From the NCBI GenBank assembly GCA_019058295.1, contig JAHPZI010000007.1, positions 47,465-111,464 of the forward strand: a stretch of DNA of 64,000 bases, in the 5' to 3' direction. The notes under the pieces are model-generated. The model saw only the letters and a list, made by a program, of their open reading frames with translations, did no database searches and was not told the DNA's origin. This stretch comes from Promethearchaeota archaeon (lineage in GTDB: Archaea; Asgardarchaeota; Lokiarchaeia; Sigyniarchaeales; SOKP01). The translations under genes and the position numbers were made by a program. Position 1 is the stretch's first letter. The number at the start of each line of letters is the position of its first letter. This document shows, piece by piece, positions 1 to 64,000 of this stretch.

Positions 1-1752
1 GATTTAAAAGATGAAAAATTAATCGATAAAGATTTTCGAGCAAATATGGTTGTTTTAGCCTCTCCAGTTGTTCCTGCTAAAGGCACAGAAAAATTAGCAA
101 AATTATTAGGAATAAAATTAGGGAGATATAGTTTTTTTAAATCAAATTCCTATTTTAACACCTCTCAATCTACACGAGAAGGAGTTTATTTATGTGGAGC
201 AAATCATGGACCAATTAATATCTCCCAAAGTGTTTCTGAAGCTAGCGCTGTGGCCTCTCAGGTTGCTATCCTCTTAAATTCAGCTAAATACTCTAAGATT
301 ACTGAAAAAGAAGTCGATATATTACCCGATGAGAGTATTATCAAGATGACGCCTCATGCGTTGATAATTGGTGGTGGGGTCTCTGGTATGACTGCTGCCT
401 TGAATATTAGCGAGCAAGGTTTTGAAACAAGCATTATAGAAAAAGAAGAAAGATTAGGAGGGAATTTAAATGATATAAATATTTTATATCCATCTCATCA
501 AGAAGCCTCAGAATTTTTAAATGAAATAGAAAATAAGGTCAGAAATAATAAAAACATTCAAGTTTTCTTAAATTCTAAAGTAAAAGAGATAAATGGTTCC
601 CTCGGTAATTATAGAGTTTTAATTTTCGATTCTAAAAATAATACTCATGAATTAAAAGTTGGAACCATTATTGTTGCAACTGGAAGTCAAGAATTTAAAC
701 CACATGGATTATTTCAATATGAGAAAAAAAATAAGAACGTTATAATACAAAAAGATTTAGAAAAATTGCTTAAAAGTAAAGATACATCTTGGCTTGATAA
801 AATAAATCATGTAACTACGATTTTATGTGTGAATGCTCGACAAAAAGGTGGGTATTCATATTGCTCAAATATTTGTTGTGGTACTTCAATAAAAAATATC
901 AATATTTTGAATAAAGTAAAACCAAATCTAGATTTTGTTGTACTCTTCCGAGATCTTCATGTCGCGAAAAAAGAATTTGAAGAATTTTTTAGTAAGAGAA
1001 AAGAAATTGCAAATTATTTAAGATATGATCCAGAAAATATCCCTGAAATTACTAAAATTCAGGATAATCCAGAAAGATACGAAATAAAATTATACAACGA
1101 GAGAAACACAAATGAATACATAAAATTCAAAACTGACCTCATTGTGTTATCAACTCCTATGATACCTAATGATGATAATGAAGAATTAGCCCAAATGCTT
1201 AAGATTCCTTTAGATGATAATAGTTTTTTTATCGAAGCGCATGCTAAATTAAGACCCTTGGATTTTTCCGCACATGGAGTTTTCATATGTGGTAGTGCAT
1301 TATGGCCTAAAAATGTACAAGAATCTATAGCAGAAGCAAATGGAGCAGCGGGAAGGGCAAGTAGATTCTTAAGTTTAAAGGAGATTTCAACTACAAAATT
1401 AGAATTACTCTCATTTCTGCTTTCTATCCAATGTTTTTTTAAGGATATGATTGTAAACAATGAAAGATGTAATGGATGCGGAAGATGTGTGGAAGTCTGT
1501 CAATTTAAAGCGATAACATTAACAGATTTAAAACAAGAATTCGAGGATGTAACAGTGCCGGCTAAAAAGGCATATATTAATCCTGCCTTATGTAAAGGGT
1601 GTGGAAGATGTGCTGCCACGTGTAGGATAAAAGCGATTGATCCCCTACATTATGACTTTAATCAAATCAAATCTATAATTGATCCTTACTTCTTAGAAAA
1701 AGTGAAAAGTGAGGAAATGGAAGAAAAAACTGAATTACTGATGATTGATTAA
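1..1752 (+). CDS. hdrA: Heterodisulfide reductase subunit A-like flavoprotein (C-terminal part; 5' truncated by window edge)
   Basis: Frame is open from base 1. GGGVSG FAD motif, CVNAR...YCSNICC cluster motif, EAHAKLRP, two CxxCxxCxxxC ferredoxin motifs; the end of a preceding HdrA module (STREGVYLCG) implies a duplicated HdrA. Confidence 0.9.
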   Translation, partial: DLKDEKLIDKDFRANMVVLASPVVPAKGTEKLAKLLGIKLGRYSFFKSNSYFNTSQSTREGVYLCGANHGPINISQSVSEASAVASQVAILLNSAKYSKITEKEVDILPDESIIKMTPHALIIGGGVSGMTAALNISEQGFETSIIEKEERLGGNLNDINILYPSHQEASEFLNEIENKVRNNKNIQVFLNSKVKEINGSLGNYRVLIFDSKNNTHELKVGTIIVATGSQEFKPHGLFQYEKKNKNVIIQKDLEKLLKSKDTSWLDKINHVTTILCVNARQKGGYSYCSNICCGTSIKNINILNKVKPNLDFVVLFRDLHVAKKEFEEFFSKRKEIANYLRYDPENIPEITKIQDNPERYEIKLYNERNTNEYIKFKTDLIVLSTPMIPNDDNEELAQMLKIPLDDNSFFIEAHAKLRPLDFSAHGVFICGSALWPKNVQESIAEANGAAGRASRFLSLKEISTTKLELLSFLLSIQCFFKDMIVNNERCNGCGRCVEVCQFKAITLTDLKQEFEDVTVPAKKAYINPALCKGCGRCAATCRIKAIDPLHYDFNQIKSIIDPYFLEKVKSEEMEEKTELLMID

Positions 1753-1927
1753 AATTTAATTTATTTTCTTTAAATCAGTTTTTCTTCTGATATTTTTTTT
1801 CTTTGGCTATCTAACAATAAGTTTGAGTAATATTCGATGGTCTTTTAACATCAAAATTTATTATTGTTTTATTATTTAAAACACTAATTCAAATTAATTT
1901 AATAACCTCATAAAAAAATGAAAAAAG

Positions 1928-2764
1928 GTGATTAAAATCTCTGAAGTAAAAAAATTCGAGCATATTAAAATAGATTGGGTTGAAGATGGAAATTACGCTG
2001 TAATAAGTATAAACCGTCCTGATAAATTGAACGCACTTCAAAATATGACGCTCAAGGAAATTGCAGAAGCTTTAGAAACATTAGCAGTGGATCCAAAAGC
2101 TCGGTGTGTAGTTTTACGGGGCACTAAGGATTTTACTAAAAAACCTGCTTTCTCAGCTGGCGCTGATCTCTCTTCTCGTAGCGGCTCTGACTTGGACCAA
2201 CGTAATTTAAGGCATCAAAGTCATGCAATGTATAGGAGACATAAATATTACGATTTAATTGAAGAATTTCCAAAACCTTTAATAGCTGCTGTTGATGGAT
2301 ATGCCTTAGGGGGAGGGTTTGAATTAGTATTAGTATGTGATATCGTTATTGCATCGAAACGATCAACATTCGGATTTCCTGAAATTCAAAGAGGTATTTT
2401 TGCTGCGAATGGAGGCACACAACGATTAATTAGACATATTGGCAAATATAGAACAAAGAAATTGATGTTTTTTGGGGCGCATTTTACTGCAAAAGAAATC
2501 TATGATTGGGGTATTGTCGCTTTTTTAGTAGATGACGATAAATTTGAGGATATTTTACACGAAAAAGCATCTTGGTTAGGAAATGCTGCTACAAATAGTT
2601 TATTTGTAATTAAAAAGTGTGTCGATTATGGAACTCAAGTACCATTAAATGTCGGACTTCAATTCGAACAATTTGGTTATGCTGTAAATTCCCAGTCAAA
2701 GGATGTCATTGAAGGAGTAACTGCCTTTCTCCAAAAGAGGACTCCTAAATTTAAAGGTAAATAA
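1928..2764 (+). CDS. Enoyl-CoA hydratase/isomerase (crotonase family); start may be ATC 1937
   Basis: NRPDKLNAL, FSAGADL, GYALGGGFEL, FPEIQRG (both catalytic Glu present), C-terminal FLQKRTPKFKG. Confidence 0.92.
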   Translation: MIKISEVKKFEHIKIDWVEDGNYAVISINRPDKLNALQNMTLKEIAEALETLAVDPKARCVVLRGTKDFTKKPAFSAGADLSSRSGSDLDQRNLRHQSHAMYRRHKYYDLIEEFPKPLIAAVDGYALGGGFELVLVCDIVIASKRSTFGFPEIQRGIFAANGGTQRLIRHIGKYRTKKLMFFGAHFTAKEIYDWGIVAFLVDDDKFEDILHEKASWLGNAATNSLFVIKKCVDYGTQVPLNVGLQFEQFGYAVNSQSKDVIEGVTAFLQKRTPKFKGK

Positions 2765-2836
2765 GATTAAATACTCAATCTATAATTTACTTTTTTTTTA
2801 TTATTATTTTCTAATGAAATCTTTTTAGTATGTATA

Positions 2837-3934
2837 TTAAGTCAATAAAGTCCATGCAATTTTATTTTCTTCAAACATTTGTTTGTTAATTTCAACACCT
2901 AATCCAGGTTTTTCTAAGGCTGAAACGAATCCCTTTTCAACCTTTATAGGTTCTTCGAGAAATTGAAATTGTTCTGGGTAATATGGGAATTCGCATATTT
3001 CGCATCTTGAAGCCATAATGAAATGTAAATTTGCAGCTATAGTATGGCCATAACCAAAAATATGAGGTATGCATCGAACGCCTTTCACTTCTGACATAGC
3101 ATCAATTTTTTTGAGTTCGATAAAGCCTCCGCTACGTGTTACATCTGGTTGAATAATATCATAGCACCCTCTCGTTAATATATCTTCGAATCGGAAAATT
3201 CCCATGTCATTTTCTCCACCTGCAATTTCAATTGGAGATTTCTCTCTTAATCGAGCAAGACCATTTAGATTATCACTAGGTAAAGGTTCTTCCAGCCAAG
3301 TAAGGTCGTATTTATCGCAAATTCTTGCTACTTTTAGTGCATCGCTTACTGAAGTATATCCCGAATTAACATCAACCATTATTTCTATGTCTGGAAATGT
3401 ATCTCTTACGGCTTTTATAAGCATTTCATCCTTTTTGATTCCTTGTCCTATTCTTAACTTAACAGCAGTAAATCCTCCTGTTTGAACTGCACTTTGTACA
3501 GCTCCAACTGCAGCCTTAGGTTTATAAACTTTAAATAACGAAGCGTAAGCGCGAACTTTTTGTTTTCGAGCCCCTAATAGTTTATATATTGGTTGTTTTG
3601 TAATCTTGCCTATAATATCCCATAATGCAACTTGCACAGCACTAGTTGATTGCGGTATTCCAAACATAATTCTATTTGACATATGATATATATCATTATA
3701 GATATCGTCTGTCAAAAAAGGATCTCTATTTATTAAAAATTTCTTCAATGCTTCATCTATAAATTGCTTTTGAGCCATATTTGATAAATTCCAATGAGAT
3801 AGAGCCCAACCATCAATACCCTCGTCTGTTATGATTTGAATATATAAGCCAGATGCTTTGAAACGTGGCATTGATCCAATTTTTATCTTAAAGTCAGGTT
3901 GAATCACATGTGTTTTAACATCTGTAATTATCAT
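2837..3934 (-). CDS. Mandelate racemase/muconate lactonizing enzyme family (enolase superfamily)
   Basis: ALWDIIGK...PIYKLLG, KLR, MVDVN, WLEEP, GGEN, IIQPDVTRSGG, PGLG. Confidence 0.9.
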   Translation of the reverse strand: MIITDVKTHVIQPDFKIKIGSMPRFKASGLYIQIITDEGIDGWALSHWNLSNMAQKQFIDEALKKFLINRDPFLTDDIYNDIYHMSNRIMFGIPQSTSAVQVALWDIIGKITKQPIYKLLGARKQKVRAYASLFKVYKPKAAVGAVQSAVQTGGFTAVKLRIGQGIKKDEMLIKAVRDTFPDIEIMVDVNSGYTSVSDALKVARICDKYDLTWLEEPLPSDNLNGLARLREKSPIEIAGGENDMGIFRFEDILTRGCYDIIQPDVTRSGGFIELKKIDAMSEVKGVRCIPHIFGYGHTIAANLHFIMASRCEICEFPYYPEQFQFLEEPIKVEKGFVSALEKPGLGVEINKQMFEENKIAWTLLT

Positions 3935-4014
3935 AATTTATATCCTCTATCATTTTTTATTAATTTAATTCTTTTAATTATAAAATCTTATAATTGTACG
4001 ATATCTTAATTTTA

Positions 4015-4122
4015 TTAAAACTTGGATCCGGCAGAATTACTACCTTCTAAAGAGTTTATAGCACCAACTTCGAATTTAAAATCAAGCTTTCATTTGTATT
4101 TTTTGAATTCTATAATTTTCAT
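4015..4122 (-). pseudogene. Possible decayed N-terminal fragment of an SMC/Rad50/ABC-type ATPase
   Basis: Manual translation MKIIEFKKYK*KLDFKFEVGAINSLEGSNSAGSKF* loosely resembles the strand-strand-GxNGxGKS start of these ATPases. Confidence 0.25.
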
Positions 4123-4226
4123 AAAAATCAAATTAGAAGTGTTTAAATTAATCATCTTTATTATTAGTATAGCTGTTTAGAAAAAAAATATTTCAATCTC
4201 TTTTTAAAATCACTGTATATAAGCGT

Positions 4227-5177
4227 ATGAGATTAGTAGGACCATCAGAGAAAAAACCATTCGAAGATCTATTCGAGGTATATTTATTATTCCTTGATGA
4301 GACTCGAGGAAACATGCCCTTCTTAATTCATCCTGATGAATCCATTAAAAACAATAAAGAAAAGATGCGTCCAATAAAGATTCATAGTGTTTGGTGGACA
4401 GATATGGAGGATCAAGCTGTAATGGATCACATTGATCTAGAATATAGTAATAGAACGTATTTAGCAAGGAAGTTCTTAACATTATCAAAAAGGAGTCAAC
4501 ATCGGATTGGAACAACCTTTGATAATATTGAAACTATTACAATTATATTTGTTTTGCCTTCTAATCTATATATTTTTGGTGTAGATCTTCTAAATAAACT
4601 GACAACAAATATTATAACAAATTTCGAGGGACAATTATATAAAGTGATTGAATCAGAAATTGCAAAAGAAGAGATAATTAAATCTGATAAAATTATAGAG
4701 ACTATTAAAATAGGAGAAAAGGTTAAACAAAAATTAAAAAATCTTATTGTAAATACTTGTAAAGATTTTTTTTCTTCAGTTATTAAAGAAGATAATAAGA
4801 ATTCAATTGAACTGCAGAAAGCAATTTCTTATTTTTCTCTTAAAGGGATAGATTCTAGTGATGAAAGGAATTCCTTTTCAAAAATTAAAGTTTTTGAACC
4901 AAAAATAGGGGACAACAACAATGAATTTGAAATTATTGTTCAAAACAATTCTCAAAAGGAATATAATAATCTTTCTATAAAAATAACCTATTTAAAGGAA
5001 TTTCTCGAAACAGAAATAATGAATTATCCTATAGATAATTGGTTCCCAGAAGAGGAATTATTGTTTATTTCTCCAATTATTCCTAATGTTAACGAGTATC
5101 ATTTATTTATTGAACACAATAAGAATCAATGTTTTTCAAAAAAAATAGATTTAAATGCATTCATTAAATATAATTAG
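4227..5177 (+). CDS. uDENN/longin-like N-terminal domain plus C-terminal Ig-like beta domain, paralog 1
   Basis: YLLFLDETRGNMPFLIHP resembles the uDENN/longin beta1-beta2 motif; shares DHIDLE, KEEIIK, QKAxSY and WFPEEELLFISPIIPN with the next ORF. Confidence 0.6.
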   Translation: MRLVGPSEKKPFEDLFEVYLLFLDETRGNMPFLIHPDESIKNNKEKMRPIKIHSVWWTDMEDQAVMDHIDLEYSNRTYLARKFLTLSKRSQHRIGTTFDNIETITIIFVLPSNLYIFGVDLLNKLTTNIITNFEGQLYKVIESEIAKEEIIKSDKIIETIKIGEKVKQKLKNLIVNTCKDFFSSVIKEDNKNSIELQKAISYFSLKGIDSSDERNSFSKIKVFEPKIGDNNNEFEIIVQNNSQKEYNNLSIKITYLKEFLETEIMNYPIDNWFPEEELLFISPIIPNVNEYHLFIEHNKNQCFSKKIDLNAFIKYN

Positions 5178-5196
5178 AAATTAATATTTATTTCTC

Positions 5197-6240
5197 TTGA
5201 TGGCTGACTTATTTAATTCTAAATCACCAGAAAAAGCATTAAAAGAAGAAATCTGTGTGGTTTATATTCTTTATTTTGACGAAGCTAAAGGTCATGTTCC
5301 ACTCCTAATTTTTCCATTTGAAGAAGGATATAAACTTAAAGATGATAAGCGATTTATGCGACCTATCAAATATCATCCTGTATGGTTTTTATCTATTGAA
5401 GAACAAGAACCATTGGATCATATCGACCTCGAATTTAAAGGTTATACTTTTTTCGGTAAAAAATTTCTAACTAAATCTAAGAGAAAAAAAAGACGAGCTG
5501 GTCTTAAGGAGGAATCTCCTGAGATAATTGTTGTAATTGCATCGGTGTCAAATGATATAGCAATCTTCGGGGATGAACTTATTCATTTAATAACAGACGA
5601 AATCAAAGAGAAATTTGATGACAAATTGTTTAAAATTATTGAATGTGAGATTGCTAAAAATGAAATTATTAAAACTCCAGAGATCAAGAAAATCATTGAA
5701 GAAGGCATGAAAATAAAGGAAGATCTTAATAAGTTGATTCGTAAAATTACTGACAACTATTTTCTCAATGCAATAAAGCAAAAAGATTTACATTCAATGA
5801 ACCAACAAAAAGCACTTTCATATTTAGCTTTAAAAGGAATTGATGTATCATCCATAAGTGATAAAAAAAAACCTGATTATTTTTTAAATATTAAATTATT
5901 TGATCCCTCTATAAAATCCGCAAATGAATTAGCGCTAAAAGCACCATTTATTATAACTAGTGTAACTTTAATCGAAGATAGTCAAGAATTAGAAATTACG
6001 GTTCAAAATAATACGGGAAAAGAAATTAAGGATGTGATCATAAATATTACCCATTTAAAAGAATTTTTTGAAAAAGAAATTATGGAACAAGATATTGATC
6101 TATGGTTTCCTGAAGAAGAATTGTTATTTATCTCACCTATTATTCCTAATATTAACGAATATCTCTTTTTCATCACCAAGAAAGAAAATAAAGAAAAAAT
6201 CCTCTCAAAAAAAATTGATTTAAAATCTTTAAAAAATTAA
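5197..6240 (+). CDS. uDENN/longin-like N-terminal domain plus C-terminal Ig-like beta domain, paralog 2
   Basis: YILYFDEAKGHVPLLIFP; C-terminal ELEITVQNNTGKEIKDVIINIT; tandem paralog of 4227..5177. Confidence 0.6.
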   Translation: MMADLFNSKSPEKALKEEICVVYILYFDEAKGHVPLLIFPFEEGYKLKDDKRFMRPIKYHPVWFLSIEEQEPLDHIDLEFKGYTFFGKKFLTKSKRKKRRAGLKEESPEIIVVIASVSNDIAIFGDELIHLITDEIKEKFDDKLFKIIECEIAKNEIIKTPEIKKIIEEGMKIKEDLNKLIRKITDNYFLNAIKQKDLHSMNQQKALSYLALKGIDVSSISDKKKPDYFLNIKLFDPSIKSANELALKAPFIITSVTLIEDSQELEITVQNNTGKEIKDVIINITHLKEFFEKEIMEQDIDLWFPEEELLFISPIIPNINEYLFFITKKENKEKILSKKIDLKSLKN

Positions 6241-6257
6241 TTAATTTGATTAGAAAA

Positions 6258-6746
6258 ATGTCAAATAATATTCTTAAAGAAGATGAAATCATAATAAGAA
6301 ACTATCGGACCTCTGATTATGAAGCAACACTTGAAATATTAAAGCAACTTGATAAAGAATTAGATATTGGATTTAAAGAGGAACAGTGGAAACAATCCTC
6401 TGGTCTACGACAATTTAAACCTAATTTAAAACGTATAACTCTTATAGCTGAATTAAAATCGACTGGTGAAGTTGTAAGTATGGGGATGCTTGAAGCAGTA
6501 AAAAATAGTTTAGGCCAATATGTTGGTTATCTGGATAACTGGTCTACAAAAAAAGAATTTATTGGTAAAGGCGTTGGAAAAATACTGGCGGACAGAGCCA
6601 TTCAAATACTTAAATCATGGGGTTGTACTTCAGTAAGAATTAATATGGGTTATAATGTAAGTAAAAAAATAATCGATGTTATTTGTAAAGGACAAGGATT
6701 TTCTCCCGTTTTTATAGTTTTAGAAAAGAAATTTGATGAAACATAA
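6258..6746 (+). CDS. GNAT family N-acetyltransferase
   Basis: IIIRNYRTSD start; motif A-like KEFIGKGVGKIL; G-C-x-x-V-R-I. Confidence 0.8.
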   Translation: MSNNILKEDEIIIRNYRTSDYEATLEILKQLDKELDIGFKEEQWKQSSGLRQFKPNLKRITLIAELKSTGEVVSMGMLEAVKNSLGQYVGYLDNWSTKKEFIGKGVGKILADRAIQILKSWGCTSVRINMGYNVSKKIIDVICKGQGFSPVFIVLEKKFDET

Positions 6747-6916
6747 ATTTAACTTCTTTTCTTTATTAGCATTAGCATTTATGTTATTCCCTTTTAAACA
6801 TTTTATACTTGTTTTTCACCTAAAAATCAAAATAAATATTTTTAATCTTTACTTCTTTAAAATTATAAATTAAAATTAAAAAAAAAATAAAACAAATAAA
6901 AGGGTTGATTTTAAAC

Positions 6917-8383
6917 GTGATTGGAATAAAAACGTTTGGTGCATATTTGCCAAAGTATTTAATGCCCCGGGAGTTAGTTGCTAAAGCTTAGTTTAGTTCA
7001 AATTAAGCGGAAAAAGCATGGGATTTTCCATCTATGCCAGGGACTAAAGCTTTGGCTAATTCTGACGAAGATAGTATTACAATGGGAGTAGAAGCTGGTC
7101 TTGACTGTATAACTGGAATAGATCCTAAAACAATTGATGGACTTTTTTTTGCAACAACCACTCAAGTTTATACAGAAAAAAATTCAGCAGCATTTATAGC
7201 AAATATATTAGATTTAAGGGATGAGATTATTACTGCAGACTTCACAGATTCCTTAAGGGCAGGAACCACTGCTGTATGTAGGGCAGTCGAAGCTATAAAA
7301 GCAAATAAGGATATTAAAAGTATCCTTGTTATCGCTGCTGATACTAGAGAACCTGAACCAGGTACATTTTGGGAATATGGTTTGTCTGATGGGGCTGCTG
7401 CCTTACTTATTGCGGAAGAAGATTTATTACCACTTTCAATTGAAGATTATTATTCAGTTTCGGCAAATGTTACTGGTCCTTGGAAAAAACCTACAGATAA
7501 ATTCATTAAAACATTTCAAGATAAAATGGATAATAAATTCTATTTTGAAAGCTTAACAAAAGCTATGAGTGGACTTTTAGAGAAAAATAATTTAAAACCT
7601 GAAGAAATTGCTAGTGCTGCGTACCATTATCATGATCCTAGGGTACTTGGGATAGTTTCTAAAATGATGAAATTTCCTCAAGGTGTTGCTCAAAATGGAT
7701 TATTTCTTCAAATAGGGTGTGTTGGAACTCCAATGGCATTCTTGTTATTGATGTCTGCTTTAAGAAGACCCAAACCTGATACTAAAATAATTTTTGCGGG
7801 ATATGGAGATGGTGCTGATGCAATTTTATTACAAGTAAAAGATAAAGATCTTTTAAAAGCTTCAAATAAGGGAAGAATGGGCTTGTTAAAACACCAAAAA
7901 TCTATGGCACAATTAAAAAATTATAATACGTTAATCGAAAATAAGAAACTTATCGATAGACATAGATATTCAAGAAGGAGTTCAGCTGTTACACTCTGGC
8001 GGGATACTAAATCTTTATATCAGATGTATGGGATTAAATGTAAAAACTGCGGAACTATTCAATATCCAGCGATGTTTAAAGGTTGCTATAACTGCAGAAC
8101 AGATGATCAATTTGAATTTGTAAAACTCTCTTTAAAAGGGACTGTTTTTACTTATACTTTGGATCATTTGTATGGAGGGAGTTATTTAAATACTCCTGTA
8201 CCGAGATGTATAATTGACTTAGAAGGCGGTGGGCGTATAATGCTTGATATGACTGAAATTGAAAATCCAACTGAAAATGTCAAAATTGATATGCCGGTTG
8301 AATTAACTTTCCGATTAATGCATGAAGGCGGAGAATTCCGCAATTATTATTGGAAATGTCGCCCTGTAAGGGGGAGACCATAA
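6917..8383 (+). CDS. HMG-CoA synthase-like domain fused to DUF35 (Zn-ribbon + OB fold); interrupted by a 30-nt in-frame insert; 478 aa if the insert is removed
   Basis: GTG 6917 opens MIGIKTFGAYLPKYLMPRELVAKA (typical family N-terminus), in frame with ATG 7034. DEDSITMGVEA, SDGAAA, GYGDGADA; CKNC/CYNC; C-terminal YYWKCRP. Confidence 0.85.
6985..7014 (+). other. 30-nt stop-containing insertion: candidate BHB-type mRNA intron
   Basis: In-frame TAG (6989) and TAA (7004). 9-bp hairpin 6986-6994/7000-7008. AAA bulges at 6983-85 and 7013-15. Flanked by direct repeat AAAGC. Removal gives ...VAKAWDFPSMPG. Confidence 0.6.
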
Positions 8384-8397
8384 GAGAGGTGAAAAGA

Positions 8398-9576
8398 ATG
8401 GTTAGAAAAGGAATTGCAGATAAAATTGCGATAATAGGATGTGACGCCACAAAATTTGGTGAAAGATGGGATAAAAATCAATATGATTTATTATACGATG
8501 CAGTTAAAGGTGCCAGAGATGATGCTGGAATAACTAAGGATGAGATTGATGCGGTTTGGGTTGGGATATTTTATTTCTTTACAGGGCTTTCAGGGGCAGT
8601 AGTAGAAGATATTTTAAGATTGGATGGGAAACCAGTTACTAGAACGGAGAATTACTGTGCATCGGGAATGGATGCTTTCAGAAATGCTTGTTTTGCTCTT
8701 GCTGGTAATGCATATGATGTTGTTCTAGCATGTGGTGTAGAAAAATTAATGGATGAGGCCTCTAGTGGATTACCTGGCTTTGAATTGTTTGGTCATCCCA
8801 CATTACCTATACCTTCTGCTCCAGCAATGTTTAGCTTGGCAGCAACAAGATCATTTCACACATGGGGGTGGACTAAGGAGGATTTAGCTCGGGTTGCTGT
8901 TAAAAACCATGAAAATGGCTCTCATCATCCAAAAGCACATTTTCGGAGACCAACTACAATTGAAAAAGTAATGAGAGATGTTATGATTGCAGACCCCTTA
9001 GGGAGATCTGATTGTTGTGCAATGAGTGATGGAGCAGCAGCTTTAATCTTAACAAGAATAGAAGATGCTCCAAGTTATTCTTCGCACAAGGATGATTATA
9101 TAGTTGTAAAAGCGAATGCGATATCTTGTCAAACAAATACTCCTTGGTATAATCCAAATCACACCTTCACAAGTTTTCCAGCAACAGTAAAAGCTGCGAA
9201 AATGGCTTACAAAGAGGCAGGTATTACAGATCCTAGAAAACAAATCGATTGTGCTGAAGTTCACGATTGTTTCACGATTACTGAACTTTTAAATTGCCAA
9301 GATTTACAATTCTGTGAGATGGGAAAAGCAGCTGAAGAATTAAAAAACGGAACTTTTAATTGGGATGGTGAAACTGCAGTTAATCCATCCGGTGGTTTAA
9401 AATCCTTCGGTCATCCAATAGGTGCTACAGGATGTAGAATGCTACAAGAAATAACCAAACAACTTCAAGGAAGAGCCGAAGGCAGACAAGTTCCTGACGC
9501 AAAAATTGGTTTGGCTCATAATCTTGGCGGAGCATTTTGTGTCTGTAGTACTAGTATTTTAGGACAAGCAGATTGA
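8398..9576 (+). CDS. Thiolase family protein (archaeal/SCP2-type acetyl-CoA acetyltransferase)
   Basis: ENYCASG, SDGAAA, AEVHDCF, NPSGG, GHPIGATG, HNLGG; SD GAGGTGA before ATG 8398. Confidence 0.92.
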   Translation: MVRKGIADKIAIIGCDATKFGERWDKNQYDLLYDAVKGARDDAGITKDEIDAVWVGIFYFFTGLSGAVVEDILRLDGKPVTRTENYCASGMDAFRNACFALAGNAYDVVLACGVEKLMDEASSGLPGFELFGHPTLPIPSAPAMFSLAATRSFHTWGWTKEDLARVAVKNHENGSHHPKAHFRRPTTIEKVMRDVMIADPLGRSDCCAMSDGAAALILTRIEDAPSYSSHKDDYIVVKANAISCQTNTPWYNPNHTFTSFPATVKAAKMAYKEAGITDPRKQIDCAEVHDCFTITELLNCQDLQFCEMGKAAEELKNGTFNWDGETAVNPSGGLKSFGHPIGATGCRMLQEITKQLQGRAEGRQVPDAKIGLAHNLGGAFCVCSTSILGQAD

Positions 9577-9722
9577 AAATTATAAATCCTAATAATTTTT
9601 TTTCTTTTTTTTATTTGTGAATGATAATCTTCAAAAATAAGGAATTTTATCGTAATTTATCATATAAAAAAATATAAAATTATACAATTATTTAAAATTA
9701 ATTTCTTAGGAGGTAGAAAATT

Positions 9723-10013
9723 ATGACTGAAAAAGCAAGAATTGGTTACAGAATTGTAGGGACTATAAAGGATGTAAAGGGAGTTTGTAATGCTGGTCAC
9801 AAAAAAGGAGATAAAATAGAGATAAGTGGATATGACAGTGGAGGCTTGTGTGGTTTTTTTTATCACGATATTTTCCCATATATTATCATGCTTCAATTCG
9901 GAGGGGGTTTTCCAGCTAAGTGGGTTGAAGATCCAGATGTAGTTGAGCTTGAATGTATGGATAAATTTAATGCAGTTAAAATAGAATTAAGAAGGATAAA
10001 AAGTGAAGACTGA
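9723..10013 (+). CDS. TIGR04076-like small Cys protein
   Basis: KGVCNAGHKKGD, GLCG, LQFGG, ECMD; SD AGGAGGT upstream. Confidence 0.75.
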   Translation: MTEKARIGYRIVGTIKDVKGVCNAGHKKGDKIEISGYDSGGLCGFFYHDIFPYIIMLQFGGGFPAKWVEDPDVVELECMDKFNAVKIELRRIKSED

Positions 10014-10079
10014 ATTAAATATTAATTCTATATTGGAAAAGTCAATAATCTTTTAATTTCTAATTAATTCTATTTAATT

Positions 10080-10934
10080 ATGAGTAATGCTAGTTTTAAT
10101 CAATTCAAGGGGAATGTTAACACTGAACGAGTTCAATATATCGCAGATCCTCAGCTGAGAAATATTGTAAACGTCTCAATTGCTTTAGAGCGTCCATTAC
10201 TAGTGAAGGGAGAACCAGGTACAGGAAAGACATTATTGTCCCACGCGATCGCCGAGGCACTTGGAAAGCGTTTAATTATTTGGAATATAAAAAGCACAAC
10301 CGAAGCGATTGATGGGTGCTATATGTATGACACAGTACAAAGACTAAACGATAGTCGATTTGGAAGCGACGATCGCAATGTGAATAATATTAAAGATTAT
10401 ATAACCCTTGGACCGCTAGGAGATGCATTTGTTTCTGAGGAACAAGTTGTTCTCCTTATTGACGAAATTGATAAGGCTGATATAGAATTTCCAAATGATT
10501 TATTACAAGAGCTTGATGTAATGGAGTTTTACATTAAGGAAACCAAAGAGTTTATAAAAGCAAAAACGCGTCCTATAGTAATTATTACCTCAAATAACGA
10601 AAAAGAACTCCCGGATGCATTTCTTAGGAGATGTGTATTTCACTGGATAGAATTTCCCTCTAAGGAATTTATGGCTGAAATTTGCAATTTACATTATCCT
10701 AATTTGAAGAAGAATCTACTTGATCAATGTCTTAAACATTTTTATTGGTTAAGGACTATAACTAAAATCAGAAAAATGCCGTCTACTTCTGAACTCTTGG
10801 ATTGGATAGGAGTCTTATTAAAAAGTGGCATTTCGATTGATGAATTAATGAAAGGAATACCTTTTCTCGGAGTCCTTATAAAGAAAGAAAAGGATCTTGA
10901 AGCTGTATTGGCAAAAGCACAATTTCCAACCTAA
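10080..10934 (+). CDS. MoxR family AAA+ ATPase
   Basis: GEPGTGKT, LLIDEIDKAD, ITSNNEKELPDAFLRRC. Confidence 0.93.
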   Translation: MSNASFNQFKGNVNTERVQYIADPQLRNIVNVSIALERPLLVKGEPGTGKTLLSHAIAEALGKRLIIWNIKSTTEAIDGCYMYDTVQRLNDSRFGSDDRNVNNIKDYITLGPLGDAFVSEEQVVLLIDEIDKADIEFPNDLLQELDVMEFYIKETKEFIKAKTRPIVIITSNNEKELPDAFLRRCVFHWIEFPSKEFMAEICNLHYPNLKKNLLDQCLKHFYWLRTITKIRKMPSTSELLDWIGVLLKSGISIDELMKGIPFLGVLIKKEKDLEAVLAKAQFPT

Positions 10935-10949
10935 TTATTTTTTCTTAGG

Positions 10950-12188
10950 ATGTTTGTAGAATATTTTTATTATCTAAAAGAAATACTTCCCTCGGTAAGT
11001 ATTACCGAATATATGACTCTACTGCAAGCCTTAAATAAAGGACTAATCCATAATATGATGGATTTTTATTACATCTCACGGAGTATCTTATGTAAGAACG
11101 AGCATCATTATGATCTTTATGATATTGCTTTTGCTAATTTTTTCAAAGACGCTTCAATTAAACTTACTGATGATATAAATCAAGAAATCTGGAAGTGGTT
11201 GCAGAAAAATACAGAAGTATTAAATTTTCCATTTAGTATCAGAGAATTTCAAAATGTTAATTTAGAAGAATTAGAAAGAAGGTTTGAACAATTATTAAAA
11301 GAACAAAATGAACGACATGATTACGGTAACAAATGGATTGGGACTCAAGGACAATCACAATTCGGAAATTCAGGGCTAAATACAATGGGAATAAAAGTCG
11401 CTGGGGGAGTTGGCTTGCGTAGAGCAGTTATAATTGCTCAAAAAAGAATATTCAAGGATTATAGGAAAGATATTATCATCGGGACCAGGCAAATTAAAGT
11501 AGCTTTAAAGCGTCTTCGTAAATTAGGCGATATTGGCAAACCTAACGAATTAAATTTAGATAAAACTATTGATTTGACGGCTAAGAATGGAGGAGATATT
11601 GATTTATTCTTCGAAAAAAGGAAGAAAAATAATGTAAAACTAATACTTCTGATGGATGTTGGAGGTACTATGGATCCTTATATTCATCAAGTTAATTTAT
11701 TATTCTCTGCAGCGAATCATATGTCGCATTGGAAAGATTTTAAGTATTACTATTTCCACAATTGTATTTACGATAAATTATATAAAAATGCCGCAAGAAC
11801 TCCACAGAGGGCAATTGATTTCGACGATTTTTTAAGAAAATATAAAAACTCATATCGAATAATTATTGTAGGAGACCAATGTATGCATCGCAGTGAATTA
11901 AAAAATCCTCGAGGTGCCATATATGACGGAGCCACAAATAAAAAGCCTGGAATTTATTACATAGAAGAAATTGCACAACACTTTAAAAATAATGTTGTAT
12001 GGTTAAATCCTGAACCCAATACTGTTGAATGGATGTCATGGACGCGATTAGTTATCTCAAAAATTATTCCAACGTACCCATTTACAATTGAAGGCGTTGA
12101 AAAAGCCATGGATTATTTAAGAACCAATGGTAAAAACTCATATACTACAGTACAACAGCTTAAAGGAGTCCCATTAGCTTTTTATTAA
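10950..12188 (+). CDS. vWA-domain (CoxE-like) MoxR partner, copy 1
   Basis: GNKWIGTQG, LLMDVGGTM, YYFHNC, IVGD, VWLNP. Confidence 0.85.
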   Translation: MFVEYFYYLKEILPSVSITEYMTLLQALNKGLIHNMMDFYYISRSILCKNEHHYDLYDIAFANFFKDASIKLTDDINQEIWKWLQKNTEVLNFPFSIREFQNVNLEELERRFEQLLKEQNERHDYGNKWIGTQGQSQFGNSGLNTMGIKVAGGVGLRRAVIIAQKRIFKDYRKDIIIGTRQIKVALKRLRKLGDIGKPNELNLDKTIDLTAKNGGDIDLFFEKRKKNNVKLILLMDVGGTMDPYIHQVNLLFSAANHMSHWKDFKYYYFHNCIYDKLYKNAARTPQRAIDFDDFLRKYKNSYRIIIVGDQCMHRSELKNPRGAIYDGATNKKPGIYYIEEIAQHFKNNVVWLNPEPNTVEWMSWTRLVISKIIPTYPFTIEGVEKAMDYLRTNGKNSYTTVQQLKGVPLAFY

Positions 12189-12232
12189 AAAACAATCAAA
12201 AATTAATATGTTATTAGAGAATTTCTAATATT

Positions 12233-12709
12233 TTATGATCTAAGAGTTGCTATCATAATTTTTTCATCTAATAGAAAATCTAATGCATTTAAAGGATCTG
12301 GGAGAACTACATCACTATTCATAATGCTTTTGATAGATGCCCCTTCATTACCTAATATCACTATTCCCACAATTGCGTTTTTAAGCATTAAAGCATCATT
12401 ATTTCCATTACCTATTGCTACTGTGATGTCTTTTCCTAATCGTATTAATTCGTTGTTTTTAGCTTTTGCCTCTGTAATTCCCCTTGGATTGATTTTAATA
12501 TACTTTACATCTAACATTTCAGCAATATTTTTCAAATTTCCTCTAGTATCCGCTGATAATAAATAAATTTTGTATATTTTTTTCAATTCCTTAAACTTAC
12601 GAATTAAAATTTGTGAAATCTTCCCTTGAAATTGTAATGTTCCATTTACATCAAATATTATATTCTCAATTGTAATTATACCATAGTTAGGAATTTCTAT
12701 TTTTCTCAT
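12233..12709 (-). CDS. HAD-family hydrolase (soluble P-type ATPase-like)
   Basis: FDVNGTL, LSADT, AIGNGNNDALML, EGAS. Confidence 0.85.
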   Translation of the reverse strand: MRKIEIPNYGIITIENIIFDVNGTLQFQGKISQILIRKFKELKKIYKIYLLSADTRGNLKNIAEMLDVKYIKINPRGITEAKAKNNELIRLGKDITVAIGNGNNDALMLKNAIVGIVILGNEGASIKSIMNSDVVLPDPLNALDFLLDEKIMIATLRS

Positions 12710-12797
12710 CTTTAAATCACTTTTTTTTTTTAAAAACCAAAAATCTAAATTTTGAAATTTTTTATTTTAAGATAGAATAAATGTTTTTTTTATTTCT

Positions 12798-14216
12798 ATG
12801 TTTGTTGAGTATTTTTATTATCTAAAGGAAAGATTACCCGTTAGTATTACGGAATATATGACTTTATTACAAGCCTTAGAAAAAGGTTTAATCCGTAACA
12901 TGGTAGAATTCTATTACGTTTCGAGATCTATATTATGTAAAAACGAGCACCATTTCGATATCTATGACATTGCCTTTGCAAATTTTTTCAAGGAAGCGTT
13001 AATTAAATTTCCGGAAGAATTAAAAAAAGAGATCTGGGATTGGCTTAATAAAGAAATAACCTTTCAGGAGTTAATAGAAGGTTTACAAATTTTATTAAGT
13101 GAATATGGACAATTTATGAATGTCGAGGATTTTCAGCAGTTAATTGAAGAGTTATTAAAAAAGGCAGAATCGGGGGAGTTAAAATTAATTAACGCTCCTA
13201 GTGAGATAAAGGATGAGATCTGGGAATGGCTACAAAGAAATTTTGATTTATCAAAAATAAATTCTGTAACTCAAGAATTTTTAAGCAAATTCTCTAATAT
13301 CGAAGAATTGCAAAAATATTTTGAAGAATTGATGGCAAAACAAGATGCGGAACATAATTTCGGAAATCAATGGATCGGAACCCAAGGTACCTCACAATTT
13401 GGAAACGCAGGGCAAAATCCAATGGGAATGCTGGTTGGCGGTGGTGCGGGAATGCGTACGGCTGTTCAAATCGCACAAAAAAGAATTTTTCAAGATTATA
13501 GAAAAGATGTAGTCTTGGACACTAGACAAATTAAAGTAGCGTTAAAACGGCTTCGAAAATTGGAAGAAATTGGTAAACAAGATGAATTAAATATTGACAA
13601 AACAATTGATAAAACTGCTAAAAATGGTGGCGATATTGAAATAATATTTGAAAAAAGAAGAAAAAATAATGTAAAACTCCTTCTTTTAATGGATGTTGGA
13701 GGTTCCATGACTCCTTACGCTCACCTGGTTAATCTCTTGTTTTCTGCCGCAAACAATATGTCTCATTGGAAGGATTTTAAATATTATTACTTCCATAATT
13801 GCATCTATGAGAGTTTGTATTTTAACGCGCAACGCAATCCTGATGAAGCAATTTTATTTGACGACTTCTTAAGAAAATACGATAGTAGCTATCGAGTAGT
13901 CGCCGTAGGTGATGCTGCAATGGCATCATGGGAGCTTACCGAACGCTATGGTTCGATATATTATTATCACAGAAATGAGATGCCTGGAATTTATTATATC
14001 AGAGAGTTAGCCAATCATTTCAAAAATCATATTGTATGGCTGAATCCCGAAATCATCAAATTTAATTGGCAACCTTGGACGCGTAAAATCATTTCTAGTA
14101 TTATTCCTATGTTTGATTTAACTGTAGAAGGCATTGAGGAAGCGATGAATTATCTAAGAGAAAGCGGAAGACACATATACACAACCGTCCATCTCCTTAA
14201 AGGTTTTGCTTTTTAA
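12798..14216 (+). CDS. vWA-domain (CoxE-like) MoxR partner, copy 2, with an internal ~62-aa duplication
   Basis: Close paralog of 10950..12188 (MFVEYFYYLKE, DVGGSM); EIWxWL occurs twice, 186 nt apart. Confidence 0.85.
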   Translation: MFVEYFYYLKERLPVSITEYMTLLQALEKGLIRNMVEFYYVSRSILCKNEHHFDIYDIAFANFFKEALIKFPEELKKEIWDWLNKEITFQELIEGLQILLSEYGQFMNVEDFQQLIEELLKKAESGELKLINAPSEIKDEIWEWLQRNFDLSKINSVTQEFLSKFSNIEELQKYFEELMAKQDAEHNFGNQWIGTQGTSQFGNAGQNPMGMLVGGGAGMRTAVQIAQKRIFQDYRKDVVLDTRQIKVALKRLRKLEEIGKQDELNIDKTIDKTAKNGGDIEIIFEKRRKNNVKLLLLMDVGGSMTPYAHLVNLLFSAANNMSHWKDFKYYYFHNCIYESLYFNAQRNPDEAILFDDFLRKYDSSYRVVAVGDAAMASWELTERYGSIYYYHRNEMPGIYYIRELANHFKNHIVWLNPEIIKFNWQPWTRKIISSIIPMFDLTVEGIEEAMNYLRESGRHIYTTVHLLKGFAF

Positions 14217-14223
14217 GCAACAT

Positions 14224-14601
14224 TTATGTATTTAAGAAAAATCCTAAGCCAAATGCTAAAAGTAGATTTGCTATAAATGCCCGTTTCTTCTTTTTTTCTC
14301 CGAATTCTTTGAAATATTTTTTTCCCAACTTAACTTGCGCATCATTCAAATCTTCATAGATATATCCTTCCCTAATTAGAAAATAATAAATCTCTTCGCT
14401 TTTCTCTATTACAGCATATTCTGTAAAATTTTCTATAAGAGTCGATCTCATTCGAATTATGTACTTCAGCTCGTCTTTTATCGCTGAAGGACGAAATATC
14501 ATTTCTCCTTGATATAATTCCATCCTTTCCAGCAATGCGATAATATCTTCCATAAAGACATAGTACCGATTCAAATCAACTTTATCTTTTGCAACGGGCA
14601 T
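14224..14601 (-). CDS. Hypothetical protein with basic stretch and C-terminal hydrophobic tail (tail-anchor-like)
   Basis: Fills the intergenic space; ends KKKKRAFIANLLLAFGLGFFLNT. Confidence 0.6.
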   Translation of the reverse strand: MPVAKDKVDLNRYYVFMEDIIALLERMELYQGEMIFRPSAIKDELKYIIRMRSTLIENFTEYAVIEKSEEIYYFLIREGYIYEDLNDAQVKLGKKYFKEFGEKKKKRAFIANLLLAFGLGFFLNT

Positions 14602-14682
14602 CTTAATTTTAATATAATATTAAGAAAATATAAACTTAAGGTGTAAAGTTTATATATTGGTTTAAACTTTTTTATATTAATT

Positions 14683-15591
14683 ATGAATGGTCTAAAGAAG
14701 CATTACACGAGAAAATTACAAAATATTAGTAGGTCATATTTAGTAAGTTTGCCAAGCGAATTTTTAAAGAAACATGGATTAAAAGATAAAAAAAATGCAT
14801 CAGTAATTATAAAAATCAATGAAGATTGGTCCTTGACTATAATTCCTGAGAAATTAGCAGAACAAATTTCAGATGAGATAATAATTGAAGTATATAGAGA
14901 AGTCGCTCGTGAGGTTGTTGAGAAAGTACTGTCGGGTACAGAAAAAATTACTATTCTTTCTGATAAGAAAATTGATGAAGATATAAGAAAAGAAATACGA
15001 TTTTTTGTTGATGGATTGCCTCAAGCTGAAATACTTGAAGATGAGGCTCAGAGAATTGTTGTATACAATATTGGTTTTAAGAATATTCCAAATAGAAAGA
15101 TTTTACATCGATTATTATCAATCGTCTCTGATATATTTGAAAATATTAAAAAAGAAAAAACATTAGAGTTAGAGCTGAATTTTAAAGATCTAAAAAAATT
15201 CTATATAATTTTAAATGGAAATATTCGGACATATCATAATTCCGGATTTCTTGAGTATGGCGATGAAGAATTAACGCAAAAAAAAGCTTCAGACTATCGT
15301 ATTTTCTCATACCAACTTAAAATAATAGGATATATTTTAAGGGATATCGAAATTGACGATTCTATTTTAGAGTTGTTCACTAAAATTGAAACTTATTTCA
15401 ATGCGATTTTTGATGCCTTTTTGAAAAAGAACGAACGATTAGCACACGAATTATGGTTTCAAAATCAACCTCTTGAACGAGAAGGTAGAAAACTTATGGA
15501 TGGTGTGTCAAGTGAGTTTAAATATAAGATAAACCTTCTATTAATGATTGTTAAGATTTGTAGAAGTATGACGGCTCTATTGTATTCATGA
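14683..15591 (+). CDS. AbrB-PhoU-like regulator
   Basis: N-terminal RKLQ...SYLVSLP swapped-hairpin motif followed by helical PhoU-like region. Confidence 0.75.
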   Translation: MNGLKKHYTRKLQNISRSYLVSLPSEFLKKHGLKDKKNASVIIKINEDWSLTIIPEKLAEQISDEIIIEVYREVAREVVEKVLSGTEKITILSDKKIDEDIRKEIRFFVDGLPQAEILEDEAQRIVVYNIGFKNIPNRKILHRLLSIVSDIFENIKKEKTLELELNFKDLKKFYIILNGNIRTYHNSGFLEYGDEELTQKKASDYRIFSYQLKIIGYILRDIEIDDSILELFTKIETYFNAIFDAFLKKNERLAHELWFQNQPLEREGRKLMDGVSSEFKYKINLLLMIVKICRSMTALLYS

Positions 15592-15647
15592 AAATATATT
15601 TTATTGACATTTTATAAAATATAGGCTTTTCAATTAAATTATTACAG

Positions 15648-16190
15648 CTATATTTCCTCGTGAGTTAATAATTTCCTAATTATTGTTTTGAAGGCTTCTC
15701 CTACATTTTCTCCAGTTTTCGCTGATGTTTTATAAAATCCGAGAAATCCACGCTTATCAACTATTTTTTGAACTTCTGCATCTTTTGAGTTTTTATCAGC
15801 TACTAAATCGAGTTTATTTCCTAATATTACAATAGGGATATCACCACAAAACTTTTTTATATCACCGTGCCAAGCAGGTATTCGTTTTAAACTTTCCTTA
15901 CCGTGATCAGAATCTTCTAAAGAAAAAACTATAATTCCACAGCTCGTACCCTTGTAAAAAACAGGTCGAAGAAAAAAATGGTCATCTTGTCCAGCTATAT
16001 CCCATAAGGATAAATGACACTTTAGATTATCGACCTCGTCGGAATAAGATGAAAATTGAGCACCGATGGTTTTAGTATATTGCGTTTGAAACGAGGCTTG
16101 TGTGTATCTCCGAATTAAAGATGATTTTCCTACTTGCCCATCTCCAATAACTGTTACCTTAAAAACAAAGTCAGCCTCACTGTCACTCAT
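15648..16190 (-). CDS. Rab/Ras-like small GTPase
   Basis: GDGQVGKSS, YTKTIG, WDIAGQ, GNKLD, KTSAKTG; no C-terminal prenylation Cys. Confidence 0.95.
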   Translation of the reverse strand: MSDSEADFVFKVTVIGDGQVGKSSLIRRYTQASFQTQYTKTIGAQFSSYSDEVDNLKCHLSLWDIAGQDDHFFLRPVFYKGTSCGIIVFSLEDSDHGKESLKRIPAWHGDIKKFCGDIPIVILGNKLDLVADKNSKDAEVQKIVDKRGFLGFYKTSAKTGENVGEAFKTIIRKLLTHEEI

Positions 16191-16354
16191 AATAAAATCT
16201 TGTTTTTATTATTCTATGACATATAATATTCATTAAATTTTAACATCTATTATTAAGAAATAACTTCATTATAAAGTAGAGATAAAAATATTAAAATGAA
16301 GTTAATAATATTTGCATTTAAACAGTGTGAATAATAATAATTACGTGCTGATTT

Positions 16355-17137
16355 TTGACAGAACTGGATAGAAATTTAGAATGTATATTTGTAATGGTAG
16401 GGGCAATTTTTGTTGCATCTATTGTCATTATTGCAGCAATTTTATCGTATTTTGAGATGGGATATAATCCGATTGAATATACTATTAGCGAACTAGCACT
16501 TTATAGATATAGAACATTATTTAGTATTGGTTTAGTTTCAGCAGGGTGTTTACTTATTCCTTTTTTTATAAAACTAGAAAGAGAATTAGTTAATATAAAA
16601 GAAAATTTAAGAAAAAGCGCCACAGCAGTCGCTATTTTTGCTTCAATTTGTACTTCCATGGTTGGCGTAATTCCTGATATAGAATATCGTAAAGTATTTG
16701 ATCTTTTTCACATATTTGTTGCAGTGATTGCATTTGGCGGTTCTGCTACTTATATCTTCCTCTACAGTATCTTAATGTATAAAGGACATAGTTCTCCCAT
16801 GTATAAAGGACCTCAATTCAAACGACACGTATCATATTATGGTATTTTCATCTTTGGGAATTTTATTATACTACTCCTTATTTTTATACCCCCAATAGAA
16901 TGGATGTTATTTATTAATATTTTAACTTGGAACTTTATAACTGCCTATTACATAATTAAATATAAATTTTCTGGCATTCCAGGTATTTATTATAAAGAAG
17001 AACAATATCCAGAAATGCTGGAAAAATTTGAAGAATCCTTGATGATATTAAAACAGTTAAATTTAGAGGATGATCCTATGGCAGAGGTTCTTAAAGAAAA
17101 TATAAAATTTATAAAAAGTGCTCAAGATAAAAACTAA
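16355..17137 (+). CDS. DUF998-like membrane protein with C-terminal TPR-like helices
   Basis: YNPIEYTISEL, several hydrophobic segments, VGVIP, H after TM3, EW; soluble helical tail. Confidence 0.65.
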   Translation: MTELDRNLECIFVMVGAIFVASIVIIAAILSYFEMGYNPIEYTISELALYRYRTLFSIGLVSAGCLLIPFFIKLERELVNIKENLRKSATAVAIFASICTSMVGVIPDIEYRKVFDLFHIFVAVIAFGGSATYIFLYSILMYKGHSSPMYKGPQFKRHVSYYGIFIFGNFIILLLIFIPPIEWMLFINILTWNFITAYYIIKYKFSGIPGIYYKEEQYPEMLEKFEESLMILKQLNLEDDPMAEVLKENIKFIKSAQDKN

Positions 17138-17186
17138 TTTATGAAAGGGAATATTCTTTAATTTTATATAATAAGGTGGAAAAAAA

Positions 17187-17624
17187 ATGCTAAATTTGGT
17201 AGGAACAGGTGGAACCTTCGATCGTCTTCATGATGGGCACAGGCTTTTAATTGAAACAGCTCTAAAAATTTCCAATAAAGTAGTTATAGGATTGACAACT
17301 CAGAAGATGCTCAAACGAAAGAAATTTGCCGATATTATTGAAGATTTTGAAACAAGAAAAAAGCATCTTGAAAATTTCATCAGTAGCATTGGCGGGTCAG
17401 ACCGAGTTGAAATTATTGAACTCACTAATCCATACGGTCCTCCAATCAAAGAACCAGAATACGAGGGTATAGTTGCAAGTCAAGAAACCTTCTTGAATTC
17501 AGTTCGATTAAATGAATTAAGAGTTGCCAATGGATTTGATCCCTTAGTTATTATTCTGATCCCAATGGTAATGGGTTCAAACGACCAACGACTTAGCTCG
17601 ACGGCTATAAGAGCTAACCTTTAA
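17187..17624 (+). CDS. coaD: Archaeal phosphopantetheine adenylyltransferase
   Basis: GGTFDRLHDGH, PYGP, VASQET, RLSSTAIR. Confidence 0.9.
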   Translation: MLNLVGTGGTFDRLHDGHRLLIETALKISNKVVIGLTTQKMLKRKKFADIIEDFETRKKHLENFISSIGGSDRVEIIELTNPYGPPIKEPEYEGIVASQETFLNSVRLNELRVANGFDPLVIILIPMVMGSNDQRLSSTAIRANL

Positions 17625-17786
17625 AAATCCTCTACTTTTTAATACTATTGAAGGTTGTTGTCAATATTTTTTTATCTGAATTTAAATCTTAAACTTTTTA
17701 GTAAAGAATGTTCAAATTTTAAACATCTTTAAATAAACACCTAACATATTATACTATATTAATTTAAATTAAATTCAATAGATATT

Positions 17787-20700
17787 TTGAGAAATAAAAA
17801 TTTTTATCTAATAGCTACAACAGTTTTTTTTCTTGCATTATTCGTGCTCTCCATAAATCACAAAAAAGAAACCGAAGAGAGCGACCCAAGTTTAAATGAG
17901 AATATTGAAATAGAAACGCCAAATGAGATTACTGATCCAGATGATATTACTATAGAAACACCTAGACCAAAAACCTCGGGGGCTTATAATTTAGATTTCA
18001 TACACATTGATGGCAATTGGTCAGCAGCAGAAGCTGAGCTATGGTGTTATAAACAAAATGGAGTATATATTATCGAAAATGTTACAATTGATGCAACAAA
18101 CTCGCCCATTAATAGCGGGATTTTGATTAATAATTCCAATGATGTAAGTTTTATTGTTAGAAATTGCACAATTTATAATGTAGCAGGACCAGAGTCTCCT
18201 CGCGCAGGAGGTATAAAGCTTGTAAATTGCTCAAAGGGAACCCTCTTCAATAACACTTGTAGAGATGGCGTTGTCAGTGGAAGATCAAGCGGAATTTTAG
18301 TGTGGGATTACTGTCATAATATTACTGTTGAAGATAACTATATAGATTATCATCATTATCATGGAATTCAATTATGCGGTGAAACCGAAGGAATAGCCCC
18401 TTATAACGTCACAGTAAAAAATAATAAAGTCTATGATTCTCAATATTATGGCGTCTACTTAGTAAGGGCTGATAATAATACCATCAGAGACAACTTTGTT
18501 AGTGATAGTGATAGAAGAAATATACGTTTAGTATCAAATTGCGATTATAACAGAATTATTAATAACACTGTGACTGATACTGGAGCCCCCCCGGGTTATT
18601 CAACCCACCATGGAATAGTATTATCGAGTGAATGTGATAATAACATCATAAGAGAGAATAAAGTTACCCAAATTTACGATCATGGTATCTACTTAATTAA
18701 TAATTGCCATAATAATACCATCAAGGACAATACAGTAAAAGATAATGGAGATGACGCAATACGTTTAGAAGATAATTGTGACGATAATAAGATTATTAAT
18801 AATACCGCATCTGACACAGCAGCAGCCCATGGTCAAGATAATGGGATATGGATAGAAAATGGATGCGAGAGAAACATGATCATCAATAACACTTGCAACG
18901 ATAATGGTCAGGAGGGAATATACATTTATGATGATTGTGATGACAATATAATCTCTTACAATATCGTAAAAGATAATACCTATCGTGGATTTTATTTATA
19001 CTCTGGATGCGACAACAATACTATTTTCAACAATACAGTAATTAACAATGGATATAATGGAATACTATTAATTACTAATTGCCATGATAACAATGTCTCT
19101 AAAAATTATGCTTGTGGTAATGGGCATGATGGAATATTACTACAAGTAAATTGTGATTACAATACAATATTTAATAACACCTGTAATAATAACATTCGAA
19201 ATGGAATCTATATATATGACGGTTCTGATTACAACAATATAACTTATAATACAGCAAATGGTAATGGAGATTCGGATCAGGATAGTGGGATATATCTGTA
19301 TAATAGTGATTATAATGTAATCCATAATAACACTGCCAACGGAAATTATTATTCAGGGATATATTTATACTCTGATTGTAATGATAACAATATTACTAAT
19401 AATGTTTGCAGTGAAAATGATCAATATGGGATTAAGCTATACACGGATTGCCATAATAACACCCTTGACAATAACACCGCAAACGACAACTTTCAATACG
19501 GGATACAGTTACATACAAATTGCACTGATAATGACATTATTAATAACTTAGCATTAAACACAATAGAGGGGTATGATCAAAATGTTGGAATACGCATTGC
19601 ATGGTATTGTGATTACAATACCTACGCAAATAACACTGCCAATGGTAATACCGACTCTGGAATAAGTATAGCTTATTATTGTACTGACAGCATCATAGTA
19701 AACAACACTTGTAAGAATAACGGTAATGGGATTGAATTTTATAGTAATTGCGAAAACCATATAATTGAAAATAATACTGTCAACGAAAATTACCAATATG
19801 GGATATTATTAGAGATTAACTGCAATAATAACAATATCACAGGAAATATTGGGATTGGTAATGATATCTCAGGAATAAGGTTATATACTAATTGTGATTT
19901 TAATCTGATTTTAAATAACACTTTTAGTTATTCTGTATCAGAGCATGGAATTGATTTAGAGACTGGTTGTGTTTTTAACACAATAATTAATAACACACTT
20001 ATGCATAACAATTTGAGAGGTATCCGATTATATGATGATTGCGACAACAACACGATTTCGGGAAACACCGCATACTATAATGGTAAGGGAATAGAATTGG
20101 ATAATTATTGTGATAATAACACGATTTTGGGGAATTCCTTAAAATATAATTCTCATGGAATACATGTGGCAAATTATTGTGAGGATAACTTCATTATCGG
20201 AAATAATTGTAGTAAGAATACAGGACGGGGTATTGCAATAGGACAAAGAGAAAGCCATTATACTATAATAGATAATAATTATATATGTAATAATGGATAT
20301 CGTGGAATTGAAATCTATTTTTGGTGTGGTAGCACCATTATTACTAACAATATTATAAATAATAATATAGATAATGGACTCAGAATAGTTTCTGCTAGTA
20401 GTGGCACTATAGTTCATAATAACACTATTAATGGTAATACTAATATAGGAATATATATTTCTGATAACACTGATAACTGTAGGATATCACATAATATTGT
20501 CAATGATAATAACAACTATGCGGTATATATAGCAGGGACTAGTAGTGAAAACACTATTCTTATAGGAAACACGTTCAATAACAATAATCTCTTCTATAAT
20601 CTGGGCACAAACACTCTAGATGCGATGAACTGCTTTGACGGCGTGTGTACACCTCTGATAATTGATGCGGATAGCAGCACCGCTGACTCATTTACATGGG

Positions 20701-23700
20701 AAGAGGTTCTAACATATGTTCCTTGGTTTTCTGGTGCGGGTACCTTGAACGATCCTTATATGATCGAGGGTATAACTATTAACGCATCTGGAAACGCAGT
20801 AGGTCTTTATATAATTGATTCTAAAGATGTCTATTTTAAGATTAAAGATTGTACCGTGTACGAGGCGGGTAGTGGCAGTGGTTATGATGCGGGAATTAAA
20901 CTAGAAAATACATGTAATGGTACAATTATTAATAATATAGTCTCGAATAATGAAAATAATGGAATTTGTTTGATAAGTGGATGCCGTAATAATACGATCA
21001 CGGAGAATACTGGAATTGGTAATAAGGATTCCGGATTAAGATTGCAAACTGATTGTGATTATAATATTATTTCAAATAATAATTTTAGCTATTCTGATCC
21101 GACTTATGGTAATGATGGAATTCAAATAGAGAGTGATTGCGATTACAATACAATAATTAATAATATACTTAATAATAACAAAAGGAATGGTCTCCGATTT
21201 TGGGATACTTGTAATGATAATAAAATATTGAAAAACACCATAAATGGTAATATAGAAAGCGGTATAGTTATAACATTAGATTCTGATAATAATAATTTCT
21301 CGGAAAATACTATATCTAATAACTTAATTTATGGTGCAGGTATACACGCGCCTACATGCGATAACAATTTATTTTACAACAATACTTTCACGGGAAATAC
21401 CAACTCTCATATATATGATGAATCATCTAATACGAAATATAATAATACCCAAATTGGTAATTATTGGGACGATTATGGGGGTATAGATGCGGATGATAAC
21501 GGTATAGGTGATACTGATTATAATGTTTATGGGTCTCTATGGGATGAGCTCCCTATTTGGTGGGATGCACCCGTTGTATCAATTACTACTCCATCATATA
21601 TGGACGTCTTTGGGAACGCCACGATTAATTTTACTTTAAGTATTACTAGGACAATTCCAAGTTTGTGTAATATGTGGTATATGTTAGTAAACAATACAAA
21701 TCCAACTGATAAGACGGGTAATCAAACATTTACCAAATATCCTTCGCACTATATTTTATATAATTTATGGAACACATTTGAAAATGGAACCATTAAGATT
21801 TGGTTTTTTTTAAATGATTCAAGAGGTTATATTGGTTCTGCAAGTGTCATTATTCAAAAAAATATCTATGCTCCTACAATTTCAATCGTAAAAATAGGTT
21901 TTTATGGCGTAGGAGGGGTATCAACAATTAATTTTACCGTCGCTTTAGATGGTCCAGATGTGGATACACTTTGGTATAGAATTTATAACGGGACTTGGTC
22001 AAAAAATTACACTTTTAATGCAATATCAGGGCAAATGAATAAAGAAATAAATCCCAATTTATGGAAATCACTTGGTAATGGTACTTTAACAATTCAATTC
22101 TTTTTAAATGATACTTTAGCCCCTGAAACAACCAAAAAAGAACGCAAATTCATAAAAGATATTGTCCCTCCAAGTTTAATTATTACAAGTCCCTCTAACA
22201 ATGATGTTGCAGGAATTTCTCCACCAGATATTACATTTAATATTAATGAAAGCCAACTCCATCAAATTTGGTATGAATTGGATGATGGCACTGGCTATGG
22301 TAATTATACGTATCGTGATGTTATCGCGGATTTATTTGATAAAATTAAGTATGACTATTGGAAATTATTAAATAATGGAACAGTTATCATTAAATTCTGG
22401 GCAAATGATACAGGGGGTAATGTAAATTACACTATTGTATCACTTTCGCTACGAAAAGACATCTATAAACCCATAATTGATGATATTGATAGATTTTATG
22501 AAGGATGGACATACGGAAGCACACCTCCACTTTATACTCTTGAGATAACTGAACCTCATTTTTATCAGATGTGGTATACTTTATTCGATGGAACAAACCT
22601 TTATACTTCTTCAACTTATACATCATTAAGTGGCTCAATTGACCAAACTCTTTGGAACAATTTAAACAATGGAGAAATTAATGTCACATTTTATGTTGAA
22701 GACCAAGCAGGAAATGTTGGATATAAAGATTATGCTGTTATAAAAGAAGTGGCAATTCTCCCTGGATCACCACCTCCTGCAGATGACGATGATGACGATG
22801 ATGACGGAGAAGATGATACAATGGATTGGATAATTCGTGCATTATTAGCGGGACTAATTAGTGGTACTGTAGGAATTTCTCTCAGAATTGCTTATAGCAA
22901 GATTAAGAAAAAGAGAGAAGCTGCGCGACAGGCAGCAGCACCAACTGTAATCTTAAAAAAGAAATATCAAATTGTCCATCATGACTTTTTAACACCATAT
23001 GGCAAAGTAGAGAAAAAGGAGTTCAAAGTTGGAATTGCACAAATTGGGTTATCAAAAACGGGCAATCTTATAACCGAGTTATTCGACATGACCCCTGAAG
23101 GACTCATGAGAATTCGTGAAAATATGGTAGAAACCGTAAGCGCTAATATTAAAAGTATGGTTAAACAAGCTCATGAAAATGGTATTAACATATTACTCTT
23201 CCCTGAAATGACATTTGACCTTAACTATAAAAGAATGGTAAAAGATGTCAAGCAATGGGCGCAAGATTACAATATGTATATAATTACAGGCGGATATCAT
23301 GATATCAAAACTAAACAAAATATTTGCGCTGTATTTGGACCAGAAGGCATTCAATGGGAACAAGAGAAACATACACCAGCTACCATTCACTTTGGAAAGC
23401 ATGTATTTACAGAAGCAATAGAGATCCATCATCCTCCGCATAAACTTCACATTTGCGCCACCGAATATGGAAGAATCGCAATAGCGATATGTCGAGATTT
23501 TCTTGATATGGATTTACGGGTTGAAATTAAGAATTGCGAGCCACCTGTGGATCTTTTCTTTAATCCAGCTTATACTCCAGTTACAGTTGATTTTGAGGCA
23601 ACACATTTTGATGCCCGTCGAGCCGTATATGCATACACTTTCTTTGCTAATGTTGCTGAATATGGCGGAACAATTATAAATACACCAGAAAAGGACAGGA

Positions 23701-23837
23701 CAAAAAGGCAGATCCCTCCAAAAGAAGAAGGTCTTATATTTAAGGATGTAGATCTATTTAGCTTGCGGTCAGAGCGTAATAAATGGGAAAGAAGGCAAAG
23801 TAAGGAAAAGAGATATATCCAAAGCACAAGATCATAA
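17787..23837 (+). CDS. Large surface protein: signal/anchor, NosD/PbH1 beta-helix repeats, Ig-like repeats, TM helix, cytoplasmic carbon-nitrogen hydrolase domain
   Basis: Dozens of GIxLxxxCxxNxIxxN repeats; GNYW cap; Ig-like D..G/N modules; poly-Asp then TM WIIRALLAGLISGTVGISLRIAY; KVGIAQ, LFPE, QEKH, ICRDF, NPA. Confidence 0.85.
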   Translation: MRNKNFYLIATTVFFLALFVLSINHKKETEESDPSLNENIEIETPNEITDPDDITIETPRPKTSGAYNLDFIHIDGNWSAAEAELWCYKQNGVYIIENVTIDATNSPINSGILINNSNDVSFIVRNCTIYNVAGPESPRAGGIKLVNCSKGTLFNNTCRDGVVSGRSSGILVWDYCHNITVEDNYIDYHHYHGIQLCGETEGIAPYNVTVKNNKVYDSQYYGVYLVRADNNTIRDNFVSDSDRRNIRLVSNCDYNRIINNTVTDTGAPPGYSTHHGIVLSSECDNNIIRENKVTQIYDHGIYLINNCHNNTIKDNTVKDNGDDAIRLEDNCDDNKIINNTASDTAAAHGQDNGIWIENGCERNMIINNTCNDNGQEGIYIYDDCDDNIISYNIVKDNTYRGFYLYSGCDNNTIFNNTVINNGYNGILLITNCHDNNVSKNYACGNGHDGILLQVNCDYNTIFNNTCNNNIRNGIYIYDGSDYNNITYNTANGNGDSDQDSGIYLYNSDYNVIHNNTANGNYYSGIYLYSDCNDNNITNNVCSENDQYGIKLYTDCHNNTLDNNTANDNFQYGIQLHTNCTDNDIINNLALNTIEGYDQNVGIRIAWYCDYNTYANNTANGNTDSGISIAYYCTDSIIVNNTCKNNGNGIEFYSNCENHIIENNTVNENYQYGILLEINCNNNNITGNIGIGNDISGIRLYTNCDFNLILNNTFSYSVSEHGIDLETGCVFNTIINNTLMHNNLRGIRLYDDCDNNTISGNTAYYNGKGIELDNYCDNNTILGNSLKYNSHGIHVANYCEDNFIIGNNCSKNTGRGIAIGQRESHYTIIDNNYICNNGYRGIEIYFWCGSTIITNNIINNNIDNGLRIVSASSGTIVHNNTINGNTNIGIYISDNTDNCRISHNIVNDNNNYAVYIAGTSSENTILIGNTFNNNNLFYNLGTNTLDAMNCFDGVCTPLIIDADSSTADSFTWEEVLTYVPWFSGAGTLNDPYMIEGITINASGNAVGLYIIDSKDVYFKIKDCTVYEAGSGSGYDAGIKLENTCNGTIINNIVSNNENNGICLISGCRNNTITENTGIGNKDSGLRLQTDCDYNIISNNNFSYSDPTYGNDGIQIESDCDYNTIINNILNNNKRNGLRFWDTCNDNKILKNTINGNIESGIVITLDSDNNNFSENTISNNLIYGAGIHAPTCDNNLFYNNTFTGNTNSHIYDESSNTKYNNTQIGNYWDDYGGIDADDNGIGDTDYNVYGSLWDELPIWWDAPVVSITTPSYMDVFGNATINFTLSITRTIPSLCNMWYMLVNNTNPTDKTGNQTFTKYPSHYILYNLWNTFENGTIKIWFFLNDSRGYIGSASVIIQKNIYAPTISIVKIGFYGVGGVSTINFTVALDGPDVDTLWYRIYNGTWSKNYTFNAISGQMNKEINPNLWKSLGNGTLTIQFFLNDTLAPETTKKERKFIKDIVPPSLIITSPSNNDVAGISPPDITFNINESQLHQIWYELDDGTGYGNYTYRDVIADLFDKIKYDYWKLLNNGTVIIKFWANDTGGNVNYTIVSLSLRKDIYKPIIDDIDRFYEGWTYGSTPPLYTLEITEPHFYQMWYTLFDGTNLYTSSTYTSLSGSIDQTLWNNLNNGEINVTFYVEDQAGNVGYKDYAVIKEVAILPGSPPPADDDDDDDDGEDDTMDWIIRALLAGLISGTVGISLRIAYSKIKKKREAARQAAAPTVILKKKYQIVHHDFLTPYGKVEKKEFKVGIAQIGLSKTGNLITELFDMTPEGLMRIRENMVETVSANIKSMVKQAHENGINILLFPEMTFDLNYKRMVKDVKQWAQDYNMYIITGGYHDIKTKQNICAVFGPEGIQWEQEKHTPATIHFGKHVFTEAIEIHHPPHKLHICATEYGRIAIAICRDFLDMDLRVEIKNCEPPVDLFFNPAYTPVTVDFEATHFDARRAVYAYTFFANVAEYGGTIINTPEKDRTKRQIPPKEEGLIFKDVDLFSLRSERNKWERRQSKEKRYIQSTRS

Positions 23838-24019
23838 AGCTTCCTTTTTTATAATAATAAATTTAATAGAAGAATTAAATTCCGAAATTTAATTTATAAT
23901 TAATCTAACCTTTTGAAAATTAATACTAATTTTAAAAAATAAATCTAGTTTATATTCTTACGAGAATATTATAAATGAAACTTTTCTCAAATATTATAAG
24001 AAAGTAATAGAAATTTATT

Positions 24020-26554
24020 ATGGCTTTAAATTCCCAGGTAAAACCTATAAAACCATCGGATTTTTCAACCAGCAGGAGTAATAGAACGCAGATCTTAAAG
24101 AAAAAGATTTTAGATGCTCCTTATGAGATTTGTATCGAGCGTGCTCGCTATTTTACACAGGTATTTAAGGAAACCGAGGGCGAACACCCTTCATTAAGAG
24201 CGGCTAAGGCAATAGAGCGAACTTTAGATAATATGACAATTTACATTTTGCCAGAAGAGCTTTTAATAGGTAATCGATCAAGTAAATTAGTAGCCTCTGT
24301 AATTCCAATTGAGAGAGGCGAATTTAACATGATTTTTCAATTAGATCTAAAAAATGTTATGAAAAGAGAAATCAAACCATTTCAATTATCTCCTGAAGAA
24401 AAAAGGGAACTACTAAAGGAAATTATTCCATACTGGAAAAAAAAAACAATTCGAGATTATAAAAAGCAAGAATGGAAACAAGAGGATTTATTATTAAAAC
24501 CTAGGTTTGGCCTTTTTTCAATCTTCCGCAGGATGAAATATTTTGGTTTAAAGTCTCTATGGAAATCAACTAAACCGTTTTTAAAAGGACGAATCTTACA
24601 TATTTTTAAAGCATTCAGAGAAATCGCATTAAACAACCCTAATCTTGTAGATGATGTGTTTGACGATCAGGGGCATCTTATTTTAGGAATAGATAATGTA
24701 ATGCCAATTGGCTTTAAGGGTATTAAAGAAAAGGCGTTGAATTTAAGGAAAAAAAATCCTGAACGAGCTGTGTTTTACGATTCTGTAATTATTTGTTGCG
24801 ATGCTGTCAAAAGATTTGCTGATAAATTTGCCTCACTATCATTAAAAATGGCTCATGAAGAAAAAAATGAAGAACGTAAAGAGGAATTACTTCAAATTTC
24901 AAAAAATATGACAAAAGTTCCTTGGAATCCTCCTGAGAATTTTTATGAAGCAATGCAATTTCTATGGTTTACTCAGGATATTGCATTAATTGCATTCGGC
25001 TTAGGTGGAATATTTGCTATTGGAAGACCTGACCAATATCTTTTCCCCTATTATAAAAAAGATATTGATGAAGGGATTATCACTCGTGAGTTTGCGTTGG
25101 AATTAGCTGAAGAACTGCTAATTAAACTTAGTTATAATCTTTTTGTCCTACCTTCATATGCAAAAAATACCGCTTCGGAACTTGGAGGAGATAATAATGC
25201 CATAACAATTGGAGGAGTTGATAAAAACGGAAATGATGCTGCAAATGATTTATCTTTTGTATTTATGGATGCGATTATAAATATCAAGAGCATGACAAAT
25301 TCTTTTTCTATGAGATTGCATTCAAAATCCACTGATGATTATCTACTTAAAGTAGCGGAAGTTTTTTCAAAAACTTCGGGTCCTGCCATATATAACGATG
25401 AGATTATTATACCTGCTCTATTGGAAACAGGATGCTCAATAGAAGATTCAAGAAATTATGGAATTATTGGTTGTGTGGAGCCAACTAGTTGCAGTAATAC
25501 TCACGGATGTACAGCTGGAAACGATATCTCTCTCGTTGGAATATTAGAGAAGGTATTAAATAATGGTAAATTGAAGATGATGGGAAAAAGAACTGGCTTA
25601 AAAACTGGAAAATTTAAAAGATTTAAGTCATTTGAGGAAATACTGGAAGCATATAAGAAACAATTAACCAATTCTATTGAATATATCGCTAAATGTGTAA
25701 ATTGTAAAGATAAAGTCTATATGGAAAGGTTTCATAATCCTTATCTCTCCTTAACGATAGATGGTTGTTTAGAGAGCGGATTAGATATCACGGAGGGAGG
25801 AGCAAAATATAATTTTGGGTCAATAACAGCAAGAGGTCTTGCAACTGCTGCGGATTCGTTATTTGCGATAAAGAAAGCTGTTTTTAACGAGAAGTGGCTT
25901 ACATTAAAAGAGCTAAAGAAATTATTAAATAAGAATTTTAGAAAGAATGAAGCTATTAGGCAAAAATTAGTTAACAAAGTTGCCAAATATGGAAATGATA
26001 ATGACGAGGTTGATGAGATCGCAAGATGGGTTGCAGATATATTTTGCGACGAGACAATGAAACAAAAATCTATTAGAAATGGGGGTATTTTCAGACCAGG
26101 TTTCTTTTCTTACGGGATGAATGTTGTGGACGGAGCCTTCCTTGGCGCCACTCCAAATGGCAGACTCGCCGGAGAACCAGTATCTAATAGCATATCTCCA
26201 AGTAATAATGCTGAAAAAGAAGGCCCTACTGCTATCATTAAGTCTTATGCTAAGTTAAACCAAATAAAAATCTCAAATGGAAGTGCCTTAAATATCAAAC
26301 TGAGTCCCTCATTTTTAGATTCAGAAGATAGAAAAAATAAATTTATAAGCTTTATGAAATCTTTTGTAGATTTAAATGCAATGCATGTTCAATTTAATAC
26401 TGTTGACACTAAAACTTTATTAGATGCTCAAATCCATCCAGAAGATTATTGGGATTTAGTTGTTAGAGTATCTGGATATTGTGCTTATTTCAACGATCTA
26501 GGAAAGCCCGTTCAAGACGATATTATCCAACGTGCAGAATTTAATACTATTTAA
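24020..26554 (+). CDS. Glycyl radical enzyme (PFL2/dehydratase-like family), substrate unknown
   Basis: ICIERAR, GRPDQYL, IGCVEP (thiyl Cys), VRVSGY (radical Gly). Confidence 0.92.
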   Translation: MALNSQVKPIKPSDFSTSRSNRTQILKKKILDAPYEICIERARYFTQVFKETEGEHPSLRAAKAIERTLDNMTIYILPEELLIGNRSSKLVASVIPIERGEFNMIFQLDLKNVMKREIKPFQLSPEEKRELLKEIIPYWKKKTIRDYKKQEWKQEDLLLKPRFGLFSIFRRMKYFGLKSLWKSTKPFLKGRILHIFKAFREIALNNPNLVDDVFDDQGHLILGIDNVMPIGFKGIKEKALNLRKKNPERAVFYDSVIICCDAVKRFADKFASLSLKMAHEEKNEERKEELLQISKNMTKVPWNPPENFYEAMQFLWFTQDIALIAFGLGGIFAIGRPDQYLFPYYKKDIDEGIITREFALELAEELLIKLSYNLFVLPSYAKNTASELGGDNNAITIGGVDKNGNDAANDLSFVFMDAIINIKSMTNSFSMRLHSKSTDDYLLKVAEVFSKTSGPAIYNDEIIIPALLETGCSIEDSRNYGIIGCVEPTSCSNTHGCTAGNDISLVGILEKVLNNGKLKMMGKRTGLKTGKFKRFKSFEEILEAYKKQLTNSIEYIAKCVNCKDKVYMERFHNPYLSLTIDGCLESGLDITEGGAKYNFGSITARGLATAADSLFAIKKAVFNEKWLTLKELKKLLNKNFRKNEAIRQKLVNKVAKYGNDNDEVDEIARWVADIFCDETMKQKSIRNGGIFRPGFFSYGMNVVDGAFLGATPNGRLAGEPVSNSISPSNNAEKEGPTAIIKSYAKLNQIKISNGSALNIKLSPSFLDSEDRKNKFISFMKSFVDLNAMHVQFNTVDTKTLLDAQIHPEDYWDLVVRVSGYCAYFNDLGKPVQDDIIQRAEFNTI

Positions 26555-28223
26555 TTTCTCTTAATGATTCATTTTCTATAGAGATCTTTAAGGAATCATA
26601 AAAAATTGACCCAAATTTTTCATAAAATTCTTTTTTACTCTTCATTATTAATGATTTATCTTCCTTCTCAGGTTTTCCTTGAGACCAAAAGATTTTTCCT
26701 TGAAGCGACAAATCAATCTTTTCTTGTTCTTTAATAATAGTACCTGCTTTTATTACATACTCAATATTGCTTAAATCGGTCTTGATGCTATTAGGATTCT
26801 TAGAAATATCAATATCGTTAATACTGAGATCTATTATATTAATGTCAGCATCTGCCCCTATACCAAGATTACCTTTTATACTTCCAAGCCCTAAAGATTT
26901 AGCTGGACTTGCCCGGGTTAATATTACAAATTCGTTAAAAGTTAGAATTTTATCATTATTTATTAAAGAATTTTCCTTTAAAAAATCGGAATTCATATCT
27001 TTCATAAAAGTATCTCTGGCACTTTTACTCATTAACCAAGTTGCGATTTCAGGTACATCAGTAATATTTGCATAATTGGGAAAGTTAATGGAGAACTGTA
27101 TTTGCCAGATATTTTTAACGTTAAGAGCAATATCTAAAGCATTAGCCCATAAATAACAATTTGCAATATTCTTCTTATCAAAATTTCTAAATGTTGCAAA
27201 TGTATCTCCTTCAAATTCTATTGCAGCTCTAATTAATTTATGAGTAGCTTCACTATTATTAGCCTTTAAAAGAGAATCTATTAATCTTCTATCTGATGTG
27301 ATCAATGGATTGATTTGGTCAAATCCTATAAAGCCCAAATCCAAATCTATATTTTCATTTGAATTAACCATATTAATTAACTCTGAATTATTCCCGTCTA
27401 CATTGTAAGCAGATGCATGTGCTATATGAAAAATTTGTGTTCGCTTTATCTCACTATTAATTTTAGAATTTGGTTGCAAATCTAAAGAGTTTACTTTATT
27501 TAAAATTGTAAATAAGTTGTTTTTTGCCTTTATATCTTCATATCCTTCAATATGAGCATGAATAGAATGAGGTAATCCTAAATGTTCATTCGCTCTTGTT
27601 AAGTTCTCGTAGACATCGAGAGCAGAAAAATTATAGAGCCTTCCTTTACCAGACACCTCTTTTCTTAATTTCTGGAAATTCCAGCTTTCAGATTCAAATG
27701 GATTATAGACTTTAAGACCAAAACCCTTCGTAATCGATAATAAATCTGATAAAAATACGGACATATCTTCTATTTTTCCTCTCTGAAACTCTATTTCTAA
27801 AGGCCACATATTACTAACATTTAGTAGCATTGCCTTATCTAAAACGGGCAATAGGCTAAAGTTAAAAACAGTCTGGTTTGCAAGGGAGGGATAGACATTT
27901 GCCTCAAGAATGAAAGTATAACCATTTGATATATAATTCCTCGCAAAATTTTTTAAAGTTAACCTGTTCCATACATTTTTGAATAGCTCATTTTTGGTCC
28001 CAAGTAATCTTACCCAATTAACTTGTTGGGAAGCAATATGTGTGTGAATATCAATGGCTGCGGGTATTACTGTTTTTCCGTTTGCGTTAATCTCTTTTAT
28101 CTCTTTTTCCTTAGAAAATTTATCTACAATTTTGGAATTTTCGATTAATATATCTTTAACTTCCCCATCTATATTATTTAATGGGTCAAATACCAGCCCA
28201 TTTTTGATTATTAATCTTTCCAT
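26547..28223 (-). CDS. fwdA: Formylmethanofuran dehydrogenase subunit A-like amidohydrolase (divergent)
   Basis: IDIHTH, GLKVYNP, LGLPHSIHAH, WANAL, TRASPAKSLGL, GADAD. Confidence 0.85.
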   Translation of the reverse strand: MERLIIKNGLVFDPLNNIDGEVKDILIENSKIVDKFSKEKEIKEINANGKTVIPAAIDIHTHIASQQVNWVRLLGTKNELFKNVWNRLTLKNFARNYISNGYTFILEANVYPSLANQTVFNFSLLPVLDKAMLLNVSNMWPLEIEFQRGKIEDMSVFLSDLLSITKGFGLKVYNPFESESWNFQKLRKEVSGKGRLYNFSALDVYENLTRANEHLGLPHSIHAHIEGYEDIKAKNNLFTILNKVNSLDLQPNSKINSEIKRTQIFHIAHASAYNVDGNNSELINMVNSNENIDLDLGFIGFDQINPLITSDRRLIDSLLKANNSEATHKLIRAAIEFEGDTFATFRNFDKKNIANCYLWANALDIALNVKNIWQIQFSINFPNYANITDVPEIATWLMSKSARDTFMKDMNSDFLKENSLINNDKILTFNEFVILTRASPAKSLGLGSIKGNLGIGADADINIIDLSINDIDISKNPNSIKTDLSNIEYVIKAGTIIKEQEKIDLSLQGKIFWSQGKPEKEDKSLIMKSKKEFYEKFGSIFYDSLKISIENESLREIK

Positions 28224-28244
28224 TTATGTTATCCCTAAGATAAT

Positions 28245-28625
28245 CTATTTCTCTTTAATTTTTAATATTAAATCTTTATATTCCGGTACAGGATCACGAG
28301 TGGCTTCTACCTCAACTTCAATATTTTTATATTGAATTTCATCTTTTTCCACTCCAGTAATTTGATTTGACCAAATTGAAACAGGCATTAGCACAGTACC
28401 TTCCGGAACATTTTCATCTTGTTCTTGCTCAATAATAATGTCGCCAAAACTATTTGATAATTTTATTCTTAAGCTCTTGACTAATCCAAGTTTCTCAAAA
28501 TCACTTGGATTTATAAATCCAATTCCCAGATTTTCTTTTAATGATTTTTCATCTCCAAAAGCAAATTCCTTGGCTTGATCGTGATCAACCATTCTAACAA
28601 TATTTACTATCATTTTCATAGGCAT
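28245..28625 (-). CDS. fwdD: Formylmethanofuran dehydrogenase subunit D-like protein (divergent)
   Basis: INPSDFEKLGL, VPEGTVLMP, WSN, YKNIEVEVE; operon context. Confidence 0.78.
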   Translation of the reverse strand: MPMKMIVNIVRMVDHDQAKEFAFGDEKSLKENLGIGFINPSDFEKLGLVKSLRIKLSNSFGDIIIEQEQDENVPEGTVLMPVSIWSNQITGVEKDEIQYKNIEVEVEATRDPVPEYKDLILKIKEK

Positions 28626-28632
28626 TCACATC

Positions 28633-29937
28633 TCAGGATACATCTAATTTTTGGATTATTTGATTTAGTACTTCTTCATCAGTTGGAATCCCACTCGGGG
28701 GATCCAGAACTTTTTTCAATTGCATAGGGACATGATCAAACCTATAAGCTAAACCCTCACATTCAATTCCAGTAATTGCAGATGGTAATATCACATCAGC
28801 GATATCTGATGTTGCTGATTTCCTATTATCAATACAAATTATGGGTTTTGAAGCCATATTTTTACTTAAACTAAAGGGGAAATGAGAAATAGGATCAGTA
28901 CCAACAATTATTGAACAATCAAAATCATCCTTTTCAATTTTATTTATTATAGTATCTTTTGTTTCGATTAAGTTATTATCTGAAAATTGTAAACTATGAT
29001 TTTTACCAGTAATAGATAATGCCACCTGCTCAAATCCAATCATATTATAGTGGCCACCCAATAATGCTAAAGACATTCTGCCTTTTTCTTGCCTTGAATT
29101 AATAAGTTGAACTAATTCTAATAGCTCTTTAATAATATTGTCATCCGAATGAGTTCTCAAAATCCCTTGTCCAACAAATATTACACCATTTTCGGCGCCA
29201 ACTAAATTAAGCAATAACCTATTAAGCTCCTCTTTATCAATCCCGGCAACACTTTTCTCAAGAACGCTATCTTTTTTACAGCATTCTTCTTTCAAAACCC
29301 TAATTAATTCCAAATCTTTCCCATGTTCTATGTGTAAAGCTACATCACGAAGTTGCATTACTCCAAAAGAAGCAGTTTTGACTGGATCAATGATAATAAT
29401 GGTTTTTATCTCACGACCAGTCATGCGAAATTTACCCCTAGAAAATAGTATCTTATTAAGAAGTCGAGGAATTGATGCTGCCGCATTTGATCCCCAGAGA
29501 ATTATTAAATCCGTTTTATTTATCACTTCAGCAAGTGTTGTTAGTGTCATTCCTATCTCTTTTGCTACATTCAGAACCTTTCCTTGGCATATTATAGAAT
29601 TAGAATCGATAAATCCATTAATCTTTTTTGCTAGTTTGATTCCCTTTAATTGTGCCTCGCAACTTGATGTTGAGAATCCATAAAGTAAAGGCCTTGAAGA
29701 ATTTGCTAAAATTTGTTTAATCTTTTCTAAGGCCACATCCCAAGATACATTCTCTAATTTGCCGTTTTTTCTTATCATTGGGCTTGTGAGACGATTTTCT
29801 GCAATAGGTTGATTAAATCGCTCTTTTCCTTTTAAACATGCTCCATAAATTTTATCAATAAAAATACCATCAGTCCCAATGAGAACATCATCACATAATA
29901 AGGAACAACCAGTACAAGGAATTCTCTCCATAGCCAT
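28633..29937 (-). CDS. fwdB: Formylmethanofuran dehydrogenase subunit B-like protein (divergent)
   Basis: CTGCSLLCDD...AC, RPLLYG, CEAQ, GHYN, GTDP, GIECEGLAYRFD. Confidence 0.85.
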   Translation of the reverse strand: MAMERIPCTGCSLLCDDVLIGTDGIFIDKIYGACLKGKERFNQPIAENRLTSPMIRKNGKLENVSWDVALEKIKQILANSSRPLLYGFSTSSCEAQLKGIKLAKKINGFIDSNSIICQGKVLNVAKEIGMTLTTLAEVINKTDLIILWGSNAAASIPRLLNKILFSRGKFRMTGREIKTIIIIDPVKTASFGVMQLRDVALHIEHGKDLELIRVLKEECCKKDSVLEKSVAGIDKEELNRLLLNLVGAENGVIFVGQGILRTHSDDNIIKELLELVQLINSRQEKGRMSLALLGGHYNMIGFEQVALSITGKNHSLQFSDNNLIETKDTIINKIEKDDFDCSIIVGTDPISHFPFSLSKNMASKPIICIDNRKSATSDIADVILPSAITGIECEGLAYRFDHVPMQLKKVLDPPSGIPTDEEVLNQIIQKLDVS

Positions 29938-29943
29938 TCACAC

Positions 29944-30432
29944 CTAAATATAGATAATTTCAATTGCCTCTCGCGGACAATATATTTCACATACACGACA
30001 TTCTCTTTCTCTTCCCCCAGCTTCCAACCTACGACAGTGTTCAAGGTTTAATAAAACACATTTACCATCCTTTACTTCAAAAAGTTGGTGTTTGTCATGA
30101 GGAACATCTGGAGCTTTACCACTTAAAGTTGGAGGACAATATCTTGCATTTACAGGACAGGCAGTAACACAAATTCCGCATCCATCACATAAGTCCTCAT
30201 CAATTTCAATGTGTAATTGCTTTTCTTTACCGCCTTCACCCCCCAATAATTCCTTTAATGCCTCATATTTTTCTTTATACTTTACTTCCTCAATAAGAGG
30301 CGTACAATCACTAATTTTTACCTTACCTTGTAATAGTTCTAAGGCAAATGACATACATGTTGGTTTACCGCATTTTTTACAGTTAGTCTGCGGTAAATAT
30401 TTGTAGAGTTCCATAAAGTTTTGTGCCGGAAT
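29944..30432 (-). CDS. Fe-S protein: FeS/CdhE-type N-terminal domain plus 2x[4Fe-4S] FwdG-like domain; start ATT 30432 or ATG 30414
   Basis: YKYLPQTNCKKCGKPTCMSFA...C; CDGCGICVTACP; CRVCEIYCP; first gene of the fwd-like operon. Confidence 0.8.
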   Translation of the reverse strand: MPAQNFMELYKYLPQTNCKKCGKPTCMSFALELLQGKVKISDCTPLIEEVKYKEKYEALKELLGGEGGKEKQLHIEIDEDLCDGCGICVTACPVNARYCPPTLSGKAPDVPHDKHQLFEVKDGKCVLLNLEHCRRLEAGGRERECRVCEIYCPREAIEIIYI

Positions 30433-30438
30433 GCAAAA

Positions 30439-30645
30439 CCACCTTTAAAACATTATATTTCCATCATATTTTCTTAATGACTATAATTCTATTAATTTAT
30501 TTAGATTATTGATTATAAATTGTAAATATATTTTAATTTGTTCTTATGTTCCGAATTTACCATTTTATAATTATGCTTAATAAAGAATAATTTTTTTATT
30601 TTATCAAAATATTTGCTATTTTCATTTTTAGACTTTTAAAGGTGC
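30439..30645. promoter_or_regulatory. Divergent AT-rich promoter region bounded by two SD-like GGTG motifs
   Basis: GGTGG on the minus strand at 30439-30443 and GGTGC on the plus strand at 30641-30645, each 6-7 nt before an in-frame ATT. Confidence 0.5.
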
Positions 30646-30652
30646 ATAAAAA

Positions 30653-31129
30653 ATTAAGAATCTAATAAAAGGGATTATTATCTGTAAAACTTCGGGGGAA
30701 TATTTAATGGATTTGATACTAGATTCAGATATTAATCCGATTTTATTATCCTCTTTTATTGGGGCGCTCTCACTTTTTGGAAAAAGTAAATTGGGAAAAA
30801 TAAAGGAGATTAGCATCACAGGTATAGATGTAAACATGATTATTGTCTATAAATATGATTTGATATTAACTGTGATTGTAGATACTGACTTTTTAACCCA
30901 TAATATAAGAACTGAGGCTGAAAAAGCATTAGATATGTTCTACAGCTCATATTTGGCTGAAATTAATAATGGCGTGGAAGTATCTGTATTTAATGGATTT
31001 AAAAAAATTCTATATATGCAGATTCAAGATTATCTTGAAATACTTAAAGAGAAAGAAAGAGAAAAAAAGGTTGGAGATTTTGGTTTCTTTACTGAGGCTG
31101 TTAAAAAAACGAAATATGAGCTTCAATAA
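30653..31129 (+). CDS. Longin/roadblock-like domain protein; probable ATT start
   Basis: In-frame upstream extension IKNLIKGIIICKTSGEYL supplies the longin beta1-beta2 hairpin; LLSSFIGAL helix; beta-meander; C-terminal helices. Confidence 0.7.
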   Translation: MKNLIKGIIICKTSGEYLMDLILDSDINPILLSSFIGALSLFGKSKLGKIKEISITGIDVNMIIVYKYDLILTVIVDTDFLTHNIRTEAEKALDMFYSSYLAEINNGVEVSVFNGFKKILYMQIQDYLEILKEKEREKKVGDFGFFTEAVKKTKYELQ

Positions 31130-31139
31130 ATTAAAATTT

Positions 31140-32036
31140 CTAGAAGTTTGAGGTTTTTTTTTTAAAGATAAGATCTCCAATTTTTACATTAAATATTCGT
31201 TCCATTAAATTACATTTAGCTTTTAATAAATAATAGAGATCTTTATTTGGAATATCCATTCCGTGTAGTGTTTCAAAATTTCCCTGTCCTTTCGATAATA
31301 TCATACCATTTGGATGAAAAAAATGTTCTTTAAATTCTTCCGTAGCTGTAGTTAGGTCGATTCCAGGGACAGGACTGGCTTCAATGACTTTTATTATTTT
31401 GGTAAGATTAATAAATTTGGCATCTTCCATCGTAGCATCATTTATAATAGGAATAGATCTAACCGAATACACAATCTCTATATTAGGATATAGTTCTTGA
31501 ATTATCTCAACTAATAATTTGTCAAATACGATTTCTCCTGTATTATCTCCTAGGATCAAGAGTTCTCCCTCTTCTTCATAGATTTTATTTAAGGATTTCT
31601 TAAAATCGTCATATTCATTTACTTTGAAATCATCAGAAGAGAAATTTTTGATGTCATTTATCAAATCAATCTCATGTTGTCCAGCAAAATCAACAGTATT
31701 TCCTAAGGCTGCTGCTGCTAAAGCTTCAAATAACTTATCTTCACTATTTTTTACAATTTCTTTAATCTCATCATAATATTGAAGCGCAAGCTCGTTATAT
31801 TTATCCTTTAATTTTTTATATGGATCATTAATTCCTAAATAATTTGAAATGAGTTTATAGACAAAATTTCCAACAATAGGAGCAGATATTTTATCCGTTT
31901 CGGCTTCAATAAGATATTTCATTAAATCTTTTTGAGCGTTTATGATTATTTCATTATTAATGTCTGGTTTTACCATTTTAAATGCTCTTTGTAATTGATT
32001 AAATAAACATCCAATACATTCTGGTTCAAGTTGCAT
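31140..32036 (-). CDS. DUF89/ARMT1-like damage-control phosphatase
   Basis: ECIGC, DPY, GNTVD, DNTGEIVFD, INDAT, KGQGNFE, KAKC. Confidence 0.9.
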   Translation of the reverse strand: MQLEPECIGCLFNQLQRAFKMVKPDINNEIIINAQKDLMKYLIEAETDKISAPIVGNFVYKLISNYLGINDPYKKLKDKYNELALQYYDEIKEIVKNSEDKLFEALAAAALGNTVDFAGQHEIDLINDIKNFSSDDFKVNEYDDFKKSLNKIYEEEGELLILGDNTGEIVFDKLLVEIIQELYPNIEIVYSVRSIPIINDATMEDAKFINLTKIIKVIEASPVPGIDLTTATEEFKEHFFHPNGMILSKGQGNFETLHGMDIPNKDLYYLLKAKCNLMERIFNVKIGDLIFKKKTSNF

Positions 32037-32153
32037 AATTTTTACCTTAATTTCCTATTATACTTAAGAAAAAAGAAGAGTAATTTTAAATTCTTTTAAA
32101 ACAAAATAATCAAAATCAATGGAAAAAAGTGAATATATAGAAGATTATTAATA

Positions 32154-33590
32154 TTAATTTCCTTGTAATAAAGAATAAGGAGAATCTGTTTTATTTTCAG
32201 AAAGTTCTATGATATATTCTTTATTTAATTTCTTCCATCTTCTCATACCAATTCGCATTCCTATATTTCGGCCAAAATCATTGAACATTTTATTTATTCG
32301 ATATTTAAAAGTACGGTATTTAAAGCGAAATAAATAAACAAAATCTCGGCAGAACTGTCGGAAGATTTTCCACCAGCCAAATACTTTTTTGTATGCTCTT
32401 AATATGCCGTCCATTACATCTTTAACGGACATATTCTTTGGTTTCACATTTACATGAAAACCATCATAATGATCCCAATTAGTAGTAACAATGCGGGATT
32501 CACCAATTGATTTATAATATTGAGTACCTGGAAAGGGAGTAATAGCAAGAAATTGGGCAAATTCCATCAAATTTTTACGACAAAATTTTATAGTATTCTT
32601 AAAAACTTCAGGATTATCTTCATCTGAACCAAAAATAAACATTCCATGAACAGAAATTCCATATCTTTGGAAGACCTTTACAGCTTGTAGTACTTCATCT
32701 GCTGTTTCGTTTTTATTTAAATCCTTAAGAGTAGCATCATTTATAGATTCAAAACCTATAAATACTCTCCTGCAGCCAGCTTCTGCCATTTTTTTAACGA
32801 ATTGTTCATCATTTGCCAGATCAGCTCTAACCTGAGTAATCCATTTAAATTTTAATTTTTCTTCCTTTATTCTTTCCAAAAGTTCAAGACTAATTCTCTT
32901 TTTAGCACAGAAATTATCGTCATAGAAAAAGATTTTTTTCTTCCTAAAAAATTTAAGTTGTTGCTTTATTTCTTCAATTGTCCTTTCAGGAGTTTGGATT
33001 CTATATTTTCGACCATAAACAAGTGTTACACAACAAAATGTGCAATTAAATGGACACCCGAGTGAAGTCATAATTGGAATAATTCTGGATTTCTTGGCAT
33101 TTATCATTAGAGAAAAATCTGGAATAGGTCGTTGGTCTAAATTTTCTAGTGGAGTACCATATACAATTTTATCACTTAAATTTCCCTCTATTAAATCTAT
33201 TATAATGTTGTCTCCTTCCCCAACAGCAACTTGATCTGCGTATTGACTTGGTTCCTCGGGATTAAGTGATGCATGAATTCCCCCAATAATTATTCTCCCA
33301 TCAGGCCGGATTTCTCTATATTTTTTAGCGATTTCATATCCTCGAAAAGCTGAATTAGTTAATAAAGTTAATATAAGAATATCAGTTGCAGGAAGATAAT
33401 TTTCAATTTTATCTGATTTATCTAAAAGATTCTCTTTTATGACTAATACGTCGTATCCAGCTTGATGAAGCTTAGTTGCTAAATGTATAGGTCCTAACAA
33501 TGGAAGTTTCATAGCAAATGTAAAAACATTCGCTTTTGATCCAGAAGGTTCAACAAATAAAATCTTTTTATCTTTATTATCTGAATCCAT
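32154..33590 (-). CDS. Cobalamin-binding (class B) radical SAM protein
   Basis: IIIGGIHAS, VAVGEG, GCPFNCTFC, FYDDNF, IGFES, TPFPGT. Confidence 0.92.
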   Translation of the reverse strand: MDSDNKDKKILFVEPSGSKANVFTFAMKLPLLGPIHLATKLHQAGYDVLVIKENLLDKSDKIENYLPATDILILTLLTNSAFRGYEIAKKYREIRPDGRIIIGGIHASLNPEEPSQYADQVAVGEGDNIIIDLIEGNLSDKIVYGTPLENLDQRPIPDFSLMINAKKSRIIPIMTSLGCPFNCTFCCVTLVYGRKYRIQTPERTIEEIKQQLKFFRKKKIFFYDDNFCAKKRISLELLERIKEEKLKFKWITQVRADLANDEQFVKKMAEAGCRRVFIGFESINDATLKDLNKNETADEVLQAVKVFQRYGISVHGMFIFGSDEDNPEVFKNTIKFCRKNLMEFAQFLAITPFPGTQYYKSIGESRIVTTNWDHYDGFHVNVKPKNMSVKDVMDGILRAYKKVFGWWKIFRQFCRDFVYLFRFKYRTFKYRINKMFNDFGRNIGMRIGMRRWKKLNKEYIIELSENKTDSPYSLLQGN

Positions 33591-33628
33591 ATTAATCGAA
33601 CATATATTTTTATATTAAATTTTAAAAT

Positions 33629-34066
33629 TTATCGGTACATATCATCAGCAGATTTATCTTTTTTTTCAATTTCTTCTTTTTTTTTTACAAATTCCTTTAA
33701 TAATCTAGAACCAGTTTCATCACGTTTAAGGACAAGTTGAGTTAATAGATTTTGTTTTCTTTGAATTTCAAGCAGAGTATTAGCTATATGATTCATTAAA
33801 TCAAATTGGAGCTGACACATATTTATTTTTTCTTCTTCTCCACATTCATCGCAATGTTCAGAGCATTCTCTCCAATCTTGAAAAAATAAATCAATGTTTA
33901 TATCTTCTGGAGTAAGAAACGTTTTTTCGCATTCGGCGCAATTTTTATCAGCTTGTACTTTCAATTGTTGAACTATTTTTTTTATAGTCTGAATTAAATT
34001 CCATTTTTCACTATTCGTAAGTCCACTAAATTCCTTTTCTGTTAATTCATCTAATTCTTCAGCCAT
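33629..34066 (-). CDS. Hypothetical Cys-rich coiled-coil protein
   Basis: CAEC and CSEHCDEC...C flanked by heptad-like helices. Confidence 0.6.
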   Translation of the reverse strand: MAEELDELTEKEFSGLTNSEKWNLIQTIKKIVQQLKVQADKNCAECEKTFLTPEDINIDLFFQDWRECSEHCDECGEEEKINMCQLQFDLMNHIANTLLEIQRKQNLLTQLVLKRDETGSRLLKEFVKKKEEIEKKDKSADDMYR

Positions 34067-34398
34067 TTTTTCACAGTAAAAATTTTTTTAATCCATATTT
34101 CTAAAATAAATTTATAATTAAAAGTTAGTATTAAATTTAAATCTATATAAAGATATTTAGATTGGATTTAACGCATTTTAACAATATTTATTTCTAACAC
34201 TAATTTTTTTTTATTTTTTCTAAATAGCCTCCATAGAATCTTATAGCGCTTAATAATAAAGAGATTCTGTCGATGAATAGAATAAGTAAAGGAAATAAAT
34301 ATCATCATTTTTAGATGAAGAAATCGAAAAACAAAAGCTTAAATCTACTTAATTTATCTTTTTAGAAACAAAAATAATTATAAGAATAACTAATTAAT

Positions 34399-36825
34399 AT
34401 GGAACTAATTTCAAAATTATTAAGTCTTTCAGATGAAGCGGTTGCTATATATTTAAAATGTTTGGGGAAAAATCCATTAACTTATAAAGAGATTCGCTCT
34501 TTTAACCTTGATTTATCTGATGCTAAGTTTGAAGAAATTATCAATGAACTTATTGATAATAAATTTTTCTTAAATAAAACCCCTAAAAACTCTCAAATTC
34601 TTGCTCATTATATAGCAATGCCTCCATTCTTTCTTATTAATAATATGATTACTCAAATAAAAAACGATTTAACAGAGAGGTATGAAACTAAACAAGAAAG
34701 CGATTCTAAAGTATTTATTGATTTTATAAAAAAATCCGAGGAAGAAATAAAAAAAATAATTACTTCTGAATTATCTGATATTGCTATTACACTTATCCAG
34801 CTTAAAAGTGAACTAGACGAAAAAATTAATGCTATTGGCATTGAAGATAGCCAATGGGTCATGCTAAGTAATTACATCAAGGATATATTAGCTCTAAAAA
34901 CTCATAATAAAGCTCAAGATATAATTAATAGAATTTCGGAGAAATTTAAAGAGTTTGGTAATATTACTAATATTCAACAATCCATTTCTCAAGATGATAA
35001 TCTTTTTTCAAATATACAATTTATAGAAGATTTTATACAAATAATTTTAAACTATTACTCAGAATTAAATTTTTTTATTTTTGATAAATTTTGGCCTATT
35101 AGCAGTAAAGCAAAAATTTGTGAAGAAATTTCGATTTTATTGTCGAACTCGAAGGAAAAAGCTCTAATAATAATTCCTGAAATAAAAGATTATATTGTAT
35201 TAGAGGAATTAAATAAATTTGCTGCTAATTTGAAAATAACCTTAATTTCCTCAGAATCTCATAATAATCCCTTAATTAAAAAAGTTAAAGAAATAGATAA
35301 TATCGAGTATTTGAGATTAAAAAATAATAATTTCATTGGGCTTAATAAAGATAATGACTCTTATATTGTAATTGGTATATCTCAAGAAAATGAAGATGAT
35401 TCGCTAAAAAATGTTATCGGATTTGGAACTACTTATAAGCCATTAATTGATCAAATAGCTCCAATATTCTTAGAAAGACTAAAGGAAGCAAAACCTTCCA
35501 ATGAAAAACAAATAACAGATGGATTTAATAAGATTTTACAAAATATAAATGAAATTAAGGGCAAAAAGATTAGCAAGATATTACGAGAAATTTTGAATGC
35601 TGCAGAAGAAATGGAAGGAAATTCTTTGAATATCTTAGAGATTAAATTGTTAATAAACAAATTACAGACAATAAATCAGCCTTTAGATAAAGAGACGAAA
35701 AGTCAAATAATTGAAAAGATTAATAAATTAAATGATATAATTTCAAAATTAAAATTAAATCCGCCCCCAGAATTAACATCTCAGCCTCCTCCAAAAACAG
35801 AAATGTTAGAGAATATTTCTAAGGTTGATCTCGAATCAATTACAACCGAAGAGTTTGAAAATTTATTTAATCTTTTTTTGGAAAAATTTAATAATTTTAA
35901 TGGAACAACGATAAGTAATCAAATTGAAAGTCTTATAGATTTGAGTTTAGAGTATCAAGGATATTCTACTATTATTAATTGGAAAAATCAGCTCAAATCA
36001 ATTAATACTGTTTTAGAAGAACCTTTTAAAGAAAAATTAAAGGAAGATTTTATTAAATGGAAAAACAACCTCATAAAGCCTAAAAGTTCTGAAATTTCTA
36101 TTCAAAAACAAATGTCTGAACCATCAATTACTAAACCTATTGCCTCGAGTCAAAATAATGTAGTTGTAGGTAAAGAAGAATATTATAGTCCAGCACTAGC
36201 AGAAAACACTGAATCGGCAGCTGTTGTCACTGAAGAAGAAACGAAAATAGATGGTAGTATTGTTGAGAGATTTAATAGAATTAATCAAAATTTAAACAAT
36301 TTTAGTGGATTAGAAATCAGTAAAGAAATGCAATATATTATGGATATTATTCTTGAGACAATAGGTTATTCAATGGATTTAAAAGATATGAAACAATGGA
36401 ATAGTAGGCTTAAAAAATTTATAAAACCCTTAGATGATGAAATAAAGAATCAGTTTTTACCTGAATTTAATAAATGGAGGAGTAAATACTCAAAGAAGAT
36501 GTCTGAGCCAGAGTTATTAGACCATACTCCCTCATTTACAATTACAGAAGAACTCTCTGAAGATACTGGAGAAGAACAAAGCAAAGGATTAAAAGGGCAG
36601 TTTGATGATTTGATCCAAAAGGTTAATACACTTAATGGAGTTGAACTTAGCAAAGTATTTCTAAATCTTATAGATACTTTACTTGAAACTAAAGGATATT
36701 CTATGGCCTTAAAAGATATGAGGCAATGGTTGAATAAAATTAAGTCAATAAAGACCCCATTAGAAGAAGAACTTAAAATTCAATTACTCAATGAATTAGA
36801 AAAGTGGAAAGCTCAATTTAGTTAA
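34399..36825 (+). CDS. Multi-domain protein: TrmB-like winged HTH, coiled region, PLD-like/TrmB effector domain, four ~70-aa helical repeats
   Basis: LSLSDEAVAIYLKCL..PLTYKEI; ISILLSNSKEKALIIIP; repeats F..I...N...G..IS...ET.GYS...W...PL...K...KW. Confidence 0.6.
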   Translation: MELISKLLSLSDEAVAIYLKCLGKNPLTYKEIRSFNLDLSDAKFEEIINELIDNKFFLNKTPKNSQILAHYIAMPPFFLINNMITQIKNDLTERYETKQESDSKVFIDFIKKSEEEIKKIITSELSDIAITLIQLKSELDEKINAIGIEDSQWVMLSNYIKDILALKTHNKAQDIINRISEKFKEFGNITNIQQSISQDDNLFSNIQFIEDFIQIILNYYSELNFFIFDKFWPISSKAKICEEISILLSNSKEKALIIIPEIKDYIVLEELNKFAANLKITLISSESHNNPLIKKVKEIDNIEYLRLKNNNFIGLNKDNDSYIVIGISQENEDDSLKNVIGFGTTYKPLIDQIAPIFLERLKEAKPSNEKQITDGFNKILQNINEIKGKKISKILREILNAAEEMEGNSLNILEIKLLINKLQTINQPLDKETKSQIIEKINKLNDIISKLKLNPPPELTSQPPPKTEMLENISKVDLESITTEEFENLFNLFLEKFNNFNGTTISNQIESLIDLSLEYQGYSTIINWKNQLKSINTVLEEPFKEKLKEDFIKWKNNLIKPKSSEISIQKQMSEPSITKPIASSQNNVVVGKEEYYSPALAENTESAAVVTEEETKIDGSIVERFNRINQNLNNFSGLEISKEMQYIMDIILETIGYSMDLKDMKQWNSRLKKFIKPLDDEIKNQFLPEFNKWRSKYSKKMSEPELLDHTPSFTITEELSEDTGEEQSKGLKGQFDDLIQKVNTLNGVELSKVFLNLIDTLLETKGYSMALKDMRQWLNKIKSIKTPLEEELKIQLLNELEKWKAQFS

Positions 36826-37004
36826 TAATTTTACAACTTTAAAAATTAATTTTTTAAGAAATATAAATTTCGTGAAACTACTGTTCAATCATGGAATTCA
36901 TGAATAATTCATTCATAGAGTTCAAAATTTCTTATTTTTCATCTTTATAGATTATTAATTAATCTCTGAGCCTCGAAAAACTATGACTTCAAAAGGATGT
37001 AATT

Positions 37005-37202
37005 TTAAGCTGTTTTTATTAGTACTACATTTTCTATTGGAATATATATTAAATTGTTGTGTTCCTCATCATTAAATACAATAAGATGCTCTGTTACAGC
37101 TTCGATCTTTCCTAATTGAATACAATGTGGATCAGGCAAATCTTTTATATAAAGCCTTAGTTTTTTCCCTTTTAATTCTTCAAGTGTAGATCGAGGAATC
37201 AT
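37005..37202 (-). CDS. Small Sm/Lsm-like beta-barrel protein
   Basis: 65 aa: helix LEELKGKKLRL, G-x-I strand, IYIPIENVVLI end, matching the Sm/Hfq-like pattern. Confidence 0.55.
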   Translation of the reverse strand: MIPRSTLEELKGKKLRLYIKDLPDPHCIQLGKIEAVTEHLIVFNDEEHNNLIYIPIENVVLIKTA

Positions 37203-37379
37203 AATAGTTCAATATGTTGTATTTTATAAAAAATCATTCAATTGTAGCATGATAGTTATCAATATCTTCTTCATTAATCCCTAAAAAATCCATTAAAAGA
37301 TAATAGAAATAAATATAATAAAATGTTATTTACATCTGTTATTCAAATATTAAAAAATATATGTATAAATAGATTATAT

Positions 37380-38822
37380 ATGAGAATTGAAGTCCTTACA
37401 AAACAACAAATCGAAATAATTCATAATAAATCTCTTGAGATTTTAGAAAAAATTGGAGTACATGTTCCTCATGATGATGTAGTTTCCTTATTTGTTGAGA
37501 ATGGAGCAGATGTTGATCTTAAGACAAAAATTGTAAAAATTCCTTCTGAATTAGTAATTGAACTTATGTCAAAAGCGGGAAAAACATTTACGATCTATGG
37601 TCGTGATCTCTCTAAAAAGGCAGAATTTGGGACTGGTAAAAGAAATTATAATACATCCTCTGGTCAAGCGTTTTGGGTTGAAAATCCTGGTGAAGAACGC
37701 AGGCATACTACTCTTAATGATGTTAAAACAGCGGTTAGATTTGCTGACGCGTTAGATCAAATAAATATTCCTGGGGCAATGTCAGATCCTCTTGAGATCC
37801 CCGTGGAGTGGCGATGTGTAGCAGTAGCGGCTGAAATGATTAAAAATACAGAGAAGCCAATTAATTTTTGGTTCTATGATAGAAATTCTGCGAAATATTT
37901 AGTTGACCTCGTCATAGCTCTCAGAGGTGACGAAAAAAAAGCTGAAAAATATCCTATGTTCTATCACGCTCTCGAACCTATAAGTCCTCTAAGCTTTCCT
38001 TTTAATGGGATTGATCTTTTATTTGAAACTGCTCGTTTAAACATGCCTGTTCATCTCAGCCCTATGGTCCAAATGGGCATTTCTGGTCCCGGAACTATTG
38101 CTGGAACGATAATTCAAGAAAATGCCGAAGTAATTGCCGCTATTTGCATAACTCAACTTATTAAGGAAGGAATGCCAATTTGCTATGGAGGAATTTGCCA
38201 TGCATTTGATATGAGAACTGCTCAAATCATTTTTGGCGGTCCTGAACAAGCAATTTTTAGTATCGCCATGACTCAGATGGGTAAATATTATGGATTTCCT
38301 ATTTATATTAATGCAGGATTAACTGATTCTAAAGTATCTGATGCTCAAGCGGGTCTCGAATGTGGTATAACATTATCACTCGGCTTATTAACAGGCGCAG
38401 ATATTTTTGGACATATGGGAATTTGCGGGATGGATCAAGGGGCTTCATTAGATATGCTTGTTTTACAATCAGAAATTATATCCTATATTGAAAGTGTCAA
38501 TAGAGAAATTATTTTTGATGATAACACATTTGCTCTAGATATTATTGCTCAAACAGGCCCACAAGGGTCATATTTGAAAAATCGTCATACTGCAAAAAAT
38601 ATTCGAAAAGAATTATGGTTTCCAGAAATATTTAACAGAGAAAGTTATGAAAAATGGAAAAAAAATGGAGCTCTAGACATAGCAGAACATTGTCGTAATG
38701 TTAAAAAGCAAATAATAACCAATCACATCCCAAATCCTATAGCAAATGATATAGCAAATGATATTGATACCATAGTTAACTCAGCAAGAAAAACTCTAAC
38801 TTCAGAGTCAAAATCAATATAA
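37380..38822 (+). CDS. MttB-superfamily methyltransferase, non-pyrrolysine type
   Basis: IHNKSLEILEKIGV, ISPL, PGTIAG, ENAE, DMRT, AGLTDSKVSDAQAG (Leu at the region of the Pyl site), GPQGSYL. Confidence 0.9.
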   Translation: MRIEVLTKQQIEIIHNKSLEILEKIGVHVPHDDVVSLFVENGADVDLKTKIVKIPSELVIELMSKAGKTFTIYGRDLSKKAEFGTGKRNYNTSSGQAFWVENPGEERRHTTLNDVKTAVRFADALDQINIPGAMSDPLEIPVEWRCVAVAAEMIKNTEKPINFWFYDRNSAKYLVDLVIALRGDEKKAEKYPMFYHALEPISPLSFPFNGIDLLFETARLNMPVHLSPMVQMGISGPGTIAGTIIQENAEVIAAICITQLIKEGMPICYGGICHAFDMRTAQIIFGGPEQAIFSIAMTQMGKYYGFPIYINAGLTDSKVSDAQAGLECGITLSLGLLTGADIFGHMGICGMDQGASLDMLVLQSEIISYIESVNREIIFDDNTFALDIIAQTGPQGSYLKNRHTAKNIRKELWFPEIFNRESYEKWKKNGALDIAEHCRNVKKQIITNHIPNPIANDIANDIDTIVNSARKTLTSESKSI

Positions 38823-38837
38823 TCATATAAACTATTG

Positions 38838-40052
38838 TTAGATTTTTTCTATAATCGTAGCAACACCTTGTCCGCCCCCTACGCATGCCGTAGCAAGCCC
38901 GATTTTTCCCCCTTCTATCTGTAAAATTCGAGCAAGTGTTCCCACTAACCTTACGCCTGTCGTCCCCAAAGGATGTCCAAGAGCAATTGCCCCTCCCTTC
39001 ACATTTACTTTTTCATCGGGAATTTTTAAGATTTTTATAGCATATAGAGGTACGATTGCAAAGGCTTCGTTAATTTCCCAAAAATCTATATCCTCAACGT
39101 TTAATCCCGCTTGGTTAAGTGCTTTCTTACTTGCAGGTACTGGACCTTGTCCCATGACTCCTGGATTTACACCTGCCCAGCCCATTGATCTAATTTTTGC
39201 CATAGGTTTTATTCCCAACTCCTCTGCTCGGTTTTTTGACATTAGCACGGCACACCCCGCTCCAGCATTTAAAGGGGAACTATTCCCTGCTGTTATTTGA
39301 GCTTCTTTATTAATACCCGTTGATACAACACGGAGCTTACCCATTACTTCCAATGTAGATCCTCCACGCATTGACTGGTCATATTTAATTATCTTTTTAC
39401 TGCCATCTGGTAGGGTACCTTCAACTGGAAGAATCTCCTTATCAAAAAATCCCTCATCTCTTGCTTGAATGGCTCTTTCATGAGATCTTAAACTCCAAAG
39501 ATCCATTTTTTCACGTGTGATATCTGGATTTTGCTCCCATAATTGTTGAGCTGTCTGAAGCATTGAATATCCGGTTGTTAAATCATATTTCGCATGATTT
39601 GGAAATTTTTGATTATCCCCTAATTCAGTATGACGCATTGTTAAATCAGTTCCACGAGGGATCCTTGTCATATGCTCCATTCCACATGCAAGTACGATTT
39701 CGGAATTGCCGGTCATTATTTCCATTGCTCCTATATGAACACTCGACATGCTAGATCCACATTGCCGGTCTATACCCATGGCAGCAACAGTAATAGGGAG
39801 TTCACCTAAAAATACTGGATGCCTTCCTCCATAGAGAAAGTTTTCTTTTACCTGGTTAGCACAACCAGTTATAATCTCATCAATATCGGAGGAATCAAAC
39901 TTAGCTCTCGATATAATTTCTTTTATTACTAGAGATAACAACATATCAGCAGGAATATTATGGAATACATCTCTTTCGGGTTGATTGGGTCGACTTCGAG
40001 ATAAGGGACTCCGTAAATAATCTACAATAACAACTTCTTTTAATTCTGGCAT
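38838..40052 (-). CDS. Acetyl-CoA C-acyltransferase (3-ketoacyl-CoA thiolase)
   Basis: RQCGSS, EINEAF, GHPLG, CVGGGQG. Confidence 0.95.
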   Translation of the reverse strand: MPELKEVVIVDYLRSPLSRSRPNQPERDVFHNIPADMLLSLVIKEIISRAKFDSSDIDEIITGCANQVKENFLYGGRHPVFLGELPITVAAMGIDRQCGSSMSSVHIGAMEIMTGNSEIVLACGMEHMTRIPRGTDLTMRHTELGDNQKFPNHAKYDLTTGYSMLQTAQQLWEQNPDITREKMDLWSLRSHERAIQARDEGFFDKEILPVEGTLPDGSKKIIKYDQSMRGGSTLEVMGKLRVVSTGINKEAQITAGNSSPLNAGAGCAVLMSKNRAEELGIKPMAKIRSMGWAGVNPGVMGQGPVPASKKALNQAGLNVEDIDFWEINEAFAIVPLYAIKILKIPDEKVNVKGGAIALGHPLGTTGVRLVGTLARILQIEGGKIGLATACVGGGQGVATIIEKI

Positions 40053-40071
40053 TTTTCCTCACTCAGATAAT

Positions 40072-40866
40072 TTATTTTCCAATAAATTCAGGTTCTTTTT
40101 TATCGATTAATGCAGATACTCCAATTTTATAGTCTTCACTTTCCGCTGACTTAATCTGCATCTGTCTTTCATTCTCAAGATGTTCTTTAAATGGTGTATT
40201 AAGTGCGTCAAAAAATAATTCTTTCGTTCTCGCGAAAGTTAAAGTGGGGCCTCTGGCTAATTTTTGAGCCCATTGCAGAGTAACTTCTTCTAAATTTTCT
40301 GCTGGTACAATTTCATTTACAAATCCGAGTTCTTTCATTTGTTTAGCATTATATGTTTCTCCAAAAAAGGACATTTCTACTGCCTGTTGCCATGTAAGTT
40401 GACGACTTAATAAAATCGTTCCAGCAAAACCTGGAATTAAGGCAAGTTTAACAAAAGATTGTCTAAATCTCGCATATTCAGAAGCTATGATAAAATCACA
40501 TGAAAGCGCAAGATTCATCCCTGCACCCACAGCCCAGCCGTTCACGGCTGCTATAACTGGTTTTGGATAAAGACGTAAAACTAATGCGATTTTATAAAGT
40601 ACTCTAAGCAATTCATCCATTACCTGACCCGGATTGCCATCTTCAATACTAGCCTTAAATTGTTTTATATTACCACCTGCAGAAAAAGCTTTTCCTGAGC
40701 CGGTAATTATTACACATCTTACCTCGTTATTATTTCGAAGCGATTCTAAGGCATCTAATATTTGCTGCCCTGTCTCTTTATTTAATGGATTTGAATTCTC
40801 AGGATCATTAAATTTTATCGTTGCAATTTGATATTTAATTTCTAATTCAATTTTTTTTTCTGACAT
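40072..40866 (-). CDS. Enoyl-CoA hydratase/isomerase family (PaaG-like, lacks the usual catalytic carboxylates)
   Basis: AFSAGGN, AVGAGMNLALSCD, QSFVKLALIPG. Confidence 0.88.
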   Translation of the reverse strand: MSEKKIELEIKYQIATIKFNDPENSNPLNKETGQQILDALESLRNNNEVRCVIITGSGKAFSAGGNIKQFKASIEDGNPGQVMDELLRVLYKIALVLRLYPKPVIAAVNGWAVGAGMNLALSCDFIIASEYARFRQSFVKLALIPGFAGTILLSRQLTWQQAVEMSFFGETYNAKQMKELGFVNEIVPAENLEEVTLQWAQKLARGPTLTFARTKELFFDALNTPFKEHLENERQMQIKSAESEDYKIGVSALIDKKEPEFIGK

Positions 40867-40868
40867 TT

Positions 40869-42086
40869 TTATTTACCCCATAACCTAACCATTTCTCTTG
40901 TAATAAGATATTTCAAAATCTCTACAGTACCCGCAGAAATTTGTCCGATCTTGGCATCTCTATAATATCTTTCTAATGGATACTCTTCTGAATAACCAAT
41001 TCCACCTGAAACTTGAATTGCTTCTTGAGAAATCCTGACCATTGCATCTGCTAATCGAGCCTTTACAGCGGCAACTAGCGGTCTAGAATAATGACCCTCA
41101 TCGATCATTCGGGCTATTTGTATTAATGCCATTCGGTTCAATTCAATGTCAATAAACATATCGGCTAATTTAAATGATATTCCTTCAAATGAATATATTG
41201 GTTTTTTAAATTGTACTCGTTTGTGTGAGTATTTATAAGCTACTTCAAATGCACTTCTTGCTAAACCAAGATATTGAGATGCAGTAAAAGTTCGTTCTCC
41301 ATCAAGCCCGAATAATAATACATCTAGCCCTTGATTTTCTTTATGAAGTAAATTTTCTGCTGGTACCTTACAATTATTGAATCGCAGATAGGAGTTCGGC
41401 ATTCCTCTGCGGCCCATATGTTTGTAATCCTTTACGACCTCAAATCCAGGTGTATCTGTCTCGAAAATAAAAGCAGATATCCCTTGATGACGTTTAACCT
41501 GATCATTTGTAACTGCGTAAAGGCATATATAATCGGCAAAACTGCCATTTGTAATAAATGTTTTATGCCCATTAAGCACATAATAATCGCCTTCTTTCAC
41601 AGCTCGTAATTGCATACCACTAACAGCATCAGAACCTCCTGTCTCTTCTGTGATTCCTATTGCACCTAATTTTGTACCATCAGCAATTCCAGAAAGGTAT
41701 TTTTTTTGTTGTTCATAAGATCCAAATTCTATAATGGGACCTGCAAATAAACATGAGGAGGCTCCAAATATACTTGCTATGGCATAACTAAAAGCAGATA
41801 ATTCTTCACCAAAAATACATCTATATAAAAGCCCTTTACCTTGTCCCCCTGCATCCTTTGGAACAATAATATCCAAATATGGCATTTTTTTTAAAGTTTC
41901 CACTGCTAACTGTTTATCTCGATTTTGATCAATTTTTTCTACCACTGGTTCAATATTATCTCTGCACCATTCTCGCACCTCCATGCGAAAATCATTTTCC
42001 TCTTTAGTAAAATAATGCAATCTATCGGGCATACATGAATACCCATATTCTAAATTCAAATCTTCAAATTTAACATGTCCTTCCAT
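40869..42086 (-). CDS. Acyl-CoA dehydrogenase
   Basis: ITEETGGSD, LNGHKTFITNG, RVQFKKPI, GGIGY, RDAK. Confidence 0.95.
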   Translation of the reverse strand: MEGHVKFEDLNLEYGYSCMPDRLHYFTKEENDFRMEVREWCRDNIEPVVEKIDQNRDKQLAVETLKKMPYLDIIVPKDAGGQGKGLLYRCIFGEELSAFSYAIASIFGASSCLFAGPIIEFGSYEQQKKYLSGIADGTKLGAIGITEETGGSDAVSGMQLRAVKEGDYYVLNGHKTFITNGSFADYICLYAVTNDQVKRHQGISAFIFETDTPGFEVVKDYKHMGRRGMPNSYLRFNNCKVPAENLLHKENQGLDVLLFGLDGERTFTASQYLGLARSAFEVAYKYSHKRVQFKKPIYSFEGISFKLADMFIDIELNRMALIQIARMIDEGHYSRPLVAAVKARLADAMVRISQEAIQVSGGIGYSEEYPLERYYRDAKIGQISAGTVEILKYLITREMVRLWGK

Positions 42087-42332
42087 AAAATTCTCACATA
42101 CAGTTGTAATACGTATAAATTTTTATGATTTATTAATTATTTTTTAAATTTTGATAATAATTAAATTAATTTAATATTTGAGATTCATTAGAAATTATTT
42201 ATCTAACTGTAAATCTTCATCGATAATTCATAAAAATAAATTTATATATATATTAAACTTAGAAATACTAAATAAAGCAAATCTAGATCCTATTCACTTA
42301 AAGAAGTAAAACCAAATAAGGTTAAATGGAAA

Positions 42333-44198
42333 ATGATAAATGGAAAAGAGGCACCAAGAGTTAAAAGAATTTCTAAAGAAGAGTTGGAAGAGTTAAAAAA
42401 TGAGGGATACGTTATTTTTTCCTCCCATAATCACTCAAATTTTTCAGATGGTGCGGATTACCACGAAGTAATTGATACTCTTGTTAAATTTGGAGTAAAT
42501 CTAATTGCATTAACCGATCATAATAATATACGAGTGGCTAAACATGCAAAAGCTTATATTAAAGATAAATACCCTGAATGTGGTTATCTCATTGGGGAAG
42601 AAATAAGTAGTAATCATGGGGATGTTCTTGCTTATGGATTGCAGAATGAAATCCCTGTCGATGAGGAAGAAAAACCTTCTGTCAAAGATGTTATCGAAGC
42701 AATCCACAAACAAGGCGGATTAGCCGTCGTTGCCCACCCATACCATCCTGGGGAAGGAATCTTTAGAACCTTCGGTGGGCTTAAAAACTCGAAAATTAAA
42801 AATTTAAACTTTGACGGAATAGAATTTTACCATGCAGATCTCCCACCCTTCCTAAATTATATGTGTTCTACACTTTTAAAGTTACGACCACAAATGTTTG
42901 TTTTAGGATCCGATGATGCACATACTGTCCATCAAATCGGTCGTTATTTCAATTTAATTGGACCTAATATTGGTGATGTTCACAATATTGACGAGATTTT
43001 TAACACTTTGAAGCAAGGAAATACAACAGTTCTTGAACTTATGGGATGGACTGCTAGACCTTTTCACATGCTCCCAGGTTTTATTGATCTCTTATTTAAA
43101 AAGGGATTAAAAAGAATCAATGCTTTTGCAGGAATTTATGGTCTCTTTAAAGGAATCCATTTTCAGCATGAATCATTGGGATGGAATCCAATTACGCCTC
43201 AAGAATTTAAAGTTCTTCTTCAGCAGATAATACAGACAATGAACATTAACACAATTCGGCTTGATGCTATGCGGCCCAAAACCAACGCATATGATTTTGC
43301 GTTAGTGGCAAAAGAACTTGGATTAAATGTTATTCTAAATCCAAAATTCGTTTATCCAAGGGGTCTTGAAAATCCTCAATTAGACCGTTCACTCACATAT
43401 GATGATTTTGAAGATTTTTGTTTAAACCATGCACAGAGGGCACAAGACGCTGGTGTCGATATTTTTTGCATTGGAAATGAACTCACTCTCGAATTGAGTG
43501 ATGATAAGTCAGGTCATATAGAAAGATTCAATCCAGAATTTTTCACACAATTTACCCCTTCCTTATTAGAAATGATTCCAGGTTTGGGTACCACGCGCCT
43601 TGCTAAAATAGGTAAAGGGAAAAAGAAGGAACATAAAATCACTGCTTATTTAGAGAAATTGTCCGAAAAAGTAAGAGAATACTATGACGGAATGGTTTCC
43701 TATGCTTCAGGTGCTTGGGAAATTCGAGAAGTTCCTTGGAAGAACTTTGATATCATTAGTTGCAACCTATATTTTAGTGATATATTCTTAGAATTTATCG
43801 AGGATTTCCCTAAACTAATAATTAAAATTTTAAAAGGCAGTCCCTCTAGCCGAGCGGCCCATCTTTTTAGACAAAACATCCAATATCTCAAGACCTTTAA
43901 AAAACCCGTTATTATATCGGAATTGGGCTTTCAAACAGTTTCTAATTCAATCTGCGTTGGTCCGATGCCTGTCCAATATCATAAAGATTTTGATAGATTT
44001 GAATTTGATGAATCAGCTCAAGCTCAGGCGTTCGCTGAAGTTTTTAAACTGTTGAAAAAAGATATTTTTGTTAATGGTGTAATTATTCATGAATGGAGTG
44101 ACCACATAGATAAAGGATTTGGATTAACAAAACTCGATAATACCCAAAAATTATCATGTGAAGTAATATCAGATTTCTTCAAAACATGGAAGATCTAA
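42333..44198 (+). CDS. PHP-domain phosphoesterase fused to a clan GH-A-like glycoside hydrolase TIM barrel
   Basis: SHNHS..SDG, LTDHN, AHP, GSDDAH; then IGNEL (acid/base) and ISELGF (nucleophile), C-terminal FGL. Confidence 0.72.
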   Translation: MINGKEAPRVKRISKEELEELKNEGYVIFSSHNHSNFSDGADYHEVIDTLVKFGVNLIALTDHNNIRVAKHAKAYIKDKYPECGYLIGEEISSNHGDVLAYGLQNEIPVDEEEKPSVKDVIEAIHKQGGLAVVAHPYHPGEGIFRTFGGLKNSKIKNLNFDGIEFYHADLPPFLNYMCSTLLKLRPQMFVLGSDDAHTVHQIGRYFNLIGPNIGDVHNIDEIFNTLKQGNTTVLELMGWTARPFHMLPGFIDLLFKKGLKRINAFAGIYGLFKGIHFQHESLGWNPITPQEFKVLLQQIIQTMNINTIRLDAMRPKTNAYDFALVAKELGLNVILNPKFVYPRGLENPQLDRSLTYDDFEDFCLNHAQRAQDAGVDIFCIGNELTLELSDDKSGHIERFNPEFFTQFTPSLLEMIPGLGTTRLAKIGKGKKKEHKITAYLEKLSEKVREYYDGMVSYASGAWEIREVPWKNFDIISCNLYFSDIFLEFIEDFPKLIIKILKGSPSSRAAHLFRQNIQYLKTFKKPVIISELGFQTVSNSICVGPMPVQYHKDFDRFEFDESAQAQAFAEVFKLLKKDIFVNGVIIHEWSDHIDKGFGLTKLDNTQKLSCEVISDFFKTWKI

Positions 44199-44894
44199 AC
44201 AATTTATTATAGCAGAAACAAAACTATTAATAAAAATTTTAGTCAAAGATCGCGATTCTCTGATATGTTTAGCAACTTCGAGTTGATAAGCATTGACGAG
44301 TCTTTTTTCATAAAACTGATGAGTAATGTACCCTCCACTATAACTAAGATTAAAATCTGTAATTCCAAGCCCATCGTCTATGGAAAAATTTTTAGATAAT
44401 GACTTAACCATTTCATTAAATCCCCAAAATTTTTTATCATTTTGTATTTTTAGAGTTTTGCCGAATAAATTTCCGAAGATTATATCTGGATAATCTTCAC
44501 TTGGTTTAGTAAATCCGTGCAAATCTATAAATAAACATTTTTTAAATTTATCAACACATTCTTGATAAAATTTCTGAATCTGCTCGTGATATTTATGATG
44601 AATTTGTTTCGCTTCAGACGAATGATGATTAAAAGCAGCAAAAGCTCTTGGGGGGCGATTAAAATCTATTTTACTTCTGTGAATTTTACTTAAAATATAA
44701 TAAATCTGAATTCCAAACTTCTCAAATATAACTTGAATTATCCTTTTTGATATAAGAAATTTATTTTTATCTGCAATTTTAATCCCCTTTAATTTGTCAG
44801 GTATATTTTTTGGTTTTAAAAAACCACCATGGGGGCACGATAAAATAATTGGGACAGATCCCTTGCTTATTATAAAATATTTTTCTAAATTCAA
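44169..44894 (-). CDS. N-formylglutamate amidohydrolase-like Zn hydrolase (start probably TTG 44894)
   Basis: IILSCPHGG, IDFNR, YH, IDLHG, SGGYIT, QLE. Confidence 0.75.
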   Translation of the reverse strand: MNLEKYFIISKGSVPIILSCPHGGFLKPKNIPDKLKGIKIADKNKFLISKRIIQVIFEKFGIQIYYILSKIHRSKIDFNRPPRAFAAFNHHSSEAKQIHHKYHEQIQKFYQECVDKFKKCLFIDLHGFTKPSEDYPDIIFGNLFGKTLKIQNDKKFWGFNEMVKSLSKNFSIDDGLGITDFNLSYSGGYITHQFYEKRLVNAYQLEVAKHIRESRSLTKIFINSFVSAIINCLDLPCFEEI

Positions 44895-44958
44895 GATCTT
44901 TCTTAATAATTTAAAAACACAATCAAAAAAAAAAGATTTGAAAAAATTAATTTTCTTA

Positions 44959-45393
44959 TTAAATAGTATCCAAAAAGGCAATAAATACATTTTGAGATGC
45001 TTCTGGAAGATCAGAAATTGCCTTCTGTACTTTTTCCTTAAATTCTTCAACTGTTTTGGCATCCCTTAGAATGTAGTTATCAACATCTTGAAATATTTTA
45101 ACAATCTTTCCATATGCGCCTATTAATTGGTCAAGATTTTTACTTATTGCAATCTTCCACTCTTGATCGGGCATATCTTTATCTTTCTTATCCTTGTCTT
45201 CCTTATCCTTGTCCTTCTTATCTTTATCTTTTTTATCTTTGTCCTTCTTATCTTTATCCTTCTTATCCTTATCTTTTTTATCCTTGTCTTCCTTATCCTT
45301 GTCCTTTTTATCTTTATCTTTCTTATCTTTGTCTTTCTTATCTTTATCTTTCTTATCCTTATCTTTCTTATCTTTTTCTTTTTCTTTTCCCAT
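44959..45393 (-). CDS. Hypothetical protein with N-terminal (KKDKD)13 tract and helical C-terminal domain
   Basis: Repeat codons vary at synonymous positions; a normal helical domain follows. Confidence 0.65.
   Translation of the reverse strand: MGKEKEKDKKDKDKKDKDKKDKDKKDKDKKDKDKEDKDKKDKDKKDKDKKDKDKKDKDKKDKDKEDKDKKDKDMPDQEWKIAISKNLDQLIGAYGKIVKIFQDVDNYILRDAKTVEEFKEKVQKAISDLPEASQNVFIAFLDTI
45175..45369 (-). repeat. 15-nt coding tandem repeat, 13 units (K[K/E]DKD)
   Basis: Read directly; KEDKD variants at units 6 and 12. Confidence 0.9.
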
Positions 45394-45637
45394 TTTCTTT
45401 TCCCATAAGAATTTTTTAGAAATTGTGTTAATTCAAATAATAGAAAAAGAGATATTTAATATTTTAGATTCTTGGATTAATTTTAATCCAATTTTTGATT
45501 TTATATCTTTCAAATATAACTTATTATTCTTTTGTCAAAATTTTATATTTTATTATAGAAATCTTTTTTAATAGTTTTAATTTTTCTAATGCAAATTATT
45601 AAATGTACAAAATACCGTATAAGATAGGTTAGGGATA

Positions 45638-45928
45638 TTGATTTTAGATGATTTAATAGGATTCTTAAAGAAAAAAGGATTTCGAGATACATTCCAAGTG
45701 CTTACGCAGTTTAAGAATAATAAAACAGACAAACACACGTTTTATAATGAATTGAATAAATTTAGTTATTACAATTCATATTTTCGAGTTAAGGAAGATT
45801 TAATTAAAAAAGGATTACTCTCAATTAAAAAAATTAATAAAAAAAAGTATATACAGCTCACAAAAAAGGGATTGGAAGTATATAATAAATTAATTGAGAT
45901 AAATGAATTAATTGGGAATCATTCATAA
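45638..45928 (+). CDS. Small winged-helix DNA-binding protein
   Basis: LIKKGLL...YIQLTKKGLEVY wing motif. Confidence 0.65.
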   Translation: MILDDLIGFLKKKGFRDTFQVLTQFKNNKTDKHTFYNELNKFSYYNSYFRVKEDLIKKGLLSIKKINKKKYIQLTKKGLEVYNKLIEINELIGNHS

Positions 45929-45992
45929 AGATAATTGAAAAATCTTTTACTTAATTAAAAATATTTAGCTGTACTTGTTTAGTTTTTTTATT

Positions 45993-46628
45993 ATGATTCT
46001 ATTAAAGCTTATTGTGGGGGCGCTTGCAACTAATTGCTATATCTTTGGTTCAGATACGACAAAAGAAGTTGTTATTATTGATCCCGGGGCAGAAGGTAAT
46101 ACTATTATTAAAGCAGTAGAAGACCTTGGAGTAAAACCAATTGCAGTTCTTTTAACTCATTGTCACTTCGACCATACTATGAAAGTCGGACAGATTATTA
46201 GACATTTTAAAATTCCATTAATGTATAATAGAAAAGAATTAGATTCAGGCGGATTCGCTAACTTTAAAAAAGCTGATAAATGGTTATCTGAAGGTGATTC
46301 TATCAAAATAGGTGAATTTGACCTCCATATTTTGGATACGCCAGGCCATAGTTTAGGGGGTTTAAGCTTTTATTCTAAAGATGTTAGAGAATTCAATGGA
46401 AAAAAAATTGATGGAATTATATTTACAGGAGATTTAATATTCCGCAGAAGCATAGGGAGGTCCGATATAGGTGGTGGTGATCAAAATCAATTATTTTTTA
46501 GTATAAAAAATAAAATTATGTATAATCCTGAATTATCAGATAATTTTATTATATTTCCCGGTCATATGGGCAGTACTTCAATTGGAGAGGAACGTAAATT
46601 AAATTTATTTAAAAAGTTTTTCTTATAA
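45993..46628 (+). CDS. MBL-fold metallohydrolase (glyoxalase II-like)
   Basis: TNCY, IDPG, THCHFDH, TPGHS, FTGD, FPGH. Confidence 0.92.
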   Translation: MILLKLIVGALATNCYIFGSDTTKEVVIIDPGAEGNTIIKAVEDLGVKPIAVLLTHCHFDHTMKVGQIIRHFKIPLMYNRKELDSGGFANFKKADKWLSEGDSIKIGEFDLHILDTPGHSLGGLSFYSKDVREFNGKKIDGIIFTGDLIFRRSIGRSDIGGGDQNQLFFSIKNKIMYNPELSDNFIIFPGHMGSTSIGEERKLNLFKKFFL

Positions 46629-46640
46629 TGAAACTGTGAA

Positions 46641-47078
46641 TTATTTTACAATTTTAATTTTATCTAAAAAATATTCTACTTTATTTCCTTTTCCAAGCTG
46701 CTCACTTATTGTTTCAATAAAAGATTCCATTTTTTTTTTCTTTATAATTTCCTCAGAAGAGAAACTCCCCGTAAATCTCTCTAAGAACACATTCATTAGA
46801 TTTGTTAAAACGTGTTTAATTTTTTTAGGTTTAGTGTCTTTTTTACATTTAATCGCAAAACCGATTTTTGTTAATTTATCCCTTGTGTGAAAGAATTTAA
46901 TATTCCCAAATTCTAATACGTTTACTTCTTCTTCTCCAATATTTAAAGCAATTGTTTCCACTACAGATAAAAAGTCGCCTAAATAATCGGAATCAAATGT
47001 GGAGCCCTCTAAATTTTCTAGAGAGAATATTAATCCCCCATCACCGCTAAATATATAAGCGCCGTCAATCTCTTTCAT
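46641..47078 (-). CDS. Longin-like domain protein
   Basis: AYIFSGDGGLIFS hairpin, LGDFLSVV helix, beta-meander, helix ending FLERF. Confidence 0.7.
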   Translation of the reverse strand: MKEIDGAYIFSGDGGLIFSLENLEGSTFDSDYLGDFLSVVETIALNIGEEEVNVLEFGNIKFFHTRDKLTKIGFAIKCKKDTKPKKIKHVLTNLMNVFLERFTGSFSSEEIIKKKKMESFIETISEQLGKGNKVEYFLDKIKIVK

Positions 47079-47170
47079 AAACTAAAATCTTTTTTAAAAA
47101 AATGTGATGTCTAAAATATATTTTGAATCATTACCTATAAATATTTATTCAGATTGATTAATAATGATTC

Positions 47171-48118
47171 TCACATCGTCAACGGACTTAAAAATAAATT
47201 CTGACCACTATTTTCTGAAAAATCTTCTTGCTTCCATAGTTCGATTTTCTTATGGTTTATTAGGTGTAAAATACAAAGTAAAGCTTCAACAAGTGCCTTT
47301 GCTGTGGGTTGGCGGACTAATTTTAAAAATTGTATTGGTTCCTCTTTATCTTTATATTGCTTTTTTAGAGTTTCATAAAATTTATTTATTCGATTCTCAA
47401 AATTCGCCCTTTTCTTTTCAGCATTAGCAATAAAGTTCTCAGGTAATAAAGGCAATTTTGATTTATCTAGAATATGATCTCTATTTTTTTTAGCTCTACT
47501 TGTTGTATCTTTCCTTGTAAATACATTATTTAAAGCATCAGCAAGATCTTTTAATTCCACTTTTTTATAGATTAATTTTGGTGGATTATTTAATTTTTCA
47601 ATTCTATTTTTTATTTCCTCATTTAAATCAGAGACATCTAATTTCAAAACTCTTTTAATTTTTTCTTCCTTTAATAACTCCTTTTCTTTTTCAGATAATA
47701 AATTCTTGGATTCTAATTCAGCAAAGGCTTCAAATAATTCGCCTTCCTCATCATAATCTTCAGAAAGAATAAGGTTATCTTCTTCATTCATTTCATTAGC
47801 TTGAGTTTCCATAATGTCTTCTTGAGTTTCTAATGAGGCATTGATAATGGTGCTCGTTTTAGTCTTAAGAACATAAGTAGATGAATTGAGTATTTTCCCG
47901 CTTACTTTAAATTTTATATTTTGTTTAAAATCATTAATATCATCTATAAATCCGCGTAGCATAGATTTGAGCTCATAACCCCATAAATTACGCTTAACAC
48001 TTTTAGTTAAGGCCTGATGGTTTAAAAGTGTACTATAGTTATTAGATTGTAAATAAGTATCCTGAGAAATTCGATTTTCTAAATTTTTACTTGAATTAGC
48101 AGAGTTGAATTGTATCAT
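47171..48118 (-). CDS. ScpA-like kleisin
   Basis: N-terminal FKVSGKILNSSTYVLKTKT, acidic linker, VELKDLADAL, C-terminal winged helix ALLCILHLINHKKIELWKQEDF. Confidence 0.72.
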   Translation of the reverse strand: MIQFNSANSSKNLENRISQDTYLQSNNYSTLLNHQALTKSVKRNLWGYELKSMLRGFIDDINDFKQNIKFKVSGKILNSSTYVLKTKTSTIINASLETQEDIMETQANEMNEEDNLILSEDYDEEGELFEAFAELESKNLLSEKEKELLKEEKIKRVLKLDVSDLNEEIKNRIEKLNNPPKLIYKKVELKDLADALNNVFTRKDTTSRAKKNRDHILDKSKLPLLPENFIANAEKKRANFENRINKFYETLKKQYKDKEEPIQFLKLVRQPTAKALVEALLCILHLINHKKIELWKQEDFSENSGQNLFLSPLTM

Positions 48119-48383
48119 ATATAAAACTCTTTTAGCTTAATTTATAAGAATACAATATGTAAATATAGAATGAATATTTATTGAAGAGAATTTCAATTAT
48201 CGTAATATCCACGTAATATTGAACAGAATTTCGACTTTCAAAATTATTTAAATAACGGAAAATTAATAAATAAAAATCTTAAATTGAAAAAATAATTAAT
48301 AAACATTTTTTTAAATACTAAATCTATTATATTATATAATAAATCAAGACATTTTTTTTTCAGAATAATAAAGTGAAATTAGT

Positions 48384-48668
48384 ATGATTGATACGAACGA
48401 AGTAAAAGCCATCATCAGAAGGTTTGAGGAAAAGGAGGGTGTTAGAGGGGTGATTATCTGCGACTCAAGTGGGTTACCAATAAAGGCTAATCTGCCGACT
48501 GAACAAACAGAGGAAGTTAGTGCGTATATAACATCCTTGATTGGCAAATCTCGTCAATGTGTTGATGCCTTAAAAGAGGGGTCTTTAAAGTTTATAAGAT
48601 TAGAGACTAGCAAGGGAGAAGTAATGATCGCTCTGGAAGAGCAATTAATCTTGATAATCTTAAAGTAA
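48384..48668 (+). CDS. Roadblock/LC7 domain protein
   Basis: EGVRGVIICDSSGLPIKA, LKFIRLETSKGEVMIA. Confidence 0.9.
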   Translation: MIDTNEVKAIIRRFEEKEGVRGVIICDSSGLPIKANLPTEQTEEVSAYITSLIGKSRQCVDALKEGSLKFIRLETSKGEVMIALEEQLILIILK

Positions 48669-48825
48669 AATTGACCTTTTTTTTACACTACTATTTTTAA
48701 TATAAATCGGATTCTTGAAAAGTTTAAAAAGTTTAAATTTATTTTTACATAAAGATATATATATAATTAATTAAGATAATTTCTTCACTAAATTTAAATA
48801 AAATAATTCAAAGAGAAGCATTTCG

Positions 48826-49179
48826 ATGAGTAAACAGGAAATTGAAAAAAAATTAGCAGAATTAATGGATATCGTTCCTGAATGTGAGGGATTAATCGCT
48901 GCAGATGCTAAAACAGGAAAGGTAATTGTAGGGCAAACAATTACGGAAATGGACCATGAAAAGATAGCGAAAGCTTGTACAGCAATTATTAAAGATTCAA
49001 ATACATTAGGTACGGATATTAATAAAGGGGGGTTGAAAAACACAACTATAGAATTAGAGGAAGGATTTGCTGTTCTCGTGGGCTCTGAAAAAGTTGTTCT
49101 TATTGCTTTGGCTGGAACTGATGGGGGATCGTCTCTGGGACTTCTTAAGCGAAATTTGATTTCGATTTCTAATCTCTAA
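48826..49179 (+). CDS. Roadblock/LAMTOR-like protein
   Basis: LAELMDIVPECEGLIAAD..GKVI, G.LKNTTIELEEG, SLGLL. Confidence 0.82.
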   Translation: MSKQEIEKKLAELMDIVPECEGLIAADAKTGKVIVGQTITEMDHEKIAKACTAIIKDSNTLGTDINKGGLKNTTIELEEGFAVLVGSEKVVLIALAGTDGGSSLGLLKRNLISISNL

Positions 49180-49269
49180 TACAACTCCTTATTTAATCTT
49201 TTTTTATAAAAATTTAAATCAATAAAAATAAGACCTCCTCAAAGAAGGATCTGGGTATTATTATATTTT

Positions 49270-52200
49270 TTAATCATCTAGCCCTTTCTCTTTTAATAAC
49301 TCATCAAAATCGGTTGTTTTTTTCTTTTTAATTTTTTTGGATTCAATCTTTTTTGGGGATTTTATTTTTTTCTTTGTTGATTTTTTAGGTTTTTTTTCAA
49401 TTTTTTTCTTCTTTTCAACTTTCTTGAGTGATTTTGGTTCAGTAATAGCTTTTTTAGGCTTTTTTGATGGTTTTTTAACCCTTTTTGGTAATTTTTTTGC
49501 TTTTTTCAAGGATTTCTCTTCTTTTTCATCAATTTTTTCAGCTAATAAAGTATCTAAATCTGTAGTTTTTTTCTTTTTAGCTTCTTTAGGTTCAATTCTT
49601 TCCTCAATAATGATTTCTGCCGGTTCGCCTTTAAGTTTGGCTTTTTCACCTTCTCCCGGTTTTTCTTCTATTTTCTTGGGTTCTAATTCAGAGACTTTTA
49701 CATATCTACCTCTGCGTGGTTTCTTTTTAAGAGGTTCTTCTGGTAGTTTTTCTATCTTCTTTTTAATTCTTTTAGCGTAAATAAAAGTTAATAAACCAAT
49801 TAAAACAAATAATAAAATCATAATCACTAGAAAATATTCGAGGATATAATCACCTAATTCTTTATCAATGACTTCCACAGTAATTGTATCTTGTTTGATA
49901 TAGGGTTCATTTGAAAAAATATTTTCAGCAAATATTGTTATTTGTATATCTAATTCATTATAATCAGTGTCTGAAACCTCTATTACAACAATAATCTCAA
50001 TGGAATCGCCTGGAATAAACCAGTTTAATAAATTATTATCTTGTCCTCTTATTTTGTAATCCAAATCCTTATCCTCTATATTGATTGTTATATCAATTAT
50101 TTTTAAAATTGAATTTCCTGTGTTTTTTAGCTTAAAAGTTATAGGCGCGTCTGTATTTCTATACACAATAGATTCATCATCTTTACTAGATATTGAAATT
50201 TTATTCAATGGTTTTATAATTCCTATTGTTATATTAATGGAATTATTTAATCCGTAATCGTCTCCTTTCCAACTTAATCTAATTACTAAAGTTTCTTCAA
50301 AATCAAATTGTAAAGTATTAATAGAAAAGCTCGTGAAACCATTTGCATCAGTTAATTCTGTTTGATCAGAGATATTAACCCATTTATTATTTTGATAGTA
50401 TTGACATAAAACGTTTTTATTTGGCAATGGAATCCCAAATTCAGTAGTTAAAACTGAACTTAAATCAAAAGTGTTTCCTTTGATTGGATTTTCAGGATTT
50501 ACTACGATGTCATTAAAAAAAGTGTCTACTTTTAACTCAAATTCATCAATAAACTGATTATAGGTGCTAATATAGCAATCATCGTATACATTTATTGTTA
50601 AAATAGTTTTATTAGGAAGATAAACGCATTTGTCTCTCTCAATAGACTTAATAATTATTGATCCGCTACCCACGGTTGATATTGTTCCAAGAATATAGCC
50701 TTCAAAAATATTATCGGTTTCATTAATTATTAAGGAATAATTATTACTAATATAATTGCCTGCAAAATTATTTTCAATATACACAGAGACTATAGTTTTG
50801 GCTCCACTTTGCCTAATTGGAGCATTTAAACCATTCCAAGTTAAATCAGCCTTTATTTTTGGTATAGTTAAATTAACAGTAAATTCTTTAGTGTCTCCCC
50901 CCCCAGGACTATATTTTCCAAGATTTATCTCTTCAGAGATAGTTTTATTAATAATCCAATTCTCGTTGGCAAGAGATACAAGCTTTACTGATATTTTAAC
51001 ATCTACATCAAATCCTAGATTCATATTCTGAATTAATAATTTAAATTTAACTGTTTCCCCTGGATTTAATATAGTTTCATTCTGAAGAAAATTTTTCATA
51101 TATACTTCAAGTTTATTTTCCTCATCGTAATCATAAGAGAATGTTCCCTCATTAATAGAAAGAGTATTATTCACGGGATAAAAATTTGGAACATAATGTC
51201 CAGTAGTATTTTGTATTGATCCGATTAATACTTGATAGTTATCTAGAACATTATTGATAGGGTCAGCAATTACATAATTGAGACCATTATCTCTTTCATA
51301 TGTGCAATTTTGTAGATTAATATCATACGCATCAATATGAATATTGATTTTATCACATCCGATAATTGAACCATTTGTCCAGAAAAATCCTAATGTATAA
51401 TCTTTCGCTAATGGAACAGCCTGAGTTATATTTAATATAGTATGATTACTAAAATCATAGTAAAGATATGATCCATCTAAGGCTTTTTTACCCTTAGTAG
51501 AGAAAAGTTCCGCAGTAAGAAATTTATCATTATTTGGATAAAACAACGAAACATTTGCATAGGCATTTTTATTTTTAGGAGCTAATCCATTGTGATCTCG
51601 TATATCAACTTTTACAGAGATATTATCTCCGTACATAAAACCATAGGTTTCCCATAAAATTCCTTTAAAATTAATATAACTATGCATATCGTAAATCGCA
51701 TTTGGGCTTGTTAAATTTAGAGAATAATTACCAGTAAATTTAGCCTTATCTAAGGGATCGATAATACTTGCATTTACAACAAATTTTTCATAATTCGGTA
51801 GCTCATTAAAAGAAAATTCTCTGTTTGTCTTGTTATATGTTTGACTAACATTAGGGACAGTTAAATTCTGAGCTGTATAATATTCAGGATAAATATACCA
51901 GAATTGCGTAAAGTTCCAATTGTCGAATTTAGAATCAAATAAATTTAAAGAGTAATTAAAGATCCATTCAGGTGTTCTAAGATAATTCACATGATAGAAA
52001 GATGTAATATTTTCTTCAATAAAAGCCTCAACGGTATAATTTACGTTAAATTTGAATCCTTTAATATAGGTTTTATTCCAAGTAAGATTCACTCGAAATT
52101 TGTTATCTGCATAAATTCCAATCGAAGGGTTAAATTCGTGAGACCAAAGTCCCCAACCCCATCTAAGAGCTGGATTATTACGCGCTTCTGAATCCTGTCC

Positions 52201-53778
52201 TGTAATCAATTCTAATAAATCAGTGATAGAATCATCAAATGTAATATTTTGAATTCTTAAAGTGTTTATTTCATCTATTTCAAAATCCGAAGGCATATAT
52301 CCTCTGGTTACATTTAATATAAATTGACTGGCATCTAAGAGTCCCAGAGCTCGAGCCTCAGTGGAAAGAAAACAGAAGGCTCTCTTCCAAGTGTCACCAT
52401 TATCTGTTGTCGTTTTTAATACATGATCATTCTCCCCATCCCCAAAAGGATCGGTAATAGGAAGAGTCACCAGACTATAAATTTCAGAATCGGAACTATT
52501 AGATTTAATCACAATAAAATAATTGTAACGAGTTAAATTATTGGTTTTACTGGAATTAAAATCAAAATAAAAAAGCTCATCCCCATGATAATCGCTATAT
52601 TCCCATAATTTTGAATCTAATGGCCTTTGTGTTAAATTTGGTTGTATTAAAGTAGCACCACTACCAGGAGACTGTATTAAATTATTTTCTCCAACAAACC
52701 CTTCTCTTGTCATCGTATTATTTGCTCGATAGAGTGAAATATTTAATCTAGCATTTCTAGCCTTTGTAAGGTTTAAAGTTCTTATCCATACATAAAATCC
52801 ATTTACAGTTGATTTTAATCCGCGTAAATCAAATTCTAAAGCAACATATTTTGTATCCGTTATTTCTAATTCTAAAACTAAAAAAGATATGGGCTTAAAT
52901 TCATATAAAGTAACATTAAAATCTGAATTATCACTTCTATCGAAAGTAAATCGAATGAGTGTACAATTTGTAGAGTTAATAAAATTTAAATTCTTATTTA
53001 TTATTATTTCATCAAGATTATGAGGTCCGAGTGTACTATTTATCTCAATTGTATTTGTTATATTTATAAAATCTCCAGTATCGTAAAAATCCTTCATATA
53101 AACTGTTAAATTAGCATTGAGGCTAATATTATAAATGGAATTTAATATGAATCCTATAATATTTTTTCTATCAAAATCAACCGATTTACTAATTCTACTT
53201 TCAACACCAGAAAAATTTGCACAAATGGTGAAATTTACGAAGCCATAACTAGAACTTATGTTCCAATATGTTAAATAATTATCATCAGTTAAATAATTGA
53301 ATCCGCCATTTAAATAACCAGTTCCATTATGAATTGTTATACTTGAATAATCTGAATCATATTCATACTCCTCAAAATAACTACCCCCAGAGGGATTTAA
53401 AGCGCTATCACTTTCTATGTTATATTCTGTGGTAAAATTATTATCAAAATTGAAAAATAATTCTCCAGAACTAAGATTTGAGTTAGATACTGGAGCCGTA
53501 ATATTAAAATATCCATTATTATTTTCCGAACTAGATTTATTATTCATAAAAGTTCGAACTGTTCGATTAACTCCTGATCCAGTAATAAAATCAGTTAGAT
53601 TTAAGTTTCCTGAACTATGAGGAATTTTAATATCTTCCAAATCAATTGGATTTATTATATCATTTTTATCAGATTTAGAATCAAATTTATTTATTGCAGG
53701 TAAATTGGATATAAGTATTAAAATAATAAAAATACCTATTAAAGAAAGTTTCTTGATTTCCTTTTTTTTCGGAAGCAC
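49270..53778 (-). CDS. Large single-pass surface (glyco)protein with Lys-rich cytoplasmic tail
   Basis: N-terminal basic-hydrophobic signal; many NxS/T sequons; Ig-like modules (TDANG, LKNTG); TM near the C-terminus; ~165-aa K/E-rich tail. Confidence 0.8.
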   Translation of the reverse strand: MLPKKKEIKKLSLIGIFIILILISNLPAINKFDSKSDKNDIINPIDLEDIKIPHSSGNLNLTDFITGSGVNRTVRTFMNNKSSSENNNGYFNITAPVSNSNLSSGELFFNFDNNFTTEYNIESDSALNPSGGSYFEEYEYDSDYSSITIHNGTGYLNGGFNYLTDDNYLTYWNISSSYGFVNFTICANFSGVESRISKSVDFDRKNIIGFILNSIYNISLNANLTVYMKDFYDTGDFINITNTIEINSTLGPHNLDEIIINKNLNFINSTNCTLIRFTFDRSDNSDFNVTLYEFKPISFLVLELEITDTKYVALEFDLRGLKSTVNGFYVWIRTLNLTKARNARLNISLYRANNTMTREGFVGENNLIQSPGSGATLIQPNLTQRPLDSKLWEYSDYHGDELFYFDFNSSKTNNLTRYNYFIVIKSNSSDSEIYSLVTLPITDPFGDGENDHVLKTTTDNGDTWKRAFCFLSTEARALGLLDASQFILNVTRGYMPSDFEIDEINTLRIQNITFDDSITDLLELITGQDSEARNNPALRWGWGLWSHEFNPSIGIYADNKFRVNLTWNKTYIKGFKFNVNYTVEAFIEENITSFYHVNYLRTPEWIFNYSLNLFDSKFDNWNFTQFWYIYPEYYTAQNLTVPNVSQTYNKTNREFSFNELPNYEKFVVNASIIDPLDKAKFTGNYSLNLTSPNAIYDMHSYINFKGILWETYGFMYGDNISVKVDIRDHNGLAPKNKNAYANVSLFYPNNDKFLTAELFSTKGKKALDGSYLYYDFSNHTILNITQAVPLAKDYTLGFFWTNGSIIGCDKINIHIDAYDINLQNCTYERDNGLNYVIADPINNVLDNYQVLIGSIQNTTGHYVPNFYPVNNTLSINEGTFSYDYDEENKLEVYMKNFLQNETILNPGETVKFKLLIQNMNLGFDVDVKISVKLVSLANENWIINKTISEEINLGKYSPGGGDTKEFTVNLTIPKIKADLTWNGLNAPIRQSGAKTIVSVYIENNFAGNYISNNYSLIINETDNIFEGYILGTISTVGSGSIIIKSIERDKCVYLPNKTILTINVYDDCYISTYNQFIDEFELKVDTFFNDIVVNPENPIKGNTFDLSSVLTTEFGIPLPNKNVLCQYYQNNKWVNISDQTELTDANGFTSFSINTLQFDFEETLVIRLSWKGDDYGLNNSINITIGIIKPLNKISISSKDDESIVYRNTDAPITFKLKNTGNSILKIIDITINIEDKDLDYKIRGQDNNLLNWFIPGDSIEIIVVIEVSDTDYNELDIQITIFAENIFSNEPYIKQDTITVEVIDKELGDYILEYFLVIMILLFVLIGLLTFIYAKRIKKKIEKLPEEPLKKKPRRGRYVKVSELEPKKIEEKPGEGEKAKLKGEPAEIIIEERIEPKEAKKKKTTDLDTLLAEKIDEKEEKSLKKAKKLPKRVKKPSKKPKKAITEPKSLKKVEKKKKIEKKPKKSTKKKIKSPKKIESKKIKKKKTTDFDELLKEKGLDD

Positions 53779-53935
53779 CAGAACAACCGTGTATTATCCA
53801 GTTTTGTTTAATTATAAAATAATTTAATAATAATAAAATTTCCCAATTTCATATTTGCTAATGGTTAAATATTATATAATTCTTTAATTATTCTAATATC
53901 GAGACACAAAATAATAAAATTTGGATTAATAAACA

Positions 53936-55297
53936 ATGAGCGAAGAATTAATAATAAAAGAAATTGATGATAATAAAGAAGAATATATCGAATTTCTTAG
54001 AGAATTAATTAAGGCTAAATCTTATAATCCCCCGGGAGATGAAAAAAATGTTGCTTTAAAAATTAAGGATTATTTAAGTAGAGAAAGAATCAAATCTGAG
54101 ATTTTCCCTTTTGGCGAAAATCGTGCCAATTTATTAGCATTTTTAAATGATAATTTTAATAACAAAAATCTTTTATATAATGGACACATGGATGTAGTTC
54201 CACCAGGAAATGAGGCAGAATGGAAAAATCCTCCTCTTTCTGCTACTATTAAAAGAAAAAAACTTATATTTGGTCGAGGAGCAACTGATATGAAAGGGCC
54301 GTTGGCAGCAATGATTATAGCATTGAAAATTTTAAAAAAATTAGATCTAAATTTATCAGGAAATTTAATATTAAACGCTGTTGCTGATGAAGAAACAGGA
54401 GGAAAATTAGGTACAAAATGGTGCTTAGATAATAAATTGAATTCCATTAAATGTGATTTTACGATTGTGGGTGAACCAACAGGTCTAAACCCATTTCCTA
54501 AAGCAATTGTTTTAGGAGAAAAAGGTCGTATTGTGTTAAAATTAATAACAAATGGTATGTCTGCTCATGCCTCTGTACCTTTTATTGGAAAAAATGCTAT
54601 ATCCATGATGAGCGATATCATCCAAAACCTAACTAAATTAGAAAATTATATTCCAAAAATAGAACCCCCCCTATCAATTGAAGAATTAAAAAAATTAATG
54701 ATGTCTGTTTTCCAGAGTAAAGAAATGTTTGAGAGGATCTATAAGGAACAAAAAGTTTTACCTAATCTTCTTAAGGCGCTTACTCAATATACTATAACTG
54801 TTACTAAGATCAATGGTGGAATAAAAGATAATGTTGTTCCTGATCAATGTGAGGCAATATTTGACATTAGGTTATTACCTAATCAATCAATTGAAGAAAT
54901 ACTAGAAGGAATTACAAAATTGGTAATAGAATTAGGATATATAGTAAATGATCAACCTACAGGAAAACCTGAAGAAATCTTTGTTTATTTGGAAGTGCTA
55001 AATCAATCAGAAGCATCATTTTGGAAAGATTGGAAAAAGGATTTAACTTTAAAGAATCTCTTTAATATTATTGAACATATATATAAAGAAAAACCATATT
55101 ATTTCGTATTTCCTGCAAGTTCGGATGCTAATTATTATCGTAATAGCAATTTCTGTAAAAAAACTATTTTATTTGGACCTGGAAGGGGTAGAACGGCACA
55201 TGCAAAAAATGAATTTATAGAAATTCAAGATTTTATTAATGCTATCAAAGTTTATACATTATTTGCCTATAATTTTCTAAAAGAATCTAACAATTAA
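53936..55297 (+). CDS. M20 family metallopeptidase/deacylase (ArgE/DapE-like)
   Basis: GHMDVVP, GRGATDMKG, ADEE, VGEP, FGPG...AH. Confidence 0.92.
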   Translation: MSEELIIKEIDDNKEEYIEFLRELIKAKSYNPPGDEKNVALKIKDYLSRERIKSEIFPFGENRANLLAFLNDNFNNKNLLYNGHMDVVPPGNEAEWKNPPLSATIKRKKLIFGRGATDMKGPLAAMIIALKILKKLDLNLSGNLILNAVADEETGGKLGTKWCLDNKLNSIKCDFTIVGEPTGLNPFPKAIVLGEKGRIVLKLITNGMSAHASVPFIGKNAISMMSDIIQNLTKLENYIPKIEPPLSIEELKKLMMSVFQSKEMFERIYKEQKVLPNLLKALTQYTITVTKINGGIKDNVVPDQCEAIFDIRLLPNQSIEEILEGITKLVIELGYIVNDQPTGKPEEIFVYLEVLNQSEASFWKDWKKDLTLKNLFNIIEHIYKEKPYYFVFPASSDANYYRNSNFCKKTILFGPGRGRTAHAKNEFIEIQDFINAIKVYTLFAYNFLKESNN

Positions 55298-55317
55298 TAT
55301 CGGGAAAGGTAAAGAAA

Positions 55318-56499
55318 ATGGAGACATCTAAAACTGAAGATACTATCCTCCTTATTGATGCATCAAGATCGATGATAAAAAAATATCCTAAACCTATTCG
55401 AATTAGTAGATTAGCTGTCGCATTGCAAGCATCAAAGAATTTTATTCAGACTAAACTTGCTATTGATCCAAAAGATAATATTTCCATAATTTCATTTGGA
55501 ATTAATCCAAAAAGACTATGTCCATATACTTACGATAAGAATGTGTTATTTAATTCATTAAAGAAAATTCAAATAACTGGTAAAGGTCATTTACACCAAG
55601 CAATTGCATTTTCATTACAAATAATCATTCAAGAAATGCGTAAGATAAGTGGAAAAATTCATAGAATTTTCATCATAAGCGATGATAAATTAAATTATCA
55701 AAAAAAAATAGAAAAAATTGTTAATCTTGCTAAAGGATTAGGCGTTTATATTGATGTATGTCAAATAGGAAAGCCGCAAGATTATAAAACGAGCTCACTT
55801 AAAAGGATTGCTGATTTTACAAACGGCGATTATGGTTATTTTAATAACCCGAAAGCAATAATTAATTCTGGAAAAGAATATGCATCAAAAAAATTAGTTA
55901 GATCGCAACCAAGCTATTATTCTTCAGATAAGATAGAAAAAGTAGCTCCATTAATGAGTGAAATTGCTTTACCTTTAAGAAGACCAACTTTAATGGAAAT
56001 ACGCTCACTGATGAGAGAAAGTGGAATAGGAGAAAAAAAATGCGGTATTTGTCATTCAATTAAAGCTCCATTAACTAATGCAGATTTTTATACAGAAGGG
56101 CGATATTGCCCTAATTGTGACAGACCAGTACATTTATCATGTGCAGCTATGTGGGCAAAAAAATCCGAAGATAAAAAGAATGTTTTTAGATGTCCTTTTT
56201 GTTTTTTCTTAATTAAAATTTCAAGATCTGCTATGAAAATGTTTGAAAATTTAGATAAGGACTCTGATGATCCTGAAATAATTGAAGAAAGTTACATTAA
56301 AGAAGCAAATATGATTGAAATTAAGAATATTGATCAAATCAACGCATCATGCACTTATTGTTATAATATTTTTTTAGGAGATTTTAAAGTATTTAAATGT
56401 GAGAATTGCGGTTCTTTCTATCATGACCCATGCCTTCAGAAAATGTATACCGAATTGAAGGCTTGTAGATTCTGCGGTGCTAAAATTATTAACTTGTAA
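55318..56499 (+). CDS. vWA domain plus two C4HC3 RING/PHD-like fingers
   Basis: LLIDASRSM MIDAS; CxxC..CxxC.x4.HxxC..W..CxxC, with a second finger at the C-terminus. Confidence 0.8.
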   Translation: METSKTEDTILLIDASRSMIKKYPKPIRISRLAVALQASKNFIQTKLAIDPKDNISIISFGINPKRLCPYTYDKNVLFNSLKKIQITGKGHLHQAIAFSLQIIIQEMRKISGKIHRIFIISDDKLNYQKKIEKIVNLAKGLGVYIDVCQIGKPQDYKTSSLKRIADFTNGDYGYFNNPKAIINSGKEYASKKLVRSQPSYYSSDKIEKVAPLMSEIALPLRRPTLMEIRSLMRESGIGEKKCGICHSIKAPLTNADFYTEGRYCPNCDRPVHLSCAAMWAKKSEDKKNVFRCPFCFFLIKISRSAMKMFENLDKDSDDPEIIEESYIKEANMIEIKNIDQINASCTYCYNIFLGDFKVFKCENCGSFYHDPCLQKMYTELKACRFCGAKIINL

Positions 56500-56581
56500 A
56501 TAGGATTAAATTCTTGTTTTATCTAAAATATTTAAGAATAGCAATCCTTTTATTATTAAATAATAAAGAGAGTAAGTCAAT

Positions 56582-58633
56582 TTGACAGAAACAAATAGGA
56601 TTAAATGGGTGGTTACATCCGCTTGGCCATATGTAAACGCTATTCCACATTTAGGCAATATGGTTGGTTCTGTATTATCAGCAGACGTGTTTGCTAGATA
56701 TCTCCGATTAAAAGGTAATGAAGTTATCTTTGTTTCCGGATCAGATTCCCATGGAACTCCAGTGGCTGTAGCAGCAAAAAAGCAAAATGTTTCTGCTAAA
56801 GATTTGGCATTCAAAAATCATAAAATAATTAAAAATCTATTTAAGCTCTGGAATATCTCATATGATAATTACACAATTACTCATAACCCAACTCACATTA
56901 AATTTGTTCAAGATTTTTATTTAGATATACAAAAAAATGGATATATATTTGAAAAAGAAATTGAATCTCTCTTTTGTGAAAAAGACAATTTATATCTTCC
57001 AGATCGATTTGTAGAAGGAATATGTCCTCATTGTGGATACGAAAATGCTAGGGGTGATCAATGTGATAATTGTCAGAAATTATTGCTTCCCTCAGAATTA
57101 AAAAACCCTCGTTGTGCAATATGTGATTCAACCCCAGAAATTAGGACAACCAAACACTGGTACATGGATTTTCCAAAATTGCAGGCTCGCCTTGAAAAAT
57201 TAATAAATGAAAACAAAATCATCCCTCAAAATGCCCGTCAAATGTTATTAAATAGTATCGCCGAAGGATTACCTGAAAGAGCTATAACCAGAGATCTTGA
57301 ATGGGGTATACCCGCTAAGTTTAAAGGAGCTGAGAATAAAACAATATATGTATGGTTCGAAGCAGTCTTAGGATATGTATCTGCTGTTAAGGAATGGGCA
57401 GAAAAGATAATTAATCAGCCAATAAAATTTGATCATTTTTGGAAAGATAAAAATACAAAAACAGTTTATTTTATTGGAAAAGATAATATTATTTTTCATT
57501 TAATTGTTTTTCCTGGGTTATTAATCGCTTTTAATGATGATAAATCAGAAAGTGAAAAATTAGTTTTACCCTATAATGTGTCATCAACTGAATTTTTAAT
57601 GTATGAAAATGAAAAATTCTCTAAATCAAGGGGAGTTGGAATTTGGATCGATGAAGCCTTAGAATTGGCTCCATTAGACTACTGGCGCTTTAACTTAATT
57701 TACAATAGACCTGAAAAGAGTGATACTTCATTTTTATGGTCTGAATTTAATAACAACATAAAAACTTTGAATGATGTTATTGGGAATTTTATTCATCGTA
57801 CATTAACTTTTATAATTAAGCAATTTGAAGGGAAAATACCTAAAAAAATTGAGTTAGATAATACCGATAAAGAATTTATTTCTAAAATATCGTCTATAGG
57901 GGATATTGTCGGAAATGCTCTAGAAAATTTTGAACTAAGAAAAGCCCTTAGAGACACAGTTAAATTTGCAAGAGAGGGGAATGTGTATTTAAATGATAAA
58001 GCACCATGGCATTTAATAAAAGAAAAGAAGGAAGCAGCTGGGCATGTATTTAATATCTGTGCTCAAGCAGTTTATGCTCTAGCAGTCTTATTTGGTCCAT
58101 TTATACCCGATACCTCAAAAAAGATATTAGATTATTTAAATATTCAAAAAGAATTAAATGATTTAGGTTGGAACAGTATAGGGGAGAATTCGCTTCTTGC
58201 CGGTCATACGATCATTAAACCTAAACCTCTATTTCAAAAATTAGATATTAAAGAAATACAAGAAAAATATATAAAATTAAAAGCAAAAGAAAAAGGAAAG
58301 AGTGATGTTGAAATGATTTCTTATGATGATTTCAAAAAATTAGATATTAGAGTTGCCTTAATTGAAAATGTAGAAAAGGTTGAAAAAGCAGAGAATTTAT
58401 TAAAATTAACTATAGATCTCGGTACTGAAAAAAGAACTATAGTCGCAGGTTTAGCAAAATATTACAACGAAAATGAATTAGTCGGAAAAAAAATCATAGT
58501 TCTCACAAATTTGGAACCAAAGAAATTAAGAGGTATCACAAGTCATGGTATGCTTCTCGCTGCTGATGATGAAAAAACAGTTTCTATTTTGATACCAGAT
58601 AAAGATATTGCTCCTGGATCTAAAGTTCTGTAA
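56582..58633 (+). CDS. metG: Methionine--tRNA ligase with C-terminal tRNA-binding domain
   Basis: TSAWPY, HLGN, Zn-knuckle CxxC pairs, YVWFEA, KFSKS, C-terminal OB domain (SHGMLLAA). Confidence 0.97.
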   Translation: MTETNRIKWVVTSAWPYVNAIPHLGNMVGSVLSADVFARYLRLKGNEVIFVSGSDSHGTPVAVAAKKQNVSAKDLAFKNHKIIKNLFKLWNISYDNYTITHNPTHIKFVQDFYLDIQKNGYIFEKEIESLFCEKDNLYLPDRFVEGICPHCGYENARGDQCDNCQKLLLPSELKNPRCAICDSTPEIRTTKHWYMDFPKLQARLEKLINENKIIPQNARQMLLNSIAEGLPERAITRDLEWGIPAKFKGAENKTIYVWFEAVLGYVSAVKEWAEKIINQPIKFDHFWKDKNTKTVYFIGKDNIIFHLIVFPGLLIAFNDDKSESEKLVLPYNVSSTEFLMYENEKFSKSRGVGIWIDEALELAPLDYWRFNLIYNRPEKSDTSFLWSEFNNNIKTLNDVIGNFIHRTLTFIIKQFEGKIPKKIELDNTDKEFISKISSIGDIVGNALENFELRKALRDTVKFAREGNVYLNDKAPWHLIKEKKEAAGHVFNICAQAVYALAVLFGPFIPDTSKKILDYLNIQKELNDLGWNSIGENSLLAGHTIIKPKPLFQKLDIKEIQEKYIKLKAKEKGKSDVEMISYDDFKKLDIRVALIENVEKVEKAENLLKLTIDLGTEKRTIVAGLAKYYNENELVGKKIIVLTNLEPKKLRGITSHGMLLAADDEKTVSILIPDKDIAPGSKVL

Positions 58634-58679
58634 TTTATAATAAAATAACTAAAAAGAAAACTAAAAGATTTTAAAAACT

Positions 58680-59087
58680 CTATTTTTCATATAAGTAAAT
58701 TCCATTTGCCTTTAGAATTTCTCCAGCTTTATCATTATCACTGACATGTATAATGAGCACTGGTCCTTTCTTTACAAAAGTACTATAGAGAAAATCAATG
58801 TTAATATTATGATCTCCTAATACTTGAGCAACCTTTTCAATTAGTTCTGAACTAGTTGGATTGTCGGGTAATAATACAGCAATTACTTCTTTCATGGAAT
58901 AATCATATTTGTTTTCATCTAATACCCTTTTCATATCGTCAGGTTTATTAACAATAAAAAGGACTAAACCTGGTATCTGAGAAACCGTAATTGATACAAT
59001 TATAATATTATTATCATTGAGCATTTTAGTGAACTCGGCTAACATACCGGGTTGGTCAGGCATCTTAACTGAAATTTGAGTCAACAT
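58680..59087 (-). CDS. Tandem ACT-domain protein
   Basis: QISV..PDQPGML, second ACT unit LPDNP...NINIDFLY. Confidence 0.85.
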   Translation of the reverse strand: MLTQISVKMPDQPGMLAEFTKMLNDNNIIIVSITVSQIPGLVLFIVNKPDDMKRVLDENKYDYSMKEVIAVLLPDNPTSSELIEKVAQVLGDHNINIDFLYSTFVKKGPVLIIHVSDNDKAGEILKANGIYLYEK

Positions 59088-59168
59088 TTTACAAAATCAT
59101 CTATTATTTTTTGTTAGATAATTTAATTGTACTTTTTATTTTTACTTTATTACCTTAATAAAAAAATA

Positions 59169-60398
59169 CTATAACTTCAGAGAGAAGACCGGATTTAACC
59201 GAGCAATTATATCACCAAGGTCTAATTGGAGTGTTTTTAAAACAATATCTCTCCCTCTATATTCATATTGAATTTCTCGGACATTTCTAATTATTTTTAG
59301 TCTATTTTTAATCATTAATTCGCAAACAAAATACCGTTGATCCTTGTATTCTAATACTTTTTTAACATTTTTTATAGTTGGAAATCTATATCCGGCTCCA
59401 TGTGGTAAGATATTCGCTGATTCTAATATGTCTTTAATTCCTAAATTATCTATTCTTTCTAAAAAATTAAGATTTTTTAAATTTGTTTCTGAGAGATTTT
59501 TTTTCCCTCTAAACAAGTAAGCAGAGATATCAGCTCTAAGCGCAGTAGGAAAAATGTCTGAATTAATAAATTCGCAATTTATATCGGTACAATTACTTCC
59601 TAAATATATATTGTTATAATCCATTAGGAACTGGTGAGGTTGATTACAAATATTTCTATAGCTACCAAAAATCTTCTTAGCAATAATCTCTCTTTTGGCT
59701 TTAGAAAATTCAATTGCTTTTTTATTAAAATTAAGATATTCTTTTGCCTTTGAATCAATTAGAATATATTGCTTTCCAAATTTTGTAATTTCTTCAATTG
59801 CAGAATCTTTTAAAGTTCGAGATTTATCAATATATAATCCCAAACCATGTTTATCATCGGAAAATTCTATAGCTGAACCATGAATAAAAAAGATATACGG
59901 AGGTAAAGATATATCCGTTAAATTTTTAGTTTCAAAACAGCTAATAAAATGATTGCTGACATCATAATCCCAGTCTAATAATATATCATTATGATATAGC
60001 TCGGATCCCTTTATCTCATCAATTCTTTTAATAATATCATAAACTTCAGGAACTTCTTCTAAACCGCCAACTAAAATTCCGCAACAATTAGGTTTAACAT
60101 TTAAAAATATTATTTTATCCTTACCATTGCCCCAATTTAATTTACCTCCATATCCTATTCCAGAATTCCATCTAAAAACATTTCTTGAAATTGTTTCATC
60201 AGGAGATGATATAAAGGTTGCCTTTGGGTCAAAACCATATTTTTCTTGAATAAGATGAAGCATAGCTAAGCCATATTTCATATTTGCCTTACACAATTTC
60301 GAAGCGCCATCATTGAGACCCATGGAAAATATAAATGATTCTGCCCTGTTTAATAATTCTGCTCTTTGTAAGTTTGATACAATTGCGGTAGAGTCCAT
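59169..60398 (-). CDS. Divergent RtcB-like RNA ligase family protein
   Basis: Ordered motifs SPD...GYGG, NCCG, SNHF, IHGS, PHQ, PHGAG, EIQYEYR and terminal ARLNPVFSLKL parallel the RtcB motifs. Confidence 0.7.
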   Translation of the reverse strand: MDSTAIVSNLQRAELLNRAESFIFSMGLNDGASKLCKANMKYGLAMLHLIQEKYGFDPKATFISSPDETISRNVFRWNSGIGYGGKLNWGNGKDKIIFLNVKPNCCGILVGGLEEVPEVYDIIKRIDEIKGSELYHNDILLDWDYDVSNHFISCFETKNLTDISLPPYIFFIHGSAIEFSDDKHGLGLYIDKSRTLKDSAIEEITKFGKQYILIDSKAKEYLNFNKKAIEFSKAKREIIAKKIFGSYRNICNQPHQFLMDYNNIYLGSNCTDINCEFINSDIFPTALRADISAYLFRGKKNLSETNLKNLNFLERIDNLGIKDILESANILPHGAGYRFPTIKNVKKVLEYKDQRYFVCELMIKNRLKIIRNVREIQYEYRGRDIVLKTLQLDLGDIIARLNPVFSLKL

Positions 60399-60531
60399 TA
60401 TTAATAAGAAAATTCTTTATGTAAAGACTAAGATTCCATATGAAAATATTAATATATATTATTAATGATTTATAAATAATTGAGATTATCCTATAATCCC
60501 TACCGAAAATTACATTTTTATTATTATTCCA

Positions 60532-61170
60532 ATGAGCCAAGAAGATAATATTGTATTATACGATACTTCCAAGGAAATAAAAATTAACGGGAATTTTAAT
60601 GGTTCTATAATCTCCGTAGAGAGAGAGATGAATTCCATAATTCTTTCAGATAATATTCAAATTTCTGATCAAATTAGGATTTCGGAAGGATTAATGATAG
60701 GTTTTGAAGATATGTATAATGAAAAAGTTGCTTTTTCAAGAAAATCTGAATTCATCTGGAACAATTTAGAGGAATGTACATTAGAATATGTTGTATTAAT
60801 CCCAAAAGAGCTGATGGATCAATATGATGAATCGCAATTTTCAGACTCGTTTCCTTTTACAATAAATATGCTTCACACAGCAGGATTATATTTTGATGAT
60901 TCTGAATATAATTTTAAAATTGATCACTTAGATTTCTTTAAAGGAGAAATAATAAAAAATCCAGTAAGCTTAATTTTCAACGGTTTAACTGTTGCTGACA
61001 GAGTGGCAATAGATCAAAGAGGGGATCCAGTTTTTTATGATTGCATTATTGTTGGAAGAGATCAAGATGATAATCTGAAAGTTTCTTACGATCCCTTTCT
61101 CAATGTTAAAATCGACGACAAAGTCGTAAAATATATTATAATTATTGGAATTGAAGAATTAAAACTGTAA
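60532..61170 (+). CDS. Hypothetical acidic protein
   Basis: 212-aa ORF filling the space; no motif recognised. Confidence 0.6.
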   Translation: MSQEDNIVLYDTSKEIKINGNFNGSIISVEREMNSIILSDNIQISDQIRISEGLMIGFEDMYNEKVAFSRKSEFIWNNLEECTLEYVVLIPKELMDQYDESQFSDSFPFTINMLHTAGLYFDDSEYNFKIDHLDFFKGEIIKNPVSLIFNGLTVADRVAIDQRGDPVFYDCIIVGRDQDDNLKVSYDPFLNVKIDDKVVKYIIIIGIEELKL

Positions 61171-61189
61171 TAAGGATTAATAATAAAAA

Positions 61190-62428
61190 ATGCTTCTTTA
61201 TGAAAATAAAAAGGGGAAATTACTAACCTTTTTGAAGATTGGGTTAAATCCATTTAAGAAATTTGTAGCAACAGGTGAAATTAAAGAAAATATCGAATTA
61301 GCTGAATCTAGATTCGACCTAATCGAATCTATAAAAAAATTAATTGAAAATGAAAAGAATATCATTTTGCCAATAATCGGAGGTGTAGGAACTGGGAAGA
61401 CTCATCTTTTTTGGACATTGGAAAATAAATTACATTATCATAATACAGTATACATTTCATTAGAAAATGTTTATAGAAAATTTTATTACAATATCTATTC
61501 TGAATACATTGAAGAAATAGGTCCAGAAGTATTAAGATCCATAACAAATGAATTATGCAATAATTGGGGAAAATTCGAAAAAAAATTTGGCTTTTTTCAT
61601 ATAGCTGATATTGAGAAAGTAAAGAAAATTGCGTTTGAAAGATTGAGCTCGCAGAATTTTGAAGATATAATTGCCCTGAATGATATAATCAACGCAATTA
61701 CAACACATCAATTGGATCCCTGGAAAAAAGTAGAAGCTGAAAGATGGTTATTAGGAGAATTAATGGATTCTAGAGAACTTTCTCATATTAATTTACAATA
61801 TGATCTTAGAAAAAGTTCTTATGCTTATACGGTCTTAAAGATAATAATTGAAAATTCAAAATTAAAAAGCGTCTTATTTATTGATGATTTTGAAAAATTA
61901 ATTTCATTGATGAAACCTGATAAAGAATCTGAAGATATTTTTGAGCCAAATTGGTTATACGGCGAAATTACTAGTTCAGCTGATAAGTTATCGGCTGAAA
62001 AAATACTTGATAAAATTTTAAATTTACAAACAATAGAAGGATTAAATATTATAATCACTCTAAAATCAGTTGATGCCTTAGAAGAAATAAAAACTCTTGT
62101 TAAAGAAAGAGATATTAATTTATTATCAACCTTCAAAGAACCATTATTTTTATCAAATTTTAAAGAAGGTGATATATATGATTTTTATAAAAAAAATATT
62201 GAAGAATTTTTAATAACTATTAATTATCTTGATTTTCTTAAAGAAGATCCAAACACATATTACCCCCTGAATGAAAAGATTTTGAAAAATATATTTCATA
62301 AAACAAATGGAAATCCAAGAGAGATTATAAAATATTTAATACAAATATTTAATGATATTATATACTCACAAGAAAATCTAGAAGATATTATAAGTCGCTA
62401 CGAGAATCTAACGGTTTTTCAACAATAA
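61190..62428 (+). CDS. P-loop AAA+-like ATPase
   Basis: LNPF, GGVGTGKT, LFIDDFE, YPL, GNPREI. Confidence 0.8.
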   Translation: MLLYENKKGKLLTFLKIGLNPFKKFVATGEIKENIELAESRFDLIESIKKLIENEKNIILPIIGGVGTGKTHLFWTLENKLHYHNTVYISLENVYRKFYYNIYSEYIEEIGPEVLRSITNELCNNWGKFEKKFGFFHIADIEKVKKIAFERLSSQNFEDIIALNDIINAITTHQLDPWKKVEAERWLLGELMDSRELSHINLQYDLRKSSYAYTVLKIIIENSKLKSVLFIDDFEKLISLMKPDKESEDIFEPNWLYGEITSSADKLSAEKILDKILNLQTIEGLNIIITLKSVDALEEIKTLVKERDINLLSTFKEPLFLSNFKEGDIYDFYKKNIEEFLITINYLDFLKEDPNTYYPLNEKILKNIFHKTNGNPREIIKYLIQIFNDIIYSQENLEDIISRYENLTVFQQ

Positions 62429-63142
62429 TCTCTGATAATCATCAATTTCATTCAAAAACATTTCTTTAAAACTTACATCCCATTTGGAATCTAATATTAA
62501 GTTTCTTAATGATTCTAAACTATCTACTGAATTAAAATATATTAATAAAATTGAACGAATTCCTTTCTTATTCAAAATTTTATAATTTTCAAAAGAGTCT
62601 AACAAATCTACTAATATATTCTCATTTTTTATTGATTTTCTTAAAATATTTGTACTTAACTCCTCTAATTCAGAATTAGATGAATTTAAGATATATAATA
62701 TATTCTTTAGGAGAGATTTGGGGATGTTATTAATATAAGATAAAGCTTTAAGTGCATTTGTTTTAATAGGTGCATAATCTTCTTTTAAAGAATTTCCTAT
62801 GAGCTGTATTACTTCCTCTGATAAATCTGTATTCATAGAGATTTTTTTAAACGCCACTATTATCTCGTTTCGAATCCACCTGTCAGAATTATAAAATTCC
62901 TTTATTAAATAATCAATAAATTTAACATCTATTATTTTTAATTTACCTATTTCGCCCAAATCATAAACTAAGTTTATTTTTATTTGCTCATGAATTTCAA
63001 GATCAGTAATTTCTATAAAATATTTCAAAAATGTAATATGATTATATTGAGGATTTTTGCCAAGTTTGATTAAGAAATCATTAATTTCATCTGGATTATC
63101 TGAATCCTTAACATTTTTGAACTCTTTCTCTAGATTTTCCAT
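62408..63142 (-). CDS. HEAT-repeat protein
   Basis: LVYDLGEIG, NSDRWIRNEI, LKEDYAPIKTNALKAL repeats. Confidence 0.7.
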   Translation of the reverse strand: MENLEKEFKNVKDSDNPDEINDFLIKLGKNPQYNHITFLKYFIEITDLEIHEQIKINLVYDLGEIGKLKIIDVKFIDYLIKEFYNSDRWIRNEIIVAFKKISMNTDLSEEVIQLIGNSLKEDYAPIKTNALKALSYINNIPKSLLKNILYILNSSNSELEELSTNILRKSIKNENILVDLLDSFENYKILNKKGIRSILLIYFNSVDSLESLRNLILDSKWDVSFKEMFLNEIDDYQRLLLKNR

Positions 63143-63191
63143 AATTTCTTCTATGTTTTAAGAATTAACGTCTATATTAAAAATTGGTTTA

Positions 63192-63938
63192 TTATTTTTT
63201 TCCAGCAACTCCAACATAAATTGCCGTTTCTTTTTTTCCATCAATCTCTAAGATATTATTCAATTCATTATCAAAAATTGCACCTATTGTACAAGCACCA
63301 AGCCCTAATGCTTCTGCAATCAGATAGAAATTCTGTCCAATATGACCACAATCCAAATAAATGTATCGATAGCAACGTTGTAAATATTTCCACTTTGATC
63401 TTTCGATTATAGCTGTGAATATAAAGTTAACAGCTGAATTGAACGCCATTCCTTGACCTAAGCATCCATCTGAAATCTGTCTTCTGAAATCTCCTTTCTT
63501 TAATAATTCTATTGAATGTTGAGGGATATTGTAGTGATATATTCCTTTCTCTAAACCTTCAATATTATTAACTATTGGATAAATCTCAATAGGATATAAT
63601 CCTCCTGCTGATGGCGTTGTTCTATAAGCAATATGAGGTGAGACTCGGGTAATTCCTGTCATCCCATATAAAAGTAAACTTAATTCATAAAGAGTTATTG
63701 GTATTTTGCCAAATTTTCTAGTGGATCTCCGATTTATTATTACATCCCAAAATCTTATATTTTCATTAAATTCTGGACTAGGTAATTTTATCTTATTTAA
63801 AGCCGCTTTATACTCTTTATAGGGTTCTGGTTTTTTTTCCCAATCCAAATAATGTCTCGGTAATTTACCGCGAACATACTTCGATTTTTGCTGGAAGGTA
63901 TCTCCATAATTATCAGGGTTTATTAAGTTTTCATTCAT
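63192..63938 (-). CDS. SagB/ThcOx-type nitroreductase-fold oxidoreductase
   Basis: RRSTRKF, RTTPSAGGLYP, KY..R.YRY..LDCGHIGQN, IGAIFD. Confidence 0.9.
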   Translation of the reverse strand: MNENLINPDNYGDTFQQKSKYVRGKLPRHYLDWEKKPEPYKEYKAALNKIKLPSPEFNENIRFWDVIINRRSTRKFGKIPITLYELSLLLYGMTGITRVSPHIAYRTTPSAGGLYPIEIYPIVNNIEGLEKGIYHYNIPQHSIELLKKGDFRRQISDGCLGQGMAFNSAVNFIFTAIIERSKWKYLQRCYRYIYLDCGHIGQNFYLIAEALGLGACTIGAIFDNELNNILEIDGKKETAIYVGVAGKK

Positions 63939-64000
63939 GTAGAATTTATTACTATTATGATTTAAAAAAATTCATATTATTATCTAAAATTATAAAAAAA

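What the first reader, a model, noticed from the sequence alone, without database searches (positions are those of the whole stretch)
6917..7040. Candidate bulge-helix-bulge mRNA intron inside an Asgard protein-coding gene
Seen: GTG 6917 encodes the typical HMG-CoA-synthase-family start (MIGIKTFGAYLPKYLMPRELVAKA), in frame with the annotated ORF, but 10 extra codons containing TAG (6989) and TAA (7004) intervene. As RNA: UGCU(6979-82)-AAA bulge(6983-85)-stem GCUUAGUUU/AAAUUAAGC (9 bp, one G.U, loop AGUUC)-GGAA(7009-12)-AAA bulge(7013-15). Known: archaeal splicing endonuclease cuts after the 2nd nt of each 3-nt bulge flanking a 4-bp helix, and BHB introns in mRNA have precedent (crenarchaeal cbf5). 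Cutting there removes exactly 6985-7014 (30 nt) and gives GCU AAA GCA UGG = ...VAKAWDFPSMPG, a continuous protein. The other ~450 codons are intact, which argues against old pseudogenisation. Caveats: the central helix pairs only 3 of 4 (G.A mismatch), the exon-exon helix is weak, and the AAAGC direct repeat at both ends also fits a target-site duplication from a mobile-element scar or an assembly artefact. Inference: an intron, possibly regulatory, gating a lipid/CoA-metabolism operon.
Basis: partly seen in the sequence, partly recalled or inferred. Interest (0 to 1): 0.92.

Follow-up and report, generated by a model that had tools for sequence, protein, structure and literature searches.

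The report
tRNA-type mini-intron in Asgard mRNA
A 30-base hairpin with two stop codons interrupts an otherwise healthy lipid/CoA-metabolism gene of a Loki-type Asgard archaeon. It is most likely cut out of the messenger RNA by the tRNA-splicing enzymes, which papers report for only one other archaeal protein gene (cbf5).

Summary
GTG 6917 opens a 23-codon N-terminal exon in frame with the 449-codon ORF at 7034. A 30-nt insert (6985-7014) with TAG and TAA separates them.

- **The insert is real and fixed.** All 10 independent DNA sequences of one well-supported clade carry it. Every more distant orthologue lacks it and reads straight through (…AKAWDFP…).
- **The gene is under purifying selection** (dN/dS 0.08-0.33). 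The 449-aa ORF lacks the first ~40 positions of the HMG-CoA-synthase fold, which exon 1 supplies.
- **One RNA contig lacks exactly these 30 nt.** It comes from a sediment metatranscriptome and is 96.6 % identical to the window.
- **The genome encodes a two-subunit (αβ) splicing endonuclease.**
- **Two other genes have the same architecture with perfect bulge-helix-bulge motifs:** uL11 in this genome and rtcB in two congeners.

Caveats: here the central helix pairs only 3 of 4, no compensatory changes exist, the free-energy fold prefers another pairing, and the RNA evidence is one low-depth contig.

Verdict: a relaxed BHB mini-intron, probability about 0.8. It is a new member of the cbf5 kind. 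A regulatory role is untested. The scan had already noted similar mini-introns on other DNA of this genome. I found no paper on them.

The parts
6917..6984 (+). Exon 1: GTG start plus 22 codons and 2 nt (MIGIKTFGAYLPKYLMPRELVA-K). It supplies the N-terminal strand of the HMG-CoA-synthase-like fold.
   Evidence: same start and sequence as 15 uninterrupted orthologues; the 449-aa ORF begins only at profile position 42/347 and at PDB residue ~42-46; the RNA contig starts at 6930, so exon 1 is transcribed together with exon 2.
6985..7014 (+). 30-nt mini-intron by the BHB cut rule. Any register from 6983-7012 to 6988-7017 gives the same product because of the AAAGC repeat. It holds TAG 6989 and TAA 7004.
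   Evidence: present in 10 DNA sequences, with only 3 of 30 columns variable (6985, 6996, 7011); exactly 30 nt are left out at 6983 in RNA contig X18 record 10.
6986..7008 (+). Inner helix h': a 9-bp hairpin (one G.U) with the 5-nt loop AGUUC.
   Evidence: -7.5 kcal/mol. The stems are invariant in 10 sequences and the only change is in the loop (G6996A in L026). It is unique in the genome and occurs only in this gene in public genomes.
6979..6982 (+). 5' strand of the central 4-nt helix H (UGCU, exonic).
   Evidence: It pairs with GGAA 7009-7012 as U-A, G.A (mismatch), C-G, U.G, so the motif is relaxed. It is invariant in 10 sequences.
6983..6985 (+). 5' bulge AAA. The predicted cut is after 6984.
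   Evidence: Sequence. In G002 the third nt is U. The cut rule then still gives Lys.
7009..7012 (+). 3' strand of the central helix H (GGAA, intronic).
   Evidence: Position 7011 (the mismatch partner) is A>G in G002, so it stays a mismatch.
7013..7015 (+). 3' bulge AAA. The predicted cut is after 7014.
   Evidence: Sequence. The 3' bulge is also AAA in the uL11 and rtcB mini-introns.
7015..8383 (+). Exon 2: the rest of the HMG-CoA-synthase/PhlA-like domain fused to a DUF35/OB-fold (ChsH2_C) domain, through the stop codon.
   Evidence: No stop or frameshift in any clade member, and dN/dS is 0.08-0.33.
8350..9576 (+). Downstream thiolase (acetyl-CoA acetyltransferase family) gene, overlapping exon 2 by 34 nt. 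It is the likely operon and complex partner.
   Evidence: NF004810, 494 bits. The same neighbour is seen.

Best explanation
The 30 nt at 6985-7014 are an archaeal tRNA-type (bulge-helix-bulge) mini-intron inside the coding sequence of an HMG-CoA-synthase/PhlA-like-DUF35 fusion gene of a Promethearchaeota (Loki-type Asgard) archaeon.

Proposed mechanism:
1. The gene is transcribed from upstream of GTG 6917.
2. In the pre-mRNA a 9-bp hairpin (6986-7008) is flanked by two AAA bulges. These are held 4 positions apart by a relaxed helix (UGCU/GGAA, 3 of 4 pairs).
3. The heterotetrameric (alpha-beta)2 splicing endonuclease cuts after the second nucleotide of each bulge.
4. RtcB joins the exons to give GCU AAA GCA UGG (…VAKAWDF…), and the 30-nt intron is released, probably as a circle.
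5. Only the spliced mRNA encodes the full 478-aa enzyme. Unspliced mRNA terminates at TAG after 24 residues.

Shown here: the insert is real, fixed and conserved; the gene is under purifying selection; exon 1 is needed to complete the fold; an RNA form lacking exactly the 30 nt exists; the endonuclease genes are present; and the same cut rule restores conserved motifs in two other genes.

Inferred: that EndA and RtcB are the enzymes acting, the exact cut sites, and circularisation.
For: 1. **Conserved insert.** All 10 DNA sequences of one clade carry the insert at the same site. They comprise 5 MAGs (G000, G007/AMARA_1S, G005/TEKIR_6S, G002/QM1B.325, GCA_019058335), 3 JGI contigs, 1 ENA contig and 1 Logan contig. 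Nine of them group at 100/99 support. The tenth, L025, was too short for the tree and has a different exon background. The sister clade (Loki_b32 and others) and 15 further orthologues lack the insert.
2. **Purifying selection.** dN/dS is 0.08-0.33 with dS up to 0.16, and there is no stop or frameshift in 1434 nt.
3. **Conserved intron sequence.** 3 of 30 intron columns vary, against 20 of 66 third-codon positions nearby (Fisher p = 0.04). The stems are invariant.
4. **Exon 1 is needed.** The 449-aa ORF starts at HMGCS profile position 42/347 and at residue 42-46 of solved PhlA/HMGCS chains.
5. **Joined RNA form.** In metatranscriptome X18 a 262-nt contig lies on 6930-7221 with 9 mismatches and exactly 30 nt left out at 6983. 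Intron-clade DNAs differ by 6-14 mismatches over the same stretch. The intron-less sister differs by 52.
6. **Enzymes.** Two EndA paralogues are present, one with and one without the catalytic His. Asgard (alpha-beta)2 EndA carries the L1 loop linked to relaxed-motif cleavage (PMC5829648). RtcB is present in 5 of 5 congeners.
7. **Same architecture elsewhere.** The pattern is a 4-nt helix, a bulge, a 6-9-bp hairpin, a 4-nt helix and an AAA bulge, 29-30 nt in all. With 4/4 central pairs it restores GPPIGPVVGPTGIN in uL11 of this genome. It also restores GYDINCG in rtcB of G002 and G006, where two substitutions both keep pairing.
8. **Precedent for relaxed motifs.** cbf5 introns also often have relaxed motifs and go with hetero-oligomeric EndA (PMC2738675).
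Against: - The central helix has a G.A mismatch and a G.U pair, and the outer exon-exon helix is only 2 bp.
- The strict BHB conformation is energetically disfavoured (-3.1 against -10.1 kcal/mol for UGCU/AGCA pairing). The fold z-score is only -1.33.
- There are no compensatory changes, because the stems never vary, so the structure rests on conservation rather than covariation.
- The RNA evidence is a single assembled contig at depth 2.5 from one run. No unspliced RNA or matched DNA from that sample was seen at the site.
- A 5-nt direct repeat flanking a hairpin is a classic context for reverse-transcriptase template switching.
- Presence/absence polymorphism exists among close relatives (L025 against G006). 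An intron-less DNA allele in the RNA sample is therefore not excluded.
- RtcB was not found in G000 itself, which is 79 % complete.
- No spliced-form protein fragment of this clade is in the 5.8-billion-protein collection.
Confidence: 0.78

Rival explanations
1. No RNA processing: the joined RNA contig comes from an intron-less DNA allele, or from reverse-transcriptase template switching at the AAAGC repeat. The cell then lives with a protein that starts at Met 7034 (449 aa), with or without the 24-aa N-terminal peptide acting in trans.
For: ATG 7034 follows 9 nt after a weak SD-like GGGAU. All gene callers annotate the 449-aa form. Intron presence/absence is polymorphic between close lineages. 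The RNA evidence is one contig at depth 2.5.
Against: - The Met at this position is also present in the intron-less sister and outgroup proteins (P0003, P0004, P0005, G006). It therefore did not evolve as a rescue start.
- The truncated ORF lacks about 40 N-terminal positions of the thiolase-like fold, including the first core strand.
- Exon 1, its GTG start and its SD stay intact in all 10 sequences.
- All 10 clade DNAs carry the insert, while the only RNA contig at within-clade identity lacks it.
- This explanation cannot account for the 29-nt frame-shifting insert in the only rtcB copy of G002 and G006, or for the TAA in uL11.
Confidence: 0.08
2. Programmed translational bypassing, as in phage T4 gene 60 or mitochondrial 'byps'. 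The ribosome takes off at GCU 6986-88, which is followed directly by UAG inside the 5' arm of a hairpin. It then lands on GCA 7016-18, skipping 27 nt and giving the same protein.
For: A take-off codon followed by UAG inside a stem-loop, with a synonymous Ala landing codon, is visible in the sequence. The product would equal the orthologue junction.
Against: - An RNA form without the 30 nt exists, whereas bypassing leaves the gap in the mRNA.
- GCU and GCA are normally read by different tRNA-Ala species (own knowledge).
- The uL11 and rtcB inserts have no matched take-off and landing codons that give the conserved spacing, while the BHB cut rule does.
- Bypassing has not been reported in archaea (own knowledge).
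Confidence: 0.04
3. A recent neutral insertion scar (MITE or IS footprint with a 5-bp target-site duplication) in a gene that is now a pseudogene, or an assembly artefact.
For: AAAGC direct repeats flank the insert. The insert carries two stops.
Against: - There is no other copy within 3 mismatches in the 3.2-Mb genome. Exact copies occur only in this gene in 185,579 species genomes.
- The insert is present in 10 independent assemblies from at least 5 sources.
- dN/dS is 0.08-0.33 and there are no further lesions across dS 0.16.
- The repeat is imperfect in G002 (AAUGC/AAAGC).
Confidence: 0.03

Closest known systems
BHB intron in the cbf5 (pseudouridine synthase) pre-mRNA of Crenarchaeota (Watanabe 2002; Yoshinari 2006; Yokobori 2009, PMC2738675)
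   Same: A short intron lies inside an archaeal protein-coding sequence and must be removed for a functional protein. The bulge-helix-bulge motif is often relaxed. It is associated with hetero-oligomeric (alpha-beta)2 splicing endonuclease, and its phylogenetic distribution is patchy through gain and loss.
   Different: A different phylum (Asgard/Promethearchaeota, not TACK) and a different gene (a metabolic HMGCS/PhlA-like-DUF35 fusion). The size is a minimal 30 nt. It is one of several such introns in the same genus (uL11 and rtcB verified here; others only noted by the scan). Splicing is supported here by one metatranscriptome contig, not by RT-PCR or enzymology.
Archaeal tRNA introns with canonical and relaxed BHB motifs (hBHBh', HBh', hBH; Marck and Grosjean 2003; PMC5829648)
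   Same: The predicted geometry and cut rule are the same (after the 2nd nt of each 3-nt bulge). The size range matches the tRNA introns of this genome (13-54 nt), and the enzymes are the same.
   Different: It sits in an mRNA with no tRNA body to help recognition. The central helix has a G.A mismatch. Rfam finds no family here.
Unconventional cytoplasmic splicing of HAC1/XBP1 mRNA (IRE1 cut, tRNA ligase Trl1/RtcB joining)
   Same: A very short (26 nt in XBP1) non-spliceosomal intron in a coding sequence is removed by endonuclease cuts in RNA structure, followed by RtcB-type ligation. Removal changes or restores the reading frame (own knowledge; RtcB/HAC1 is cited in the reference list of PMC5829648).
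   Different: The cutting enzyme is IRE1 acting on two stem-loops, not EndA acting on a BHB. That system is stress-regulated, and no regulation is shown here.
Translational bypassing elements (T4 gene 60; mitochondrial byps of Magnusiomyces)
   Same: A short stop-containing hairpin insert in a coding sequence, with a stop right after a potential take-off codon, leaves the protein uninterrupted.
   Different: Those elements stay in the mRNA. Here an RNA lacking the insert exists, and the sister inserts in uL11 and rtcB fit BHB cutting rather than codon-matched hopping.

Membership tests
Archaeal BHB (EndA/RtcB-spliced) intron | Two 3-nt bulges on opposite strands, separated by a 4-bp helix and flanked by helices (hBHBh' or a relaxed form) | tested here: inconclusive
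   The bulges AAA/AAA and the 9-bp inner helix are present. The central helix pairs 3 of 4 (U-A, G.A, C-G, U.G) and the outer helix has 2 bp. The BHB conformation is worth -3.1 kcal/mol against -10.1 for a competing pairing. This counts as a relaxed motif, of the kind accepted by (alpha-beta)2 enzymes according to PMC5829648 and PMC2738675.
Archaeal BHB (EndA/RtcB-spliced) intron | Cutting after the 2nd nucleotide of each bulge gives a functional, orthologue-like exon junction | tested here: met
   It removes 6985-7014 and gives …ELVAKAWDFPSMPG, identical in register to 15 uninterrupted orthologues and to the sister clade. The same rule works for uL11 and rtcB.
Archaeal BHB (EndA/RtcB-spliced) intron | A joined (intron-less) RNA exists while the DNA carries the intron | tested here: met
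   One RNA-library contig (X18 record 10, depth 2.5) has exactly 30 nt left out and 9 mismatches in 262 nt. All 10 clade DNAs carry the intron. The nearest intron-less lineage differs by 52 mismatches in 262 nt. This is weak in depth, and there is no matched DNA from that sample.
Archaeal BHB (EndA/RtcB-spliced) intron | The host encodes a splicing endonuclease able to cut relaxed motifs outside tRNA | tested here: met
   Two PF01974 paralogues of about 201 aa are present, one with and one without the catalytic His. This indicates the (alpha-beta)2 type. Asgard EndA is reported to carry the L1 loop (PMC5829648).
Archaeal BHB (EndA/RtcB-spliced) intron | The host encodes the RtcB ligase | tested here: inconclusive
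   Not found in G000, which is 79 % complete. Found in 5 of 5 congeners, including the intron-bearing G007, G005 and G002.
Archaeal BHB (EndA/RtcB-spliced) intron | 2',3'-cyclic phosphate and 5'-OH ends; a circular excised intron | not testable with these tools
   This needs circRNA-seq or biochemistry.
Translational bypass element (gene 60 type) | The gap is retained in the mature mRNA | tested here: not met
   An RNA contig lacking the 30 nt exists.
Translational bypass element (gene 60 type) | Matched take-off and landing codons, a stop after take-off, and a take-off hairpin | tested here: inconclusive
   GCU-UAG lies in the hairpin arm and GCA is the possible landing codon. The two codons are synonymous but not identical.
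MITE / IS footprint | Multiple dispersed copies with target-site duplications | tested here: not met
   There is a single copy in the genome at up to 3 mismatches. Exact copies elsewhere occur only in the same gene of 3 related MAGs.
HMG-CoA synthase (equivalog) | Score above the curated NCBIfam/TIGRFAM cut-off | tested here: not met
   NF003274 scores 154 bits against a cut-off of 244, and TIGR00748 scores 99.7 against 353. The best solved relatives are PhlA (9skh, 5m3k), then archaeal HMGCS 6esq_I with DUF35 6esq_E. It is best called an HMGCS/PhlA-like condensing-enzyme domain fused to DUF35.

The most novel reading that the evidence does not exclude
This intron may be one visible member of a genome-wide, evolutionarily dynamic system of ~30-nt tRNA-type mini-introns in the mRNAs of this Asgard genus.
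- **Reach:** it would affect metabolic genes, ribosomal proteins, actin and even the RNA ligase RtcB that completes splicing. RtcB's own mRNA would then need splicing, creating a self-referential loop.
- **Spread:** the introns may move between lineages by recombination. L025 carries a 100 % identical copy of this intron with a donor-like exon tract of about 45-60 nt, inside an otherwise G006-like, normally intron-less gene.
- **Consequence:** routine endonuclease/ligase splicing of mRNAs would then exist in the closest archaeal relatives of eukaryotes.
Probability: 0.5. Interest if true: 0.92.

Novelty: new member of a known kind. Interest (0 to 1): 0.8.

Why it matters
In the papers I could search, endonuclease-spliced introns inside archaeal protein-coding sequences are documented essentially for one gene, cbf5 of Crenarchaeota. 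They have not been reported for Asgard archaea.

Here an Asgard metabolic gene can make its full-length enzyme only if 30 nt are removed, and for this locus there is a first piece of RNA-level support. I verified sister cases in uL11 and rtcB, and the scan noted further ones elsewhere in this genome. Together these suggest that the tRNA-splicing machinery routinely processes mRNAs in the lineage closest to eukaryotes. That is mechanistically parallel to HAC1/XBP1 splicing.

Practical consequences:
- Standard gene callers truncate or split such genes. All public records annotate the 449-aa form.
- MAG-based metabolic reconstructions and pseudogene counts for Asgard archaea are therefore biased.
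- The question 'do Asgard archaea splice mRNAs?' becomes directly testable by RT-PCR or circRNA-seq and a simple EndA cleavage assay.

Tried and rejected
- **Metagenome pattern scans.** A pattern catching both joined and unjoined forms found nothing with long flanks. With shorter flanks it found only two unjoined JGI contigs. No joined DNA form was seen, but that collection holds few relatives.
- **Reads laid.** DNA run X4 and RNA runs X17 and X19 gave no cover of the site by within-clade sequence. They covered only 7013-7050, from distant intron-less orthologues.
- **Structure-only census of BHB mini-introns in the 3.2-Mb genome.** It gave 52,329, then 1,866, then 48-53 ORF-restoring candidates at rising stringency. 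Most translate to junk, and the strict filter even misses the true relaxed cases. I abandoned it as a way to count introns. Within the window no second convincing mini-intron emerged.
- **S11 insert.** The S11 gene has an in-frame TAA insert, but my enumerator found no canonical BHB giving the expected SPYAAMQ junction. I left it as non-canonical.
- **Short protein fragments.** I searched for fragments bearing the spliced junction from this clade and found none.
- **Rfam.** Only chance hits far below the gathering scores.
- **Outer helix.** The 7-bp outer helix of the minimum-energy fold (6969-75 with 7022-28) is rejected, because G6973U in L025 and L026 breaks it.
- **'New rescue start codon' idea for Met 7034.** Rejected because the Met predates the intron.
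- **Sequence homology with the uL11 and S11 introns.** Without gaps, 8 of 30 positions match the uL11 intron, so it is not convincing. The uL11 and S11 introns themselves share 21 of 30 positions by eye.
Full report
**1. The observation.**
- GTG 6917 opens MIGIKTFGAYLPKYLMPRELVAKA. Ten extra codons follow, with TAG (6989) and TAA (7004). The same frame then continues AWDFPSMPG… into the 449-codon ORF 7034-8383.
- The insert holds a 9-bp hairpin (6986-6994/7000-7008, one G.U, loop AGUUC). It is flanked by AAA on both sides, with UGCU before and GGAA after.
- On its own the structure is unremarkable. The 66-nt fold has z = -1.33, and its minimum-energy form pairs UGCU with AGCA 7015-18 rather than with GGAA.
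- The strict bulge-helix-bulge (BHB) conformation costs energy relative to the bare hairpin: -3.1 against -7.5 kcal/mol, and -10.1 for the competing pairing.
- My own structural scans of the 3.2-Mb genome give dozens of look-alike, ORF-restoring sites that are mostly noise.

The case therefore rests on comparative and RNA evidence, not on shape.

**2. The insert is real, fixed and single-copy.**
- The 23-nt hairpin has no second copy in the window or the genome at up to 3 mismatches.
- In 185,579 species genomes it occurs exactly only in three other MAGs, always in this gene. These are Promethearchaeota TEKIR_6S and AMARA_1S, and 'Thorarchaeota' QM1B.325.
- Among 40 relatives, four same-genus genomes (G000, G007, G005, G002; protein identity 98, 96 and 91 %) share the insert at the same site. 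Fifteen other orthologues, including four of the same genus, read …LPRELI[AGS]KAWDFP… without interruption.
- Two JGI contigs and four more contigs from NCBI, JGI, ENA and Logan also carry it. That makes ten independent DNA sequences.
- Only three of the 30 columns vary: 6985 (third bulge nt), 6996 (loop) and 7011 (the mismatched helix position). Both stem arms are invariant.

This excludes an assembly artefact and a dispersed mobile-element footprint.

**3. The gene is alive and needs exon 1.**
- Within the clade dN/dS is 0.08-0.33 at dS up to 0.16. No stop or frameshift occurs in 1434 nt.
- The intron varies less than neighbouring third-codon positions (3/30 against 20/66, p = 0.04).
- The 449-aa ORF aligns to HMG-CoA-synthase models only from profile position 42 of 347. 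It aligns to solved PhlA/HMGCS chains from residue 42-46, and its C-terminus matches DUF35. The roughly 33 residues encoded before Met 7034 therefore complete the fold.
- The protein is below the HMGCS equivalog cut-offs. It is best described as an HMGCS/PhlA-like condensing domain fused to DUF35, followed by a thiolase gene (8350-9576).
- The Met at 7034 is also present in intron-less sister and outgroup proteins. It is therefore not a start codon evolved to rescue a broken gene.

**4. Phylogeny.**
- A protein search found near-identical 449-aa gene calls, and a sister cluster of 478-aa uninterrupted proteins that includes Loki_b32.
- In a maximum-likelihood tree the ten 449-aa rows form one clade (100/99). 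I confirmed the intron in the DNA of nine of them. The tenth had no DNA available. This clade is sister to nine intron-less rows, with intron-less outgroups.
- The simplest reading is one gain.

**5. RNA evidence.**
- Of four runs laid, the sediment metatranscriptome X18 holds one assembled contig (262 nt, depth 2.5). It lies on 6930-7221 with 9 mismatches and exactly 30 nt left out at 6983.
- Over that stretch intron-clade DNAs differ from the window by 6-14 mismatches. The nearest intron-less lineage differs by 52. The contig therefore comes from inside the clade in which every DNA sequence carries the insert.
- Logan contigs need the junction k-mers in the reads, so the joined form exists in that RNA library.
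- Three things are not excluded. One is an intron-less DNA allele in that sample, since such polymorphism exists between L025 and G006. Another is reverse-transcriptase template switching at the AAAGC repeat. The third is simply the weakness of a single low-depth contig.
- Other RNA contigs at the site (X17, X18 record 11, X19) are distant, naturally intron-less orthologues.

**6. Machinery and sister cases.**
- G000 encodes two EndA paralogues of about 201 aa, one with and one without the catalytic His. This is the (alpha-beta)2 type. PMC5829648 reports that type for Asgard with the L1 loop associated with cleavage of relaxed motifs.
- RtcB was not found in G000 (79 % complete) but is present in 5 of 5 congeners.
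- In G002 and G006 the only rtcB copy is itself split by a 29-nt insert that folds into a perfect hBHBh'. The elements are UUGG, bulge AUA, a 9-bp hairpin, CCAA and bulge AAA. The plain minimum-energy fold recovers this structure.
- Cutting after the second bulge nucleotide restores the metal-binding GYDINCG motif. The two substitutions between G002 and G006 both keep pairing.
- In G000 the uL11 gene has an in-frame TAA inside a 30-nt insert with a 6-bp outer helix, a 4/4 central helix and a 6-bp inner helix. Removal gives GPPIGPVVGPTGIN with the conserved spacing.
- The S11 gene also has a stop-containing insert, but I could not fit a canonical BHB to it.
- The window's intron has the same architecture and length as these, with a weaker central helix.
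- Notes of this scan list further candidates in the same genome (actin, iorB, GH57, an Fe-S gene, PPi-PFK, Sec61beta, CSP). I did not test those.

**7. Rivals.**
- **Translational bypassing** (GCU-UAG take-off in the hairpin, GCA landing) fits the local sequence. It is contradicted by the joined RNA, and it does not generalise to the uL11 and rtcB inserts.
- **A truncated or split protein starting at Met 7034** is disfavoured by the missing core strand, by the conserved intact exon 1 with its start and SD, and by the ancestral Met.
- **Pseudogene, MITE or artefact readings** are contradicted by sections 2 and 3.

**8. Comparison with the literature.**
- Full-text searches return BHB introns in archaeal coding sequences only for cbf5 of Crenarchaeota. 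There, relaxed motifs and hetero-oligomeric EndA are also noted (PMC2738675).
- A 2026 preprint on Asgard introns treats tRNA genes only.
- This locus is therefore a new member of the cbf5 kind, in a new phylum and gene, with unusually small size.

**9. An unexplained extra.**
- L025 carries an intron 100 % identical to G000's, but its exons are a mosaic.
- Eight informative sites in a row, at spliced positions 50-95 around the intron, match the intron clade. The flanks and the upstream region match the intron-less G006 lineage.
- The two types share only 4 and 9 identical nt at the switch points, so a k-mer assembly chimera is unlikely.
- This looks like lateral transfer of the intron with a short co-conversion tract. 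The alternative is ancestral presence with several losses. Only about 200 nt of that gene are available, so it stays open.

**10. Verdict.** The locus is a relaxed BHB mini-intron removed from the mRNA, most likely by EndA and RtcB (probability about 0.8). The insert, its conservation, selection on the gene, the joined RNA and the sister cases are shown. The acting enzymes, the exact cut sites and any regulatory role are inferred.

Noticed in passing
L031 (G002:C3:15700-16300) about 283-330; L032 (G006:C13:33170-33770) about 282-329: The only rtcB (RNA ligase) gene of two congeners is split by a 29-nt insert that forms a perfect hBHBh' motif. The elements are UUGG, bulge AUA, a 9-bp hairpin, CCAA and bulge AAA. 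Removal restores GYDINCG. The ligase that finishes BHB splicing would thus need its own mRNA spliced. The insert is absent in G007, G001 and G005.
   Followed up: partly
G000:C30:126577-126777 (-), outside the window: The uL11 gene has a 30-nt insert with an in-frame TAA inside the GPPxGPxxGP motif. It forms a canonical BHB (outer helix AGGACC/GGUCCU, central GGUU/AGUC, bulges GUA and AAA). The spliced product is GPPIGPVVGPTGIN.
   Followed up: partly
G000:C1:158644-159027 (-), outside the window: The S11 gene has an in-frame TAA within an insert of about 30 nt after SPYAA. Removing 30 nt would give the expected SPYAAMQ, but no canonical BHB fits. The insert shares 21 of 30 letters with the uL11 intron.
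   Followed up: partly
L025 (JGI Ga0209536_100268230, reverse strand) compared with L042 (G006:C16) and L026: The exons around an identical copy of the intron are a mosaic. A tract of about 45-60 nt resembles the intron clade, inside an otherwise G006-like (intron-less) gene. This suggests lateral intron transfer with co-conversion. The rest of the L025 contig beyond about 200 nt of the gene is unrelated sequence.
   Followed up: partly
G000:C22:30303-33335, outside the window: A dense array of 27 intron-less tRNA genes covers most amino acids. By contrast, about half of the tRNAs scattered elsewhere in the genome carry 13-54-nt introns. It could be a viral or mobile tRNA array, or binned foreign DNA.
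   Followed up: no
G000:C21 about 2,500-46,000 (+), outside the window: A single open frame of about 14,470 codons (roughly 43 kb), which would be a giant protein gene.
   Followed up: no
window 4227-5177 and 5197-6240 (+): Two adjacent paralogous ORFs (316 and 347 aa) with the same motif pattern (…MRPIK.H.VWW…DHIDLE…EEELLFISPIIPN.NEY). I did not examine their family. They lie upstream of a GNAT acetyltransferase (6246-6746).
   Followed up: no
window 7034-8383; public records: All public annotations of this clade call the gene as a 449-aa protein starting at the internal Met. Automatic annotation therefore silently truncates intron-bearing Asgard genes.
   Followed up: yes

Follow-up and report, generated by a model that had tools for sequence, protein, structure and literature searches.

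The activity of DRT1 depends on tetramer assembly and on a swapped C-terminal lid, and the substrate of its nitrilase is unknown (PMC13275509). DRT1 (UG1) and UG5, anti-phage proteins which belong to the class 3 UG/Abi reverse transcriptase (RT)-nitrilases, and the RT- and CARF-nitrilases profiled in PADLOC all use a C-terminal nitrilase as the output of a larger sensing protein. The same presumably holds for P0001, a membrane protein encoded in the window (the whole stretch of 64,000 nucleotides analyzed here), which also shares with DRT1 and UG5 an intact catalytic tetrad and a conserved extreme C-terminal tail. P0001 differs from them in lacking an RT, a DNA adduct, and cytosolic sensing; a beta-helix/Ig ectodomain on the outer side of the membrane helix is its predicted sensor, its host is an archaeon, its domain falls in a separate Asgard-specific clade, and a defence role is only a candidate. 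A nitrilase effector is combined with a membrane component in the Rst_RT-nitrilase-Tm defence system (bioRxiv 10.1101/2024.10.26.620412). That system is proteobacterial and RT-nitrilase-based, whereas P0001 lacks an RT and carries its helix in the same polypeptide as the ectodomain. Judging from its name, the membrane part of Rst_RT-nitrilase-Tm is presumably a separate component.

Two further comparisons concern the membrane. Apolipoprotein N-acyltransferase (Lnt) also has a membrane-attached nitrilase-fold domain, but it is a multi-pass protein with this domain on the outer face, whereas P0001 has a single internal helix and a nitrilase domain predicted on the cytoplasmic side. P0001 was ruled out as an Lnt (TIGR00546, 16.2 bits versus a cut-off of 132.9; one internal helix). 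Signalling and immunity in eukaryotes are marked by transmembrane receptors with an inner effector enzyme, which, to our knowledge, are poorly documented in archaea. Like P0001, Toll-like and IL-1-type receptors and Asgard TIR surface proteins (e.g., P0286) join a variable ectodomain, one helix, and an inner effector-type domain, the activity of which depends on induced proximity in known cases. The output of P0001 is a nitrilase instead of a TIR, and its ectodomain heads are without homology to theirs. Within the literature library that was searched, no paper describes the membrane-anchored nitrilase family, and nitrilase domains are only now emerging as immune effectors.

The evidence below strongly supports the view that P0001 sits on the surface of a Promethearchaeota (Loki-type Asgard) archaeon and has the build of a receptor-enzyme, and its layout resembles that of an immune-type receptor. 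The reading that we favour, with a probability of roughly one half, is a receptor-enzyme with a ligand-triggered, oligomerisation-gated nitrilase, in which the architecture is supported and the outside-in coupling is what we infer.

Architecture and predicted topology of P0001

From its N terminus, P0001 comprises a signal or anchor segment, two beta-helices, a stalk of four Ig-like modules, an acidic run, a helix, the KIKKKR sequence, and the nitrilase domain (Table 1). The start of the ortholog P0003 lies at a position equivalent to the TTG start of P0001, and P0002 in the protein collection is a cluster representative identical to P0001.

Table 1. Features of the P0001 gene and of its conserved neighbours, in window coordinates
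Feature	Residues	Nucleotides	Strand	Basis
Ras-like small GTPase		15648..16190	-	PF00071 1.6e-40
Multi-pass DUF998 membrane protein in a divergent pair with the GTPase		16355..17137	+	PF06197 6e-10
Pantetheine-phosphate adenylyltransferase (PPAT), conserved block		17187..17624	+	NF001985 1.2e-39, above cut-off
Whole gene, membrane protein P0001	2016 aa	17787..23837	+	Open 2016 codons, TTG start
N-terminal hydrophobic segment preceded by MRNKN (signal peptide or anchor)	5-25	17799..17861	+	Kyte-Doolittle peak 2.13
Parallel beta-helix block 1, NosD/CASH type, Cys/Asn ladder	~60-1010	17964..20816	+	PF13229 1.2e-101, PF05048 1.1e-97, TIGR03804
Parallel beta-helix block 2, NosD-type C-terminal cap	~1040-1262	20904..21572	+	TIGR04247 and TIGR03804 matches in residues 1100-1270
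Four tandem Ig-like stalk modules	1263-1660	21573..22766	+	Self-alignment, weak Big_13
Acidic run D8-G-E-DD, predicted just outside membrane	1666-1677	22782..22817	+	Sequence
Transmembrane helix WIIRALLAGLISGTVGISLRIAY, GxxxG motif	1681-1703	22827..22895	+	Hydropathy 1.69
Basic juxtamembrane linker SKIKKKREAARQAAAPTV	1704-1721	22896..22949	+	Positive-inside signal
Predicted cytoplasmic nitrilase-superfamily (C-N hydrolase) domain	1722-2016 (295 aa)	22950..23834	+	Predicted fold, profiles
Catalytic Glu (FPE)	E1807	23205..23207	+	Column E93 of A1 nearly invariant
Catalytic Lys	K1861	23367..23369	+	Column K147 of A1 invariant
Second Glu of tetrad (FTEA)	E1876	23412..23414	+	Column E162 of A1 nearly invariant
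Nucleophile Cys (ICRDF)	C1902	23490..23492	+	Column C188 of A1 nearly invariant
Extreme C-terminal motif YIQSTR	2010-2015	23814..23831	+	Conserved in family

Pfam and NCBIfam profiles detected nine Beta_helix/NosD stretches and 16 parallel-beta-helix repeats in P0001 (TIGR03804, 5.3e-79), i.e., the tandem PbH1-type repeats by which the NosD/CASH family is recognized. P0001 as a NosD ortholog was ruled out (TIGR04247, 77 bits versus a cut-off of 300). A previous sequence-only reading of this DNA had described a Cys/Asn-ladder beta-helix of ~1,100 residues; the ladder is present, but it is divided into two blocks that together span ~1,200 residues. The Ig-like modules described by the same reading number four; these repeats of ~100 residues each align mutually along the pattern WY..dGt...W..L.NGt..f..D..GN, and a weak Big_13 match was the only Pfam hit in this region. 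The stalk module is common to many Asgard surface proteins.

The sole internal hydrophobic segment of P0001 coincides with the one transmembrane helix previously placed at ~22820-22900, and the poly-Asp run and the basic stop-transfer sequence KIKKKR reported with it were found, the latter directly after the helix. P0003, P0004, P0005, P0006, and P0122 likewise have an acidic stretch ahead of the helix; the part of P0007 shown before the helix lacks one. The AGxISGxVG helix pattern is conserved in six of the seven receptor-type proteins, and the juxtamembrane linker is longer in P0005, P0006, P0007, and P0122. Except for P0122, which is without a Met start and has an apparently cut N terminus, the six other receptor-type proteins also have the N-terminal hydrophobic segment. 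The description of P0001 as single-pass is thus right for the internal helix but presupposes, given the additional segment at residues 5-25, that the latter is a cleaved signal peptide.

The orientation of the helix was deduced from rules of thumb. The helix is flanked by D8GEDD before and KIKKKR after, and 57 N-glycosylation sequons (NxS/T) occur before it versus none after it, a skew found in all seven receptor-type proteins. When 30 domain relatives besides these seven were scanned for hydropathy, 25 had no hydrophobic peak, and in the remaining five the peaks were weak and isolated, at most two per protein (1.67-1.78); the other nitrilase fusion forms carry typically cytosolic domains. Charge distribution, sequon skew, and fusion forms without membrane segments thus support a cytoplasmic nitrilase domain in P0001, where the sequence-only reading had also placed it. 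By the same rules of thumb, a type I layout (exported ectodomain, one helix, inner catalytic domain) is predicted for P0001 and its six homologs.

A giant beta-helix surface protein with a modular C-terminal enzyme loosely resembles polymorphic toxins, and from this general likeness one could picture a surface filament whose C-terminal nitrilase is released or delivered to competitors, by analogy with CdiA or Rhs. Such a function is disfavoured and appears very improbable: in 7/7 proteins, a conserved helix with a positive-inside flank lies between the exported part and the enzyme, and the C-terminal part is conserved while the N-terminal part varies, the reverse of polymorphic toxins. Moreover, the same domain is attached elsewhere to typically cytosolic TPR, Ras+kinase, and AAA domains, and no small immunity-type gene is found downstream, where a 183-nt gap is followed by a gene for a PFL-like glycyl-radical enzyme.

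Nitrilase domain, catalytic residues, and C-terminal tail

The nitrilase domain was modelled by AF2 (pLDDT 92.3, pTM 0.90). A Foldseek search with the model retrieved mouse Nit2 (E 8.7e-17) and 213 PDB chains at E <= 0.001, and VIA-align to Nit2 gave a Z score of 26.2 and an rmsd of 3.5 over 239 residues. The predicted fold corresponds to the alpha-beta-beta-alpha sandwich of the nitrilase superfamily. P0001 by itself scored 20.3 bits (E 3.7e-4) against Pfam CN_hydrolase (PF00795), below the gathering threshold of 23.2, and we therefore base the superfamily assignment on the predicted fold, on the catalytic residues, and on relatives such as the clade-mate P0122 (39.8 bits) and P0005-P0007, which have a precomputed PF00795 match.

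The Glu-Lys-Cys triad had been called intact, and its coordinates (23205, 23367, and 23490) proved exact, with columns that are invariant or nearly so among 44 homologous nitrilase domains (alignment A1 in Table 1). E1807, K1861, E1876, and C1902 align with the motifs of mouse Nit2, E1876 being matched with the Glu of FQES, which we take from superfamily knowledge to be the second Glu of the tetrad. E1876 adds to the triad and gives a full Glu-Lys-Glu-Cys tetrad.

The sequence [FY]IQSTR forms the C-terminal end in 14 of the 15 family members inspected; in P0153, two residues follow a degenerate FVQSTR. In the monomer model of P0001, the YIQSTR tail has low pLDDT; by analogy with DRT1, it could serve as a lid for a neighbouring protomer.

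The PADLOC profiles RTasNitrilase (7.5e-15), CARF_nitrilase (2.6e-10), and RT_UG5-nitrilase (2.3e-9) matched P0001 better than did Pfam CN_hydrolase (3.7e-4), and phmmer returned a weak match of the domain to DRT1 (PDB 9yfd). The link to defence RT nitrilases put forward by the sequence-only reading is thus borne out, and profile comparison confirmed that the best matches of the domain are defence-type nitrilases, either RT-associated or CARF-fused. No RT family matches were obtained for P0001 and its neighbours with Pfam, NCBIfam, or PADLOC; only the nitrilase portions of DRT profiles matched.

Relatives and modularity

The P0001 layout, including the helix, is common to P0003-P0007 and P0122, which were found in NCBI, ENA, JGI, and Logan assemblies. 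The source genome consists of 30 contigs, is 79% complete, and is presumably metagenome-derived, and an assembly chimera of a beta-helix gene and a nitrilase gene might be suspected on these grounds. Independent assemblies refute this explanation, which we regard as negligible: the fusion recurs in six of them, the order of parts is unchanged in the six further proteins, which come from four independent data sources, and the same neighbours are found on the contigs of four of these proteins. In addition, the receptor-type nitrilase domains form a clade of their own (support 100/100), which sits on a long stem of 0.38 changes per site.

The nitrilase domain occurs in 55 of 201 Asgard genomes, often as tandem arrays. 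The receptor form was present in only 1 of 249 representative genomes searched, which counts against the mechanism proposed below. A check suggested by the sequence-only reading showed the same nitrilase with many other sensor parts, here TPR, Ras+kinase, AAA_16+hydrolase, longin-type, and beta-helix+PKD parts. The soluble Asgard TPR- and longin-nitrilases (~1275 and ~870 residues; e.g., P0088 and P0132) contain a module that is 55-61% identical to that of P0001 and agrees with it in the N-terminal extension, the catalytic set, and the FIQSTR end; they belong to the same phylum-restricted radiation. They differ in having no membrane segments and a variable portion of helical-repeat or longin type, and they often lie in tandem arrays or beside JAB-E1-E2 operons, while the receptor form is a single clade. 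There is strong support for placing the domain in an Asgard-specific clade of C-terminal effector modules that plug into different proteins.

The other check suggested by that reading showed the stalk with swapped cytoplasmic domains, such as HEPN+TIR (P0286, with the same Ig-like stalk module) or a zinc finger, or with short tails. At least 10 other proteins of the same genome bear the Ig-like stalk, and six of these have complete C termini with tails of 9-25 residues, which makes them plain anchors. That most stalk-sharing surface proteins have only such tails counts against the mechanism proposed below, since the ectodomain may then be mainly an adhesin or envelope component.

Between P0001 and P0003, identity is 39% in the stalk and 56%, with indels, in beta-helix 1, versus 90% in the nitrilase domain and 93% in the helix and linker. 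The ectodomain (39-56%) hence diverges far faster than the nitrilase, in a sensor-like manner. Any exposed surface protein would also fit fast ectodomain divergence.

These data bear on the alternative that the beta-helix/Ig part of P0001 is for adhesion or for the cell envelope and that its nitrilase is constitutive and merely tethered at the membrane, where its substrate would lie, with no transmembrane signal. We consider this alternative unlikely but deserving of serious attention. It is favoured by the same-genome stalk proteins with short tails, by the NosD/CASH beta-helices, which according to family descriptions are typical in glycan-binding surface proteins, and by the housekeeping neighbour genes. 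However, soluble proteins of many kinds use the same nitrilase (~60% identical) with its catalytic set and C-terminal motif, which leaves its substrate without any tie to the membrane; helix and linker match the enzyme, and not the stalk, in conservation, which is unexpected for a passive anchor; and the closest profiles are those of effector nitrilases from defence systems.

Proposed activation and neighbouring genes

In the receptor-enzyme reading, which follows the sequence-only reading in its proposal of clustering by ligand or contact, the ectodomain would bind a surface ligand, i.e., a glycan, a virus particle, or a neighbouring cell, and this binding would alter the packing or clustering of the membrane helices. 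Nitrilase-superfamily enzymes require homo-oligomeric assembly for activity, and helix clustering would bring the nitrilase domains into the required oligomer, where the YIQSTR tail may complete or gate the active site of the adjacent protomer. The enzyme would then attack a cytosolic metabolite or protein and hydrolyse it at an amide or related C-N bond, and the outcome would be a defence-like, growth-arresting, or signalling response. Such outside-in, oligomerisation-gated activation is plausible, leaning on the DRT1 precedent and on the conserved GxxxG helix. A membrane-tethered nitrilase is a natural system to test enzyme activation by induced proximity. As a more tentative and somewhat doubtful extension, Asgard archaea might possess outside-in receptors in which one Ig-like stalk and helix carry interchangeable inner effector or "death-type" domains (nitrilase, HEPN+TIR), the nitrilase here being activated when a virus, a glycan, or a partner cell is recognized outside, possibly under control of the conserved neighbouring Ras-like GTPase. 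If true, P0001 would follow the logic of Toll-like receptors in a prokaryote, with an enzymatic output not previously seen. Asgard receptor-like proteins also bear on the origin of eukaryotic receptor architectures.

Against the receptor-enzyme reading, no defence island surrounds the gene: the neighbours have housekeeping or metabolic roles and include PPAT, the PFL-like enzyme, an amidohydrolase, and a molybdopterin oxidoreductase. In 5/5 receptor loci inspected, the Ras/DUF998/PPAT block lies at most three genes from the receptor gene, in three arrangements. This proximity would fit a GTPase-linked or inside-out module, in which the Ras-like GTPase, perhaps with the DUF998 protein, would regulate the nitrilase or exploit its oligomerisation for clustering and placing the surface protein, with primary control exerted from within the cell. 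We find this quite unlikely. In three other genomes, the GTPase ortholog is directly followed by an 870-residue soluble nitrilase of a different clade, and a Ras-kinase-nitrilase fusion exists (P0127); yet four orthologous Ras/DUF998 loci have no nearby nitrilase gene, and shared ancestry may explain the five receptor loci. Moreover, PPAT is a housekeeping enzyme, and for that reason the preservation of the block may have nothing to do with the receptor, and the conservation of the catalytic residues indicates that the nitrilase domain is more than a clustering scaffold. The G motifs of the GTPase are intact in 12 orthologs, and the GTPase/DUF998 pair is kept in 12 loci, the DUF998 protein having five hydrophobic segments (six peaks listed, two of them overlapping).

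Architecture and topology of P0001

P0001, a product of 2016 residues, is encoded without an internal stop by a single open frame of 6,051 nt in an AT-rich window (GC, ~30%). Its start codon is TTG, and P0003, the nearest homolog (labeled Promethearchaeota archaeon at NCBI), starts at the equivalent position with MRNKN. The 162-nt spacer 5′ of the gene is very AT-rich and contains TATA-like runs, which fits a promoter of its own but proves nothing.

Coordinates of the features described; positions are those of the window unless a locus or contig is named
Feature	Position (nt)	Strand	Residues
302-aa protein gene	14683-15591	+	
Ras/DUF998/PPAT block	15648-17624	-/+	
P0001 gene	17787-23837	+	1-2016
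N-terminal hydrophobic segment			5-25
First beta-helix			~60-1010
Second beta-helix			~1040-1262
Four tandem modules			1263-1660
Membrane helix			1681-1703
Catalytic Glu	23205	+	E1807
Catalytic Lys	23367	+	K1861
Second Glu			E1876
Catalytic Cys	23490	+	C1902
PFL-like gene	24020-26554	+	
1502-aa open frame	49270-53778	-	
JAB/E1/E2 locus	L029:8721-16000		
Nitrilase fragment L037	G209:C2:148504-148734		
Nitrilase fragment L038	G215:C196:23918-24124		
Stalk protein, own genome	C10:122450-123970	-	
Shared tail in P0275			1842-2130
Shared tail in P0283			1076-1360

Residues 1 to 1,260 matched parallel beta-helix families alone in Pfam and NCBIfam (PF13229, 1.2e-101; PF05048, 1.1e-97; TIGR03804, 16 stretches). 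As read from the sequence, this region comprises two beta-helices, the second restarting after a Cys-rich junction and ending in a NosD-type cap. Four modules of ~100 aa follow, mutually alignable on the pattern WY...dGt...W..L.NGt..f..D..GN and with a weak Big_13 match in Pfam. A hydropathy scan detected two membrane-like segments only; the second lies exactly where the sequence-only reading had placed a transmembrane helix, and the first could be either cleaved or kept as a second anchor.

The sequence-only reading had also assigned a catalytic Glu, Lys, and Cys to the C-terminal domain, and all three positions proved exact. Searched alone, this domain scored 20.3 bits with Pfam CN_hydrolase, just below the threshold of 23.2; in phmmer it weakly matched mouse Nit2 as well as the DRT1 nitrilase portion (PDB 9yfd). 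Defense-system nitrilase profiles from PADLOC scored far above the generic Pfam model (RTasNitrilase, 7.5e-15; CARF_nitrilase, 2.6e-10; RT_UG5-nitrilase, 2.3e-9). The AlphaFold2 model, for which 44 homologous domains were aligned, was confident (pLDDT, 92.3; pTM, 0.90) and matched Nit2 in Foldseek (E, 8.7e-17). Its structural matches were nitrilase superfamily members throughout, with a best VIA-align Z of 26.2 (rmsd, 3.5; 239 residues) and Z values of 23 to 25 for each of the amidases, carbamoylases, and nitrilases. Within the alignment, conservation is complete at K1861 and at least 90% at E1807, E1876, and C1902; E1876 is aligned with the Glu of the Nit2 FQES motif. Given this model, its fold matches, and the conserved residues, the domain is a nitrilase-superfamily enzyme with a full catalytic set. 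Of the 15 family members inspected, 14 terminate in [FY]IQSTR; the exception, P0153, carries a degenerate FVQSTR plus two further residues. In the monomer model of the P0001 domain the tail is disordered.

Three independent lines strongly argue that the nitrilase is cytoplasmic, as had been proposed from the sequence, although they are rules of thumb rather than the output of a dedicated predictor. The membrane helix is preceded by an acidic stretch (D8-G-E-DD) and followed by the basic SKIKKKRE. Of the 51 cysteines, 47 lie before residue 1680, as does every one of the 57 NxS/T sequons. Finally, among 30 scanned relatives in which the same nitrilase is fused to other parts, 25 showed no hydrophobic peak and the other five only weak isolated ones (1.67 to 1.78), and the fusion partners are typically cytosolic (TPR arrays, Ras/Roc plus protein kinase, AAA_16 plus alpha/beta hydrolase). 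Assignment to Lnt was ruled out by score (16 bits versus 132.9) and by the opposite topology.

A recurrent receptor-like form within a family of nitrilase fusions

The P0001 C-terminal region was searched against a word-indexed protein collection and by an exhaustive HMMER scan. Six other proteins combining a beta-helix with the nitrilase were recovered from NCBI, ENA, Logan, and JGI data, namely P0003 (1800 aa; nitrilase 91% identical to that of P0001), P0004 (1561 aa), P0005 (1783 aa), P0006 (1616 aa), P0007 (2549 aa), and P0122 (926 aa; NosD, PKD, TSP3, and nitrilase). The fusion is thus not unique to one assembly, and the same layout in independent assemblies rules out a chimera. In every receptor-type protein the enzyme is preceded by a hydrophobic helix, a basic stop-transfer stretch, and a linker, and sequon density ranges from 3.4 to 5.6 per 100 aa outside versus ~0 inside. 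An acidic stretch lies ahead of the helix in six of the seven (none was seen in the P0007 stretch inspected), and the helix pattern AGxISGxVG.S.RIAY is common to six.

Among 1.84 billion proteins, the domain matched 178 cluster representatives at an E value of ≤0.001 (49 at ≤1e-30), nearly all of which have it C-terminally in a protein of 500 to 1400 aa. Of 201 genomes sampled across the phylum, 55 carry it, in 5 of 27 families, with one to eight copies per genome, often in tandem. Its proteins fall into size classes near 1275 and 870 aa, and the ~2000-aa membrane form was present in the window's genome only; that assembly, 79% complete, yielded no nitrilase paralog beyond P0001. Among genomes of the same genus, a soluble form of 1276 aa was present in one; two retain only short C-terminal fragments broken by stop codons (L037 and L038), likely decayed copies; two gave no nitrilase match; and none has the receptor form. 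Accessory genes, among them those involved in conflict, typically show this mix of patchy occurrence, arrayed paralogs, and decay. Distant relatives (25 to 35% identity; ~1120 aa), considered as RT-nitrilases, turned out to be HEAT-repeat fusions. P0127 (785 aa) joins a Ras/Roc GTPase and a protein kinase to the same nitrilase, a ROCO/LRRK-like layout with a nitrilase output.

In a maximum-likelihood tree of 48 domains, the seven receptor-type nitrilases form one branch (support, 100/100; stem, 0.38 changes per site), which under midpoint rooting is nested within the radiation of soluble forms. The receptor and 870-aa clades are separate in the free tree, and joining them was not rejected by the AU test (p = 0.25).

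Divergence, exchanged tails, and possible mode of action

The regions of the receptor differ in how well they are conserved. P0001 and P0003 are 90% identical over the nitrilase and 93% over the helix and linker versus 39% over the stalk and 56% over the first beta-helix, with a length difference of 216 residues. Relative to P0004, the nitrilase is 85% and the ectodomain blocks are 31 to 49% identical, and the neighboring proteins of the two loci retain 73% (Ras), 72% (DUF998), and 85% (PPAT) identity. The ectodomain thus diverges much faster than the enzyme or the genomic background.

Nitrilase-superfamily enzymes are active as oligomers. The parts of P0001, their order, and their conservation and family relationships are plain; from these we infer how they would work together, namely as a receptor-effector whose nitrilase would be controlled from outside by induced proximity, a reading to which we assign roughly even odds. 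The conserved GxxxG helix, the short linker, the invariant C-terminal tail, and the hypervariable ectodomain fit such control. In its working, P0001 would be most like the sensor-nitrilase fusions of defense systems, and in layout it is like Toll-type receptors. The DRT1 nitrilase effector is enabled by assembly into a tetramer, with a swapped conserved C terminus serving as a lid, and its substrate is still unknown (PMC13275509). P0001 itself is not a DRT, having no reverse transcriptase, nor a polymorphic toxin: it is conserved at the end where such a toxin is variable and vice versa, has a helix in between, and is not followed by an immunity gene.

As the main alternative, P0001 would be a surface adhesin with a constitutively active enzyme in its tail. 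The stalk region (residues 1240 to 1715) matches large Asgard surface proteins with different heads (SBBP propellers, kelch, LamG, lamin-tail, beta-helix), most of which end in a helix and a basic tail of 6 to 25 aa, and the window's genome encodes at least 10 other stalk-bearing proteins, the six complete ones having tails of 9 to 25 aa. So many trivial tails favor an adhesin, which leaves unexplained why the helix and linker are as strongly conserved as the enzyme. Exchanges of the parts joined to the nitrilase and to the stalk, which the sequence-only reading had suggested seeking, do occur: the nitrilase is found behind TPR and other N-terminal parts, and the stalk ahead of other cytoplasmic domains. 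P0286 (1304 aa; an NCBI metagenome protein) combines the same Ig-like stalk and a membrane helix with cytoplasmic HEPN (Swt1-like) and TIR domains, an Asgard example of a Toll-like layout. A conserved cytoplasmic tail of 285 aa (46% identity), common to the LamG-headed P0275 and P0283, matched no Pfam family and was poorly modeled (pLDDT, 61.2), and P0274 has a B-box-like tail. The own-genome protein on C10, cut by the contig end, has a 240-aa Cys-rich cytoplasmic tail, zinc finger-like with a coiled coil.

Our literature search on Asgard nitrilase receptors and TPR-nitrilases found nothing on this nitrilase family and no membrane-anchored form, and the words "nitrilase," "Asgard," and "Lokiarchae" are all absent from the eLife 2020 conflict-systems paper. 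Fusion of a sensor to a nitrilase effector is in itself a known arrangement. Read as a receptor-effector, P0001 would offer a testable outside-in system in archaeal relatives of eukaryotes.

Gene neighborhood

All five receptor loci inspected adjoin one block encoding a Ras-like GTPase (~180 aa), a DUF998 membrane protein, and PPAT. The order is Ras(-), DUF998(+), PPAT(+), receptor(+) in the window and L014; receptor(+), Ras(-), DUF998(+), PPAT(+), 302-aa gene(+) in L011 and L013; and PPAT(-), DUF998(-), Ras(+), receptor(+) in L012. The divergent Ras/DUF998 pair is kept in 12 loci of this archaeal family (the window, L011 to L014, and L029 to L035), with PPAT beside it in the window and L011 to L014. 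In 8 of the 12 loci, a gene ending in the nitrilase is at most three genes away from the pair; the other four have none nearby. Two unrelated N-terminal architectures occur there, the membrane receptor and the 870-aa soluble form, whose gene directly follows the Ras gene in three other genomes. An in situ origin of the receptor nitrilase from an 870-aa gene at the same Ras locus is a candidate that the free tree does not favor and the AU test does not reject.

The GTPase orthologs keep all G motifs. A predicted complex of the GTPase, the nitrilase, GTP, and Mg scored 0.00, which is no answer and counts neither way. The linkage is real as an observation and could stem from common descent, from a recombination slot, or from functional partnership; the housekeeping character of the neighborhood favors the adhesin reading. 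JAB, ThiF-type E1, and E2 genes lie directly downstream of the 870-aa gene in two genomes and, in a third (L029; Pfam run here, E2 as UQ_con), on the same strand after two intervening genes. This set at L029 to L031 is a ubiquitin-like accessory cassette with a link to the nitrilase family. A RING-like zinc finger gene adjoins on the opposite strand.

The 1502-aa frame elsewhere in the window matched no Pfam family at an E value of ≤0.001. The 302-aa protein has a weakly AbrB/MazE-like N terminus; at least three further loci have it together with the Ras/DUF998/PPAT block (47 to 54% identity). Directly downstream of the receptor gene lies a PFL-like glycyl-radical enzyme gene (PF02901, 8.6e-167, plus Gly_radical), and farther on, the opposite strand carries an amidohydrolase gene and molybdopterin oxidoreductase/Fe-S genes.

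Follow-up and report, generated by a model that had tools for sequence, protein, structure and literature searches.

A deeply divergent RtcB-superfamily variant of Asgard archaea with a remodelled second metal site and a putatively non-canonical substrate

The Gene and Its Locus

The window, i.e., the whole stretch of 64,000 nucleotides analysed here, comes from a Promethearchaeota archaeon of the Lokiarchaeial branch and is AT-rich (~30% G+C). The feature under study is a gene divergently arranged with respect to one encoding a 212-aa protein:

59169..60398, minus strand: RtcB-like gene, an open reading frame of 409 amino acids with an ATG start; its family has no Pfam or NCBIfam model
60399..60531, no strand assigned: AT-rich intergenic region of 133 bp between the RtcB-like gene and the divergent 212-aa gene

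The intergenic region presumably serves as the promoter region of both genes. An earlier note on this DNA had read into the translation a full series of motifs of the RNA ligase RtcB, and every motif it quoted is found, in the claimed order, within the 409 residues: SPD (65-67), GIGYGG (80-85), PNCCG (103-107), SNHF (148-151), IHGS (172-175), PHQ (254-256), PHGAG (332-336), EIQYEYR (375-381) and a terminal ...SLKL. The codon coordinates of the key residues given below were confirmed against the DNA. The protein is basic (pI 8.6). Neither a tRNA nor an Rfam family was detected in the whole window, and PADLOC returned no match for the RtcB-like gene or its neighbors in it.

Homology to RtcB and Predicted Fold

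The relationship to RtcB is remote enough to escape routine annotation. A Pfam search recovers RtcB (PF01139) below its gathering threshold (E 0.098; 12.3 bits against a threshold of 27), two short RtcB models of NCBIfam match at E 2.8e-4 spanning residues 192-249 only, and a single-sequence search against PDB sequences gave nothing meaningful. In contrast, when a profile of 55 family members was run against the PDB with HMMER, its best four matches were the RtcB structures 2EPG, 1UC2, 4DWR and 7LFQ (E 0.01-0.017); in these alignments the NHF motif falls on the RtcB NHF and the following histidine on that of HxGS, and a second stretch sets HGGG opposite HGAG and YRG opposite AYK. The family profile also matches, secondarily, canonical rtcB genes in sister genomes (per-genome E 5e-6 to 8e-4). 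Profile–profile comparison by hhalign with 33 canonical Asgard RtcB proteins yielded E 1.1e-4 over residues 144-408 and E 7.9e-5 over residues 16-160, these values coming from local alignments of two halves of the RtcB-like family profile.

The structural check that the earlier note had named, whether a predicted structure has the RtcB fold, was carried out with AlphaFold2 on the 55-member alignment (mean pLDDT 96.3; pTM 0.93) and Foldseek, which gave 16 matches at E<=1e-3, all of them RtcB (best E 8e-8); in the predicted model the fold spans most of the chain. Structural, profile–sequence and profile–profile evidence thus place the protein in the RtcB fold as a compact and strongly diverged member, in line with the note’s description, and the predicted model and alignments together indicate a remote but significant homology. 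From the full-length superposition and the residue-level alignments, the catalytic residues are predicted to converge in three dimensions.

An Intact Catalytic Core with an Altered Second Metal Site

The roles of the RtcB active-site residues are known in P. horikoshii numbering (PMC9745838, PMC8051266, PMC10630183). Mn1 is bound by Cys98, His234 and His329, and Mn2 by Asp95, Cys98 and His203 (PMC9745838, PMC8051266, PMC10630183), with Asp95 thus a ligand of Mn2 and Cys98 one of both metals (PMC9745838). His404 is the nucleophile that becomes guanylylated; Glu206 contacts guanine N1/N2, Asn202 holds the 5'-OH and contacts the bridging oxygen between alpha and beta, and Asn330 contacts the gamma-phosphate (PMC9745838, PMC8051266, PMC10630183), while Lys480 contacts guanine O6 (PMC9745838). 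On the polynucleotide side, Arg238 binds the first two phosphodiesters of the 5'-OH strand, and Arg190 and Gln194 contact the T2pG3 phosphate (PMC8051266). The corresponding positions of the window protein are the following, with conservation counted in an alignment of 55 diverse full-length family members that are 24-71% identical to it:

60198..60203, minus strand: P66-D67, the RtcB ‘PD’ motif (P. horikoshii D65); hhalign, N-terminal part, E 7.9e-5; D in 53/55
60081..60095, minus strand: K102-P-N-C-C106; C106 corresponds to P. horikoshii C98 and is kept in 51/55; the Asp95 position is K/R in 40/55
59946..59954, minus strand: N149-H150-F151, corresponding to RtcB N202-H203-F204; HMMER to 1uc2 and 2epg, and hhalign; N in 53/55, H in 55/55, F in 55/55
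59880..59882, minus strand: H173, corresponding to RtcB H234 (Mn1 ligand); HMMER and hhalign; 55/55
59631..59636, minus strand: H255-Q256, corresponding to RtcB H329-N330; hhalign; H in 55/55, Q in 37/55
59388..59402, minus strand: H333-G-A-G-Y337, corresponding to RtcB H404-GAG-R408; HMMER and hhalign; H in 55/55, Y in 44/55
59256..59261, minus strand: Y380-R381, aligned with RtcB ‘AYK’; HMMER and hhalign; Y in 45/55, R in 52/55
59175..59177, minus strand: K408, the penultimate residue, corresponding to RtcB K480; hhalign; K/R in 39/55

The Mn1 site is complete (C106, H173 and H255), and H333 is the counterpart of the histidine nucleotidylated in RtcB, so that a covalent adduct can be predicted at this residue. 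The Mn2 site is altered: it keeps two of its three ligands, H150 and C106, and the third, Asp95, has given way to K102. The replacement is followed by P103, with N104 conserved in 47/55, and the KPNxCG motif that results holds no conserved Asp. The earlier note had seen both this loss and that of the arginines after HGS and HGAG, and the alignment bears it out: at the Arg238 position stands I177, which varies within the family, and at that of Arg408 stands Y337, a Tyr in most members. The Glu206 position, S153 in the window protein, varies among N, D, E and S across the 55 members, and Arg190 and Gln194 have no counterpart, as they fall in a segment of ~70 residues that is absent from the family. 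As judged from these alignments, the core that bears the chemistry is intact, one metal ligand has become a cationic side chain, and the residues known to hold a polynucleotide are gone.

The conservation extends well beyond close kin. Six positions, H150, F151, H173, H255, G267 and H333, are invariant in all 55 members, and D67, C106, N149 and R381 are each kept in 51-53 of them; as a large family retains its catalytic positions down to 24% identity, the RtcB-like motif set is far beyond chance. Further conserved residues are specific to the family, namely D30, R72-N73, R76, N104, E178, K/R180, T205, R236 and R381. Its size is considerable, with 441 relatives at E<=1e-3 in a collection clustered at 90% identity and 236 matches among representatives of 50%-identity clusters; the relatives are annotated as ‘hypothetical’, with a precomputed Pfam domain in 0/120 among the matches listed. 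The closest public relative is an orthologue from a Promethearchaeota (Lokiarchaeial) MAG with 97% identity. Lokiarchaeial members share ~70% identity, kept across genera, which indicates that their sequences are under strong purifying selection.

Coexistence with Canonical RtcB

Canonical RtcB (PF01139) is present in 37/41 close relatives and in 146/151 sampled genomes of the phylum, and the RtcB-like family in 31/41 and 63/151 of the same sets; the latter count leaves out one of 64 tallied genomes (G138), whose match is a mere cross-match to canonical RtcB. Neither PF01139 nor archease (PF01951) was found in the window’s own assembly, which is 79% complete; a 99%-complete sister genome that carries a 97%-identical RtcB-like gene does have canonical RtcB. 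Since canonical RtcB coexists with the family across the phylum, the latter is not the cell’s tRNA-splicing ligase, and the RtcB-like family is separate from that housekeeping enzyme.

This coexistence also bears on the partnership with non-tRNA introns that the earlier note had entertained, for which we found no support, canonical RtcB being near-universal. We did find interrupted rtcB genes in one genus, with a 30-nt insertion holding an in-frame stop between the LPD and AHQGYG parts of a single motif; the expected co-occurrence with interrupted genes fails here, as the RtcB-like family is present in only 1/6 genomes of the group with interrupted rtcB. The intron candidate that the note had placed at 6985-7014 of the window lies between ORFs, and nothing links that stretch to the RtcB-like gene.

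Gene Neighborhoods across the Phylum

Of 80 related loci from Lokiarchaeia, 76 have the gene convergent with metG and 70 have it divergent from the gene for the 212-aa protein, with a gene for a 412-aa P-loop ATPase following the latter in 64; the ACT-domain gene found immediately downstream in the window recurs in only 3/80. As this set comprises close Lokiarchaeial relatives only, its synteny is that among kin and says little on function. One of the flanking proteins in Lokiarchaeia has a weak Sm-like C-terminal fold.

A set of 41 diverse loci from across the phylum is more informative. Beside the RtcB-like gene, 15 of these encode a catalytically intact glycerophosphodiesterase of the GDPD type, 13 a tandem calcineurin-type metallophosphoesterase of ~525 aa, and seven an HD phosphohydrolase; further neighbors code for a DAO-type flavoprotein, a gamma-glutamyltransferase (GGT), DegV and a GalT-like protein. 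The PDB sequence matches of the tandem metallophosphoesterase include 2DXL/3D03, listed as ‘phosphohydrolase’, which are entries of the glycerophosphodiesterase GpdQ. None of the 41 neighborhoods, whose genes are partly annotated, showed an archease, RtcA, splicing endonuclease, helicase or tRNA gene. The upstream ~200-aa genes of the Lokiarchaeial and Odin-like loci were also considered as hidden HD-domain proteins, and no relation was found.

A quick maximum-likelihood tree resolves three deep subfamilies. Subfamily A unites the window’s clade, itself without GDPD, metallophosphoesterase or HD neighbors, with clades linked to HD and GDPD, to HD and DAO, and to the metallophosphoesterase; subfamily B is linked to GGT; and subfamily C forms a tight cassette of metallophosphoesterase, RtcB-like protein and GDPD, the genes being separated by 78 and 24 bp in one such locus (L025). 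The phosphoesterases thus accompany both A and C in different arrangements, implying more than inherited synteny. At the level of whole genomes, GDPD is found in 131/151 genomes of the phylum, so that its presence or absence is uninformative, and the co-occurrence of the tandem metallophosphoesterase is suggestive but not clean, with exceptions both ways, and hence not obligatory. Within one genus the subfamily C cassette is present in some genomes and absent from others, and the tracking of the family by the metallophosphoesterase mostly restates the variable presence of this three-gene cassette. A separate adjacency, of a metallophosphoesterase and ThiI-THUMP in the window’s genome, is confined to one family of genomes.

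A Fusion to an APH-Type Kinase

In a 743-aa protein (P0145), an APH-type kinase domain for small molecules (PF01636, E 3e-20), in which the HxDxxxxN and DWD motifs are visible, occupies the N-terminal part and is joined to a complete RtcB-like domain with all catalytic motifs (residues 332-733). The fusion is a single uninterrupted ORF in the DNA (L188:7986-10232), and an independent second assembly encodes it too; these two assemblies represent one lineage, the only one in which it was seen. A search for longer relatives of 810-2310 aa, a range that lies above the fusion’s own length, found none. Its operon, a biosynthetic one read from the same strand, codes for two HydE/PylB-like radical-SAM proteins along with an ATP-grasp ligase, a PLP enzyme resembling HisC/CobD, an SDR and a HAD phosphatase, with a GT4 glycosyltransferase nearby. 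Since such a kinase would make a phosphomonoester and RtcB chemistry activates a terminal phosphate with NMP, the fusion is the strongest hint that at least the fused branch may act on small molecules.

Inferred Activity and Alternative Explanations

The RtcB-like protein is almost certainly an enzyme, and the window protein would be an active phosphate-activating enzyme of the RtcB type that probably does not act on RNA. We favor, with confidence modestly above an even balance, the reading that it is competent in catalysis, belongs to a distinct and as yet unannotated family within the RtcB superfamily, and acts on a non-canonical substrate, small phospho-esters rather than polynucleotide ends. 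Phospho-alcohols and glycerophospho compounds, such as kinases produce and phosphodiesterases turn over, would be the favored candidates. For the window’s Lokiarchaeial clade the suggested substrate is an extrapolation from the family’s other branches. Briefly, the following steps are plausible. Given an NTP and a divalent metal, a His333-NMP adduct would form on the enzyme; the NMP would then be moved to a terminal phosphate, giving an X-O-P-P-N intermediate; and attack by a hydroxyl may thereafter make a phosphodiester with release of NMP. Lys/Arg102 plausibly replaces the lost contact of Asp95/Mn2 to the beta and gamma phosphates.

Going further, we tentatively suggest, as a possible rather than a probable elaboration, a one-protein phosphodiester synthetase for small molecules or glycans, which would be widespread in Asgard archaea. 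It would convert a kinase-made phospho-alcohol to an NDP-alcohol via His333-NMP and join it to a hydroxyl, with GDPD, the GpdQ-like enzyme and the HD protein as hydrolytic counterparts. The comparison here is with CobU/CobS, which build the cobalamin nucleotide loop via an NDP-activated phospho-alcohol, CobU using a His-GMP intermediate, and with the phosphocholine decoration by LicA/LicC/LicD, where a phosphodiester likewise arises via an NDP-activated phospho-alcohol. What the RtcB-like family would share with the CobU/CobS or LicC/LicD steps is the chemical logic only, running from a kinase through NMP activation of a phosphomonoester to attack by a hydroxyl; the folds are unrelated, and the similarity is one of analogy, with no homology claimed. 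The APH-kinase fusion and its HisC/CobD-like neighbor fit this logic.

The earlier note’s own identification, an RNA ligase, has to be weighed against this proposal in the form of a second, specialised RNA (or DNA) 3'-phosphate/5'-OH ligase, a repair or processing paralogue that seals a particular class of broken or spliced RNAs by way of the ordinary RtcB pathway. We consider it rather unlikely but keep it as a serious rival, because the window’s clade has no informative neighbors. The RtcB residues that bear the chemistry are all retained, among them N149, whose RtcB counterpart holds the 5'-OH nucleophile; K408 and Y380 correspond to residues that align with the guanine site of RtcB; the Lokiarchaeial flanks are metG and the protein with the weak Sm-like fold; and the window protein is basic. 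RNA ends are also healed by metallophosphoesterases and HD enzymes, so that neighbors of these kinds could do so here and do not exclude an RNA role. What counts against an RNA ligase is that the 5'-OH polynucleotide contacts of P. horikoshii RtcB are unconserved or deleted (the equivalents of R238, R190, Q194 and R408), that none of the RNA-processing genes listed above is seen in the 41 diverse neighborhoods, and that the family-wide context, namely GDPD, GGT, DAO and the fusion to an APH kinase, points toward the metabolism of small phospho-esters. Canonical RtcB is, moreover, already at hand in nearly every genome, and most of the family is acidic, its median pI being 6.3 where canonical Asgard RtcB has 8.5, which is a weak pointer away from a polynucleotide.

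Three other readings are less likely. An enzyme that halts at X-pp-N, capping a 3'- or 5'-phosphate end of a nucleic acid by guanylylation without sealing it, which was the earlier note’s alternative suggestion, would explain why the His nucleophile and the Mn1 site are kept and the R238 equivalent of the sealing step is lost. Such a reaction would resemble the capping activity of Myxococcus RtcB3. It would also resemble the capping of DNA 3'-phosphates that has been reported for RtcB (PMC8051266); yet N149, implicated in sealing, is almost invariant in the family, a nucleic-acid context is missing, and the small-molecule arguments apply here too, so that we regard this reading as improbable. 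Clustering with three kinds of phosphodiesterase could instead suggest a hydrolase only, a metal-dependent cyclic-phosphate or phosphodiester esterase on the RtcB scaffold working alongside these neighbors, and RtcB has an intrinsic 2',3'-cyclic phosphodiesterase step (PMC3458531). This step, however, is reported to be itself GTP-dependent (PMC3458531), and plain hydrolysis needs neither an invariant H333 nor the whole set of NTP-phosphate contacts, which leaves a pure hydrolase a slim prospect. Finally, the lost Mn2 Asp and the several missing RtcB arginines might mean that the protein is catalytically dead and keeps the RtcB fold for a structural or regulatory role; this is highly improbable given that, across 24-70% identity, six invariant positions and some twenty near-invariant ones fall on the active site of RtcB, and that ~70% identity is held across Lokiarchaeial genera.

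Place within the RtcB Superfamily

In relation to known members, the family is a new and deeply divergent variant of the superfamily. With canonical RtcB (PF01139; P. horikoshii 1UC2/4DWQ/4DWR/7LFQ, T. thermophilus 2EPG, human RTCB 7P3B/8ODP) it shares, in order, Cys98, Asn202-His203-Phe204, His234, His329, His404, Tyr451 and, as Lys or Arg in most members, the penultimate Lys, as well as the ‘PD’ motif and the C-terminal strand. Against these common features stand an identity of merely 12-15%, the change of Asp95 to Lys/Arg and of Asn330 to Gln, a variable Glu206 position, the loss of Arg238 and Arg408, the absence of the ~70-residue segment with Arg190 and Gln194, and other gene neighbors, none of those seen being archease. 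The short bacterial RtcB proteins (NCBIfam TIGR03073 ‘release_rtcB’, i.e., the PrfH-associated RtcB2, and PRK09588 of the E. coli type) are of similar length (~360-410 aa) and provide the best, though weak, library matches of the window protein, at 20 bits against cut-offs of 272 and 407; unlike them, the family has no PrfH or RtcA/RtcR context and its Mn2 Asp is replaced. Full-text literature searches combining RtcB with Asgard, RtcB-like or paralogs, incomplete in coverage, turned up no description of the family.

To our knowledge, RtcB is the only enzyme type that joins 3'-phosphate to 5'-OH ends via His-GMP, and we know of no characterised member that acts on anything but nucleic acids. 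Should the family activate small phospho-esters, the reach of RtcB chemistry would be wider than presently understood, and a function would be assigned to a ‘hypothetical protein’ conserved in those archaea that are most closely related to eukaryotes; should it be a second RNA ligase instead, it would define a new route of RNA processing or repair in Asgard archaea. In either case, an uncharacterised branch of the RtcB superfamily with a remodelled second metal site has been invisible to Pfam and NCBIfam.

The phyletic spread of this branch goes beyond the Asgard archaea, in which it occurs in many lineages: a divergent clade of the family includes a protein of Winogradskyella (Bacteroidota) encoded on a 5.3-Mb contig, so that there is at least one bacterial member. 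A language-model atlas further points, as a lead only, toward an Altarchaeota-rich cluster.

Interrupted and possibly extended canonical rtcB genes

In three genomes of one genus from the same phylum (loci L184, L185 and L186), canonical rtcB is interrupted by 30 extra nucleotides, which fall exactly within a conserved motif, between LPD and AHQGYG, and contain an in-frame TGA or TAA. The exon bases flanking the insertion are predicted to pair with each other, and its inner hairpin shows compensatory changes. The ligase's own mRNA may thus contain a small intron, or the insertion may alternatively be a case of recoding.

Further, the PF01139 search of the sampled genomes recovered some canonical rtcB genes within open frames of 973–1015 aa, in which the match to the RtcB model begins only at position ~45; this suggests that they contain an intein or are extended in some other way.

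Long-frame canonical rtcB, example contigs (genome:contig): G079:C5, G087:C31, G072:C16, G130:C130, G064:C1, G103:C1, G166:C91, G043:C38

Genome context of the divergent RtcB-like genes

The window's own assembly (G000), which is 79% complete, gave no hit to canonical RtcB (PF01139) or to archease (PF01951). Given this level of completeness and the presence of RtcB in close relatives, the likeliest reason for their absence is a missing contig. Elsewhere in this assembly, we observed the following:

L170 (G000:C18) 5990–7570 (-): tandem metallophosphoesterase
L170 (G000:C18) 4723–5946 (-): THUMP/ThiI-like protein, 44 bp downstream of the metallophosphoesterase
L171 (G000:C14) 7808–8536 (+): RNase III-domain protein (PF00636, E 9e-13), near the GDPD gene of this genome

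The same type of metallophosphoesterase flanks the RtcB-like gene elsewhere; here it adjoins the THUMP/ThiI-like gene, an adjacency that is conserved in all five of the other genomes examined from the same family and is not conserved outside that family.

Within the window, two genes lie close to the RtcB-like gene and metG:

58680–59087 (-): ACT-domain pair protein, encoded on the strand of the RtcB-like gene and 82 bp downstream of it
55318–56499 (+): 393-aa protein with a von Willebrand A domain and RING/PHD/C1-like zinc fingers, a combination of eukaryote-like architecture

As the ACT-domain pair gene is found at only 3 of the 80 related Lokiarchaeial loci, it is probably a recent insertion separating the RtcB-like gene from metG. 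The von Willebrand A/zinc-finger gene adjoins metG in 69 of these 80. A 68%-identical copy of the RtcB-like gene, together with its 212-aa neighbor, is present on DATKTW010000029.1 (L084), which is labeled 'Candidatus Nanopelagicaceae bacterium' and looks like a mis-binned archaeal contig.

The fusion of an APH-kinase to an RtcB-like domain is encoded at the following locus:

L188 3518–11751 (+): metagenomic operon

Its other genes code for two HydE/PylB-like radical-SAM enzymes, an ATP-grasp ligase, a HisC/CobD-like PLP enzyme, an SDR and a HAD protein. The operon is a candidate gene cluster for the biosynthesis of an unknown phosphorylated metabolite, and a partial copy, 63% identical, is found on L189.
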